The notes beneath the pieces were generated by a model. The model worked only from the letters and a program-made list of their open reading frames with translations, was not told the DNA's origin and did not search any database. 64,000 bases of DNA from Pocillopora damicornis (lineage: Eukaryota). Position 1 is the first letter of the stretch. Each line of letters starts with the position of its first letter. The stretch is taken from the NCBI RefSeq assembly GCF_003704095.1, contig NW_020847344.1, positions 434,001 through 498,000 of the forward strand, in the 5' to 3' direction. The position numbers and the translations under genes were made by a program. Below are positions 1 through 64,000 of the stretch, one piece after another.

Positions 1-693
1 TTGCTCAGAAGCAAATGGAATGGTGTTTCTGTATTTTGAAAAAAAATCTGGATAAAACCAGAGTTAAAAGCTTATTCCAGTCACATTTAGTAAATTTACA
101 TCTACCACTTTTTCTTTTGATCTTGTTTCGAGGTTTGTCTCTTATAATTGTCTGAATGAAATCTATAAACTATGCTGTAAAATCACCCCATGAAGAATTC
201 TTTGGGCTAGTTTGCCTCAGATAGTATTATACTAAAGCCAAAGGAAACACCAGAATTAATCTGCATACTTTTAGCATTTCACACTTTTGAGTTTTAAAAA
301 TATTCCGAATTTGCTTCTGTTTCCCAGATAAAGCATTACAAAGTAGCTGTGGAGTTACGTATATTTACATTCCATACCCACTAAGTTTGAAAGGGACTTC
401 TAGGTCTAACAAAGTGTGTTTAACGCAGCCATTGAAATGTTTACTGTGTCAGCTTCTCTTTATTTGGAACTTTCCTTTTTTGCATTCTATTATATTCAAA
501 GTTCTTTCATTCAGGTTTAACTATTATGTACAGTTGTTTACTGAGGAGTATGGCTTCTCTCCATAAATGCAGTTGGATTTAGCTCCTAACTATTAGTTGA
601 TTGAATTTTAACCTACTGAGAAATGTATTTACAGACTATCTTTTTCATGTGATATGAACAGACTTCAAAATTTGTAATACTTGATTTATTCTG

Positions 694-3600
694 CTATCTT
701 GGTTGCAGCTTTCCAATCTTGGCAGCCAACACTGTCTCTCTTTCCTTGAGCCGTACCTCAACTTCAGCCTTATGTAACAAAGGGAAAAAAACTGATTAAT
801 AATACTTTCATGGGATGAAAACTTAATATTTCTGCTTTAAGACAATTTAAAAACACCTTTGAGTTGCCTTGTGTTTCTGAGAGGGAAACTTGAGAGAAAT
901 ATCTTTCCTTTAAACATATTAACAAGTGACTCTGGCTGAGATCTAAGAAACTACTCTGTAAATAAAAATTAATCCTTCACTCTATGTATTATTCAAGTCT
1001 GACTGTGGTTGTTCAACAAGGCTCAGCTATAATAACCACCTGAAAATTTCCCAACACTTCATCAGCTACTTTCTTCACAATATTCTTGACCTGGGTGGGT
1101 TCTATGGATGATAAAATGTTCTGTGCAGTTTGATCCTTGGAGTGGGCGACATTATCTGAATGAGCTGCAAAAAATTCAAAAGAAAACTAATTAAACATGA
1201 CATGTAAGTATTACAACAGGACTGTAACTAAAGAAAAATGAAAGAAATAAAAATTGTGATAAAAATAAGTATTTTTTTCCTTAAGAAAGGTTACATTAGC
1301 TCAAACAGTATTCTTTAAGGACTTTAAGAGTATACCAGAGTGACAAGGTGTAATGTGCAGTTTCTAAGAACAAGAAATTACATGTACCTTCTTGTCCTGA
1401 TTGTTCCTTTTCTCCCTACAAACACACAGGTAAGATTAAGTAGCCAACATCAAAATAGCTTTTGAAATCTAGTCTAATGAGCCCAATCTGTTGAAATTTG
1501 TCAATTTTTGTGACCTCATAGATGTGCATGGTTATCATAATGATGAAATGTAAAAATCGACTCACAAAGAATGTCTTTTCAGTGCTATATCATTTTGAAA
1601 TTGAGTAACACAGTCATTTCCATAGTAGAAAAGTTGATGAAAAGAACTGCAAGTGTGAGGTACAAGGGTGCCAACAAAGGGGAGGCAAACAAAACCCCAA
1701 TATGCTTATTTTCCTCTCTCATTAGACCTTGAACTCTACTCTATGTTCCTGCTTAATGTCCAATTTGTTTCACAAAGTGAACAGTCTAAAAAAAGCAGAG
1801 GGCAATGAGCAAATTCATTTGAAGTCTCCCTTCATTAAATGCAAAATTAAACTGATCAAAAGCTGGTCTAATTTGCCCAGTTTATATATTTATATCAATT
1901 CTGTTAATGCTAGGGCAATGCTTACTTCTGTCTGTTCTTCTGGTTGGGGTGACTGTGGTGGTGTCATCACATGTTCCCTCCACATTTCCTCAGTCATGCC
2001 TTCATCTAATGGAGGTGGAAATGGAATGCTAGCCAGTGGAGGAACTTCAACTTCCAACTGTGCAAAAAATAAGAGATTGCCACTTAATTTTTTTCCTTAA
2101 TTCTGGAGAAGTGATTGAAAATGTACATGCACTGTACTTTAACAAAACAATTTTAAACCTAAGAATGGGGCTGTCCTGGTGTACCGGTACACGGGGGAAT
2201 TCCTATTGTTTTCATATCCATACATGGAGTTGTGATGCAGTTCGTTAATGTTTTGTTCCTTTGTGTACCGGTACACAAGGACACAACCCTAAGAATAATG
2301 CAGTAATACTAAAGTACAAACCTCAGTTATGACGACTTCCTCTTGTGGCTCCTGAGTGAAAAGAAACTGGTACAACTTATAATGCTGGAACAAACTGCAA
2401 AAGATCAACAATTATAGTTTTATCCAATCACATTGAGAGCTGAAAGTCAATAGGAGTTCCTGTGTGATTGCTTTATTATAAAAACCCCTCCATTATATTG
2501 GATACCATTGTCTTGAATGGATATAACATCTTGAAAGAGGATAAACTCATATACTTTTACCTTTCATAAATATTTGACAAAGAAAGCTCTATCCTTGTTA
2601 GATTTAGATTCCCAAAACTTTAATGTTTCCGTTCTTTAAATTGAATTTTACAGCTTACAAGTCACCATGACCAAGTCTTGAGTGCCATCCTTGGTTATTT
2701 GTCATTGCAATCTTCATTATTATCGTTAACATATAATCTATAATGATCCTTTGTTTTGCCTAAAATTGTTCCCACTCACATTAACAGAAGCACATTACCT
2801 CCACAAAATCAAATGTGATGCAAAATTTACCTGTCAGTAAAGTAATCAGTTATGAGCTTTGCCTGATTTACATCAAAACATTCCAGGCCCCCATTTAGTG
2901 GACAATTTTCAACTCCAATCCCTGCCAGAAGTGACTTGAACTTTTGTATACTGTCAACCAATGAAAATTGTTTTTCTGAGAGGAAAAAAAAAAATGTTAA
3001 GTCCTACAATTAAATTGTTGTCTCAACAGTAACTAGTAAACAACTGGTTTAATTGCTGCCAAGGGCATCCATTACTATCAATAATATGCAATTATTACCT
3101 TTAATATTGTCTAGCATTTCCTTCAAAAGAGTGAAAAATGCAGATATTTGCTGAAGGGTGAAATTCTGTTCTTTTGCAAACCTACATAATATCATTGTCA
3201 AGGTAAAACTAAGCAAGGACTGCTCTTATCAACTAAAACCTCAGTTTGTTGCACATTGATACTACAAATTATTTTTAATTACAATATAGGGAAGAATCAT
3301 CTTGCTGTCTATCATCATAAATTGAATAAACTTTTTTATCACGAACGATCACCTCTCATCTAATCTCTATGCAATGAGGTGGGCAAGACCAGAAAAAAAA
3401 AAAAAACACCACAATCATTTGATAGGTTGGTTCATTTAATCCTTCAACTCCCAAGAACTGTTTACTAATTCTCCCTGCCAGCTGCTTCAAATTTCCTTGT
3501 AAATTACTTACAAGAATTTGGTGTTAGATATAGATAACAATTTCTACCTGTTAAGTTTGAGTATTCTTATCACCTGTTTATTGGATAATGTATGGATATT

Positions 3601-4907
3601 ATAGGGAGAGGTTGCAGCTTTATCACTTCTCGGAGTTAAAGGGTTAACTGAGTAATGTTTCTGCTAAAAAATTTCCCAACATTTTGATATTCACACCTTC
3701 TGGAGAAATCTACTTTGATTTTTGTCTTTGATTCCCATTTTAGTAAAAAGTGATTACAAAGGATACCAAAACCCTGCAACATAGTGATCCAGTACACAGG
3801 CCTCTGGTAGAGAGATATGATAATTTTCAATGGACAGCACTTCTGCAAGTTTCCTGAGGTCATAGCAGAATAATATATGTCAATCAGTACATACAGAAGT
3901 TAAACGAATTGTTACTATCTTAAATAGTGGGGTGCAAAGTCTATTGACAGTGGACAAATTCGTTTGATTTCACAAAATGTTTGCAAATTTGTTTGTGCCA
4001 TTTTCAGAACTTATTTTCATTTTTGTCAAAATCGAAGTTTGTTCTCTTGTTAATGTGCTAATGAACAAGCAATCCAGGTCTATCCGTCAGGCATGAAAAA
4101 TTTTATAGAAAATTGACTCCCTAGGTCCTTTGAAGTGTGAATAAATTTAAGTTTGGTTCATTAGAAATCGACTTACGCTTCCAATTCATGGACAGTAAGT
4201 TCCTTCAGAGACTGTGTCTGTTCTTCTGAAAGGACCTTCCATGCTAGTGACTCTTTCTCCTCTTCCTCCTTCAATAAGAAGAACACGGAACTTAACTCAA
4301 GTCATACTGATGAACACCAGCACTAGCACAAAAAGATCAATTCAGGTCTCGCGTTACTTTTCAAACAATTAATTGACATCTATTCAGAAGTAATGCACAA
4401 TCACATAGAAATAGTGCACGATTACTTTGAATTTAAATTCATTAAATGACGCTTCAGACCTGGATTCTTGCTGCAACATTCAAAACATGAACAAAATGCT
4501 GCTTCCATAAAACATTAAGTTGAAAATCGTTCTTTGCACTACATCTAAGTCACGATAATGACCTTTTTAGAACAATGTCGCCTTAAAACTCTTCCCGTAT
4601 AACTTTGCCATAAAGACCAAATAGAAATCCTGAACTCATACGAAGTCGCAGTACAGAGAGAAATACAATAAGATGATCACAACAAAGTTAAAAGTACTGT
4701 AAACATCAGCTGAAGTCGAAAAGTTTTGCAAAACAAAACAACGCATTGTCTATCCAGATCTACATATAAAGACATGAAAATAACAAAAACACTAACAGAT
4801 TGGCCTTTGTTTCGATTTGTTGCCGAGTCCCGTTTCGCTGCAGATTTCTTCCTTTCTCTCTCCGAAGATTTTATTCGAATGGCCGATCTAGACTTCTTCT
4901 CCGCCAT
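694..4907 (-). CDS. CABCOCO1: Ciliary-associated calcium-binding coiled-coil protein 1 (C10orf107 family), multi-exon
   Basis: GT-AG exons, phase-consistent where checked: 4907-4797 (MAEKKSRS...), 4269-4177 (EEEEKESLAWKVL), 3853-3767 (LPEACVLDHYVAGFW), 3181-~3099 (FAKEQNFTLQQISAFFTLLK), ~2977-2832, ~2394-2322 (LFQHYKLYQFLF), ~2057-1926, ~1417-1388, ~1165-1040, ~768-694 (stop TAG). The FAKEQ.F...Q.SAFF and LFQHYKLYQF motifs match the family as I recall it. Confidence 0.85.
3440..3643. mobile_element. TTAA-flanked piggyBac-like MITE
   Basis: TTAA|tccttcaactcc ... ggagttaaaggg|TTAA termini; related copies at 15708, 37541/37569 and 48482. Confidence 0.7.
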
Positions 4908-4940
4908 CTTTGAATACGGCCTTACTCCTGGGTGACACTC

Positions 4941-4953
4941 GTTGCTATGCAAC
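4941..4953. promoter_or_regulatory. RFX X-box GTTGCTATGCAAC upstream of CABCOCO1
   Basis: Near-palindromic match to the RFX consensus GTYRCYATRGYAAC, about 35 bp upstream of the ATG of a ciliary gene. Confidence 0.7.
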
Positions 4954-6700
4954 TGACCTACAATCTCCGTGCAGGTCGTAGGACTGGGGGGATGGGAGGG
5001 GGGGGAGGGGGAGAATTAGCATTTTAGTAAACAGGATGCACTACATTTCTCAAGAAATCGATTTAAAAAGCTGGATTAAAATTCTAGTCACTCTATACCA
5101 AGCATACAACATGACTTTTGCGAAATACTTGCTTTCGTATGAAAAGAAACGACCAAACCTTTAGAGGTCAATATCGTAGTTACTACTGTTATTACCTTAG
5201 TGGCGAGTTCGCTTCTTTTGCGTGAAACTTTTGGAGGGGTTTTACCGCGCTTTGAGCGGTGTGGAACGTCTAAATTTTCCATACCTTCTCTAAAAATCAA
5301 ATTTGATTATCATGCATCTTAAAAACTATATACTTGGAACTTCTAGACTTTGCGGCTCTGTAAATTCCGAACGGTACTGTAAGGATTGACTTGGCAATAC
5401 TTTTTGTGTACGATAATTTTGAGCCACTGAATAGCTCAAGATCAAAGGCATAATAACTCTGATACGTCGTCCAATAAACGACCGTTTGGATGAGAAGCTA
5501 ATTAGCCGGTAATAAGAGAATTCAAAATGCCGACAGTCTTTAGAGACCATTCAGTTGTTTGCAAGATAACGGACGAAATCTCTTCTAATTATTTTCGACA
5601 ATTTTGAATAAGATTTAGAAGCTTGTTAAGTTTGTGAAAGTTAATTAAAATTGGTTGCGAATTCCTAGTCGGATCCTTACCCCCACCCCTCCCCCGTCAT
5701 AAATTTATTGCACCCAAATCACGTACAAGTTGGGGTGGGGGTAGAGACGTCTCGAGAGGACAATGAAAATAATTATTCGTTCCTTGGTTTTGTAATTCAA
5801 TTTCATACTGTGTTTTTTTTATGCAGTTATCTCCCCCACTGCCGAACCAAAGTGCTCTAAAAACTGAGATAATTCTATTACTGGTCTTTTGATACGCTGT
5901 GGTAACTTTCTTTCTTTATTCATCAAAATAGGCAGGGAGAACTTAGAGGCGCGGTATCCTATAGAAAGCATTACCCTTCCAATCATGAGTAATCTACTAT
6001 CGACAAGCCACATCGCCCACTATTGCACCCATATGCAAACCAATCTCATTTGATTATTTCGATATTTTAATAATTGCATGGCAACACCCGAAGACTTTCT
6101 AATTCCTGATGGAAAGCGACCGAAAAATATAAACATCGCTTACTAGTAATTTACACCAGTTCTGATTTTAGGATTCAAAACGTGCAAAGGAAAGTGATCA
6201 AGAGAAGCTGCTGAAATGAATTAATATGGAAACATGCTGAACAAGTTGAAGGAAGGTTTCAAGGGGAATGTGATGACTGAAGAGCCTATCGTTTGCAAGA
6301 TTCCGTTGACATTTCAAAGGCTTGTGCTCAACTTCAGCCCTAAGTTTAGGGATGTTTTTTTCCCAAAGAGGGATGTAGCACTGTCATCAGGTGAGTTAAG
6401 TATCATAATAAACTTATAAAACCGTTGTGATTCCCCCAGCTTCTGTCCACATCTACCTCACAAAGGAGTAACTACTGTCCTCTCTCACGTCGCCGAGGTC
6501 TCTCAGTACATGCACTGTGTTTGGAAAACATACACAAACATGGCAAAGGAGCCAAGCCAACTACTCGAACATTGGAATACAATTCAGTAATCTGTGCCAT
6601 CAAGTGAATGACGTTGAGTGTCATGGTGAGCACTTGGCTACCCTTGATCGACTCTACTTGAGTAATTTACATTTTACCCTCAACAAACCTCTTGACTTAC

Positions 6701-8115
6701 TTTTTTCACCACAATTTCCGGTGTGGGTGCTGGAACTGGCACTAAGCGCTTTTTCAAAATACCAGTCGCTTTTTTGGACCTTTTATAGTTTCTATGATAT
6801 TCCATGTTAATAACAATGTAGATGCTTTCACAATGCGCTACGAGTTGAATATGGTTGTACTTTTTAGTTTCATTTAAGCGTCTAATTAACCCAAACAAAA
6901 GAAATATTGACAGGTTTCAAGAACAGATTACTTTGATAAAGCGTTGCATTGTGTTTTAAACAAGCAAAGCTGTGATTTGAAAGGTTGTATTGACTGACTA
7001 GTTGATCCATCTTCACATCGTTGTAAATTACCCCAACGCTAATAAAACCTCTTATCGATTGTAATAAACAACTATCTAACAAGTGCTTTGGAAGCTTCCT
7101 TTAATATGNNNNNNNNNNNNNNNNNNNNNNNNNNNNNNNNNNNNNNNNNNNNAGTCTTGTACAGTCTTTTGTCTGAGTTGAGGAGCATACTGGGATGTAT
7201 TATTAGCATAAGGCTCCTGGTATAAATGATTGCTTTTTCAAACCAGGGGAGGGGGACAATATGCATCCTACGAACCCCCTGGCTGTTAACCCTCAACTGA
7301 TGATTAACAAAGCAGCAGCCAATCTAGATAAGGAAGCCTAAACCCCCACCCCGCATCCCGTCTCTCCCGCATATATGAACAACCTTGTAGTAAAAACCGG
7401 GATATAGTTCTTCTACCAAGATAACTCCCAAGGGCACCCCCTTTAGTCACTAGTCAGGACTCCCTCATACCTGTAGTGTTGTGCATAATTTGCGATTCGA
7501 GAGTCATTTTTCCAAACGGTATTAAATGTGAAACTTACCTTGGGTGTAGGTTACTAAGACAACGAGAGAATAGAGGATTCTACAAATGAATATACCAGAA
7601 TACATCTTTCTTTGATATGAAATTAACTTGCATGCAATAAGATTCTTTTTTCAGTCATTTAAAAGGGTATTTATTTTGAATACATTGATGTGAGGAAATT
7701 TCAATTTTTTTATTTGTATCAACACTGGCAACAAACTGTGGTGTTATTGATAAACAGTCCTTTTTAAATTTAGAAATACTTAAGCCGGCGTACCCGACCG
7801 CAACATGGGGTATGTCATCTCTGATTACGAATCTTTTGCCCTCCACTTCGTTTCAAAAGTTCACGTCGATAAAACAAAAAAAAATAATTGATATAAGGAC
7901 GTTCGGTGTTTCTGTAAGCGGTTCTGATCGAGAGCTGACTGCAGATTGGAAGTCAAACGTATTTGGTAAATGACATTGTATTTTCTATTTACCTTTTTCT
8001 CTATTTCTTGCTTTTCCCGTTCTCTTATCGCGCTTCTTTGTAACTTCCTTCGTGCGAGTCTCCGCGCGTTCAAAACATTTCCAATATTCGGCGATTTAGC
8101 TCTTGAGTAATCCAT
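6701..8115 (-). CDS. Candidate spliced gene for an unknown basic protein (3' end unresolved)
   Basis: Phase-compatible exons 8115-7993 (AAG|gtaaat), 7579-7539 (ttgtag|...AG|gtaagt) and 6791-6701 (catag|...AAA|gtaagt). No homolog recognised. Confidence 0.35.
7109..7152. other. Assembly gap (44 N)
   Basis: Run of n characters. Confidence 1.
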
Positions 8116-10089
8116 AACTCGATGGCGCCGGCAATGGAGTATGTGTATTTTTAACAGTTGTATCGAGAAGCTGTTGTTTGACTTTTATACTGAACAAAGT
8201 GAAAACATTAGCAATACGTGGTCTTTCTACAATAAGATAAATATCAGTGAATAAATTGGATTTGTCCTATCAACGATGCTTTTTTTGTTAAGCAAAGTGG
8301 TAACGTATGACTGAAATTGGCATGTTAAATAGCAGTTAGTCTTGAAAATTTAATGATGTTTACAGACTTCAGATGGTACCCTCAATACCTTATTTTTTTA
8401 GAGATTAACATCGTGAATCGACGTAGCACAAACAATCGCGATTTAATAGTTTTCCTCTCGAGTTGTGACATATAAGATAAAAACAAGGGATGATTTTGTT
8501 TGTGGTAGTGCATCAACGCGTCAAACCAACTCAAAAGTGAAATTAAACTTAATTGCTTTTCATTTCCACGAGTCTTGGTAAGTCCTTACCAGGAACCTTA
8601 GGCTAACTTTATGAAATGAGTCCTAGAAAACACTGTTATGACTGAATTCTAAAGACAGAATATTTTTCTTAGAGTATTCTCGTTAACAAACATTGGAAAC
8701 CTATTGCTGTGTCTCAAGACAATATCGATCAGCATTTTTTCTTGGTTTTCGTTAATCAGTTGTTGATGAAAACTGTGCAGCTGTTTTTGAAATAAAAGAT
8801 TGGCTTTCTTTGTCATTGGATTGGCTTCCTCAGACGAAAAAAATTATATAAAACCGCAAATATGTTTGAACTCCTGAAAACTTACGAGTGTGGCAAAGTG
8901 ACACAAAATTCAAGGAAGAGTTTTAAAGAGGGAATTGAGTTATAGAGATTCGTTTAAGATTGACATTTTTTATTATCAGTTATTCCCATTCTAAATCAGA
9001 CCGAAATCAGACCGGACAATTTTCTGTATTTGAAAAACACCCAAAAACAGTGTCGCCATCTTGTCTTAAAAACTAAATGACTGCTGTTTACGAAATTTCG
9101 ATGTTAACGTGGGGACATAATTTGTACACATCACTTGATTATAAAGATAGTGCGCAAGGAAACAAAATAAGATTGAGTATTACAAAATGCCAAGCTCGGA
9201 CATAAAAAGGTCCACAGAAATGAAATCACAAGTACTATTGTGGAAGGAAGAGAGATAAAATGTACGCTACGATTTTTGAAGCTCTAGTGGTTTGGGATAT
9301 GCAATTTTAAGAGTCTCTTGCGCTAAGAATTAATTAGTGTGACATTTTGGAAGAACACATTTTAAGTCCTTTTTAACAGCTCATAATGTAACTTACCGGT
9401 CTTACTATCAAAACAACTTGTTTATCACAACTTCAGTTCAAGAAAAACCCGGCCAGAGAAGAGGCAATATGGGAGAATCTTTTTTTTAAGCGAAGTCTGC
9501 CGAGATCTTCTTTGCCGTCTAAGTACAAGGCCTTTGTCTTCTGCTTTTCCGGCTTTTAGTAAGAATTGACATTTCTGAAAGGAGACTGATTAGTAGTGTC
9601 ATATTTCGCAGAAAGTAATTTGCAATCCATTTTCACTTCTTTCAACAGATATATCAACGCACGACCACAAACGAAGTTGTTGTTTCCCCCGGATGCATTA
9701 GACATTTCGAAGCTGAAATACAGTTTTATGACACTAACTGCAAACGAGTGCGAGAGGAGTTGTCATAAATTGAGCCAACAGTTTAGCCTACGGCTCCCAG
9801 TTACTAGTCATGAAATTTTTAATTACATTGCTTGCGATAACCACCAAGTTATCTCTAAGGTAGAATTAAATCTTAGGTATATTTTTCGAAAAAAGTGAAG
9901 GGGTACGTGAATTTTTGTCTCCATATTTACCCCGGAAGTTTTCTTTAGCACTGTGGATGAAAAATAGAAGAAATATTTTCTTTGAGGAGTCTCGTGTTTC
10001 TATAATAACGTAGATGCTGACCTCAGATCACTGTGCGGTTGTCGCATGTTGCAGAAGGTACAGTTTGTCGAGGGTTAACCAACCGATAA

Positions 10090-10194
10090 GTGCCCTGTGT
10101 GGTAGTCCTCTCAGCGCTAGGTTAGGTGCCCTGTGTGGTAGTCCTCTCAGCGCTAGGTTAGGTGCCCTGTGTGGTAGTCCTCTCAGCGCTAGGT
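10090..10194 (+). repeat. Perfect 36-bp minisatellite, about 2.9 copies
   Basis: gtgccctgtgtggtagtcctctcagcgctaggttag repeated at 10090, 10126 and 10162. Confidence 0.95.
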
Positions 10195-10455
10195 TCTCTA
10201 TACGATAAATAGGTTCAGATGTTACGTGCCCTGTCCTAGAGGTTCACCAAATGCTAGACAACCCATGCAGAAGGTTCGCTTTCCTGTCTACAAGCTTCGG
10301 CTAATGCTGGGTCTCCTGCTTGGTAGGTTTATTTATCGTAAGGCACACTATTCAACAGGTTCAATTCCTGCCGGGTACCCTGTATTGGTATTGTAGGTCT
10401 ACTTTACCTTACGGCAGAATGTTCTAGGTGCAAATATTGTGGCTACACACTGTGG

Positions 10456-10878
10456 ATGGTTTCTTACAAGGGGTTAGGGTTTATTACAAAGCGCAAAAAT
10501 CCTACAGAATTAAGAAAAAAAACATACTTTACTTTAATTGACCTCATTTCTAAAGAAGCAAAGGATCATCCTTTGCTTTTAACAAAGTACACTTTCTTTT
10601 CACAACTGGTTGCCAACTATCCAACTGTTTTCTTCCTCTACGAGAATTGCGACAAAGCTACACATTTAGAAAAACTAGAATACATCAAACAAATTAAAGG
10701 CCTTAATAAAGCAGCAGAGCACAGTAAGAACAGCACAATGTTTGAATCATTTTTTGGAGTCCAAAATGAGCCGCTGTTTTTCGAACTGCTGTGTCACAGA
10801 ACAACGATAGAGAAACTCTATTACGAATTGACAGCAACAAAGTTTACTGCTAGAAGTCTCCGCAGCACGTCAAGTTAG
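10456..10878 (+). other. Intronless orphan ORF (140 aa), possibly of viral or mobile origin
   Basis: ATG-started ORF with globular-protein composition; degenerate coding-like continuation after the stop; no recognised domain. Confidence 0.3.
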
Positions 10879-11397
10879 ATCTGTCAGTTCTAAGGTCATA
10901 CATTGGTTTGATAAAGCTACCAAAAAGATATGAAAACGATAATCTACATAACACACCCTGGGTTGACCACATTCTTGAGTCACTACGTCTTGACCTTTAA
11001 GATTTTGAAGAGGAAGTTAATTGTTGTCATGCAGGCTACATTAAGGTACACGTACAAACTTAAATGAAAAACAACAACTAAAGACGAATCAAAACAAACA
11101 ACTTGTTCTTTTAACTTTCCTAAGTAGTAGGAAAAACTAAAAATACTGACACTACTCTTATTTAAGTATACAGTGCACTTCTAAAGCAAATAAAATTCAA
11201 ATAATCGATAGCAGTTGTGCTTGTTCATGTGTTTGATTATTTCAAACAGGTCGACAGTTTGGAATACCATTGAATCGCCTCCACAGATCTGAGAAAATTC
11301 TCAGGATTTTAAACATCACTCAAAGCAACAAATTAAATTTTAAAAAAGCCCGTCTGTATTTGGGAGGTAACAGATTTTATCTTCGTTTAACAAAAAT

Positions 11398-11646
11398 TAG
11401 AGCACTTTTCAATTGATCGTCACCACCGGGATCTATGATTGGTCAAGAAAAATTCGCGCGACTCTCTCAACCAATCAAATACACAAAATCCTAATCAATC
11501 GTGATTCGGTCAGTCACGTTTTCCCACGCTTCAAAACGTTAGCTTGTTTTCACCCTGTGTTCTCATTTGCTCCTTGTTTCCTTATGACTGGCCTTGGTGA
11601 AAACTCTGGCTGCAATTTTGTAACGTTCGAATGAAACGCGCTCTAA
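11398..11646. repeat. Dispersed MITE-like repeat (tagagc...gctcta termini, ccaatca-rich)
   Basis: Similar segments at about 41230-41480, 42290-42360 and 54050-54300. Confidence 0.55.
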
Positions 11647-13756
11647 AATACATAAATTTTAAGTAATATTAGACCTATGATTTCATATAATATATACACT
11701 TATATCAGTAACACAGTCCAGCCATAACATGGTCATATAGTTCAGCACACTAAGTTGAATTATGCTGGTGCAATACAAACCAATATGATAAAAATACGTC
11801 TTATTGCCTTAAAAATATATTTGTTATATTGTTCAGTAATCTAACTTCAATAAAATATGTTGACACACTTTAAAAATTAAGTTTGTATCACATACAGTAC
11901 TAAGATGCTTTCCACCTCTATAAAAAAAATTATTACTCTTCAAAACTTCTACACATCCAGTAAAGAAATAGACGGAACTTCTACGTATGAAATCTCCTTT
12001 GATGCTGACTTTATAAGAAATAAGTAAATTTTTCCTATCCACTAAAAGGTTATTAGCTGAATCAATTTATCTTAGACCGATTTAAGTTTATAATTGAATA
12101 ATAACATCATCTTTTGAAAAAAAACGTGAATAGAACAAAAAGCGATACGATAATGTGGCAGTCCTCTAGTTTTTTTTTAGTAAAACCAAAAGTACCCAGA
12201 GGCCCGCGAGTATGAGTTTGTCACAATACAGTTACGAGATAACCTTACAAAGGCATTCTTATTATATGAGATCTTTTTAAGTTAACATGCTGACTATGAA
12301 AAGAAACCAGAAAATTACCCACTAAAAAGTCCTCAGACTAAACATCTTCTCCTAATCTGATAAAAAACCGAAACAATCAGTGGTTACAACGATGTTGGTG
12401 TTGTTAAAACTGTTACAAACACTCGACCAAAATCCATCATGCAACGGTGCAAGAAGTGCAATAAGTACAGACATAGGAATTGTCTAGCAATTCACAATTT
12501 TTGATAAACTTTACGTAGTAAATAACACATAAGGAAAAAAAAGCAAAGAAATGAATCCCCAAGCTGTGTTCTCTATCATTCATATTTCATTCTTTATAAG
12601 ACAATATTAAACTTTAGTTTTCAAACTCGTTTCATTTGTCATCTTCTACTAATATTGACAACTTTAAACTGTGGCAAATGTGGAAACAGTTAAATCAAAA
12701 CACGGTGGCTTTATAAAGAGGTTATTTCTTGACACTGTGGAGTAAACAGTTTCCACATGATACTAAGTAAAAAAAGTCATTATTTTGTTAAAAATACTTT
12801 TCTCAGATCGCTATTACTTGGAAAATAATCTTGATTAAAATTCAGCCGGTAGCAATGCTATAAAAGCTAGTTTCCTTTAGCTTAACCATTACTGTATCAA
12901 CCAAAGTATGTAAATAGAACTTTTTGGATGTAAAAATGCTACCACTACTGGTTACGTGTAAACACGATGGAAAACCCCTAAGTAGGCATTTTATCTCTTA
13001 CATAAAGTGAAATAAATTATAACTTTTTAAACATCTAATTAGATACTATTATAAGAAACATAAAAAAGTATTTAAAATTGGGGGATTCTTCACTGGAATG
13101 TTTTCAGGGAAGTTCATGAATTTCTGCTTAATGTAAGCTTGTACTTCACAATTTAACAAAATCCTGAAAACACAGTAACATTATAGACAGTGTTCCACTT
13201 ATGGAAACTACATCAATGTTAAAAACATAATTTTATAAAACATTTAACATAATTTCAAATATGCATGGCTGGACTGTGTTATTGATATTAAAGTATTGAG
13301 AATTGAACTAAATTGTAGGAAAAATGTTTCAACTTATACTTAATTCTAAAATAGACAAACAAAAAAACTGCTACCTTCACCTTGAAGAAAAAATTATCAC
13401 CCCGCAAGTCAGACATGGCAAAAAATTAGCCACAGATGACTGTCTTCCCACCTTAGTATGAGATACTTATCTGGAACAGATTAACCATGCCACCTTGTCA
13501 AAAAGTCCTAAAATATGACAGGACAAATGTATTGTGCTAAAGGAAGAGACATGTTGGGAAAGAAGGGTGTCTCTTTGAAGAACCTTTGAATACAATTCCT
13601 GTTTCCAAAGATTGCACATACCCAAATTTTCAATTGTTTCAGAAATACATCTTTTCACTTGCTGATATTATTTTGGGTGAGAAGAAGAAGGCAAAGAGAG
13701 CGAGAGAGAGAAAGAGTAAAGCTGGAAGGCAAACATGATGAAAGAAAATTAATGAT

Positions 13757-16700
13757 CTAGAAGAAATTTTTAACCACCAGTTTGATTTTCTTGCGGCACA
13801 CTGGACATTTCTTTTTTTCTTCCTTTAGTCTCTCCGCACATCCAATGCAACACACAAGATGACCAGTTCTTCCATGAACAATACTAGCATTTCGAGGTTG
13901 CGTCAAGCAAATTATGCACAAGTCAGGTGTAAACCCTGATGCAGAGTTTTCATTGTTGAAGTTCTGTAGCAAAGTTTTGCTGGGATTTTCAGCTTTTGAT
14001 GTAGTGTGATTTGAAGCATGAGACAGTCTTTCAGTATTCTCCTTTACTGATGAAGATGAACCCTCAATATATGATGCAAGATTAGGAAGTGGCACAACTG
14101 TTGATAATGCCACTGTTGAGGATGGATGGTCAATGGTTGGTGTAACGGCAAGTGACGAAGATTTTTGAAGAGAATGTGAGCATGATTTGTCTGTTGATCC
14201 TGTTAAATCTATATTAGGTTCTGAAGTCAATCTATAAATAGAAAAGAGAAATGTAAAAATACCTTAGATAGTACTGCTTCCATATTGGTTGTGGTTATGT
14301 CAAGCTATCATGAACCTGAGTTTCGGACTCAATTCAAACACCTCAAATCAAAACTTACTGTCGAGTTACTGAAAATGAACAGATAGATTCCATGTTGCTG
14401 TGCCTGTTTGGCAAAAGATCACAGATGACATCACAATGTGGAAAACAAAAAGGGACATACAATGTACAGCCAAGTGTGTCACTGATGTTCTTGCCACATC
14501 ATAAAGTCTTCTGTAATCTTTAACTGTACAGACCCTCAACAACATTGAAATTCTAAAAAAGCAAAATGTTGATAATGATGATGTCATCTATGTGTCCATC
14601 CTCCAATACCCAGTCAAAATGCATGTAAAACTACAAATTAAACTGAATGTGTACAGACCTTTTCAATGTAGGCAGCCAGGCATGTCTCTCAATCCAGCAA
14701 CGAGCACATCGGGGAGAAAATGGATGGTTTTTCAAGTCACAATGTGAGCATGCCCAAAAGTCATCTTCATCAAATTCTGAATCAGATTCCCTATCCCCTT
14801 CATACTCATCTCCTCCTTCAGCCCCAGGATCCTCTTCTGAACTGGTTATATTTTCTTATAGAGAACAGTAAAAGCCAATGAGTATTGAGTTCAAATACTG
14901 TTACATATCTACCTCAATTCTGTTTTTTCTCTGTTCTGTCTGTTTTACTGTGGTAAAAGTTACTTGGGCATCTCAAAGGTTTATCCAAAATTTCACGTAA
15001 TTCAACTTGTGAAAATGCCTTTGCACTAAAATGTACACGTTGAACTCTGCAGCTCAATATCTCTTGCTCTGTACTAAACAAACCATCCCAGACAACACTT
15101 TGAATCTGCCCCTCTAGAAGGATGGGAAGAAACATTCCATGGAAATTAAATATAATTACAATTTTGGTTCCTTTGACTTCACATTTATTTCTGATAAATG
15201 TTGGCAAGTTGGTGATTCCAGCAGAAGACTTATGTACCATAAGTTCCCTCTTATATGTTCTTCAACCAACTGCTTAAAAATGCAAACAATGTTTACTATC
15301 ACAAACCAGTATCACTTTCATCGTCATCTTCCTCTTCTTCCTCAGGTTCTTCTGTGTCAGAATCAGGAGGCTCATATTCCACAGTCTCAACATCTCCTAC
15401 AACAAAATAAATACACATCAGCCTATCATAGTTAAGTAAGAAATTGACCAAAAAAAAAAGGGGCTGCACCCCTTCCTAAAAGGTTGCATGTACCTCATCT
15501 GTAACCAACCCTTGCTCTTTACAAAAATGACAAATCAGATGAGTCACTTTCAAATATTACTGACGTAAAAAGATAAGTTTACAAATTATCACTTATTAGG
15601 AGAAATTACAGCTGATCTTTATAGATCCCTCAAAGTAAATTTTAGTCTTCCCTTCTTTACAGCTCAAGTGCACAAAAGTAACATTATTTCAGCAAAGCAG
15701 TACTTAACCCTTTGACTCTAATGAGAGACCAAGACAGAATTTCTCCTTACAATATCAATACAAAATCAAGTAGATTACTGATGAGAGTAAATAAAAATAT
15801 GAATTAGGGGTTTATTGGTTGATTTAATGCCAAAGCCCCCTACTAACATGATAAGAATATGAAGGCAGACAGTATAGAGAATTACTAATATGATCACCGG
15901 AGTGAAAAGGTTAAATGTTGCAGGTTTTAGGAAGATGCTAACTTGCATACCATTCAGAAAAAAAAGATCATCTTCAGAGTCAGTCACAATAGCAGTCACA
16001 GCAGACTCGTAACCTTTCACAAAGTAAACTGTGCTGGATGATTCAGACACTTCACTCTCACTTTCTGATGCTCTTGTTGCTTTGAACCCAATACACCATG
16101 GAATTCGCTCTGGAGGACTGTAACTACCTTTCACCCCAAGAACATCTGGAAAACAAGAAAAACACTCCAGGTTAAAGTTCAATATGACAGTCAGATTTAT
16201 TTTTACTATGAAACATACGAGTAACACACTTAGTAGAGTTGTCTACAATTGCAGAAATTAATAAAGACATGGTTTTATACCACAACTAGTGTGTATTTCA
16301 CTCTAAATACACCAGCATTAAGAATCATGATTTTATAATGAAACTAACTGGCACCATGACAATTAAGTGGTCTGTTTATGAATGATGTTCTAATGACATC
16401 ATGCACAGCAAGATATCATATACTTTGGTCTTGGCCTTCAAAGGTAGAGAAGGGAATTTTCAAATCAAATACCCAAAAACAGGGAACACTTAAGAACATA
16501 ATCGGTTCAACTTTATCAACAAAACTGTTCATAGTTGAAATTGCATCTCAGGGCACAACCTTTGGCAGAAGACAAATATTTTTTTAGCAGTTAAATTCCT
16601 TCATAAAATAACCAAATATTTTTTAAATTACAAATAATGAGATTGGATCAGTTTATCCAATTGAAACTAATTTCCTTTTGAAGCAAGAAAGCTGACCACA

Positions 16701-19700
16701 AAAATACATCTAAAGAAAGTATCTCCATACCTGTCCATGATCCTCGTTTTCTTTTTCTACCTTCCACACTTTTCTTCTTACCAAAGCCTCCTGTATTATT
16801 TAAAACAATTAAGGTATAATGGGTCTTTCAGTAACCTGCCAAAACTGAATGTGGGCCACAAACTGGCATGACAGCATTTCAACCTTATTGATCTCTTCAA
16901 ATCTCATAACAGAATTATATCATTACTTGCATTTCACATTCAAATGCTGTAAACATTACTCTGAAAGAACAATATATTTATACCTTGTGGTTAACTCTCC
17001 TTACAGAGAACATTTAGTCAGATTGCCATAAGAGGGTTAAAGATAAACATTCTGCTCAGCACTACCATAATATTTACTGTAAGAGGGTGCTTAACAATAG
17101 ATGACAATGTTTTTCATCCTATACTAAATTGCAGGAAGTACATAGTTGCTTTATTAAGTTAAGAGAGAACACTTTTTCACACGCACTGAGTTGGTATGTT
17201 CAAGGATGGCTTAATGACATGTTGCAAAAACATGTCTGTGATAATAAAAATGAAAAATGTTAGATGCTAGTTATAACATGCTCATAGTCATGGTGCTAAT
17301 TTGGACACTATAAACATTGAACATTGGTTACCTTGCTCATTGTCTGAACTATCACACTGTGGACCAATCCGTATCTCACTAGAGAAATCAAATAAATAAA
17401 CATTCATGAATATAAATTAGTACAGCTTTAACTAACTGATGAATTAAGTAACACTCCTTCAAATTGGTCCATGAATTTCATTAAAGATCTGTTTTCTTGA
17501 ATGTATGGTGAGGTCATATGATTGTAATCTGACAAACAGAAACAATAGAATTGAGTTACAACAAAAAGAAGGTGGGTGAAAGGATTAACCTTTGAGCTCT
17601 GAGATGTTTTCATAACAGTTGGTTTTGGAGATCCCAACTTTTCCATGCACAGGGTCACACAAACAACAAAACATAAATAACTTGTTTAGTTAAATCATAC
17701 TAAAAGCCTCACATAAATAACATTAAATTAAGAGACAATTATTGGTACAAGGAAGCTTGTCACATCATGGATAGATGTCCAAAATCTTAATGCAATTTTC
17801 AGCAAAGTTATCATCTCAGAGAGAGCTTGCCTCTATTTTAAGGTACATTGACATAAATAACCATGGCCCCTAAAAATTGTGTTCAGTACAGTTTCCAAAC
17901 CATGAATCTTTCACCCTTTTCCAAAATCTCTCCATGTACATCCAATTCACAAACCACATATGTGTACACTGAATTTCACCTTTTAAATCAATAAGGGTGA
18001 AACATAAAGTGCACCTTTTAAGTGCTACCAAGTGTCTTACTCCTTAACAAACAAGGGGGAATTTTAGTCTATTTTGACAATCTTGGCATGATCAAATCCC
18101 TTATTCTCATAATTAACTAGTATTGGTAAGGAAATAAAGGGAGGAAGGTTTGTCCAGCCGCTTGGGACTTTTAAAAAACTGCATGAAATAGATGTACAAT
18201 ATAATAGTTTGCACTGCACATTAAAAATTCCAAGCAGTTGTTCCAGTTATGTCTTATGCAGGGCTTGCGCATTATGTTCTGTTGAAAGAATGAAATAAAC
18301 ATTTTTACTCCACCCTGATAACCCAGGGAGCATGCCAAGGCCAGCCCAAGAAGAGCCCTTATCTTTTTGCTGTAGAAAAAAAAAACAGGCATGGGGCATT
18401 AAAATAGCATTATAAAAATAGAGAAAAATTTGCATAAGCTAATTGGTGCAATGCTGTGCTGCTCCAACACTAATTCACCAGTTTTCATGAAGTCCTACAA
18501 TAAATTCATGACCTATGCTTTTTTGCACACCAGTTTGCTAGAACCTCCACTATTTATCAATTCACTGTGCTTAATGAATATAACCTAATTGGGGGATTGC
18601 ATTTATAGCAGTGAATGCATCAAGGAAAAAATCTGGTAGCCTAATTCAGATGCAGATAAAAAAAATGTGAGTTTGTATAATTTAGCAACATATAACATTT
18701 AAACTCATATTATTTGAAAGCAGTGAACCAAATCTAAATGAACGGGTGAGATTGTTTCGCTGGAGTGACCACGTTTTTCTAATAGCACTGGGGCAGTTGT
18801 TCAGACTCGTTCGATTAACAAGCCTCGACTTGTCCTAGGTATCAATACCGTAGTGATGCAGCCATCAGGATGGAATGCGAATGTCATTTATTGGCGATCG
18901 TAGATCACGAACGACATCTTTAAGCCTCTGTACCGTGCATTTAACAGTTCGGTAACTTATTTTGCACCACGCTCTCCTAGGTCAACAACATGTAAATGCA
19001 AATAAAATAACACGAGGTCTTGCTTTGTGAAGCGAAAAGCAGTGTGCTGTTGACGAGATAAAAGTATTGCAGCGTTTATCAGACGATGTAAGCCACTAAG
19101 TACCGAAAGATTTTGAGCTCTTAATATCGCTAAAAGAATGTCAAGATCGGCAAGAAGATGAAAAAAAGAAAAAAAAAACAATAAACCCGATCATATCACA
19201 CAACACACTGATCGAATGTAAGATGAGGGCAAAACAGTGGGTTGGTTCCTGGGTCACTTGGACGAAAAATGAGAAGAATAATTCAGAATCTTAACAGCAA
19301 GGCTCTTATGATAACAAACAGATGTTCTGAGGTCTGATTGAGAGGGAAAGGAAAGTAAAAACAGAGATGCCAAGAAATTAGATACGGTCTGGCGTTGAGC
19401 GTGGGAAAACGACCTTTAACATTTTGCTATAGCCGCGTCAGTCGTCGGCTAGAGCCATAATCCGGGCTTTATTTCAATTTGCGTAGTGCGATTGAGGAAT
19501 AATAATTCTTCACAGATAAGTAGAATGAGTCTTCAACAAATACACATGTTTGAGATACCTCCGACGAAAATGAAAGGCCGTAACGTGTAACTCGACCTCT
19601 TCACATGGGACAACAGATTATGTTCATGTAACTCGCGTATTAATGAATGGACAAAACCTTTCTTGAACAATCAACTCATCACCTAAGATTCACTGACCTC

Positions 19701-20361
19701 TAAAATTCGAGTGAAATTCTTACGTTTCTAAATAGCTAAGGGCGCGAAAATTCTCGGCTTACATTTCTCAAGTGTATTTTAGCGTGGGTACCATTCTGTG
19801 AAGATTTCGGATATGTCCTTTCACGTCCCAAGATATAGCGCGGCGAGAACTGTGGTATTCACAGCAATGGAAAACAGGGAAACGGCAAAATTACTTAATT
19901 AAAATGTATCCCGAGTTAAATGTTTGCCGTGGATTTTGTAATCAATGAGAGATTTCGCCATAACTTTTCCATGCGATTACAAAAAAATATTCACGGTTGA
20001 ATTTTACATTCAAAATATTGCAAAACAAATGTCTGTTTAGCTGACTATCACAATCACATTATTCAAGCAACCCTAGCGCAAAATTACCAATAAAATCAAG
20101 GAAATAACTACAGAGAGCAAAAAGGTTGGGCTTACAAACAACAGCAAGATGTGAATTGCGGACAAGCCGACTTCGCTCTGAAGGAAGTTATAGTAACACT
20201 ACTTATCGATACACTTGGGGCTCCCGATGACAAAATTTATCAAACAACTAGACTCATAAATAGTTGAAAGTACAGTCTAACTTACCAAGCCTTCTGCTCG
20301 ACCAAAGCGCCATCCATAACCTTCTTATCAGTCCCTTCACTCCGCGCTCACCGATACACAT
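13757..20361 (-). CDS. MDM2: MDM2/MDM4-family E3 ubiquitin ligase (single ancestral-type MDM)
   Basis: Last exon 14231-13757 has the MDM-type C2H2C4 RING (CIICLTQPRNASIVHGRTGHLVCCIGC...CPVC) with an aromatic C-terminal tail (KNFF). Exon 14854-14659 has a RanBP2 zinc finger (WACSHCDLKNHPFSPRCARCW). Acidic exon 15396-15308 (VEYEPPDSD...EEEEDDDES); exon 16146-15951; NLS-like exon ~16790-16731 (RKRKR); exons ~17378-17332, 17528-~17437 and 20361-20286. The start codon and 5' exons are less certain. Confidence 0.88.
15708..15910. mobile_element. TTAA-flanked piggyBac-like MITE in an MDM intron
   Basis: TTAA|ccctttgactc ... gagtgaaaagg|TTAA. Confidence 0.7.
18816..18835. promoter_or_regulatory. Candidate intronic p53-family response element (18/20)
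   Basis: TAACAAGCCT CGACTTGTCC, zero spacer, both CWWG cores intact, in MDM intron 1. Confidence 0.5.
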
Positions 20362-20693
20362 GAACTTTCCTGTCCTTGCGTTCTGTCCATGGACTTCGAA
20401 GACAAATGCTTCTACACTTAGGAGAATTTCAGACTGATCCTCATCCAAACTTTCAGCTGAAACACTGTTAGATTTTCTAAAACAATTCTCTTCTGTTGAG
20501 AAAAACCTCTCTCGAACAAAAGGAATTTAGAAATAAACGACAAAACCAGGTTTAAATTGGTATCAAAAAGAAATAATGTTGTTCAGTATTCGGTTCGAAA
20601 CCAGTAGTTCGAACCCTCGATGGACTTGAATTTCTCCCAAATGGCGCCGGAAGCTGGGCACACCGCACCGGATACCAAGGCTTGACAATGAGC

Positions 20694-20713
20694 GAACTTG
20701 TCCAAGCATGTCC
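20694..20713. promoter_or_regulatory. Perfect p53/p63/p73 response element in the MDM promoter
   Basis: GAACTTGTCC AAGCATGTCC is a 20/20 match to RRRCWWGYYY x2 with zero spacer. Confidence 0.85.
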
Positions 20714-20720
20714 TGATTAT

Positions 20721-20838
20721 CATTGGCTGTTTAAATTTTAATCTTAGTGCTGATTGGTCTGTTTTTGACAGGTTTCTTTTAGAGCTATTTCACTTTCGCG
20801 CGCTTTTTATCAGCTAGTTATCAATGGCAATTTCGCGC
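20721..20838. promoter_or_regulatory. MDM promoter module: two CCAAT boxes (about 20722 and 20753) and two E2F sites TTTCGCGC (20794, 20831)
   Basis: Direct motif matches clustered next to the p53 element; YY1-like ATGGCG at 20641. Confidence 0.6.
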
Positions 20839-22999
20839 GCATCAGTGCCCTTGTTGACCTTATTTTGTCAGTCGGGGAGCTTTCGCACACCAACCGCAAA
20901 TTGTTTTGCTTGAACAGGTCGAAACATGAATTTTGACCTGAAAGAGAAATTTCTGTAAAAAGAAAACGAATTTCTTTTTTTTTAGAAATGAATAGCTATG
21001 AATCAAGGCTTCTTCAAAAGCCTTCAAGAGCAACTTTTTACAGTCAAAATTAGAGCAGACAATTCCAAAGTTTGTTGTACTCAAAAAGTGGCGTGAGCAA
21101 CAATGAAAATAAACTTTATCATTCCACCTTAATTACGGCGCCCTTCAAGTAAATTATCCTAAATTGGATGGTTACGTGATTAACATAAATGCAAACATTT
21201 TAATGTCGCTTGGCATCAATTTATCCCCTCTGCTTTAGTGGGAATGTTTTCGCAGCCAAATATTTTCATTAAGACTAGTCCCTCTTGGTATGTTTGCAAT
21301 TCGTGGATTTTTTAAAATCTATGCGATGAAAATGTGAAATCTGTTTCCCCTCTTACTGTTTTCTCCTTAGTACAAAATTTCAATCGGCATTTATTGAAAC
21401 CTGTGATCCCTCGTAGGGATGAAATAAGGGGACAAGAGTGCAACCTTTTTTTTTAGGGACAGACGTTTTCATTGATTGATTGATTGGATTTTTTTAGTTT
21501 GGGGGTGGGGTGTGGGGGGAGAGGGAAGGAGGAGACTGCAAGTTTGAAATGCGAGAAACGAGGTTGAGCATTCCTGTGAGAAACCTTATCAAATACCCCA
21601 CCGAGGCTTGATGATCGAGGCAGGGAACCTTGCCATTCCTTCTGTGCATCTGTTGGATTGACAAGCTTGGAGAGATCTTGTTGTTTTAGCTTCGTCCTTT
21701 TAGTTTTCAGACACGTCTTTACACATCATAGGAAAAACCTCTTTTTTTATTTGACACCTTGGCCTTTCTGTGAGTTTAGGTTTGTGGTTGTCGAAATAAA
21801 TTTTACAAATTCGTCGGAGAAAAATCAACATATCCCTCGGTTTTTCAATCGATAGAGCACGTAGCGAATAAATTTTCAGCATTTTAAAAACTATACCGAC
21901 AATTTTAGAGCCAGTAGAAAGTAGAAAGCAATGCTAAAACAAGAAGAAATATTCATTTAACCTATGCCTAGGACAATGAGTTTGAAAAATTGAGAATAAT
22001 GCTACCTGCGGAGTAAAAATACAAGGCGCTTGGACGACTGACGAAAGCGAGCAAGATCCTCTTTTAAAAACCAGCAACTCCAATCCAGTTCAGTCGAGTT
22101 GCACTTCAGAGAACGGTATAGTCGTTTTTATGCCTACATTGCGGTTTCCGAGCTAAAGATGAAAACTCTCAGTTATGATTTAACGTCACGGTTGACAGAA
22201 TTTATTTTCAAACTAATGGAAGCTTGATCTTTCTGAGTTGCTCGGGTCATCGAAAACATGTCATGGCAGGAGCCGGTAAAACTCAACTGACCGTAAAATT
22301 TTGGCCGGAGTACCATATAATAATTACCTTGCTTGTTCGAGCCACACCGGGGAATATTGGCGCTAGGTTAATAAGTAGTTATTACTGTCGCGCAAAATGT
22401 TGGGCTCGTTTTCTTGAGCGCAGTTGTCGATTTATTGTCCAATATGTGACGAGCAACTTCATGAACATACAGTGATAAGTGAAAAATGTTGTAAGAATGT
22501 GAAACTTGAAAACAATAATTAAGAATATGTATGAGTTTATTGCGGTCAGGTTGATAAATATGACACTGTTAATGAATTTGTTGATTTCATGAGAATCGAC
22601 ATAACATAAGAGGAAAGTTCGTTTATCATAGAAAGTATCACTTTTATAATATGATTACCACTTTATGCAGTAAAGATAACATGCAGATATCAACGAACGA
22701 TAAAAATATAGGATATAAGAGATTTTTGAAGACTGAGAGTGTGCTACCTCAGATTAATAGTGATCGTAAAGGGATGATCAATATTAATTTCATTTTAAAC
22801 GAATATTTAAGGTGATAAAATTACCCTATAAAAGCATACCAATATCCAAATTAAAAAGAGCATTAAAATTTTATAAGCAATCCTGGTGTAAAATTCAAAA
22901 ACTAATCGGTGATGATAACAAAACAATTATACGGAGATGAATTTTTGTAAATATTATTCATCCCAATTTTCAACCAAAGGACACATCTCCTATGCTGTT

Positions 23000-23995
23000 C
23001 TTTTTAGCAGGACATCTGCAGCGCCTCTCTTACAACCATCTCTAAAATGAATTTCATAAATTCCACGTTGTTTGACAACCAATTCATTATTGACCTCAGC
23101 AAAATGCGAGCTGCTTGAACTGACAGTGTTAAGGGTACTGTTATCAAATTTGACGACTTTTTCGTTGTTGTTACTAGGACTGTGAATATAAAAAAATACA
23201 TTTTCAATTTCTGTTGATTTGTAAGTTTGCATTGCTGTCAGAGGTCGTCTTAATGACATAATTTACGTTACCAGCGTAAGTGCTTTGATATGGTTGAGGT
23301 TCTTTGAAGTTTATGATACTTCTTGTATTCATATTGAGATTGCCAGACACCATTTCTGACCCATCGATTTTTAAAAAAATTGTTCGTCTTCGTATCAATG
23401 TACCGTTTATTACTACTATCTGTTTGACTAATCGGGTCAGCTAGATTAGAAATTGCGTTTCCTTTCACATCGAGGCCGTCAGACAAATCGAGGGAGAAGG
23501 CTTTTGAATCAATATATATTTTGTTCATAACATCTTGTGGTGATGAATTGCTGCTGTCATAGTATGGAATCAACAGTCCTGATTACAAAGTCTGTGGAAG
23601 CAAGTTATCCATATCCGGCGACTTTTTCGCTAGTTATGTCAGTCATCTGATGATAATGTAACAGCGGCATCAGCATCATTTTGACCTCTTCTTAAATCAG
23701 TCATCCGCTTATTATCAGCATCCCATGCATTATTTTTTATCAATTTTTAAACCAGTTGAATCACCCTTAGGCCCTTGAATTTCATAAATTTCTCACCTTT
23801 TGGTGCTTGATCACCAGTATCACCTATCAGACCCTGAGCACCTGTATCACGTTTTGGTTGTCAAGCACCGGTATCATTTTTTGGACCCTGAACTCCTTGA
23901 GGACCAGCGGATCCTGGAGGCCCCTCCCTACCCTGTTCTCCATCATTACCTTTCAAATTTTCTTTAATGTAACTATCACCATTAAATGCTCCCAT
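23000..23995 (-). pseudogene. Collagen-repeat, tail-fibre-like viral protein pseudogene
   Basis: ATG at 23995 (MGAFNG...GEQGREGPPGSAGPQGVQGPK...), then repeats LDVKGNAISNLADPISQTDSSNKRYID and GNLNMNTRSIINFKEPQP. Confidence 0.7.
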
Positions 23996-24007
23996 ATATA
24001 CATATGA

Positions 24008-24400
24008 TTACATATTTTTGAAGTAGTGTTTGATCAATTTTTCATTATGATTGGTGCCGGTTTGTGAAAATGGTTTTATGACATCATAATAATCTTTTTG
24101 TCTGCTTGATTCATTAATGTAATACTGACAATAGTAACTACACAACACACTCATCAAATTTTGATACTGAGTACTGTTATAAAGATAAATCAATCCCCGT
24201 TTATCTGACAACTGAACAACTTCTGGTGGACAGAATGAATTCCGGGTTCAATTTTGTCATCCAAATTCGTGACGTAATAATAACCGTTTTTGAATTGATT
24301 CTGTATTTGATCCATTGAAAAAACACCATTGAAATTTTTGATTCTGAAGTATTTTATCCACTTAAAGATATCAAAGTTCTATATCACAGTGTCAACAAAT
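24008..24400 (-). pseudogene. Adenain-like (Polinton PRO) cysteine protease pseudogene
   Basis: Reads NFDIFKWIKYFRIKNFNGVFSMDQ...VTNLDDKIEPGIH, then a deletion/frameshift, then CPPEVV...YNSTQYQNLMSVLCSYYC. This matches the NLDD..GPGTHW and Q...S.LCG.YC catalytic motifs. Confidence 0.75.
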
Positions 24401-25463
24401 TCGGTTCTTAAAATATGAGTAACCCCGTTGTGACAACAGAAAATGTTTGTTTGGAGACTCTTTTAGTTGTGTTAATTTTTGTTTCTATTTGTGTTTCCAA
24501 TGGTTTGATAAATTTCTCTCCTTTATCTTCTTTGGGAGTGTCACGAATTCCTACCTTTTTGGGAGTGTCATGAATTTTTTCTCCCTTGCGAGTGTTAAAT
24601 TTGTCACAAATTTTACTCCGATAAGCTGACCTGTTTTGCTTCCAACATTTTCTGCACTTTTTTCGTTGGCTTTTGTTGCTGCTTTTGTGGCCAGATCTTT
24701 GGCAACTTTCCAGTCAGTTTGAATGACCAAGATCAAAAAATCCTTCATCATTTTGTATATTTTCAGCAGGCTTCTTGGTGTCCACATTGTAATACATATA
24801 TTGAGTAAGCGTTTCATGCGATCAATTTAAAAAAATTGATCTCGTTCGGCCAACTCCCACACTACTGACAAGTGCTTTTGTACACAGCTGACACCGATTT
24901 CACATACTTTTTAAAAGTATCTTTATTATCATATCTCACAACTGCACAATTAGTTTAGTAATAATTATCTCGATGCTTTTGTAAATACGGGCCGTAATAC
25001 ATTTTATGAATTGACCGGATATAGTTTGGTTGAATAGCTTTAAATGTTGTTTAAATTAAAAATCCTCGCCCTCTTTCATCGTGCAATAGAACCATCTACT
25101 GTCTTGCTATAGTTTGGTCAATTACAGAAAACCAAAGTAATAATTATTTATCACTTAAAAATATGTGTTATATGGAGAAAACTCGAAAAATCTTGGTGCA
25201 TACGCTGCGCGATGTATTATCAATTATTAGCGTTCCGCAACTGCACACGTTTAAAAAAAGGCGTAGTCATGAGTGGGGACTGAGATATGATGTATAACAC
25301 CTTGAGAATGTCAGAGAACACCAACCTAGCAAATATTTATGCTCTGATGTGTCCAAATTGGTGTTTTTTATTTTTGAGGTGTATGAAATATCTGTTTTCA
25401 GCCGAAGTTCAATCGAACCTCCTCTGAATATTTTGGTTTCTTTGGTTGAGCAAGTTACTTGTT

Positions 25464-28400
25464 TTATCTCGAACTCCTCATCGCTTTCAGCTGACGTTTT
25501 CTTCTGACGCCATCAGCTATAACATCTTTGATGGTTTCTTTCGCCAATAGTGTGTTGAATTCCATCAGCTGAGTCAAGCGATCAAATGCTTTGTGAGGGT
25601 AATGGAAGTTGAATGTGCTGTAATGATTATCAGGGTCTTCAAAAATTGCGAATGCTCCGAATTCCTTTTCTGAAGAGGTTTTGCGAGGTACACCTGGGGA
25701 GGTCAAACCGCAAAACATCAGCAAGTGATATATGGGAGATATATTGGACTGGCAGCCACAATGCACAGTCCAGATGAGCTAAAATTGTGCAGTTGAGAAT
25801 GAGTCTCTTCTTCTTTTGCTTTTCCTTCTTGTTTAGCATTGGCGTTTTGTCTTGGAGACCAGCCATTATTTATTGCTATGAAAAGTCAACTGAGTAAGTT
25901 TGTTAGGGATGCTTTTTGGTGAATTTCTTGGGGTAGATCATGTGACCGAACATACCTGGACGGCTATGGTCTTTGAAAGAGCCGTTCATCAACACAAAGT
26001 GTATGACTACGGGGCATTCTGGGTCTTCAGGATCTGAGAACACATAGAACTCCTTCAGACCATGTTTCTGGTATTGTTCCTCGGCATTAATGGGAGGGAA
26101 TTTCAATTTGTTCTTTCGTGCCCATTCTTCTGCCAGCAAAAGTTCCTATGGAAGATTAAAAGAGGATTGTTATCAATCAGCAATACTGTCAGCTTCTGTT
26201 TCACCATTTCTTCTTTATCGAGAACGACTTCTATAAAACTTGAGGTCTACAAACTTGTCCGAAATGCGCCCAAGAAATAAATTAAACTTGACCAAAATGA
26301 GGGGGAAACACGGATCATTGTCAGTATCTGGACCACTGCGTACCTTACGCTTCCTTAGCCTAACATTGATCCTGTTGTACCCAACATTGACCCTGTCTTG
26401 CCCAACATTAATCCTGTCTTGTTGACTGTTGTTGTGTTATGCTCAGTTGCTCGATACTAATCTTGATTCGAAAACACTAAGGAGCCTAGAGAGGAAGTAA
26501 GTAGTCTAATATTTATCTTGTTATATATGAGTAAAGCTTAGGTAGATGCAATTAAATCACCTCAAAGGGCATCTCTATCTCTTTGTCCCTTGCACTGAAG
26601 TCAAATGACAGGAGTACGTCGCATCCCCGCTGGGGTCTTATAACCAATGGATACGGAGAATTGAACACGAGCCCACTGTCAGCCAGGTATATGCGCTTAG
26701 CCTTCAGGGTAGGATGGTCAGCGGTATCAGTGACGTCTTCAGATTCTGCGTGAAAATATGTATTACAGGACTATAAAAAATTGCGATTTAAGGAAGGTTA
26801 TGCTCACTCTGAGTTTCCTGCGGATGTAATTTTGCACTGGTTCTCCCGGACAACCACTAACAACCGACAACTGTTTACGGACTGTTTTTACGTTTGAGAA
26901 AAAATAATTCATTGCTTTTAGCTTTTAACTCAGCAAACGACGGTGACTTACCGAAGGGGACTGGAGCGAACGCAAGCCCTAGACCACGCAAGTAATTATG
27001 CACCCTTCCCGCGCGACCGGAGCGAGTTTGTAGCACAGGGAACTTGTTCATAAATCTCTGCGCTATTCTGCCCAACAATCCAGGATCGTTATGATCTTCC
27101 TTTGGTTCTTCCATGTCTTCTTCATCAAAGACTGGTACTTCTTTTAGACCCTCAACGCCATGTTCCTCATCTTCACTGTCGCTTTCCTCGTCATCGTGTC
27201 CGTTGTCTGGATACAGAATCTTATCTGGGGGATGGAGGGATATTTTTTGTAAAAATCTCGTATTATTTAACGCACTAAGCCTTTAGTGCGGGCAAGATAT
27301 TTGATTGGCTGCCGAGTCCTCGTTTAACCCATCACAGAGCGCTAGCAGCAAAGCTAAAATACATATATCAATAATAGTCACATTCCAGAAAATTCACATG
27401 ACTTAGACTTTAGAGCCTTAAAAGGGTAATTTTTAGCCACAATTATAGCAAAGGAGATACATACGTAAGTCCTCTCTCATACTGGAGGAGCTGCGGCGAA
27501 ATTTTCTAATTGCGCTCGGTGCTTGACCCTCACCGAGCATGCGTTGCAGTAAAATGGTGAAGGCACTGCCCCAGATGCCTACGAAATGCAATGAGAAAGA
27601 TGGAATGTCAGCTTGGTATATTAAACACGCTTGGTTCCGTTTGCAATTCAATTTAGATCGTCTTTACCTGATAACCTTTGTGACAGAACATAAGAATATT
27701 CAAGGAGCTTATCGTGGGGGAGGGGAGGGAAGGGAAATTTTCAAGCTTTGCAAATGTTTTTTAAGCTCAAATGTTACATGCAAGAATTTTTTTGCTCAGA
27801 AAAAATGACTTGCATAACTTCCCCTAAAAAGAATGTTCTTGTACTCTGCCTACATCCCAGATATAATAATTTTTCAACTTGTCGATCCTTGAAAAAATGG
27901 CGACCTATATGAAACCCTAAATGGAGTTAAAGTCCACGAGAGGTCACCAACAAAAGTTTTTAATTAACTTATATTGACGTTTTCAGGTTGTAACCTCCTT
28001 ATACTGGTTATGGCAAGAGGCCGTACGTTTCCGTTAAATTTGATCACCCCAGCTACAGCTTGAGACTATATTTATTAATCTACAGTTTAGCATCCCCACG
28101 AACCCAGACAAAATCATCTTCTTCTTGAAAGTAAAATAAAAACAAACAGGAGAGTTGTTTAAGTGTTACTAACCTTGCAGATATTCAAGTGGAGGCTCAG
28201 GATACTTTGTGTGAAGGTGCCCACAGAAAAACTTGCTTCCAAAATCCTCCGTTTTCATAAAAGTGCCATATTTAGCCATTCCTATTTCATAAGGGCTGAA
28301 CTCCATCCATTCTGTTGTAAAAAGAACGTATCATACAAGCTGACGCATTTACAACTTGTCCGACTCTCACTACGTCTAGGCTAATGACAGAGTTCTTATA

Positions 28401-31400
28401 CCGTTTTCATCTCTTTGATCAAGTTTCATAATATTTTACACTTTTGATATCTTTATCATTTTTCAGTGAAGTACGCATGCAGTTCTATGTTGCAATATCG
28501 ATAATCTGACTTGGTCTCTCCAAGATCAGTAGTGATATATTTTACTCACGGCTTTATCATCATTTCTCCAATCTAACTGCTCCTTTTCTGCAGCCTTACC
28601 GCGTTCATTCCACAATTTTTACGCATCCAAATTTTCACACTATCCATGATTCTTTTATTACTATCACGCTAAATTTGTCTATGCCTATTTGGAATTGCTG
28701 TACAATATGGCGCAACTTAGACGAACGACATTTGAAATCTTACCATTGTATGCCTTTGCCGAAACATCATTCTTCACGTGCACACATGTGTAAAGCGGAA
28801 GGGGAACGTTCCCGTGTTTGACTGCGCCACGTTGATCGCTCAGTTTTGGAATATTTTTGCGCTAAAAACGAAATTCAAGAAACAATAACTTAACAAAAAT
28901 TACGGCTCTTACATTTGGCAGACTTAAAGAGCGGCTGAAAAGGAAACACCTGTCTTCTTAACATATTCAACAAACACGCTTTCAACTGAGATATTATTGG
29001 CAGACTTAGATTAGACGGCAAACCCTTCGACAACAAGGTGATCACAGACTAAGCGTGATCATACATTGAATGCAAACTGAAATTTAAAAAACGGCGTCAC
29101 GATGTAGTAGCGTCTGCGGTGAGACCTAAAATGAACTTGTGTATAGTTCTGCGCGGTTTGTGGCATCTTTTTGTCCTGTCATTATTACAGTTATTAATCT
29201 GAAAAGGATCAATAGGATTTCAAGTAATACTTACGTCTCTCAAGATGGTTTCACCCACGAGGTAGCCAAAGAAATCGGTAAAACTGATTGGCTGGCCTTG
29301 TATTTTTTTCTGATGGATGATTTGGATGTGCTTGTACAACCACGAAGGTGTCAACATCCAGATCCAGTTGTGTTGCACGTTTTGCCTCAGCTGTTCCATC
29401 ACTTTCTTTGGATGGATATTTGGAAATTCAGGATGAGAATACAACGTGGAGAGGTACCTAAAGTATGTAAAAGGTTTACAATGTATCGTGGTACATTGCG
29501 CAAAAAAACAGCGAAAAAAAAATTGATGTTAGCGCGCCGCGCGGAACTCTTTAGGTAAGGCGCACGAAAAGGAGCAACCGTATCCTTTGTGTGCCTCACT
29601 TCCACACTCCCGCGTGGTACGCAAAAATCAACCCTTTTTTTTTTGCTGATTCTTTTGCATGCACGACGGATTTCATTACAAACTAAGAGAAAATTACGGG
29701 TGAAAGAGGAACAATAAGGCGGAATATTTTGATTGCATCAAAATCTTTTTTTAATCTTTTTACTTACGCTGAAACGCAATTATTTTCGTTCAAAGAATAT
29801 CTTTCCCTGTCTTCTTTGAGGTCGTTTTTATCTACAAAGGTTTTCTCCTTGCAGTTTCAAGCTATATCGTTTTTGCTGGGAAAAACAGATTCAGGTTAAG
29901 CCCCTTATGTATAACACGGTAGACTGTCTTCTGTTCGAGAGACTATTGTCCGAGTTGTATAAACTTACCAAGTTGATCCTGACAATCCCGCGGCATACAT
30001 GGCACAGTCCAACACACCCATATCTTCTAGCGCACAAAACACACCACTAAGGCCAACCATGGCTCGAAAACCACCTCCGGACCCAACAATACCCACAGTT
30101 GGTATCTAGGAGGAAAATAACGACAATGAATAGGTAAGACAAACCAATGCAATTTATCTTTGAGCTTTAATTTGACACTGTCTCCAAATACTTTAAATTG
30201 GTTACCATCAGAAACCTCATGTTCACCTGTTCCTAGGAACTTCGCATTCACCCGTTCAGCAATCGACGAGCTGGGCCAGAAGTGGGAAGGGTTGGATAGG
30301 GGAGGGTAGGTAGGGATTTGTGCCCCACGAGATAAAAATATACCTTAAATTTGTTAATGCTTTAGTACCTCATACCATAAAGTGCCGAAAGTTGTTGAAT
30401 GTTGTCAATGTACAACACAAAAAAAGTTATTGAAAAACGAAAATATTGTTTATCTGAATACCCCAAACGCTTGACCGAGCCTGACTTCTAAAGGTGTTTG
30501 TGAGAAGGAAATTACACGGAAAAAAATAGAATAATAGGCTAACCTCATCCATACTCTTTGGTCCTCTTGGTCCGAGAAGCTTCCTCATCGCTTGAAACAA
30601 GAAAGGTTTCCTGTTCTCTCGAAAATCGATTTCATCCTTACATAGTTTCAAGCTGTATCGCATGTCACGGGGTTCTGCACTATAATGCAAATTATTCTTT
30701 TCAGTTTATTGTTTGCATTTTTGATGGAAGGATGACCTTTAGTAAGACAAAATGAAAAATTTACCGGTTTTTAAGCTCGAGCGTAATGTCCACTTCTGAA
30801 GTCTGCATGCAAAAATGAAGAAAGAAGTAGACAACGTTAGAACTGTTTGAAGACATTTAACAATTTTGACACAAATTCTAATCGAGCTTAAAGTCCGAGT
30901 AAAAAGTGGATTGGTTAGTACAAACAAGAAATTTCTATCTAAATTATGCTGTATTTTTTTCAATCACTGATATGTAAAACACAGAAGTGTACCTACGTCG
31001 TAAAACAGATATCAGTACACACTCCTCACCACCAGTTAAACAATAAACATCAATTAGTGTAAACATAATCGAGGCTTTCTGACAAAAATAATCACGGAAA
31101 TAGTTGCAGATGAAAATGACAGTTTACAATACTTTTGGTCTCGTTAGTCGTTACACAATTTCCTAAACTGTAAACAAAATCAGTACCTGTCGAAATACGA
31201 AAGTTTTGCGCAAAATCCTATCGATTTCCAGACCACTCAAGGGAAATGTCTCTGTTTCCCCGACCAAATCATCACTAAATGTATCATCTTCCATCAGTGT
31301 AATATCTGAGGAAGAGAAAACCAAAACCAAGTTGATGATTAAGAAGACAGTGAAAGAAAAGAGAAATCTTCCGTTCTTAAAGTTTAAAATCAGTTCCATC

Positions 31401-33545
31401 TGCAGGAAGTTGTACTCACATAAAACGTTTTCCAACTCTTTGTCAATGAGAAACTTGAATTCCTTGTTCCAAACAGGGTTTTTAGAGTTGGATACCGTCT
31501 GTGTTTTCTTCCGTCCATTCGGAGCAGTAGGGATAAATAACTTTACATATGGATCTGGTGTGTCGACTAGAAAAAAAGCACAGATCGATAAATGATCCAT
31601 TCACTTACTAGTCAGTCAGTTAAAATCAGTGAGTCAGCAAGTCAGTGCGTCAGCTGGTCAATCAGAGATCCAGTGAGTAAGTCTGGGAGTCAGTGAGTCA
31701 GCCAGTGTGTCTGCAAGTCGGACAGTAAGTAATGAGCCTGAGAGTCAGTGAGTTAGTCAGTGAGTGAGATAGTGCGTTAATGAGCCAGTGGATTAGTTTG
31801 GCACTAAGTCGGTCAGTTAGTTTGTCAGACAGTGAGTTGGTGAGTTAGTGAATCAGTAAGTGAGTCAATGAGTGTGTGAGTCAGCGAGTCGGTCAGTTAG
31901 GAAGTCAATCAGTAAGTAATTGAGTTAGTGAGTCAGCCAGGGAGATAATGAGTCAGTAAGTCAGTGAGTTAGTAAGTCAGTTAGCTTGTTTGGAAGTCAG
32001 TGAGTCAGTAAGTAAGTTATTTAGTTAGAGTGCGGGACTTAATAAGTCGATTCTGTTTGTTCTCAGCTAAACTACTCGGCCTGATGTTGACTCACAGGTG
32101 TCATTCCAGGCGCCAAGTGTGATGTTTCTTCCACACACGACGTTGACGATGAGTTCATAACATTGGCGGTAGGAGCACTGGAACTAGTAAAAGAATTACA
32201 CTGAGTAAGTATAGGGAAAACCTCTTGACATTTTAATTGCAATTAGGGTTCAAACAAGTTTTGCTACCCTTTTACCTTTGGCCGATTGTGCGAGCCAAGA
32301 CCTATTGGGCGAAAGCCACGCCCAAAAAGGGCAAATTTTGAGCTATAGAGCGACGGAATGTCTGAAATTTCCGTAATGCTGAATACTTTAGTTTTGAAAA
32401 TCGTTTCTTGGCGAATTTCCGGTGCAGCCATAGACAAAAATACAGGCATCTCCTGACATATGGTTGGATTTGATAAACCTCTCTTTGTTATAGAGCGACA
32501 GCTTTTGCGCAATAAATATGTATTTAGATCCTTTGGCATGTTGAATCCTTTTGATAGAAATCAGCCAAAAATTTTTCACGCGTTTGTGTAAATGGTAATA
32601 GGATCACAGGTTTTGCAATCGGCCCGAGGCCTTTTGACTGTTCTGTGATTATATAATTTATTGGTGACCAAAAAGTCTGCTCCGAAGAATTTCAAATTGC
32701 ATCCAACCTCAAATTTTCGGAGCCAAATTGTGCAACTGACTCAGTTGCACAATTTGGATACACTTTGAAAATAATATCGTTTTTTCTCGGACACTGCGAT
32801 GTCAGGAATTATGATGGCTTTAATGGCATTCCAACTCGATTCATGCGTCTTGCATTGATTCTGTTATGTCAAATTTTTGGCAGAAATGAATGGCAAACTT
32901 TGTTTTCAGCAAGTCTGTAACGTTATCCAAATCAGTTGAATCGCGTGATGTCCGTAACTTTTTACGTTTACTTATATAGCTATGTTTAAATTATCCCTTC
33001 AAATTTAAGCGGCCATCGCCCTCCAGTCCGTTTACAAATTGTTTGACAACATGATCCGTGTTTCAATCTTCCGCCCCGTGTGGGCGGATTGAAAACAACA
33101 ACTTTCAACTTTTGAAATTGAATTACCTTTCACAAACATATATTACGAGAATTTCCTCATTTGCATCACGTCGTACGTGCCATGAGTTTATCCAATGCTT
33201 TAACCAACTACGGGAACATCTGCGCTATTTCAGTACTAAAGCTCAGACTCATTCGCGAATAACCTTATCCATAAAACCTCTTTAATCAATTTCGAAGTAG
33301 CACCAAACCTTTTTTCTCTGTGCATTGAGTGAAAGTTCATCAATAGCTTTTTGCCGAATTTTTATCCGCAAGCGTAATGAAAACTATTAATCTAATATAC
33401 GCTGACTATTGTTTAAAACTAGTTCACTCAACGAGTTGCCGATCTATACAGGTGTAAATTGAACGAAACGTGTATCGTAATAAGGGTGAAAATGGACTGA
33501 ACTTCTATGCACCGTTCATTAAAATCTTACCGGAGTTGTTTCCAT
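25464..33545 (-). CDS. PLA2G4A: Cytosolic phospholipase A2 (group IV, PLA2G4A-like)
   Basis: Start exon 33545-33531 (METTP). C2 domain exons (DTPDPYVKLFIPTAPNGRKKT...NPVWN). GSGGGFRAM and catalytic GLSGS (~30107-29969). RAGRVHNY; catalytic Asp motif ADSGLVFNSPYP...RPQRG (~26746-26561); PVVIHF; YSTFNFHY...LMEFN; stop at 25464. Confidence 0.93.
26310..26421 (+). repeat. Left arm of the palindromic MITE family, ending in a 21-bp tandem repeat x3
   Basis: ggatcattgtcagtatctgg... resembles the 34840 element; c(c/t)aacatt(g/a)a(t/c)cctgt unit at 26359, 26380 and 26401. Confidence 0.65.
31608..32030. repeat. Degenerate (AGTC/AGTG/AGTT)n tetranucleotide low-complexity tract
   Basis: About 420 bp of 4-bp periodic sequence in a cPLA2 intron. 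Confidence 0.9.
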
Positions 33546-34839
33546 TCTGTTCTCTGTGATTCTCTTCACCTTTGCAGAAATATAATAAATAGTCCTAGTA
33601 CTAATGTTTGTCTCTGATTATGAGAAGTAGCTGGAAGGCTGTTTGTTTATATACTATTTGTAGATCCTACTTGCTGAGTCGTACGTGACCGGTGCGGCAT
33701 TACGTAGTATCAATTTGCGCGTCAGAGCGTGAACCACAATTACCTTTTGAGACCCTTAAGATTAACCCTAGCGACGGAAGTCGAAAACCTCTGTATGAGC
33801 CTTTTTTTTCAGTTGCCTATGCAGTTTTGTTTCTAAAATTCAATCCACACTTTGTGTATCACACACAGAATTGTTTGATATTACCCACGTACACAGTAGA
33901 TATGTTTGACATCTAATTTAAATATTAAATCATGATTCCACTACAATCTTCACAAATTACCACTACAATCTTCACAAATTACCTTTTGCTCGTGGTTCAA
34001 GGATGGATAGACATGAATTTTATGGTAAATCACATTTACGCATTTCAACAAATGAAACATTAAACATTTTTGATTGCGACAAGTATCTTAAGTATCTTAA
34101 AGATCCTAATTTTCGTTGGTCAAAGCTGTCTGCTATATTATTATTATTTAACAAAAAAATAAACAATTTGAATCATCGAGTAGAACTTTACTCGTGAGAG
34201 CGTTTATTAAATCATACAAGGAAACTTATTCTTTGTTAGTGTTTTATGAGCCGATATCTTGGTGTGCAATGATAATTATATTTTTTGCAGCGGCCCTTCA
34301 AGACGATTTCGCTGTGACGAAATGGCTGACGCTCTAAATGTAAGATTAAGAAACTCTCTACAGTGGCCAATTTACATGTTCAACTCCGTTGATAAAACCG
34401 CGTTTTCTCGAATGTAAACGAGAGAAGTACGCAAGACAAAGGTCTCGTATTTTTCAAAGCTTTTTAATGAGCGAAGGAAGCGCGTGATCCCTGCAGATGA
34501 CGAACAGGTGCTATCAGTTCGTGACGTTTTGTGACGTAAAATACACCGAAAGCCAGTTCAATCGGTAGCGCACGAGACCCCAAACAAAGTAAGTACTGAA
34601 ACAAACGTGATCGTTACTACTTTTGCAGACCTTATCAGTATAATCGAAGATAAAGGGAGTGATTTCACTAGATGAGGGTCATAGTATAACACACGATTTC
34701 ACTGAGATTACAAGGTCCATGATCTCTACCGTTCCCAATACGACCTGACACTGCTCATCACGTTTTGCTTCCTTTTTAATATCGAAGTCACGTATCTTTT
34801 TTTCCTGAAGTAAATATTCTCATAGAAACAATAGTCTTC

Positions 34840-34978
34840 GGATCAACGCCAGTATCTTAGCAACTGTGCACTTACCCCTCCCCTAACCCAACATAAGGCC
34901 CAATTTGCGATAAGGTGACTTTTGTTGGATTAGGGAAGGGGTAGGTGCGCAGTTGCTAAGATACTGTGACATGGATCC
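34840..34978. mobile_element. Palindromic MITE
   Basis: ggatc...cagtatcttagcaactgtgcacttacccctcccctaacccaaca / tgttggattagggaaggggtaggtgcgcagttgctaagatactg...gatcc. Confidence 0.8.
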
Positions 34979-35965
34979 AAATCTTTTTTAAAATTTGCCG
35001 CATGGAAGTGGCAAATGTAAACTCGCCTTGAGAGACTTGAGCGTCGTCCATAATATTACAATAGAAAGAAATGGATTGGTCTTCTACCATAAAAGATAAG
35101 AAGTCAGGATAGAGCTTTGGTCGTTCAGCGATAAAGTTTTCCATAAAATATGCATTAAACCAGTGGCTTACTGGCTCATGACATTTATGACGAAAATACA
35201 ATTCATGTAACGCAATACTACCATTGCTAAGGAAGAGACTCTGATAAGAAGACTTCTCTAAATTCAAACTATCTTAGGCAAGAAAGATTCCTATAACATC
35301 TTTTTCCTAACCCCATGAAGATGAATGAGGGCAAGGAGAGTAATTTTGATGGGTGATGATTTAAAAGGATTTTTTTTCACAAATTCGCTATCTTTTCATT
35401 ATTAGTATTCATAAGTAAGATCTATGATTACAGAGTACAATAACAAGCGAACCCTCGCCGTTAAGATAAAATCTAGCTAAAACTACTTCGATCGGAAAAA
35501 CATAAAAATAAGAACAAAACAAATAATGATAAAAAAAAAAGACACCAAACTGAGACAAAACAAACCGAAAACAAAAACGTAGGCAATCGTGCCATAAACC
35601 ACAACAAATGGATGTTATTAAATTCCCCACGCGATATTTGCGCCTGCAATATGTCCGGTGGCTTCCGGAAAATCGCAAATTCTTGATTATATGCGATACA
35701 GTTGTATTAGGTCAATATCCTGACAACTATAAGATGTACTATTCCAAAAGTTCGAGCGTTTCTTTAAACCACAAAAATTTCAAACATTTGCAAACTGCTT
35801 AACCAAATCCCATTGACCCTCTCCTCAGAGAGTGAAAGAGAGAAAGAGACACAGTCGAAATCTACTTTCAACTTCCTTTGAAAGGAAATGTGTAATTATC
35901 GCGGAAGACATACTAGTTTGAATTGTTTCTGTTCTCACGTACTCACGAGCTCGTCGAGAGGACAA

Positions 35966-36081
35966 GGGGTAATCACGTAGAACAACTCCATAGAAAAAAC
36001 CTGTCGGCTGACAGTCGGCGCACTGTTGGCCGACTGACGACCGATAGGCTTTTTCAGGGAGTTGTTGTTCACAATTACCCC
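35966..36081. mobile_element. Short palindromic MITE
   Basis: ggggtaat...aacaactcc...gaaaaa / tttttc...ggagttgtt...attacccc, with an internal gtcgg/ccgac hairpin. Confidence 0.6.
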
Positions 36082-36177
36082 ACTTTCGGTCTTCTCTGAA
36101 AACTGATTAAACAACTGGTCTGATGGAAAAGCAGTTATGAACATCACTTCACGGATTAAATACGAACCAACAAAATG

Positions 36178-36260
36178 ACGAGCTTCCAGTTGGTAGAGCA
36201 CTGCACCGGTATCGCAGAGGTGATGGGTTCAACTCCCGTACAGGCCTGAAATGTTTTTTT
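36178..36260 (+). mobile_element. tRNA-derived SINE head fragment
   Basis: A-box-like agttggtagagc and B-box-like gggttcaactcc, no complete acceptor stem; related copy at 57340-57473 (-). Confidence 0.65.
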
Positions 36261-36984
36261 CATATGATATTCATATATCCACAGTCATTCAGAATAGAAT
36301 GCTCTGAACAAGTTTTTCTTGAGGTTTAATTGTAGCTACATTCCACATAAAAGGAAATCTTGGATAAGGGAGTACAAACCCACTGAATAGTTCTTTTCAC
36401 AAGAGATGATCAGCAAACAAGATATGGCTGCATAATAACAATTGATTAAAAACAGGAAGGAAGGGAAAAAAGGAGTTTTTTCCAAAAAAATTGCCAATCA
36501 CTGGTTTGATATCAGTCCACGTAATCAACAATTCACCTTAGAGCTGTCAAAAGACATATTATAGTTAAGAATATTTTCTAAGAATCCTTTACAGTTTATT
36601 TCTCATTTATCTTATTGATAGATGAAGTGGTTTTTTTTCATCCTCTTTAAATCTTAACAATTTGTGTGGCAGTTTGAAGTTGCTCCAAACAATTTTGCCT
36701 GTTATGATCTCAACACTCAGAATGGAAATTGACATTTGCTTACTGGCGGTGTTAAATTTTGTTCTTAGCATTATTAGCCTATTTCTGGTGACAACATTCT
36801 ACTCACAATCAAGTAATGGCAGTTACTGAGATGTTTACATTAAATTCAACTGGAGTGCTTGATTTGTTGAGAGGTAGAGCACAGAACTGCCTCGGCACAT
36901 TCCCACAGCAGAATATGTCTATTGATAATGCAGATGACATGCATGTTTTTTTCCAGTGTTCTTTTCCTGTGTATAACTTGCCAT

Positions 36985-38213
36985 TTAGTCCCACTTGCTT
37001 TTCACACGTCCATGGTTATGTACCGATGTTGAAACTGTCTGTTTTTCTTCTCCAAAATTCATGTAACCCAGGAACAATACACAGCCAGCAAGTGCAACTG
37101 AACCTCCAATCATGATCACTTTGTTCTAGATTTAAGAATGAAGAAAATAAAATCATGCAATGCTTTCCTTCTAACAATGCTTCTATAAATAAAATGATAA
37201 TCATTTCTTGTTTCAAATAATCAATCCTCTATGTAAGGTACATAAGTACCTGACAGGAATATTCATTTTCTTTGATTTTAATGTCTATAATACTTAGGTT
37301 TCACAACTTTAAGAATGTTAGTAGTCATACATATTTATTGAAAAAAAAGATATATAGACAGGAAGTTAACACAACAAATGGTGATGCAAAATTTTATTGA
37401 ACATTACAGACATTAGCACTTGACAAAATTTTAGGCAAATTGAAGCAATGAGGCCTCTTTCTTACATTTCACTTTGTTTCCTCTGTGTTTACAGGTATCC
37501 TATCGCTAAATCAGCCTGAATGGTCGGCAAACCAGTTAACCCTTTAACTCCAAAGATCTGATTATTAACCCTTTACACACTAACATCTGTGTGTATATTC
37601 TCCATACTGTCATACATACATTTCCTAAGGTGCTGACAAAGAGAATCTGTTTAATAATCAAGAGCTTGTTAATTTATTTTTTTTATTTTTTCCTCACTCT
37701 CATGACCTTAATGAGTGATTTAGTGGTGATATTGTAAGGAGAAAATAGATGCTAGTCACTCTTAGGGGTTAAAGGGTTAATTCTTCCCTACAGCTGTGAC
37801 ACTTTTCATTGTAAAATAGTCACAGGGCTTTGGTGTTAGATCAAGATAACAACTTCAACCTTTAAGGAGAAGTTACACAATAATCACATCCGGGAGTTCA
37901 GATATGTAGCAATTATTGTAGGTGTTTGTTCACTGGGGAATTAGGAAGCTGCACGAGGAAGTGTGGAAGAGTGAATAGGGATGGTTTTCATAGAGCTTAA
38001 CGGATGAGTCATTATTTACTAACTTAATGAAATAGATAACATAAATCTAAGTCAGTCCGAGAGTGATCTCTGAAGTTTATTGCTTTACCATTGAATCAAA
38101 TAAAATGAGAATAAACCTAGGATACTCACAGGTTTGATAAATAACTCCGGATTGATCAATCGAAATGCAAGTGTGGATTGTCTTGCAGATTTCTTTTCTG
38201 TTGAAGACGCCAT
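36985..38213 (-). CDS. SMIM8: Small integral membrane protein 8 (C6orf162 family), 74 aa, two exons
   Basis: Exon 38213-38130 MASSTEKKSARQSTLAFRLINPELFIKP |gtgagt; exon 37125-36985 NKVIMIGGSVALAGCVLFLGYMNF...RVKSKWD*. The NPELFIKPNK motif, single TM helix and C-terminal SKWD are characteristic of SMIM8. Confidence 0.92.
37541..37900. mobile_element. Nested TTAA MITEs (inner element 37569-37776 inside an outer copy)
   Basis: Inner TTAA|cccttta...taaaggg|TTAA interrupts an outer element that aligns to 3440-3643. Confidence 0.75.
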
Positions 38214-38575
38214 CTTGTTTACAAATATACTTCTTGTGAGGAACTGGATACCAACATTAGTGTCCAGTTTCTTTGGATAGAATGGAACGCCTGATTGTTA
38301 TTGCATAGTGGCAAGTGGAGGGGAACTTTTATTCTAAAGCTTACCATCGTGGTTTAAATTAAATTCACAGGTTATAGGAATACTATACAGCTGCACACGA
38401 ATACGCAAAGCTTTAAAATTTTCCACTAAATAGAATTAAAAAGGATGCTTTAGAGTAAACTCGAGGCTCAACCAAGTGGCTTCCAGGTACTGTGGTCATG
38501 TCCTTTTCATCAAACTCAGTCGAAAAAAAAACAAAACGTCAACGAAACGCATATTTCAGCTTTGACGATGACGCC

Positions 38576-38648
38576 GTGGTGGTGACAGGGTGGTGGTGAC
38601 TGTTGGTGACAGAGGTGGTGACTGTTGGTGACAGAGGTGGTGACAGTG
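38576..38648 (+). repeat. ggtggtgactgttggtgacaga minisatellite, followed by (GACT)n at about 38698-38790
   Basis: Directly visible tandem units. Confidence 0.85.
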
Positions 38649-39851
38649 GACAGGCTCTCTCACCTTTTTTCTGTCCCCCTTACCCCCTTTATCCATTTGA
38701 CTGACTGACTACTGATTGACCGACTGACATAAGGACTAACTGACTGCCTGACGAATTAGTCACGGTTTGCCTGACGATCTGACTAACTAATTGACCGAAG
38801 TTGCACCGATAGGAATTTTTAACAGCTACAGATAATTCGTTTATAGATAAATAATCTATAAACGAACTGAAGCCTTTGCAATTTCATAGCCTGCACATAT
38901 GGTTGTTGTCGAATTTCAGTAAAGCTTTTTTTTATCGTCGCAAATAATTTCATTTCTGAGAACAAAGGAAACAAATCTTTGCGGAATCAATCAAATTGAC
39001 CAGACTGACTCACTAAAGAGTTGAATGTTCCTTCCATTTCTATCACTGTAATTCGTGATTGTAATGTTTAACGAGCGGCTTTTAACGTTGCCTCTAACTG
39101 AAGATACCTGTCACACTTGTCAGACCTGTCAGTTAATCCTCTCAATCCCGAGGTCCAATAGCCAATTCTCATCAATGTCACCATACATTTCTTATTCTCA
39201 CGATAACCCCTTATTGATGTTTCCTTTCTTCTCATCTCCTTCGGCCTTTGAAAGTGTATTGGTATTGTATGACTGAAAATTGTAGCGGAAAAGATGACCA
39301 CAGCTTACTTCCCCGGTTTCCCTGTAACTCACTTTATCTAGGTGACTGTAATTATATGTCATTACTGTTAATACATAGTACAGTGTGATTAAACTCGTTG
39401 ATTTCCGTCGAGAGCGCGAGATTGTTCTTTGTTCTATTTCCAGCCTTGTAAGCATTGCCGATTGTAAAATGCTTGAATACCTTTAGAATAAGTGACTCGC
39501 CTTCTTTAGGATACAGACGTTTATCTTCTCTGAGAATTGCAAAATTTATCTCGGACGTTTAGCCAATATTTATTCACGGAAATGCTTGCTTGTGGCTCCC
39601 AATATCTGGTTAGTAATGAGAAAAACCGTACGACTAACTACGACTTTTGTTTCTTCTTTCAAGACTCATCATCTGAAAACGGTAAAATGCATAATTTTCG
39701 TGTGTTCTTAATACATTCTTCTCATTCGTGAAAGGCATTGATTATCTGCTGTTTGTATCCAGTAACCTTTGACAAAATACAAAAATGTCGAGCGACTTTA
39801 TTAAACATATGAATCAATTCTTCATTTTACGTCATTTTGAGGTTTGTATTT

Positions 39852-42800
39852 CTACAGTCCATCCAGAAGTTGTCGTGCTTTTGGTCCAGCTTTACTGGCA
39901 AAGAAATAAGCTGGTTTTTCAAGTCCAAGACCATGGAGATATCGAGCATATTCCGTATAGACTGCGTGTACCAGGGCAGCTGATATCAGTGTGTTAAGGA
40001 CATATTCTAAGCAGTAAGATTTTGTTTTAACATGTCTCACGCCTTAAGCGAGACCTACAGGAGACAGAACGGCTGCCTCAAGTCTTCACAACCTATTATC
40101 CAAACCTTTTCCCTCATGCATAAACAGCAGAGTTTATATCGATTACCGTGACATAAATTACCATCCGTTCCGTTAAGTATCCGTTCTCCACCTGGTTGCG
40201 ACGCTAGTTAATCCCAGGTAATCAGCCCTTACCCCACCCCCCTGCAATTCCGTTTTGTAGCCTTTCCGAGTACTTTTGCAGAAGAGTTACTCTCAAAAGG
40301 CCAGAACACATTAATCCTGGCGAGCGCTAAAACATCGTCGAATTATGCAATCAAACCCTTTTTTTGAGAGCGCTCCGTCGAACAACGTATTTCAAGAGGA
40401 TACTGTTCTTTTCGTCTGATGGCGAAAGAAAGCCGTATTCTTGGCAGGCTTCGGCAAACATTGCTGCTCGGTCAAAGTAACGCATGCTGAAAATGAACAA
40501 AAATGTAATTTTGATGACTATTAAATACTTAAAAAACTCTGGAGTAAAACTTTCAGTTCTTGTTCATACCTATAGAGCATATCAAGCGCCTTGTAGAACT
40601 TTCCCAAGGACAGTAGCACCAAAACAGCTTTGCTCTGTTAGAGAAAGGGAATCAACAGAAACTTTGATTAAAACAAATAGCAAACTTGCCCTTGCAAAAA
40701 TTTGTCCATGAACAGTTTATTAGAGACAATTTCTCAGAGGCACCAGAGACTGTTCTTTGCAATAAGTTCTACAAAGTAAAGCTACTTCTTTAGGGAAAAG
40801 ATTACGATTACAATGGAAAAAAGGTCCAAAAAAATATTTGTAAAATACAACGGGTAAAACATGTAAATATCTTTCCTTACACTATTGGCCTAAACATGTC
40901 GCAAACTGGGGAATATCGTATGATCGCTCTCATTTTGATTCGCCATGTACCATTTTTAGGCTGTTTGCATGCTAGAGGAAAATATCTAGTTTGTCAATGA
41001 TATTTACGGGTGTCGCTAATTTAGTATTTGTTGTGATTTTCTTTGTTCTATCCTGACCTGTTGACTGGTGTGTGTACTGGAGAGATGTTCAATCCATCTT
41101 CTAACCACCTCTGCACAGTCTGGATAGCTCAGAGTTGCCTGCAATAACATGCACAATGGGACCTTGATTGAAAAACAAAAAAACCAAACCAAAACAAAAA
41201 AAAAACCCCAAAAAATCGAAAAAAAAAAAAACTGCAGTGCTAATCGAATATTTGCTGAAATCGCGAAAGTAATCCGAGATTACTTTGTCTTTGCTTCACC
41301 TCGCTCTGTGTTTGGTCCAGAAACTGGCGCCATCCTCTCAACCAATCAAACGTAAAAGGAGGACCAAACGTGGTTTGGTCACCCGCGTTTTCCCGCGCTT
41401 TTGTTAGTTTGTCCGTTTTTACTATGAGTTTTCCTTGGCTAATGTTGATGTTATCCTTCTTTATGATTATCCAATTTTTCGACAGTCAACTGCATGGTTC
41501 TCTTATACGAACAACATATATGCGTAAGAGAGGTATCGATACCTAAATCTTACTAATTTTATAACTCACCTTACAGTAAAGGTTATTACGATATAAATAA
41601 CAAACATTTTCGCATTTTGGTTGAGAGGATGGCGCGCGCTTCCCAGATGTAGTAACGTAAGACCAATGGAATCCCAGGCTGCAATCGACACTGATTAAAT
41701 ATGCCCTATTTTGCGGTTTTCCAAGAAAGGAAAAGTGGTGACTTAACAGAGAAACACTGAAGGAGAACAGGAAATTGTTCAGAGGGCGAAGATATTACCT
41801 TTGCTAGCCACGCAGCCCTATCCCATTCGCCATATGTCTGAAGATAACGGCAGGCATCCAGTCCCTTGTCAATCAAACAGAGGAGCTGAACTCCCTCTGT
41901 ACACAATAACAAAAAAAAGATTCATTATGAACCCGCTCAATATCGGCAGCTACGTTGCACATGCCCGTTAATTGCCACGATAATGCTCACCTGCAAGTTT
42001 ACCACTAGCGATGAGATTTGTGGCCACAAGTTTGATGGTGCTCTGTGAAGCACCCGACGAACGAATCGTGGCCACAAGACAGGCCCTATGGAGGAAAAGG
42101 ATGAGAGGTAATAAAAGGGAATAAAAGCGTAGGAACCTTTTGATCAAATGCCGTGAAACAAATTCAAAGTGGTCACAAAGGCCAATCAGAACTATGGTAA
42201 CACGATGAACCAATCAGAACTCAAAGGAAATGTATGTAAAAGGCCTAAAGCGCGGGAAAACGCTAGACTTAATTGTCGTGATTGGTTTAAGTTTTGCATC
42301 TAATTGGCTGAGAAGGTGGCGCGAGTTTTCTTGACCAATCAGAGCAAAGTACATCAAAACTAATGCAAATTCAGTGAACTTGCGACAAATAAATGTACTA
42401 TCACCGAACTCAGTCCCCGAGTCAAATTTTGTTACCAAGTAAATTTATTGAGCAAAAAATTGATGTTCAAGAATACCTTAGAGAGTCCACATAATAGTTA
42501 TCATTGGCGGAATCTGTCTCGAGGAACAACTGCACTGCTCTGTCTGCCTGTAACAAAATCGTGTAAAAAGTAAATAAATAAAAAAAATAATGTAGCGAAG
42601 TTAAGGCAATAATTGTATCATTAAGCCCTCCTTCCTGGCGAAAATCTCTTGGGGCTGACCACAGCCCAAACGTTCAAGGCTTGCCTATTACAAAGCGAAC
42701 TACAGGAAATGGACCTTACAGAATATGCCTGTTTTTTTTTTCACGTACAAAGGGGGAGAGCTGAGCTGTAAAGAAGAACTGAATTTACCATACTTTATCG

Positions 42801-45800
42801 AAATTGAAACTGTAACAATCTATAGATCAAGCTTTACTTGCCATTTTCATCAACAAAAACATAGTTTGATGAGTACACAAAATAAATCAAAAGTCAAACT
42901 GTGTTCGTACTTGTCCCAAGAGCACCAGAGTATCGGCACATTTTTTCGTATGTTCATATGTGGATCGTTTGCTGTCATGCAGAGCGAGTCGGTCCAACTG
43001 ACTCCTCTGAGAAAAGATCAAAAGATGCAATGGTTAAAAAACTGAATCATTACAAGGAAAAGCCATACCTAAAGTGAAGAGAAGTACTACATGACTTTGC
43101 GTACTCCTCTTTCCAAACAGAGTCACCAAAGAAATACTCGGAAGAATTTTAAGGATTTTTCTGTACAACTAGAAGACGCCTATGATTGTTTAAACTTCCC
43201 AAAGAGTCTTCCTGTTTTTTTCCGAAACGGAAAATGCAGCGCTTTTCTTTGTTGTTGATTTCTTAAATTTGGCTACTAGAATCCAAACAATATCTTTCAT
43301 GATTTAAAACCACTCTGGTGAAATTTTTACAAAACACAGAAACAAGCCTTTCCTTTTGAACTGGTCGTTCTGGAAGGTGGTTGGTGTGGGCTGATTGACT
43401 GCAGGCGCCATGAGTGACCGTGGTTTTCCAGTAAGTAGAGGGGAAAGGAGTAGAGTTACAGCCTTGTTGGAGCAGGTGTAAGGAAGCACATTGTTTATTT
43501 ACTTACTAAAGAGTCGACTCACCTGGAATGCATCAGTGTCACTAAGAATGTCATAACAAGTGTCGAGGGAGACTGGGTAGCAGCAACAGGTTTCGCTTCC
43601 ATTCGTACCAGTCTCCTCTTGGCCACACGAGTCTAGGTCATCGTCGATTGACAGCAAGTCCAGGCTCCTAGCACTAAAGCTCCGCCTGAGCTTAGCTGTA
43701 GCCTCGGACGGGTTGAAGAGATCAGCTGAGTATGATCGTGCACGATTGTACAAGGGCTGATGGTCACTCTGCAAGGTAAACAAAAATCAACAACTGTGAA
43801 CTCATAAGGACGTTTTTAAGCGCGGCCAGTCCTCTAATGAAGGCAGACATGGTAAGTGCATTATAATTTGGATTGGAGGTGTCTGGGTTTGAGCGATAGA
43901 GGTAGATCGGGAGGCGGGGTGGGGTGGGGGAGATACCGGCGATAAACTATTCTCTCAACCAGGAGGAGTAGTCAGAAAGTCGAGTCAGGTTATGGATCAG
44001 CACCTATGTACCACTAAACTCGTAAGACTATCCTCCCTCCTGACTGTTACACAACCTAAGTAGTTTTTTTCTGCTGAGGATAATGTTATTATTAGTTAAA
44101 TTAACTCGTACCTGATGCTTTGCACACAACAACCTGGCTTTTTCTCGTCTGAGGAAGTGAAGAGCAACTTCCCAAAAGGCTGTTTCGGATTCATCTCCAA
44201 ATAAACTAAAATGATAAATTATAAGGAGAGACTTAAGTCCAGCCGCAATTCACGCGCAAACGAGATTTGAAACTAACTCTTGGCAGTAAAGCTAATAACG
44301 TACAGAGAATAGCTCTCCTTGTTAATTCACTGATGATTACAGATTTAACAGCCGAAGTAATCCGTATATCAAATGGCGCAAACCCAAGAGTGTTGTAAAA
44401 CAGAACATACTAACTTGATTGAAGGATTGAATCTGACCCGAAGCTTTTTTATGAGACTGAACTTACAAAGCAGCAAGGTAGCACTTCTGTGCAGTCCCTA
44501 GAGTAGAATTCTGGAGCAGATTTTCAATGGCCCTGTACGAAAAAAAGAAATTTCCTATTACCAGAGTTTCAGCTTTATCGTCTGTTATATGTTCTGTATG
44601 GGAAAGAATGCAGTCATCGGGTAGCAACAGTTGTGAACTTCTCTCAGGAATCTCATGAGAACAGGCCGTGAAGTGCAATTTCCTCCCAAAGACAAAAACA
44701 TTCTTGTACTCACAATGGAATCATTTTCAGTTGATCTTGAATTGCACTGACAGATTCCTCTTTCTTGATTTCTCTAAACCGAGTAAAGAACACAAAGTAA
44801 ATACAAAGATGTTGAGAGACTTCAGCAATAGAACTGACAACAGGAAAAGCTTTACTTTCTACCCAACAATTGAGTGGAATTTGTCACCGTTTGTGCTTTC
44901 CTAATTTGTGATCCTTTTTGTGTTTATCACCAATAACATTAAAATCCCTCAAAATTTATATTTTAATAATTTCCTCCTTGTAATGGAAAGTACAGCTTAG
45001 TATCAATTAACAACTAGAAACCGAAGTGGAGGTGGTTAGTGGTGTTTATTTACCGAGCCACAAAACTAAAAACAGTGAGATAACATAGCACAAAAAGATG
45101 ACTTTAACTCATTTATTTCCTCAACGATTGCCAATTTTCGGGATCAAATCCTGCGCGCATCGCTAGGAGGTGAATAACAAAGGATATTCGGAGTTTTAGT
45201 AGCCAATCAAAACGCGCCTTCAACACTATCCAGTGTTTAAGTATAAGCTTAAAGTAGGATGTAGAATAATAGAGATAGTAAGTTTTGAGCTTGGTAAAGG
45301 AACAGAGAAACATGTTTTTCGTCTTGTCACGAGCGTGGGACAAAGAAAAAATTCTGAGTCTCCATGTGGAATCAAACCTCAGACCTTCGGATTTCCGTGC
45401 TCCGATGCTCTACTACTTTACCGAGCTCAAAACTTACCATCTCTTTCATTCTATACACAAAAATGATGCTATCGACATTGCCAATCTTAGTATGCAGGCC
45501 GCGTGTCATATGAACTTCGTAATAGGCCTCGCTCACCGTAGAGTATCTGTGGCTCAGTGGTAGAGCATCGGAGCGTGAAAATCCGAAGGTCTGAGATTCG
45601 ATTCCTCATGGGGATTCAATTTTTTCTTTGTCCTACGCTCGTGAAAAGACGAAAAACATCTTTCTCCAAACTAGGATACGTTCTACAAGCACTACCTCTA
45701 CACATAGCAAAACAAATAAATCTGAGCCTTACAAGTCTGAGATATCCGTAAGTGAGTATTTGTCCCTTCCAAGTGAGTGCTGTAAAATGGACTTCAGAAT

Positions 45801-48800
45801 GAGACTTGATTTTGGCTCCATGATGCGAGGACACCATAAAGGACCTTAATAACAACACAGCAAAGCCAATCATTGAACAGATCACAGTTTACACACAAAA
45901 TATGTTGCAGTGGGAGGGGTCAAACACAGGTACATACCATCAAGATCCATCTGAGCCATAGATGAGGTGGAGTTATTTAAATCCATGGTCATCACAAGGA
46001 TAGCTCCATTAGTGTGGGTGGTTATGGGTAGGTCTGATGCCAACCAGTCCAAGTCAATAAGTGGGGGAGATTCCTTTGGTAGCTTATAGCTACTGAAGAT
46101 CTCAAACTTAAGATGAAAAAAACCATAGTTATTACAGTTTAATTTTGTATTCCAACAAAATGTCACAAATCTTGAATTCACCACAGAATGCAAAAAATGA
46201 TTCCCAATACTTGCATATTGTTGACGTTAAATGCGTAAGGTGATGGAAAGCTATAAAAATGCCATTCTAAGGAACATGTTTCTGAGTAGATCTATATTAT
46301 TTACAATGTTCTGACAAAAAAACATAAATTACCTTTTGTAGGTCCCAAATATCAACTCCATCACTAAAGAGCACACCAAGTTTGAAGTTACCCCGCCCAG
46401 GAGCAAACTTTATTTTCTTTATGTGTCCTCTGTGCGTTGCAATAGATCTTGTAATGTAAAAACAGAGATCAAAATGGTTAGGAATTACTACCATTTCCCA
46501 CTAATTAATCCTGTGTTAGCTTGTTTTTTTGTTTTGTTTTTTTTTTTTCAGACTTACAGAACTTATGTTTTTACCTGGTTACTCTTGCCTTTAATTCCCA
46601 AATACTTAAATTGCCATCCACATCACTCAGCACCAAATAGTCACCTTTCCAAGCAACATAAGTTACAATTCCAAGGGTACTCTGTGGAAAGGTGGGAGAA
46701 ACACAATTTTCAGTGTTAAAACAAAAAATGAACTCAACAATAACAGTCAGAGAGGTTTCACTGAAAAAGTTCTAAATATTAAGTGGGTGGGGGGGGGGGA
46801 AATTTGCCATACCTTCTGTCACCTGTTCCTTACGTTCCCTCCCCAACAGTAACACAGGAGCATTGTCATGACAAGACAAAATAACTTTATTGCAACCTAA
46901 AAGTTTGACCATAAATTATTGAGTAACATACATCACACTGAACTTTGGAGCCATCTTTGATCACTGTTCCCTCTACAAGGAAATGATACAACACTCTGTC
47001 TTGATCCACACACACAAAGTGCTCTTTTATCCAGGACTGAGGGAAAAAAAAAACATTGAACAAAAAACATGTTTTTATGAGCAGTAAGTTCTTCTGGTGA
47101 ACCAAAAGACAGAAAAAACACTCCTTGGTGTTACTGATTGTAATTTGTAGCAGTATGCTTTCTAAGACTGCACTGAGATTTGATGGAACACATAATATGT
47201 ATATAGTCAAGATGTTTTGCGTGAAAATAAAAACCCAGCAGATAAGTCCAAGATTCTACACTTGAATTAATTAGGAAAGATTATCTATTGCAAAGAAACC
47301 AGTGAACAAGGTGTCTTTATTAGTGTAGAAGGACTTGCCTTTCTCCGCCTGCTGGATTATCTGGGGGGAGGTTGGGAAGAGGTTTGCCAAGAGTCCAGAC
47401 CCTTAACAGACCTTTTCTCTACTCACATTATTCAGGGCCTGGGGGTGAAGAGAAGTTAGAGCTCTAGTGCTTAATTAAGAGGGGGGCCTGCTCGTAGACT
47501 AATTGCAAAATGAAGATGATTTTTTCCTGTAATTCAAAGGACAAGGGAGGAGTCGTTGAAGGGAGTATTTTCACCTGTGTCTGTGTTTGGTTTGCCCTGC
47601 TTGGATCCAAAACATTTGCTGCAATGCCAGAAGCATTCTGCTCTAACTGCTGACTCAGTTTTTTCTTCAAGTGCTTGGAGTGAAGAGATGGTGACCATTC
47701 CTGGAGAGTTAAGGACAATTAAATTATAATTAACTATTGAAAACAACATCACTCAGTTTTAATGAAATGCATAGTTATATATCTACTCTACACTGTAATG
47801 ATAATGAAAAATAATGACTCTTTCAAAGCTTTCATTTGAATGGTTGCCTACTATAACACACATACCAAAGCTGTGACTGATGGAAAGTTTGATGGCATCT
47901 CTCTGAGTACTGTGAGATTTTTTAAATCCCATAATTGCAGTGGTCTGTCCTTAATCACAACAAGAAAATATTGCCTGCAAAATAAAAGGCAAATAATCTA
48001 ATAAAACTTAAAAGTTTGTAAAATAGGAAAAAGGATTCAATTAGGAGCTGCAGTTGAGACTGGGATCCCTGTGACAGTTAGTCTGTTTTTAACACTCATA
48101 CAAAATTGAAAGTAATTATTACCTGAGTTGAGAAACCTTGAGAGCCTCAACAGTTGATTCCTCTGCTGCTTTACCAAGTTCAATAGGTGTTGTTTGACCT
48201 GTTATTTTTTTCAACAATAAACAACAATATAATTATAATTGGTATGTGGAAATAAAAATCTTGGTCAAGCAAAATACAATTCAGAAGCACATTCCTAGAA
48301 CACTCAAATATATTGACATCCTACCAGTTTTTATGCTGACCAGTTGAAGCTCATTTTTGGATGTGCTCCCTGAGGCCTGGGCCCAGGAGAAAAAGCTCTC
48401 CAAACTACTCCATGTAATGCCTCTGTAATGGAAACAACAAATATCTTTTATTATTTTAATAAAAAATTCCCTATACATTAATCCTTTACACCCTCACATT
48501 AGAATGCATATTACTCTCCACATTGTTCTCTATAAATTTCCTAAGGTGTTGACAAGAAGAATTTGTTTTATAATAAAGAGTTTCTTAGGGTGGTGACCAC
48601 TTCCTAAATTCGCACAACTTTTGTGTTTGATTCAGCAGTGATACTGTTGGGAGAATTAGATAGCATCCAGTCTGGAGAGTCAGAGGGTTAATCAGTAATT
48701 CCCATTGAGCTTGTGTAATTTCCTAGGAACTGCAGCAGTAGACTTGTTTAAAACTAAGACATCACTTAACACTCCTAAAAAAAATATCACAACAGTTAGC

Positions 48801-51800
48801 TTTTTCGGTGTATTTTTCAAACTGAATTTTTCTCGAAGTAGGTAAATTGTCTTACTTCACTGCTCCAGTGTGAATCGTATATTCTCTTGCAAGTAAGCCA
48901 GTACCCAGATTGAAAACTTGAATACAACCTTGGGTGTTTCCTGTACAAAAAGACAATTAGTAATCTTTTTAGAAATTGTTATATTGAGTATGTTCTATAT
49001 ATTAACCAAACAAAGTTGTAGCAAAACTCTACAATATGACATGTAATGAAGTCTCTTACCAACTGCTAACAAAGGCTTGTAACTCCCCCAATTCTTAGTA
49101 GTCAAGGGCGGACACATGACAGCACAAGTTGGAGGAGATGATACTGAGCTGGAAAGGGTTACCATGACAAACTTGTAATGAACAGAATTTTGAATGACAT
49201 TTCCAGAGGTAAGAGGTGGAGGAATCACATCAGAAAGTGTCAAATTAGGATTGACATGATACCGCAGGCGTTCAGAGTCTGTGTTGCATGGTAGTGAAGC
49301 TTTCAAAGCTTCCTGTGACAAGACTGATGCTTCTCCTTGAAGCCTTTTAGCCTTTAATTCCCAAATAATCATTCTTCCATCACTAATCAAAAGGGCAACT
49401 TTCCGTTCACTTGATGGACAGCACATGAAGCCAAAGAGTCGGCTTGATTTGCTGAGACGCAGTGGATCTGACTGGCATTTGTTCTCATAGATTATATCCA
49501 CAGATGAATTTACATCATTACTCCTTTCATCAGTTTCAGTGAAGTAAGGATTGTTCTCTACTCTTCTACGCACTCGCATGATCACACTGCCATTCTCATG
49601 TAAACACATTAGAACATCACGTTGTTGACAAGGGATGACCTGAAGAAAAGAAGGGCTGTTTCTCTCCAGACTGAATGAGCAAACTGCCTGGTTGATTTCC
49701 ATGTCTAAAATCATTACTTCCCTTGGAAACAATGCTAAAAGATGATGATGAGCAGATGGAAGGTATGCAAGCTGAAGACAGTCACTCAAAACCACACTTT
49801 CTTCTCCAGCTCTAAAACAGGAAAACGATAGGAAACAGAGTTTTTATAATCCAAAAGACATTTTTACCAAATGTATTATCCCTAGAAATTAGTTCCTGTT
49901 TCAATTATTCTCTTGTTCACAAATATACTACGTATTAATTGATTTACTTAAAGGCTGAAACCATAACTGATACAGGACATGAAATTTCACTCTTACAATC
50001 TCTAACAGAGTTTTTGTAAATATGAAAAACGCAAATTGGAAAAAAAATACTTTTGGAGTCTAGCAATCATGCTGGGAAGAGAAAGAGTAGGGGGGGAGGG
50101 TTTAGGAACTGTAAACTTTCTTTCCCACTAGGAAAGATACCTGAGGGCCCCTTTGGTTAAATACAACTTGACATGTTTGGTGAAACACTCCCATGGATAA
50201 AAAAGACAAAACATATAAATTCTACCTGTTTTTTGATTCACCTCCTCCCCATAGCCTCATCCTAGAGAGAGCAGACTTGGGTGTGGATTGTTTGGTTGCA
50301 TTCTTGCTGTCTGGGCCAGCAGTTGGTGAGCCAACAAAACCGCCACTAGGTGATGCAGAGCCAGAGCTTGTAAGGTAAAACTTACGCCCATTGCTTTCTG
50401 GGGCTTTGCCGATGGAAAAGTCATTGATGAAGAGAATCCAGTCCTGACACATCACTTAACAAGGTTAAGGCAAAGGAATGCAACTTAGTACCTTTTTCTT
50501 GGATGAGTTTTAGGAAAAAAATCCTCCTGAAGATGTCCAACAAATGTGTTTCATAAACTCAGAAATACTGCTTTTTTTATTTTTATAGATTGAACTAATT
50601 ACAGTTTAACTGATTCAAAGTGTTTGCTAGATATCAGTGATCACTCAAAAATATTTTCTGGCTGCTTTCCAGAATTCTCCCACTAGTAATTCTTGATTGC
50701 TTTTTTTTCACTTTCCTCCTGCTTCTACCTATGGATTCTTTCAAGGAGAGCAAAAGAGCAATTCACTGGGCTCAGATGTTGTAATAAATTGTGACATAGC
50801 CTTATTAGTGGGTTAAGATACCATTTGTAAAGTCTGACCCGTATTTTCAATGTAGTACGCACTTTTTAAAGATAAAATTTCAACTTACAGGTTACATTTG
50901 AAGGTATAAAAGGATCAAAAGCAAAGCAGAGCAGAGCTTCTTGAAAAGTCTTTTTCCACAATTTTGTGCCAGTATCAGCATTCCAAAGGATCATTGATGA
51001 TGGAGCATGGAGAACTGCTAAAAGATCATGACAGGCATCTTGAGTTGCAAGCCATTCTAGATCAAGAATTGGCCTGTTTCCTTCTGAGAACTCAGTCACT
51101 GCAGTCCCTTGAGAAATGTCCCAGACAATGACGTTACCAGATGTATCTCCAGATGCAAGACGAAGTATATATGGAGAATTACTGTCATGATGGTAATTAT
51201 CACGTGCCCATTTCACCTAAGAATGAATGTGGGAAAGTTAAAAACATCTTTATAAATAAAACAATTTTAATAAACAATAAAACATGAATCAGGAGAATTA
51301 GATAGTCCTAAAGATCTAAATTTACCTACCTTTGTGCAAGGGGCAGTGTGCAAGGTTAGCACTTGAATAACCTGTCAAGAAAGAAAAAAAGTAACGAGAA
51401 TATTAGACAATTTAAATACAGAAATTAGTTTTCAAGCCACAGATCTGAAATAAAACGATTAGAAGATAAACTGATTATCCTCACCTGAACTGATTTGGGA
51501 TCAAAGACAACTACAAAGTTTTGACAACCATAGGCAATCAGTGACTGTCGTCCCCTTTATAAACCAAACAAAAAACAACAAATTCTTCAAATGTATTTGA
51601 TGAAATGACGCATTATCAGAACTAGCCAACAAAATAATATGCAAAGTTAATAGGGGAAATTTCAGTCGAGATATTGGAAAGGGGTCTATCTTTAATTGCT
51701 CGCAGTTTACTTTTTTCATCATACTGTCATAGACAACACAAGATTGTTATATGAATCTAATGGGATAGGAAGCAAACACTGTTAAGAGGAAACAATTATA

Positions 51801-52049
51801 ATAAAGAAATTGGTCCCTCGCCCATCTTTTTCGACATCACAGATTCACATACCAATGCTCGAGCTTCGAGAGTTTCTTTATACAAAAGTTACGAGGAACG
51901 TCACTGTGTGCGATTGATTTTGAATAATGGGCTCAATGTGTTCAAATTGTTCAATGGAGGAAGAAATCAGGCCAGCAGACTTACCAATCACAAGCTCCTC
52001 TGTTATGACTATGAAGAGCACCAGGCAAAACTCGAGGCGACAGCTTCAT
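39852..52049 (-). CDS. WDR11: WD repeat-containing protein 11, multi-exon
   Basis: N-terminus MKLSPRVLPGALHSHNRGACDW; VKWARDNYHHDSNSPYILRLASGD; CPPLTTKNW...PLLAVG; IKKIKFAPGRGNFKL; ACLVATIRSSGASQSTIKLVATNLIASGKL; GVQLLCLIDKGLDACRYLQTYGEWDRAAWLAK; YFDRAAMFAEAC; C-terminus VYTEYARYL...FASKAG, stop at 39852. Confidence 0.95.
45275..45667. mobile_element. Palindromic element with two inverted tRNA-like arms
   Basis: The left arm (...gaatcaaacctcagaccttcggat...gatgctctac) is the reverse complement of the right arm (gctcagtggtagagcatc...aaggtctgagattcgattcc...); partial copy at about 56625-56920. Confidence 0.75.
48482..48687. mobile_element. TTAA-flanked piggyBac-like MITE
   Basis: TTAA|tcctttacac ... 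cagaggg|TTAA; similar to the inner element at 37569. Confidence 0.7.
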
Positions 52050-53234
52050 GGTAGTTAAAATCTCAATCAGTTATATCGGAATCCAAACTTGCACAATGAC
52101 TGGGTTTTGTAGAAAAAGTTAGACCTAGACCCAGTAATCCTTAATTATACCCCAAAGGCACCCCTTATTTCCGCCATTGTAGTCCTTGTTTCGTATTTGC
52201 AGTACATTATATATGTTCATACAGAACACATCAGCTGTTTACTCCTCAGACCGCTGGTTTGTAAAAAGCGAAAATCATAATTATCTTTAGGGAGGGATGA
52301 GAGGGTCAGCACAAATGCTATCATTTATTTATTTTCTGAATGTAGTATAAAGAACGATTTAAAAAATATTTCAAGAAAAAATTTATCTAGTTTTAAAAAC
52401 AAATAAAGGCAGAGAAGCAGCGTGGCAATGGTCATTAAAGTTAGACCATCATCTCTCTATACCCTAGAAGAGATTGCTTTTTACTATTAGCGATGGCGCC
52501 AATTTCTAAAGCCCTGGGACTAAATGTGAGAAGCGTCAACATCTGGCTGCTGGAGGGGTCACTTCTCAATACTCTACAATGCCAGTAGTTTATGCAAAAA
52601 ATATCACCATATTATTGCCCTATAAAAGGACAGAAGGTCTTTTGTCGCTTCTGGTAATCCTGCAAACCTGCGATTGACATGGTAAGCTCAAATCATCGCC
52701 TTGTATGGGTTAGCTTAGAATTTTTCAGGATAACCTTTGATTATGGCGAAGGGCAGTTAAGTCAACTATTTTTGAACTATTCCTTCACCGATCCTCTCTT
52801 TATGTGTAACTCCATATTATTTTGTTGTATGACATAACGATTTCGTGAAATACTTCTCAATTGGCCTCTTAGTAATCCTTGGGGAGTTCATACCTCAATG
52901 GTAATTAAGTACTTGCAATTAGCGGGTTAAGAGCAAAGTAACCATTGTACTTTGTTCAAATTCCTTTCAGCGTTTATTTTTTTTCAGGCGTTGAAAGCCA
53001 TTAATTAGCACCTGGTACCATCTGATTAAAATCACTGAAAATATTTTAAAGAGTGATCGTGTACTAAAGGTTGTCAACAGCAAAATACTTTTGGTGTTCG
53101 TTTTGTACGTCCTAAGAAAATTTTGTTAGTCATTTTAGAACAGAGGTTATAACAGACATGAATTTTATTGCTGCTTTTCGTTCACAAATTACGAAGCAGT
53201 CCTTGGAAAGTTCAGCTGATGTGGTCTCATAACA
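52050..53234. promoter_or_regulatory. Putative bidirectional promoter between WDR11 and FANK1
   Basis: Divergent ATGs 1.2 kb apart; oppositely oriented ATGGCG (YY1-like) motifs at about 52173 (-) and 52494 (+); candidate non-coding exon donor at about 52681. Confidence 0.55.
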
Positions 53235-56200
53235 ATGTCAGGTAAGACTTGATGAATTTATCTATCATGACGTGGAAACAAAAAATCAGAGTTCCATACA
53301 AGGAATTGAAATTCAAAGCCCTTCAGTCTTGTAGATGCTCTTCCTCTAAGCCACAAAGTAAAAGCTCACTCAATACATGTAAACCTCTCCACAGCTGCCA
53401 ACATTTTTTATTTCATGTGAAAACCTCCCCACATTGGCCAGGTTTCAATGGTCAACTAGTCTCACCCTAAGAAGAAATGACGAAGGTTATTTTAATATCC
53501 CTTAAAAAGTTTAATAATGATCCCACTAGATAAGGAATATAGTAGTATTTACAGTATTTGTAGACTTTTGTGTCTCTAGTTTTTTCTTAGTTTGATATTT
53601 CTCAAGCAAGTGGTTGTTTTTCTGTTTCAGTATGTTCAATCTTTATCTTGTATTCATAATGATAGCCTGAAACTGCAGAAAATAAAATGGAAATTGTTTT
53701 GAAAATTTCAATTGAATCAGGGCATACTTTTTAATCATATAATTTAAAGTGAGATTATAAGTTGATTTTGTTCGTTATTTTCAATCAGTTTGTTGGTGTA
53801 AACAGGAACTGACTAATAGTTCCTTTTTTTCCTTTCTTTCCATACGCAGCTCCTGAGAAGCCAGCACCTCCTGTAGTTGGAAAAGTTACATTCAACAGCA
53901 TTGAGTTGTACTGGGATCAGATAGCAGGTACTGAAGACAGCTCAGGAGGGAGGCTACGTTACTGTGTACAGGAAGAAGAAGAGGAGGGACGAAAAGGATT
54001 TGGAAATGTCTACAAGTATGGAGCAATTTAATTTTTTATGATGGTTTATAGAGAATTTTTCAATTGAGTTTCAGAAGTAAGCTGCAATTGCTTTGCCTTT
54101 TTTAAACTTTGCCTTGTCATTGATTCAGGAAACTTGCGCCACTCCTCAAACAATTAGATGCAAAATGAAAACTAATAACTGCTTGTTTGATTGGCTTTAG
54201 TTTGAGTTCTAACTGGCTCTTAAAAGTATTTTCCCTTCTTCTGAATGGCCATGGTGATTATTTTGGTTTTAATGTTAAGGCACCTAATTGAAGAGCACTC
54301 TATATCTTAAATTGGTTTATGATTTGATGATTGTCTCATTGCCTCATGCCTCAAGCAACTTTGACTGTAACCAGTGCGTGGGTTGTATTGAATTAGTTTC
54401 ATATGATATTTACTGGTAGTGTAGATTTGTTATGTTAGTAATAGAATTCTTATCATTTCAATGAAAATTTTTATTGTCCCTCAGTGGCTTTGCTAAAAGC
54501 AATGAGTTCAAAGGCCTGGAGCCAAGCAAGACTTATCGCTATTGTCTTCGAATAAGTAATAATAATGGGAACAGCCCTTGGAGTCAGGTTATATCTGTTA
54601 CTACTACAAGTAAGTAATATGTCTTATTGCTCTCACTTTTGTCAGTGTTAAGGGCATTATCTGTGACTTTTGATCTTAAACAGAAGATAATATTCATTTT
54701 CTTTATGCAGTGTTTTCCCTTATTTTAAGCATGACAGGTAAAATAAATTTTTAAACCGATAAAGCAATCCTTTTACCTGTTGAATTTTCAAGAATTCTAA
54801 GCAATTTTAGATGGTAATAAGAGGTACTACAGGCAGCAATTACAAGGTGTTCAAAACATTTTGAAGATGTAATCTTCAACTCAGAGAGTTAAACTTTTGT
54901 TGACAACTTACTGGATAACTAATAATCTTCTTTAACCACTGATATTCCTTTAAATAAGGGAGTTTTGATTTTAATAGTTAAAGTAGCTGATAATGAAAGA
55001 CTTGTTGATAAATTGTCATCTGTACTGCAAAAAAGGAAAATTATACACTGGAGTGACAAGTAATAAACTCTTTTTTTGTTTTGCAAAGAAATCCCACTTT
55101 CTGGCCGTGACCTTCACAATGCAGTCCTTAACTGGGAAGTTGAGAAAGTGACATCAATTCTTGAAGAAAGGTTGGTGGACTCTCATATTAACTTTCAAAG
55201 TGGCTCATGATCATGGCATTTGAAAAATTGAAAAATTTTGTGACATCAAGTGCAGTAAATTTAAGTTTGCTCTTTTTACTCTTGTATTTTACTAGTACTG
55301 AAACCATAGTTGATTGTCCTAATGCATTTGGAATGTCTCCTCTGATGATTGCTGCTCAAAAGGGTTACACAAGGTTTGTGTTCATTCGCAGGTAATCAGA
55401 TACTATAATGAGTTATTGAAGAAATGTTTGCCTGGGAGCCAAAGCATTTTCTTTGAAAAGTAATGTACTTGAGCCTACTGGCTCACCCAGCTGGAGATTA
55501 TCTCGGTCTTTTGAGCATGAAGCCACTAGGAGTATTACTACTTTCTTCTGGGTAGGATGCAAGTTACCCCCAGCCTTTCATCAGCCTTCCCTGACAATTG
55601 GTCAGTATCAATTTATACTCCTGGGTGGAGAGATGCACCGTGAGTGTGCAGTGTTTTGCCTGAGAACACAACATATTGCAATGGCCAGGCCTCAGACCCA
55701 GACCTCTTGGTCCAGAGTCCAGCACACTAACTTCTATGCTACAGTGTCTCCCATTTTCTGTGAAAGGTTTTGATAAAAGTACTTCCTTAAACTGCGATAT
55801 TTTCCAAGAGAGTTCATTCATTCCTCTTCCTAAATAACTGTTCTTAGAAATAACATTAATTTTTATAATTTATTGGTAACTTTTCTTTTATTCAGCATTA
55901 TTTCAACTTTAATTGCACACAAAGCTGATGTCAACTACTCCAACACAAGTGGAAAAACTAGGTGATTTAATGATTAATTTAACAGTTAGAGCCAGATCTA
56001 ATTCATTAATGAAACAGCTTGATATATAAACTATATATGATATATGCTTTATAAAGTATGTTTTAAAGCTACAATCTATATAAAAATTAATTTATATTTA
56101 ATGCTTTTTCTTAAAAATATTTTAGTATGATGTTGGCCTGTGCTGGTGGTCACATCAAAGTAGCAGTTATGCTGTTTGAAAAAGGAGCGTTTATAGATAG

Positions 56201-57423
56201 CAAAGACAATGGTGGCTCTTGTTGTCTTCATTGGGCAGTGGATGGTGGTAACACAGCCTGCATACAATGGCTGTTGGACAATGGAATTGATGTATGACCA
56301 TTCTTGTATCAAATAGTCATTTTATTTCAATGCCAAGTTGTGTTTGTTTGATGTCAGATTTTTCATTGTTTCATTACTGTCCAGTAAAAGATGTGCATCC
56401 TGTCCAGTTCTAGTTTTGCTTGCAGATAAGGGGATGCTTTTTTTTTTTTTGTTTGGAGACAAGTGTAAGGTGAGTGCCAAGGGTGAGTCATATAAGAGAG
56501 GAGGAGCTGAAAGATCACATTGTTTCTACTTTTATAACTTCTTACTGACCCACTTCTCCACAGTATGACTCCCCTTATTCACTCACCTCGCACCTTGGCT
56601 GAAAAAGGCAATAAAGCTATACCTACCATCTCTCTTATTTTTGATCTACAAACATTACACTATTGACATTGCTGATCCTAGCAGTATGCAGGACATGTAT
56701 CATATGAACTTGGCAATAGATCTTGCTCACAGTGGAGTCTGCGGCTCAGTGGTAGAGCATTGGAGTGCAGAATCCAAAGGTCTGAGGTTCGATTCCTCAT
56801 GGGGACTCAGAATTTTTTCTTTGTCCCACACTTGTGACAAGACAAAAAAAAAATCTTTTTTCTATTTCTATCTCTATTTCTTTACTGAGTTCAAAACCTA
56901 CCATCTCTCTTATTTTCTATCTAAGCTATACTTGTTCTGCATGTTGGAAATAAGGCCCTGTAAAATTGCAGTGTTGTTTGTCCAACAATGACAATTTTTC
57001 CACCGTTGGAAGGTCTACCTCACCTGCAAACAGCACTTCCTCCATCCTTCTCTCTGATACAGCTCCACAACCAATTATAATTAATACATAAACTTACCAG
57101 CTCTAATTTACCAATGGAAGCATTGCAGGGTAATTTAAATGTTGTAATTTTTTCAACAGGTTGATATCGAAGATGATTTTGGTTGTTCACCTTTAATAAG
57201 ACTTGGTATGCAGTGGTAAATAATTCACAGTTTATATTTTCTGATATTTCCAATTTTGATTTGCTATAATCTCATTGTTAAAAAGTCTTCAATCAGCAGA
57301 AAAAGAGTTGAGTCACTTTTAATATGCATAGATGTCAATGAAAGTGAAATGTGATCATCGCAGTAAATTTTCCAATTTAAGCAATTGGAAAGAAGAAGCC
57401 TGAAAAAAAAAAAAAAAAAATCA

Positions 57424-57457
<34 letters not shown>

Positions 57458-59926
57458 GATACCGGTGCGATGCGGTGTCAATGTTAGACTCATTACTTCA
57501 CTCATCCAATCAATCCACTCCAAAATTCAGAATCACACAGAATATGACGATGTTAGCTGAAGATCCCTTAAAATTTAACCTTTTGTAATACCCGAATTTA
57601 TGTTGCAGCCTCTTTGAATGGAAATGTTGAGGTGGCCAAGATTTTGATTGAAAATGGGGCAGATGTGAACAAAAAGGACAAGATAAAGAAATCTGCTTTG
57701 ATGGTAATGTTATATTTCTCAGCTCAGTGTAGATTTTCCATTTTATTACGAACTACTTTGAAACATTAATTTTGAATGATTTAACATTTTTTACGTTTTT
57801 TCAGGCTGCTGCAGTGGGTGGTAACGTTGATTTGATTAAGCTACTGGTGGTAAAAGGGGCAGATGTTTATGCTGAAAATGAGGTTTGTAAGTACCTTTAG
57901 TATTAAGATTGTGTAGTTAGGAGAGATTGTGCAAGAGCGAGGAAGTAAAAATATTTTTTTCTCTTTATTTACTGTGTAGATATCAACTTGCTTTGGTCAA
58001 AACATGGCATCTGTCATGGATTTCCGTATTGCTCTATTTTCTTTCAGTATTATTATTTTTTTAAATTCCTTGCTTCACCTTTTTTTACTTTCTTTTTAGT
58101 ATGGACATAGAGCTGTTGATTTTTCTGAGACGTTTGGCAGAAAGGTATGACTTTATGGTGGAATGTAGGCTCATACAATTACAGTGGTTCAGACATTTTT
58201 GTTCCTTCTTGCTCTGACGAAGGGCTAACGCTAAAAACGTCAGCTTTAGAAACTCTTTACTGTTGATAAAACCAAACTATCTTTTTCCCTCTGGTTTATT
58301 AGTGCCTGTTTCGTGTTTTTCTTTTTTGCCGAGGTAATATTTTGTAGTTTCTGTCAAGTTACAAGACGTTTTTTAAATAACAAAAATGATTACATGTCTC
58401 GAGGATAACCGGTCAAGTCGCCCGAGAGTCATCTCGCCCGGAGTCATGCCCGAAAGTTTAGTTTTAGTAATGTCGCCCGAAAAAAAAGTCAAGTCGCCCG
58501 AAGAAACAAATACTAAAAAGATCAGAATTTCAAACTGTAAATAGGCAATAACGTTGAGAAATTTTCTATCACTAAAGCGCTCTTTGTTTCAGACAACACC
58601 ATGAAGATTCTTAAAGGGAAGCGTTCTCCGTTTCTAACAAAGAAATGAAGCGTTGTTCGTTTGGTATGGGCTCGTTTCTTACTCACGGACATTTCGTAAG
58701 CTTGAGAAACTCTTTCTCGTTTCTAAAAGTGCCACGAAGACTTTGACTACACAGAAATCGATTATATGGTCATGCAGAACTGAAATATGTTTGAGTAACG
58801 GCTCTAAAAGCGTTGTTTGTTTCTAACAACAGAGAGAAGCGTTGTTCGTTTCTATAACAACAAATGCACGGATGCAGCGTAACATACAAGTAAAGTTCTG
58901 TTGTGTCTATTTGTGACTTTCTTAACAATAAAAGATGAAAACACCTGGTGAACGAATGTCGATTGTCGCGTTCGACAAGTCGGTAAAAGGTAAAGCGAGT
59001 AACATACAAATAAAATTGTGTTTTTTGTGAACTTCGTAACATTAAAAATTAACTTGTTGCCTTGCATAAGGTAAGTGTGATATTTTTAAGGTAACAGTCT
59101 ATTGTTTATGCTTGTGACTTTTTTCACAGTAGTAGTCTGATAGCATTGCGTCGGCAGAATAGGCATAAATTATGTAGTTGTACTCTGGTGGTCGCATGTA
59201 TATTTTGATCCGATCAAAGTATATATGAAGAAGGTAATGCTAGCTACGATACGAATACGAACTGATCAAAATGAGCATTCACCCTTGCATTGAGTGTGAT
59301 GATGAAGTTAGACCACGTCAACAAGCCCTACAGTGCGACGATTACGGTTGATCACATGGCCTTTCTGACCATATGATCGATTTGTGTCAAAGTCTTCATG
59401 GCTTTGTTAGAAGCCAAGAAAAAGTTTTTCAAGCTTTCAAGAAATGTCCATGAGTAAGAAACGAGTACATACCAAACGAACAACACTTCCCTTTTTTTGT
59501 TAGAAACGGAGAACGCTTCCCTTTGTTGTTAGAAACGAACAACGCTTTAAGAATCTTCATAGTGTTGTCGGAAACAACGAGTGCTTTAGTGATAAAAATT
59601 TCCTACGTTATTGCCTATTAACAGTCTGAAATTCAGATCTTTTTAGTATTTGTTTCTTCGGGCGACTTCACTTTTTTTTTTTCGGGTGACATAACTAAAT
59701 TTCGGGCATCATGACTCAGGTTTCGGGCGAGATGACTCTCGGGCGACTTGACTGTAAACCGTCTCGAGAGATAACTACATCTCGGCTCATATAAAATCTG
59801 ATTTCACTGATTTTATTTCGTTCATCTCCGTTACAGGAAGTCGCTAGTTATCTTAAAGAAGTAATGGAAGGAAATGAAACGGATGTGAAACCCGAAAAAG
59901 AAACAGAAGATTCCGAGGACACTTGA
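53235..59926 (+). CDS. FANK1: Fibronectin type III and ankyrin repeat domain protein 1
   Basis: ATGTCAG|gt micro-exon 53235-53241. FN3 exons 53850-~54015 (PAPPVVGKVTFNSIELYW) and ~54485-54609 (GLEPSKTYRY...SPWS). Ankyrin exons (FGMSPLMIAAQKGY; SGKTSMMLACAGGH; CLHWAVDGGN; GADVNKKDK); last exon ~59837-59926. Confidence 0.92.
56625..56920 (+). mobile_element. Partial copy of the tRNA-armed element
   Basis: Matches the centre and right arm of 45275-45667 (gctcagtggtagagc...ggttcgattcc). Confidence 0.7.
57340..57473 (-). mobile_element. tRNA-derived SINE
   Basis: The reverse strand reads gcatcgcaccggtatcgcggaggtcacgggttcgaatcccgttgaagccctga followed by a T-run. Confidence 0.7.
58404..59760. mobile_element. 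Non-autonomous long-TIR DNA transposon (1357 bp) with 8-bp TSD
   Basis: GTCTCGAG at 58396-58403 and 59761-59768; imperfect inverted arms of about 350 bp (gtcaagtcgcccgagagtcatctcgcccg...); no transposase ORF. Confidence 0.88.
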
Positions 59927-61223
59927 AATCATCAGTGGATAACTTAGTGCAAATTCCAATTCGTTCCATCCAACCGGTCAGAGTGAAGATGCAGTTTCAA
60001 CAACCAACCATGCGCATTCTTAATTTTAATCAAGTGACTTTTCGCGTATCTTTCACCGATTGCCATTTTTTTGTGTTCGGTTTTCTAACCAGCCTTTCGT
60101 GCTGTTTGTGAACACGATCTGATGTTTGGTTTTGATTCAACCATTTGTCGAATTTTACAGATCACGATTTAAGTTTCGTAAATAAATCACTTGAAAGGTC
60201 AGCAATTGTTTCTATTGACTTCGTTTCTTAATGTACATACTTTACTTCCAGAGGTTTTTTGATGTTTTCAAGATGCCAAACAACAATTTCCCCCCTCCGC
60301 AATGTCGTAAATTACACACCTTGGTTCTCCGGTCATGAGACAAAAAACCTCTCTTCTGTAAAAAGAAATATTGCTTTTCACAGAAGTCGACCTTCGGAAC
60401 AGTTCTGTTGTCCCATTCAACTGGAGGCTTCGTCATCAAGCAGTGTCTCAAAGGATTTACAGATCGAGGAAGCAAAATACTCCAGCGCTCAGCCGTTTCT
60501 AAAGATGTTATATTTATGCGTGTGTGAAATTTATTCAGGAAGACCATTTACGTAATTTGTGGCAACAAGTGGACTTTGAGACTCGCTAATTATTTTTGAA
60601 GTAACGTCAATTGTGTTCGTCTCTTGATGGAATTGGTTTGTTTGTTTTCCTGTTTACTCGAAGCTAAGGCTTGGTCATAGTTGCTATAATTTCCAGTTTC
60701 TTGCGGCAAAACCGCGGTCTGTGACCCAATTCCGCAAAAATCGCGTTTTTCCTTCTTACTTTTTAAGGCAAGACAGAAGAATTATTCAGTCACCTTACTT
60801 CTTACGCAAACCTTTTAATTTGTATATTTTGTCCTCAGGTATTAATAACACTCTTATAATTTCAAGTCTATTGGGAGTCATCTTCTCTAAATGTATGATT
60901 CCAAATAGATACTTACAAGCGATCTTATGAAATACGGAAAATTACGTCCTTCGTTTCTCTTGTAGTAGATAGGAATTCTAGCTACATTTCTACCACGAAA
61001 GTTTAGTGATGTTGTTTGCTAGTTACGCACCGTTAATCGAAGTTCCGCATTTCAATTTCCATGATATTATCGAGAATGCATTCTGTGTGATCGCTCACCA
61101 ATAAGTCCACCGTATCTTGAGAATAAGAAATTTTTTTCCCATAATCTGTACTTACCATTTTTAGGGGAAGAATTATCACTACTTTTAAAATCCTTAAATA
61201 TTGTGAAAATGTACATTTGTACG

Positions 61224-61548
61224 ATTACGTAATCATTACGTCATGAACAGCAGATATTGATCATGCTAAAAAAGTGTCGCTAACAAATATTTTTGAGACG
61301 ATAAAATGAAACTTACTAGGCCACAAAGTTATCGTGTATTTTTAGTTGGAGGAAAGAAGCAATTGTGTTTCGGTAACTTTTCAACTAGCTTCCACAATTG
61401 TTTTTAACTAAAACTTCCGCCGCTCGTGTGGCTTCCATCCAAAAACTCTTCGTCACGTTCCCTTTGTCTCGGTATATTGAGCAATCTGATTGGCTATTTT
61501 TACAGATTCTCTTTTTTTCAGTGGATGATACACGTCACGTGACACGTG
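61224..61548 (+). promoter_or_regulatory. Mitoferrin promoter: D-box ATTACGTAAT, ATTACGTCAT, CCAAT, and overlapping E-boxes GTCACGTGAC/CACGTG
   Basis: Motifs at 61224, 61235, ~61489, 61534 and 61543, all within 460 bp of the ATG. Confidence 0.6.
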
Positions 61549-61683
61549 AGCTAACTAAGTCTGTGCAATATGGCGGGTGGAATTTAACTGAGTACAAGAT
61601 AGTAAGAAACTCGCGGACAAACAACGAATTTTTAGGGATTTACTGCAACTTTAAGGCTGGAGTCCATTAGTTTTCCTTGCGTT

Positions 61684-63287
61684 ATGGATGATTCAGAGTA
61701 TGAAAGCCTACCAACGGAAAAGGTGACGGTACATCTTGCCGCGGGCGCTATGGCAGGAGTTATGGAACATTGTGTAATGTACCCCGTGGACTGCGTGAAG
61801 GTACGATCGATCTACGAGTTGAGAATTCTAAAAATCAAACGTAATCAAATCGAACAATTCACATGGGTAAAACATGGGTTTTCTCTTCAATGAGCGCGGG
61901 AAACGTATCGGCTGTCTATCTTAAAACATGTAGGTTGGTCTCGATCAGTACTCGTGGCCTCGTGAAATTCAACATTAGGTCACATTGGGTGGGTGGAATG
62001 TTTTCGCCAATTTTAGTTTTACATCTGTAAATCGTAGGCATAGCCTATAACACATAGTTCACTTTTAATGTTCGGCAAGAAATCTAGAACTTTCATTTTT
62101 TGACACCGTCACTGTGGATGATATTGGGTCATTAGTTTAAGTTTTAACCAGAAATACTCCCGCAGATAATTAAAGGCTTTGCAATTATCGATTACGTCGT
62201 TTAGATCGTCGTCAGCTCAAAAAGTTGTTCTTATAGGTCGAATTTGTAAAACTTTTTATTTACATCTTCTGGGGTTGAAATTTCCCTCAATAAACAAGTT
62301 AGCCAGCTTCGGGAAATGTCTGTCGTTGCTGGCCAGATTGCAGGGGAAATGTTTGCTCTGTAAGGATAGCATTGATACTGCAATATTGGACTTAACACGC
62401 ATTCAAAGAAGTGGGAATTAAAAGAGCATTACACTTCTGTTTTGATATAGCACACCTTTAAACAATCCAGTTTATACAGAAGCATGTCTATTTGTATTGC
62501 AGATAACTGCATGTGCTAACAAATTAATCACGATAACAAAATAGTAGAGTCTATGTTCCGATGCATTTAAGTGTGTTTTGGGTGGGACTCACATTCTTTT
62601 TTGTTGGAACTGATAGGCAAGGGTTGTAACTACTCTGACAAGAGCTCAAAATATATTTATGTTGGGGAACATAAACTGTATTGCAATTATTGTCACTTGT
62701 GAGGGTGCCAAGAAATAAAAACTGAAAAAAATATCAACAAAACAGTCTGAACAAGTACCTTGTATTCAAACTTCTTGTTTATTTTGGAAGTTGGATGAAA
62801 AAAAAAAGTTTGAAATTTGCATCAGTGGGAAGTTTTGACCATCAGGTAAGAGTTGTAGAAAACTGCAAAAAGTTAAAGTAGTGTTTGTGCTGTTTTGAGT
62901 CTGGATTATGTAAAATCATATTTTTCACTTAGGTTTTGCTCTTTTTTTTTTTTTTTAATTTTTTTTTAAGAGGAATGAAACTAATTCATATGGATGGCTT
63001 TATATGGTCAAGTACTCAAAATTTAGCAGTGGAAAAAACTGATATGCCTCCTTTTTAATTACAGACAAGGATGCAGAGTTTGCGTCCACATCCAAATGCT
63101 ATTTATAGAAACATTGGGGATGCTCTTACAACTATGGTTAAAAGGGAAGGACTTTTTACCCCACTCAGGGGAATGAATGTGGTGGCAATAGGAGCTGGCC
63201 CTGCACATGCTCTGTATTTCAGCACTTACGAGGCCACTAAGAAGTTTCTGAATGGGAACCAAGACACTTACAATCCCTTTTCACATG
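61684..63287 (+). CDS. SLC25A28: Mitoferrin (SLC25A28/SLC25A37 family), 5' partial; continues beyond the window
   Basis: Exon 61684-61800 [10 protein letters not shown]...[20 protein letters not shown]; exon 63065-63287 TRMQSL...[14 protein letters not shown]; carrier signature Px[DE]xx[KR]. Confidence 0.93.
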
Positions 63288-64000
63288 GTAGGTATCTTTG
63301 TAGGCATTTGAGAATGTTAATGATACACCTATCAGAGCTGAAGAAAATTTAAACCTAGTGAAAGTGAAGAGAAGGCAAGAGATAACAATGTTTCCTCTGT
63401 ATTACTGGAAGAAAATTGTATATTCTGCAAGTTGATTCTTAAAAAGTTAATCCCCTTGTCTATTTTTTGATGGTTGTGATTAGTTATTTGGTATATTTTC
63501 AGCTTTTTAAAAGAAAACAAAGGCAGTATTTTCATTTTTTTGTTGGAGATATGGAGAGCTTGAAAGACCACTTTCACATAATTTGGCAACAAAAATATTT
63601 TTGATCCAGCTTGTCTAATATATTTGAAGAATTTCCCTTTCTTGATTATTTTGCTCATGGATTCAAAGTGAGGCAGTCCAAAAGGGAAACATTTACTTCA
63701 CATAACTTATTCAGGTGCTGGCTAGTAGTTAGCGTAAGGTATTTTGGAGAACAGTTGTTCCTTTTCTTAAGTTGCAGCAACACCAGATGATATCTGAGAA
63801 GACATTCCAGATATGGTTTGCTAACATGTAGTTAAGCATGTTCATAAATTTATGCATAACTTCCTAATCTGTAGCTTTTATTGTTTCTTTTTCTTGGGTA
63901 GATTTTTACCTTTTTCTTGTCATTTGCTTGGTAGAGGGAGATGTTACTGCTTGGTTATTGGAAAATTTTGGTCATTACTGCATTATATGTACTCTCTCAG

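What the first reader, a model, noticed from the sequence alone, without database searches (positions are those of the whole stretch)
16731..20361. MDM protein appears to lack a SWIB/p53-binding domain
The RING, RanBP2 finger, acidic tract and NLS-like motif are all present, but the reconstructed sequence N-terminal of the NLS is only about 80 aa. I see no SWIB motif (such as LGQYI..K.LYD...H.V.C..D.LG) in those exons or in the 2.7-kb first intron. SPYIQENRSLMKFMDQF faintly recalls the last SWIB helix and may be a vestige. Inference: an E3 that cannot bind the p53 transactivation domain in the vertebrate manner. The 17437/17378 junction phase is uncertain.
Basis: partly seen in the sequence, partly recalled or inferred. 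Interest (0 to 1): 0.7.

Follow-up and report, generated by a model that had tools for sequence, protein, structure and literature searches.

The report
Coral MDM2 without its p53 grip
This stony-coral gene for MDM2, the enzyme that normally grips and destroys p53, has no p53-gripping domain (already reported for corals), but a soft-coral relative keeps that domain and the gene carries a perfect consensus p53 site at its start, so p53-family proteins likely still switch it on.

Summary
RNA contigs of 4 of 4 runs splice 20286 straight to 17378. The protein starts at ATG 20317 and has 364 aa, with 37 aa before the basic motif. Pfam and an MDM-specific profile find no SWIB. It is a Pocillopora MDM, and cnidarian loss is in print (PMC5543598).

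Three things go beyond what I found in print. (1) The soft coral Xenia keeps a full SWIB (41.7 bits) and groups with hexacorals 100/99, so the loss likely lies on the hexacoral stem. (2) Stony-coral p63-like proteins keep the box-I frame but have Phe for Trp23 in 8 of 8. (3) A perfect p53 element lies 377 bp upstream of the ATG, one of 25 in 234 Mb; a second, near-perfect one sits beside an alternative first exon.

Likely reading: a p53-family-inducible RING E3 that has lost the classical grip. Its substrates are untested.

The parts
20694..20713 (.). Perfect zero-spacer p53-family response element (two RRRCWWGYYY half-sites), 377 bp upstream of the ATG; function predicted
   Evidence: 1 match in the window, 0 in 100 shuffles; 25 such sites in 234 Mb, reversed control 14; no difference listed inside it in the 3 runs that cover it
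20286..20702 (-). Exon 1: 5' UTR and codons 1-11; 5' end approximate
   Evidence: RNA contigs end at 20605, 20631, 20661 and 20702 and join to 17378 in 4 of 4 runs; contigs cannot show a start
20315..20317 (-). True start codon (MDGALVEQ...)
   Evidence: 364-aa ORF with in-frame stop upstream; 2 differences from XP_058958408.2; same N-terminus in Stylophora, Orbicella, Oculina, Porites, Montipora
20286..20361 (-).
18849..19366 (-). Alternative first exon; gives an in-frame 6-residue N-terminus with a stop upstream, no SWIB
   Evidence: joint 18849>17378 in 1 of 4 runs (X10); translation
18816..18835 (.). Second p53-like element (both cores intact, one outer mismatch per half), 14 bp past the alternative exon's donor; predicted
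   Evidence: only two such sites in the window, this and 20694; shuffles average 0.24 per 64 kb, 1 of 200 reach 2; criterion chosen after seeing the site
17437..17528 (-).
   Evidence: skipped by the 20286>17378 joint; no Pfam match; -1.6 bits or less with the MDM SWIB profile
17332..17378 (-). Exon 2 (47 nt)
   Evidence: joints, GT..AG ends
16731..16790 (-). Exon 3, with KKK and RKRKR (residues 38-42, 16744-16758), predicted NLS
   Evidence: RKRK kept in 6 of 8 coral rows, the other two being N-truncated
15951..16145 (-). Exon 4: aromatic motif IPWCIG (16084-16101) and DSEDDLFFL (15955-15981), start of the acidic region
   Evidence: these align with LPWWF and DDLWFL of Mdm4-like rows
15307..15396 (-). 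Exon 5, acidic tract
14659..14854 (-). Exon 6, acidic end and RanBP2-type C4 zinc finger (14676-14756)
   Evidence: best PDB matches are MDM2
13757..14231 (-). Coding part of exon 7: Ser/Thr-rich linker, C2H2C4 RING (13760-13918), stop codon; the 3' UTR runs on to at least 11985
   Evidence: eight zinc ligands invariant in 17 MDMs

Best explanation
This is the MDM2/MDM4-family gene of a Pocillopora coral; its spliced mRNA encodes a 364-residue protein with acidic region, zinc finger and RING but no p53-gripping SWIB domain, and it likely works as a nuclear ubiquitin ligase that p53-family proteins still switch on through a predicted promoter element and that would restrain them only weakly, through its acidic region. 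Shown: gene structure, absence of SWIB, intact RING, the consensus element, Trp23>Phe in coral p63-like proteins, a full SWIB in an octocoral MDM. Inferred: SWIB was deleted on the hexacoral stem (about 0.85); the RING is an active E3 (about 0.85); a p53-family protein, probably the p63-like one, binds 20694-20713 and induces the gene under stress (about 0.75). Least sure (about 0.4): the induced MDM closes a weaker feedback loop by contacting the DNA-binding domain through its retained aromatic and acidic motifs.
For: Splice joints in 4 of 4 runs and the ORF. No SWIB by Pfam, custom profile or tblastn. The coral N-terminus aligns with the post-SWIB part of other MDMs. Xenia MDM SWIB 41.7 bits and unnamed P0231 39.8 bits, cut-off 25; they group with hexacorals 100/99 on columns that exclude SWIB. 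RING: eight zinc ligands invariant; Arg479 and Phe490 positions kept; PMC6372010 ties that Arg to E3 activity and notes placozoan Mdm is active without Cys449 (passages). Element. Trichoplax Mdm has p53-bound elements 320-540 bp upstream (PMC5039725), and Nematostella nvp63 binds and activates the vertebrate consensus (PMC1964547). Partner side: 0 of 42 coral/anemone-type p53-family proteins have FxxxWxxL, against 50 of the other 78; in Trichoplax Trp23 is the only anchor kept. Secondary route: a review states that MDM4's acidic WW and WF motifs restrain p53 DNA binding and that MDM2-A/B, lacking the p53-binding site, keep p53 ubiquitination activity (PMC12096895).
Against: Nothing here shows binding, induction or ubiquitination. 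The element rests on one genome: only close relatives were laid, and 20 unchanged bases mean little at about 2% divergence. Perfect sites are only modestly enriched genome-wide (25 against 14), so many are chance. Sites with up to 2 mismatches are at chance level in the window (4 against 2.66). [quoted passage not shown] The coral motifs are degraded (PWC for PWW, LFF for LWF), and Xenia lacks the PW motif. RPL11 contacts are only partly kept: 5 of 8, with Ser317, His318 and Asn328 changed (against PMC4526736). Octocoral evidence is one named species plus two unnamed records; the tree has no placozoan root.
Confidence: 0.5

Rival explanations
1. Open loop: p53-family proteins induce the gene, but the ligase no longer touches them. 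It acts downstream on other substrates, as SWIB-less human isoforms such as p76 do.
For: Both halves of the classical contact are gone. Human p76 does not lower p53 and targets MDM4 (review passage). RING and zinc finger are strongly conserved across 8 hexacoral genera, and the element is present.
Against: No substrate is identified. The two aromatic motifs that align with MDM4's p53-restraining motifs persist (Trp kept in 8 of 8 hexacoral rows).
Confidence: 0.33
2. Fully uncoupled, the published view: MDM and the p53 family no longer regulate each other in corals, and the consensus element is chance.
For: PMC5543598 and PMC10303687 suggest no regulation where both domains are missing. The reversed pattern gives 14 chance-like sites against 25.
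Against: The chance that one of 25 sites falls in a given 1 kb is about 1e-4. A second near-perfect site lies at the other first exon. The position matches the Trichoplax elements.
Confidence: 0.12
3. Split or hidden SWIB: a rare isoform, a distant upstream exon or a separate gene supplies the domain.
For: Alternative first exons exist (1 of 4 runs here; longer Acropora models). The assembly has 4393 contigs, and genome searches match exon by exon.
Against: Alternative N-termini score nothing: 82 of 83 cnidarian records (many of them fragments) at 0.1 bits or less, Xenia the exception. Over-cut-off PF02201 hits lie on two other contigs and read as non-MDM SWIB proteins (labels recalled). Whole-protein and SWIB-only queries found no SWIB-region match in the genome (not found with these queries). 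The p63-like partner has lost Trp23.
Confidence: 0.04

Closest known systems
SWIB-less cnidarian MDM of Nematostella, Hydra and Acropora digitifera (Aberg et al. 2017, PMC5543598)
   Same: Acidic region, zinc finger and RING without the p53-binding domain; p53-family proteins without an intact MDM-binding motif.
   Different: That paper treats the loss as cnidarian-wide and the TAD as lost. Here an octocoral keeps SWIB, the coral p63-like protein keeps box I with Trp23>Phe, and the promoter has a perfect p53 element.
Pocillopora verrucosa Mdm2 XP_058958408.2 (NCBI annotation)
   Same: Same 364-aa protein, 2 differences.
   Different: Automatic name only; I found no functional study.
Xenia sp. 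Mdm2-like XP_046851656.1 (octocoral)
   Same: Sister group on the tree; shares the G-x-x-G-G-D-E and NHP motifs before and in the zinc finger and DDLFF.
   Different: Has a full SWIB and lacks the PW motif. Whether it binds a p53-family protein is untested; human Gly58 and Val93 positions are changed (read).
Trichoplax TaMdm2-Tap53 (PMC5039725)
   Same: Single MDM, p53-type elements a few hundred bases upstream of the coding region.
   Different: Keeps SWIB, and Tap53 keeps Trp23; binding and degradation were shown.
Human MDM2 isoforms without the N-terminal domain (p76, MDM2-A, MDM2-B; PMC12096895)
   Same: RING kept, primary p53-binding site missing.
   Different: They coexist with full-length MDM2 and act partly through it; here the short form is the only form found.

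Membership tests
MDM2/MDM4 family | C-terminal C2H2C4 RING | tested here: met
   C312, C315, H326, H331, C335, C338, C349, C352 invariant; top PDB matches are MDM2 and MDM4
MDM2/MDM4 family | Central acidic region followed by a RanBP2-type C4 zinc finger | tested here: met
   PF00641 19.9 bits, under the cut-off of 27; best PDB match MDM2 finger, E 4.7e-7; profile aligns to human MDM2 246-490, E 9.7e-30
MDM2/MDM4 family | Orthology by phylogeny | tested here: met
   Hexacorals plus octocoral-type rows form one side of a branch against bilaterian MDMs, 100/99; 35 of 36 rows used; no outgroup
Four-domain MDM (vertebrate and placozoan type) | N-terminal SWIB/p53-binding domain | tested here: not met
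Four-domain MDM (vertebrate and placozoan type) | Partner motif F19-W23-L26 in a p53-family protein of the same genome | tested here: not met
   The p63-like gene has Leu/Phe/Val at these positions; the other two paralogs show no such motif
MDM2-type active E3 | E3-supporting RING residues and aromatic C-terminal tail | tested here: met
   Arg at the 479 position, Phe-Phe at 489-490; Cys449 is Ser; sequence only
MDM2-type active E3 | Ubiquitin transfer to a substrate | not testable with these tools
   needs an assay
MDM2-type RPL11 sensor | Contacts D294, E296, D301, S317, H318, W323, N328, W329 | tested here: inconclusive
   5 of 8 kept; H318, whose mutation abolished binding in human MDM2, is Arg
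p53-inducible MDM gene | p53 response element at the promoter or first intron | tested here: met
   perfect site 20694-20713, near-perfect site 18816-18835; sequence only
p53-inducible MDM gene | Binding and induction in vivo | not testable with these tools
   needs EMSA, ChIP and expression after damage
SWIB-less cnidarian MDM (Aberg 2017) | MDM central and RING domains, no p53-binding domain, in a cnidarian | tested here: met

The most novel reading that the evidence does not exclude
Hexacorals run a half-rewired p53-MDM circuit. The p63-like factor still induces MDM through a perfect promoter element, but the SWIB-TAD contact was dismantled on the hexacoral stem (SWIB deleted, Trp23>Phe), while soft corals kept the domain. 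The conserved core of MDM function would then be SWIB-independent, and Anthozoa would offer a matched natural pair with and without the druggable pocket.
Probability: 0.5. Interest if true: 0.7.

Novelty: new member of a known kind. Interest (0 to 1): 0.45.

Why it matters
The headline loss is known, so it adds little alone. The refinements matter for two open questions. First, when was the p53-MDM2 contact lost? An octocoral with SWIB narrows a published phylum-wide statement to hexacorals (plus a separate loss in Hydra, if that report holds). Second, what does MDM do without the pocket? An animal whose only detected MDM lacks SWIB, yet seems to remain a p53-family target, is a natural test of pocket-independent MDM2 functions, and Nematostella makes it testable. 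It also bears on how reef corals control p53-family activity under UV and heat stress.

Tried and rejected
AlphaFold2 on the 8-sequence coral alignment gave mean pLDDT 36 and did not even fold the RING, so it says nothing about the N-terminus and no fold search was run. A complex prediction of the p63-like DNA-binding domain with MDM residues 52-128 gave no answer (score 0.01, alignments not used); this is evidence neither way. I considered the exon-1 upstream-ORF frame (20257-20526) as a SWIB remnant: rejected, -2 bits or less and no Pfam match. The open frame at 14914-15261 is not an exon: it is skipped in 4 of 4 runs. Other MDM-like RINGs in the genome as a hidden full MDM: C40 is a C1/ZZ-finger plus RING gene; C469, C3961 and C4042 look like partial copies, and the stretches held gave 0 bits or less with the SWIB profile. 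The genome could not be searched with a multi-sequence profile, so genome-wide absence rests on PF02201 and single-protein queries. The one metagenome scan returned only the source contig of P0231, so no other coral MDM promoter was obtained. No named octocoral or medusozoan p53-family protein was among the 120 listed, and no named medusozoan MDM was retrieved. The Atlas search only confirmed MDM2-family identity for Xenia. Earlier-findings look-ups gave nothing on this locus. Four papers were not held: Momand 2011, Cross 2011, Wei 2016, Huang 2018.

Full report
Gene structure. RNA contigs of 4 runs from 4 studies were laid on 11500-23500. All four show six GT..AG introns, the first joining 20286 directly to 17378; the loose ends at 20286 in both RNA-type runs read on into the same exon. 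The exons are 20286-about 20700, 17332-17378, 16731-16790, 15951-16145, 15307-15396, 14659-14854 and 14231 onward. The spliced ORF starts at ATG 20317, has an in-frame stop upstream and encodes 364 aa. It differs at 2 positions from Pocillopora verrucosa Mdm2 XP_058958408.2, so the window is from a Pocillopora coral. One of four runs shows an alternative first exon (18849-19366) that adds only six residues in frame.

No SWIB. Pfam finds the RING and a sub-threshold RanBP2 finger but no PF02201 in P0001-P0008, while P0009 scores 30.6 bits. SWIB was found in 45 of 64 longer homologues scanned; 44 of these plus P0009 built an MDM-specific profile. It gives at most 2.5 bits on the window and nothing on the mRNA frames among the top 25 rows, and held-out full domains score 63-98 bits. 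Adding two octocoral-type domains did not help (-1.6 bits at best; shuffle maximum 0.8). Planted pieces from the domain's core were detected, edge pieces were not (7 of 13 at 9.7 bits or more). In a 17-row alignment the coral protein begins opposite the post-SWIB linker of other MDMs. Genome-wide, PF02201 passes its cut-off only on two other contigs, whose exons read as SMARCD-like and UAF30-like proteins (labels recalled). Single-protein queries found no SWIB-region match, which is weak evidence in an intron-rich, fragmented assembly.

What is known. Aberg et al. [quoted passage not shown] Mihalic et al. 2023 (PMC10303687; passages) repeat this. A text search of 8 supplementary files of the 2017 paper found none of the six taxon names tried; figures and alignments held as pictures could not be seen and may bear on this.

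The loss is narrower than published. Among 83 cnidarian MDM records, many of them fragments, only Xenia sp. XP_046851656.1 scored (81.4 bits; the rest 0.1 or less). Pfam confirms its SWIB at 41.7 bits, and that of an unnamed relative P0231 at 39.8; a second unnamed relative, P0232, begins inside the domain (14.6 bits). A tree on columns after the SWIB (35 of 36 rows; the Saccostrea row was dropped for lack of an anchor motif) puts these three beside the eight hexacorals, 100/99 against bilaterians. Contamination by a bilaterian is therefore unlikely. The tree has no outgroup; the direction rests on SWIB in Trichoplax (PMC5039725) and bilaterians. Since soft corals and hexacorals are sister groups (own knowledge), the loss likely lies on the hexacoral stem. 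I could not check Hydra. Paper searches for an octocoral MDM (also 6, 40, 47, 76; listings only) showed no such report, but most subscription papers and Momand 2011 are not held.

The partner. The genome has three p53-family genes. Of 120 listed homologues, 42 map best to these genes at coral or anemone level (some are fragments); 0 of 42 have FxxxWxxL, against 50 of the other 78. The p63-like paralog still has a recognisable box I. In 8 stony-coral rows EPxLSQ(E/D)T is followed by Phe in 6 of 8 (Leu in Pocillopora and Stylophora), then Phe at the Trp23 position in 8 of 8, and Val or Ile at Leu26. This genome's exon reads LSQETLDQMFSSV. PF08563 reaches 17.6 bits in the Acropora-cluster protein, under the cut-off of 20, and does not report the Pocillopora protein. 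In Trichoplax Trp23 is the only anchor kept and binding survives, so the corals changed the residue that appears to matter most. Pankow and Bamberger (PMC1964547; passages) had already noted N-terminal TAD similarity in nvp63 without the tryptophan motif.

The promoter. At 20694-20713, 377 bp upstream of the ATG and at the 5' ends of the RNA contigs, lie two perfect p53 half-sites without spacer. It is the only such site in the window, with 0 in 100 shuffles, and one of 25 in 234 Mb, against 14 for the reversed pattern. The chance of one in a given kilobase is about 1e-4. With intact cores and one mismatch allowed per half, the window has just two sites; the second is 14 bp past the donor of the alternative first exon (1 of 200 shuffles reach two; criterion chosen afterwards). 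Under a plain two-mismatch rule the count is at chance (4 against 2.66). Human MDM2 has p53 elements in intron 1 (PMC12096895; passages), Trichoplax has bound elements 320-540 bp upstream, and nvp63 activates the consensus. Conservation in other corals could not be tested beyond close relatives.

Mechanism. The RING keeps all eight zinc ligands, the Arg at 479 and an aromatic tail, so it is likely an active E3 (PMC6372010; passages). Two aromatic motifs persist: IPWCIG, with Trp in 8 of 8 hexacoral rows, and DDLFF. They align with LPWWF and DDLWF of rows that I read as Mdm4-like (matching these to MDM4's WW and WF motifs is recalled). A review says those motifs restrain p53 DNA binding and that SWIB-less MDM2-A/B keep p53 ubiquitination, but also that p76 promotes p53 activity. 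The primary papers were not held. RPL11 contacts are 5 of 8 kept, without His318 (PMC4526736 passages), so nucleolar-stress sensing is doubtful. I therefore commit to a p53-family-induced ligase that feeds back only weakly, through the acidic region (overall 0.5), with an open loop acting on other substrates as the close rival (0.33).

Verdict. The octocoral exception, the Trp23>Phe change and the promoter element are the parts worth following. Interest 0.45.

Noticed in passing
window 20317-20444 (-): Three upstream ATGs in the MDM 5' UTR, one opening a 65-aa ORF that overlaps the start; may dampen translation, as recalled for human MDM2's long UTR. One run lacks 14 bases at 20438.
   Followed up: partly
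G000:C469:324335-324490, C3961:88486-88614, C4042:84864-84986 (L018-L020): Three related partial MDM-like copies: Glu-rich tract plus a RING with a damaged end; two also match MDM residues 60-117. Possibly processed or decayed duplicates.
   Followed up: partly
G000:C40:382-2731 (L028): A separate gene with repeated C1/ZZ zinc fingers and an MDM-type C2H2C4 RING.
   Followed up: partly
G000, 25 perfect p53 elements, e.g. C3549:198991, C3883:552096, three within 900 bp on C3739: A short list of candidate coral p53-family target genes; neighbours not examined.
   Followed up: no
P0231, P0232 cluster, L030:334-1797: Octocoral-type MDM appears as long uninterrupted ORFs, also on long contigs, which suggests few introns, unlike the seven-exon coral gene.
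   Followed up: no
window 22241-24826 (-): Fragmented ORFs with a collagen-like repeat; one RNA run has a deep contig over 22241-23500. Likely a decayed mobile element upstream of MDM.
   Followed up: no
window 25900-30105 (-): Exons of a cytosolic phospholipase A2-type gene (PF01735) upstream of MDM on the same strand.
   Followed up: no
window 15721-15770: A very high-copy short repeat in intron 4 (depth over 10,000 and many loose ends).
   Followed up: no

Follow-up and report, generated by a model that had tools for sequence, protein, structure and literature searches.

A predicted p53-family response element conserved in the proximal MDM promoter of stony corals and sea anemones

In vertebrates, MDM2 is a textbook p53 target, and the two p53 elements of its P2 promoter lie in intron 1, immediately before exon 2. 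The generic consensus site for p53, p63 and p73 is said to go back to el-Deiry in 1992. Among non-bilaterian animals, three candidate elements located 320-540 bp upstream (TXRe320, TXRe350 and TXRe540) have been described at Mdm2 of Trichoplax adhaerens, where they bind Tap53 in vitro and were offered as evidence that the p53-MDM feedback loop is ancient (Siau et al. 2016, PMC5039725). In cnidarians, lysates of Nematostella and its protein nvp63 bind the canonical p53 consensus, and nvp63 transactivates from it, although the oligonucleotide and the reporter employed were artificial consensus constructs and no natural cnidarian target site was defined (PMC1964547). Published surveys have reported that cnidarian MDM is devoid of the SWIB domain, and published analyses doubt a contact between SWIB and the transactivation domain (TAD) in these animals (PMC5543598, PMC10303687); the surveys concluded that cnidarian p53 is probably not regulated by MDM, having found neither a p53-binding domain nor an MDM-binding motif. 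Whether cnidarian MDM belongs to the p53 pathway is an unsettled question, and it is this question that the element described herein addresses. Full-text searches of the open-access literature revealed no earlier description of a p53 element in the MDM promoter of any cnidarian.

As in the vertebrate P2 promoter, the coral locus possesses decamer pairs of the canonical RRRCWWGYYY type next to the start of an MDM transcript as well as a second p53-like cluster in the first intron, and the target is the orthologous RING E3 ligase with an acidic region and a RanBP2 zinc finger. In contrast to P2, however, the strongest coral element is situated at the 5'-most promoter together with E2F-like sites and CCAAT boxes rather than internally, the only alternative exon observed precedes the intronic cluster, SWIB is absent from the coral MDM, and the function of the coral element is predicted from its sequence. 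The Trichoplax and cnidarian elements are alike in their non-bilaterian setting and in their distance from the MDM coding region, which is 353-396 bp in the cnidarians. Those of Trichoplax, however, merely resemble the consensus, the motif applied there allowing half-sites up to 13 nt apart, and are supported by binding in vitro without cross-species conservation (PMC5039725), whereas the cnidarian element, known from sequence alone, combines a perfect match without spacer with deep conservation; furthermore, Trichoplax Mdm2 contains SWIB, unlike the coral protein. With respect to the generic consensus, the fit was complete (20/20) and the DNA-contact residues of the cnidarian p53 family are kept, in line with the consensus binding of nvp63 (PMC1964547). 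The initial annotation of this DNA had proposed that the induction of MDM by p53 predates the bilaterians; this idea is not new, as it had been published for Trichoplax (PMC5039725). The element proved to be conserved in both corals and anemones.

The analyzed DNA, hereafter the window, is a 64-kb stretch of the Pocillopora damicornis genome (C3979:434001-498000 of the genome searched, which comprises 234.35 Mb in 4393 contigs). As originally quoted, the 20-mer GAACTTGTCCAAGCATGTCC at 20694-20713 matched RRRCWWGYYYRRRCWWGYYY at 20 of 20 positions with a spacer of zero. On the gene strand, it reads GGACATGCTTGGACAAGTTC and consists of two abutting decamers with the cores CATG and CAAG, and it therefore conforms to the definition of a p53 element as two RRRCWWGYYY decamers 0-13 bp apart. 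No other perfect match to RRRCWWGYYYRRRCWWGYYY was present in the window, and none of 100 dinucleotide shuffles contained one; the expectation recomputed from the window composition was 0.0029 perfect sites per 64 kb, in good agreement with the 0.003 estimated in the initial annotation. When up to two mismatches were allowed, four p53-type sites were found in the window, which was no excess over chance. Throughout the genome, 25 perfect sites were detected as compared with 14 for a reversed-pattern control and 10.6 expected from composition, and the chance of a perfect site in any given 1-kb promoter zone was calculated to be approximately 1e-4. A repeat or transposon origin of the element was ruled out, since the 301-bp promoter stretch around it is single-copy in the genome. 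The strongest consensus-like sites in the genome were GGGCATGCCTGGGCATGTCC at C3549:198991 and GAACATGCCTGAACATGCCT at C3883:552096, and a further perfect p53-type site (C3552:83198-83217) lies on the same contig as the best p53-family gene (C3552:143503-145100), at a distance of about 60 kb. An ORF-level Pfam search beside 10 other perfect sites returned a BTB/TLDc fragment only and no canonical p53 target.

The MDM gene lies on the minus strand, and hence "upstream" denotes higher coordinates. As summarized in Table 1, its transcript structure was determined between 16000 and 21900 by means of contigs assembled from four coral RNA runs, which came from four studies. Exon-1 contigs from three of the studies began at 20661, 20631 and 20605 and were spliced from 20286 to 17378, which placed an MDM transcript start beside the element, as had been anticipated, in the regulatory region of an expressed gene. 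The element is located about 33 bp above the furthest of these 5' ends, and no spliced-mRNA contig in the four runs covered it; as assembled (Logan) contigs cannot fix the transcription start, its distance from the element is bounded only. With regard to translation, the element occupies the region 377-396 bp upstream of the conserved start codon at 20317. The distance of about 330 bp given previously corresponds to the ATG at 20361, which is indeed 333 bp away, but this ATG was rejected as the MDM start because it is an upstream ATG. The N-terminus encoded from 20317 matches those of the Pocillopora verrucosa, P. meandrina and Stylophora proteins, and this start codon and the exon-1 GT donor just below 20286 are conserved in Porites, Orbicella and the coral contig L032. 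Upstream ATGs occur in the 5'UTR at 20390 and 20361, one of which opens a 17-codon frame (20390-20340); they are possible sites of translational control. The segment at 18849-19366, having a GT donor at 18848, either serves as a minor first exon, used alternatively, or results from cryptic splicing of the pre-mRNA.

Table 1. Features of the Pocillopora MDM locus (positions in the window) and related features of the compared hexacorallian loci.
Feature	Position	Strand	Remarks
Second E2F-like site GCGCGCGAAA	20831-20840	-	consensus only
E2F-like block TAAAAAGCGCGCGAAAGTGAAAT	20787-20809	-	23 nt invariant in 4 corals; best-conserved promoter 20-mer
CCAAT boxes (2)	20753-20757, 20722-20726	-	directly upstream of p53 element
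Promoter-proximal p53-family response element (predicted)	20694-20713	-	GGACATGCTTGGACAAGTTC on gene strand
MDM exon 1	20286-20661	-	5'UTR of at least 344 nt plus first 10 codons
ETS-like CTTCCGG	20647-20653	-	conserved columns in 4-coral alignment; consensus only
Conserved block TTGGGAGAA	20632-20640	-	downstream of p53 element, near transcript start
MDM start codon	20317-20315	-	encodes MDGALVEQKA
MDM intron 1	17379-20285	-	2907 bp, GT..AG; 17378/20286 joint in 3 runs
Minor alternative exon in intron 1	18849-19366	-	joint 18849 to 17378 in one run only (X9)
Intron-1 p53-like element GGACAAGTCGAGGCTTGTTA	18816-18835	-	2 mismatches, both cores intact
Degenerate second intron-1 element	18793-18812	-	follows 18816-18835
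MDM exon 2	17331-17378	-	splice joints in 4 runs; peptides of exons 2-3 EIRIGPQCDSSDNEQG, GFGKKKSVEGRKRKRGSWT
MDM exon 3	16731-16789	-	splice joints in 4 runs
MDM exon 4	from 16145 downwards	-	remaining coding exons 13760-16145
MDM acidic run	15302-15475	-	
MDM RanBP2 zinc finger	14634-14855	-	Zn_ribbon_RanBP E 2.7e-5
MDM RING and MDM-type C-terminus	13760-14263	-	zf-C3HC4_3 E 1.1e-12
Pocillopora promoter site	-396 from ATG		0 mismatches; GGACATGCTTGGACAAGTTC
Porites lobata promoter site	-381 from ATG		0 mismatches; GGGCATGCTTGGACAAGTTC
Orbicella faveolata and L032 promoter site	-377 from ATG		0 mismatches; GGACATGCTCGGGCAAGTTC
Nematostella promoter site (L027:9648-9667)	-353 from ATG		1 mismatch; GAACATGCACAGACAAGTCT
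Actinia promoter site	-368 from ATG		2 mismatches; GAACGTGTACGGACAAGTCT
Actinia SWIB exons	L028:10420-10500, 13208-13345		interval equivalent to coral intron 1

The gene product, which had been put down as a putative cnidarian MDM, was identified as an MDM orthologue from its C-terminal RING, RanBP2 zinc finger and acidic run, all of which are shared with the MDM2/MDM4 family. For the searches, full-length database proteins of close relatives (P0236, P0154, P0031 and P0206) were used rather than a spliced model, and the peptides encoded by exons 2 and 3 matched P0236. The Pocillopora verrucosa counterpart has been annotated as "E3 ubiquitin-protein ligase Mdm2", with P. damicornis RMX57735.1 falling in the same cluster, and relatives named Mdm2 or Mdm4 were found in at least 10 cnidarian species, including members of Stylophora, Acropora, Orbicella, Montipora, Oculina, Porites, Nematostella and Actinia; vertebrate MDM2 was recovered among the relatives at an E-value of 1e-21. 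RMX57735.1 (387 aa) contains an extra 23-residue exon from intron 1 (18174-18398, minus strand), for which no spliced RNA contig was found and which is absent from the 364-aa Pocillopora verrucosa protein.

As candidate binders, three loci in the genome matched the p53 DNA-binding domain (PF00870), and three p53-family genes have been reported in Nematostella as well. An exon of the best locus was aligned with the structures of p63, p73 and p53 and was found to keep the equivalents of R248, R249, R273, C275, C277, R280 and R282, so that this organism encodes p53-family proteins with conserved DNA-contact residues. How strongly cnidarian p53-family proteins activate transcription is uncertain, since published analyses have reported that they are devoid of the MDM-binding transactivation motif (PMC5543598).

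Along the gene strand, the promoter comprises the second E2F-like site (20831-20840), the E2F-like block, the two CCAAT boxes, the p53 element, the ETS-like site and TTGGGAGAA, in this order, the factor names of the E2F-like, CCAAT and ETS-like sites being assigned by consensus only. ACCAAT and CCAATG were invariant in the four corals, and one CCAAT box could be aligned in all five species. Sites of the GCGGGAAA type were found at the equivalent place in Nematostella and Actinia, and in both anemones an E2F-type site and one CCAAT box precede the p53 element.

We thus propose that in this coral the 20-mer serves as a p53-family response element, functional and kept by selection, within the proximal promoter of MDM, the single cnidarian orthologue of Mdm2/Mdm4. 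In the proposed mechanism, a tetramer of one of the three coral p53/p63-like proteins would bind the abutting decamers 30-50 bp above the transcript start and would act beside the two NF-Y-type CCAAT boxes and the E2F-like sites, whereby MDM transcription would be raised once the p53 family is activated by UV, for instance, or by DNA damage of another kind. The second and weaker group of p53-like decamers, located in intron 1, is likely to assist in this. The observations on which this proposal is based are the sequence match, the place by the transcript start, the conservation with its substitution pattern, and the p53-family genes with intact contact residues, and from these we infer binding, activation and stress dependence, as well as any feedback that MDM may exert on a p53-family protein. 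Taken together, the 20-mer is most likely a p53-family site, and the explanation as a whole, in which it drives MDM upon p53-family activation, seems probable to us.

Binding by the p53 family might instead serve a constitutive or developmental control of p63-like character in germ or proliferating cells rather than a stress-induced feedback, an alternative that we consider unlikely but by no means negligible. The conserved E2F-like and CCAAT neighbors are typical of proliferation-linked promoters, MDM mRNA was present in all four RNA runs, which were of unstressed or field material, and the absence of SWIB from coral MDM leaves the classical negative feedback loop without assurance; however, constitutive expression through E2F and NF-Y can coexist with an inducible boost by p53, and the element is a perfect site without spacer and with a CATG core, a type that goes with strong inducible activation in vertebrates. 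The behavior of nvp63 in Nematostella points both ways, since its expression is concentrated in the germ-cell compartment but its activity is raised by UV (PMC1964547). Stress-induced activation of MDM would appear to be the likeliest use of the element, and we lean toward it.

The conservation of the element, for which an alignment of MDM promoters had been recommended in the initial annotation, was assessed within Hexacorallia by comparison with the orthologous loci of Porites lobata (L025), Orbicella faveolata (L029), Nematostella vectensis (L027), Actinia tenebrosa (L028) and the coral contig L032. Orthologous sites were found in all five of these sequences, the overall range being -353 to -396 from the ATG: the element is perfect in the three further corals and carries one or two mismatches in the two sea anemones, at the same ATG distance. 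No other site with up to two mismatches was present in the 3 kb upstream of the ATG in any species compared. The species are related, however, and the five occurrences accordingly do not amount to five independent events. The L032 promoter is 82% identical to that of Orbicella. Porites and Pocillopora represent the deepest split among the stony corals, and anemones and corals diverged around the Cambrian. Whereas the coral promoters were otherwise 50-58% identical in pairwise comparison, the element showed 17 invariant columns of 20 in the four-coral alignment as compared with a mean of 5.6, and it was the second-best conserved 20-mer in the 940-bp promoter after the E2F-like block. In the anemones, the element could be aligned but the flanking sequence could not.

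The pattern of substitution was in good agreement with the consensus. In the five-species alignment, the core C, G, C and G were invariant, as was the whole CAAGT of the second half-site, and 8 of the 10 variable positions changed solely within the purine or pyrimidine class; both decamers stayed in register in six sequences from five genera, in which the cores were thus fixed and the flanks degenerate. Such a pattern is what selection for p53-type binding predicts, and not what is expected of a flank-reading factor. In Actinia, one core reads CGTG and a purine occupies a pyrimidine position of the flank, so that this site would be weaker by the p53 consensus. Considering these features, the element is almost certainly under selection, although part of its conservation could reflect other constraints of a dense and generally conserved core promoter. 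The possibility that the element belongs to a divergent upstream gene was ruled out, as the upstream neighbors vary by species (DUF4500 in Porites, DUF829 in the anemones and a PLA2 gene in Orbicella), whereas the element keeps a constant distance from the MDM ATG. The wider neighborhood shows conservation: WDR11 is found on the upstream side of MDM in both Porites and Nematostella, a gene with a CLAMP domain follows MDM in Porites and Actinia, the DUF829 gene is arranged divergently upstream in both anemones, and a reverse-transcriptase/integrase retroelement (L026:3886-7076) is inserted within the MDM region of the Porites-like coral contig L026.

The p53-like elements in the intron recur in a similar fashion. 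Pocillopora and Orbicella can be aligned around the intronic site and both have another decamer pair, degenerate in sequence, that follows after 3-5 bp, and intronic sites of similar sequence were found in L032, Porites and the Porites-like L026. Relative to the ATG, they lie at +1482 in Pocillopora, +1475 and +1499 in Orbicella and +1920 in Porites, and sites with a single mismatch occur in Nematostella (+1228, L027:11229-11248), Actinia (+1383) and L032. Every species compared therefore possesses a site with one or two mismatches between +1228 and +1920, located in intron 1 except in Actinia, where it sits between the two SWIB exons; the expectation per 3 kb is about 0.07 at two mismatches and 0.0045 at one. 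Nearly all p53-like sites of the 27-31-kb loci fall in the first 2.5 kb of MDM. In Pocillopora, the intronic element lies 14 bp downstream of the donor of the alternative exon, and an internal promoter of the P2 type acting through it was unsupported, as this sole alternative exon is upstream of the element.

These data also bear on the possibility that the promoter block is conserved for another factor or for the core promoter machinery, its fit to p53 being coincidental. The element is just 30-50 bp from the transcript ends, where core-promoter constraints act, and neighboring blocks without p53 likeness are conserved equally or more; such a block, however, would hardly follow p53 degeneracy in its substitutions, with fixed cores and flanks free within the purine or pyrimidine class, keep two decamers in register in six sequences, stay alignable between anemone flanks that are not, and be accompanied in every species by another p53-like cluster within the intron. 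We know of no other factor with such a 20-bp dyad consensus, and we consider a coincidental fit improbable. A chance match without function, which might be entertained as scanning many windows will meet such sites (about 11-14 perfect ones are expected genome-wide and 25 were seen), was ruled out by the cross-species conservation, given the odds of about 1e-4 of landing in the 1-kb MDM promoter zone and the recurrence of perfect sites at the same ATG distance in Porites, Orbicella and L032, and near-perfect ones in the two anemones, within promoters otherwise 50-58% identical or unalignable.

The proposed binding of a p53-family protein as the reason for this conservation raises the matter of the SWIB domain, which had been described as apparently missing. 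SWIB (PF02201) was detected neither on the window's contig nor in the coral or Nematostella MDM proteins, so that Pocillopora MDM has no N-terminal SWIB/MDM2 p53-binding domain, and tblastn as well as a six-frame search with a purpose-built HMM revealed no hidden SWIB exons in the loci of Pocillopora, Porites, Orbicella, L032 and Nematostella, which is in line with the published surveys (PMC5543598, PMC10303687). In contrast, isoform X1 of Actinia tenebrosa MDM (XP_031564139.1) carries SWIB (Pfam E 5.5e-10). The absence therefore holds for the corals and apparently for Nematostella but not for Actinia, and the "rewired loop" suggested in the initial annotation is accordingly confined to the former rather than applying to the whole phylum. 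As the Actinia orthologue has the domain, its absence from corals reflects lineage loss and not non-orthology; the group originally possessed SWIB, and stony corals, and apparently Nematostella as well, have lost it. The p53 element persists in the presence of SWIB (Actinia) as well as in its absence (corals and Nematostella).

On the reading of the 20-mer as a p53-family element, the transcriptional arm from p53 to MDM would date back at least to the ancestor shared by stony corals and sea anemones and would have been retained in corals despite the loss of SWIB, the pocket in which the p53 transactivation domain is bound. Cnidarians are thus very likely to place MDM under p53 control, including those whose MDM no longer possesses a p53-binding domain. 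Feedback of the coral MDM on a p53-family protein without SWIB is a more doubtful matter, to which we give rather less than even credence. Equally tentative is the idea that the transcriptional arm has been under selection for about half a billion years in stony corals after the contact between SWIB and TAD was lost, MDM then being a p53-induced effector E3 ligase. If this were true, MDM would target either the p53-family protein, with its acidic region or zinc finger meeting the DNA-binding core, or different substrates. It would then not be an inhibitor of the classical SWIB-dependent kind, and the ancestral SWIB-containing state would be represented by Actinia.

The interest of the element lies in the depth and precision of its conservation and in its decoupling from SWIB. 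Such deep conservation of a perfect p53 site beside the start of the MDM transcript speaks for a persisting connection between the p53 and MDM genes, at the transcriptional level at least. With its 20 bp, the element offers a precise target for mutation, binding and reporter tests in Nematostella, and the retention of SWIB in Actinia provides a natural comparison, within one phylum, of the loop with and without the protein contact. The element furthermore makes MDM a candidate for reading out directly how active the p53 family is in reef corals exposed to UV or heat stress; MDM2 has been listed among the heat-responsive genes of the octocoral Corallium rubrum (bioRxiv 10.1101/2025.05.12.653513), a weak hint and the sole cnidarian expression hint that we found.
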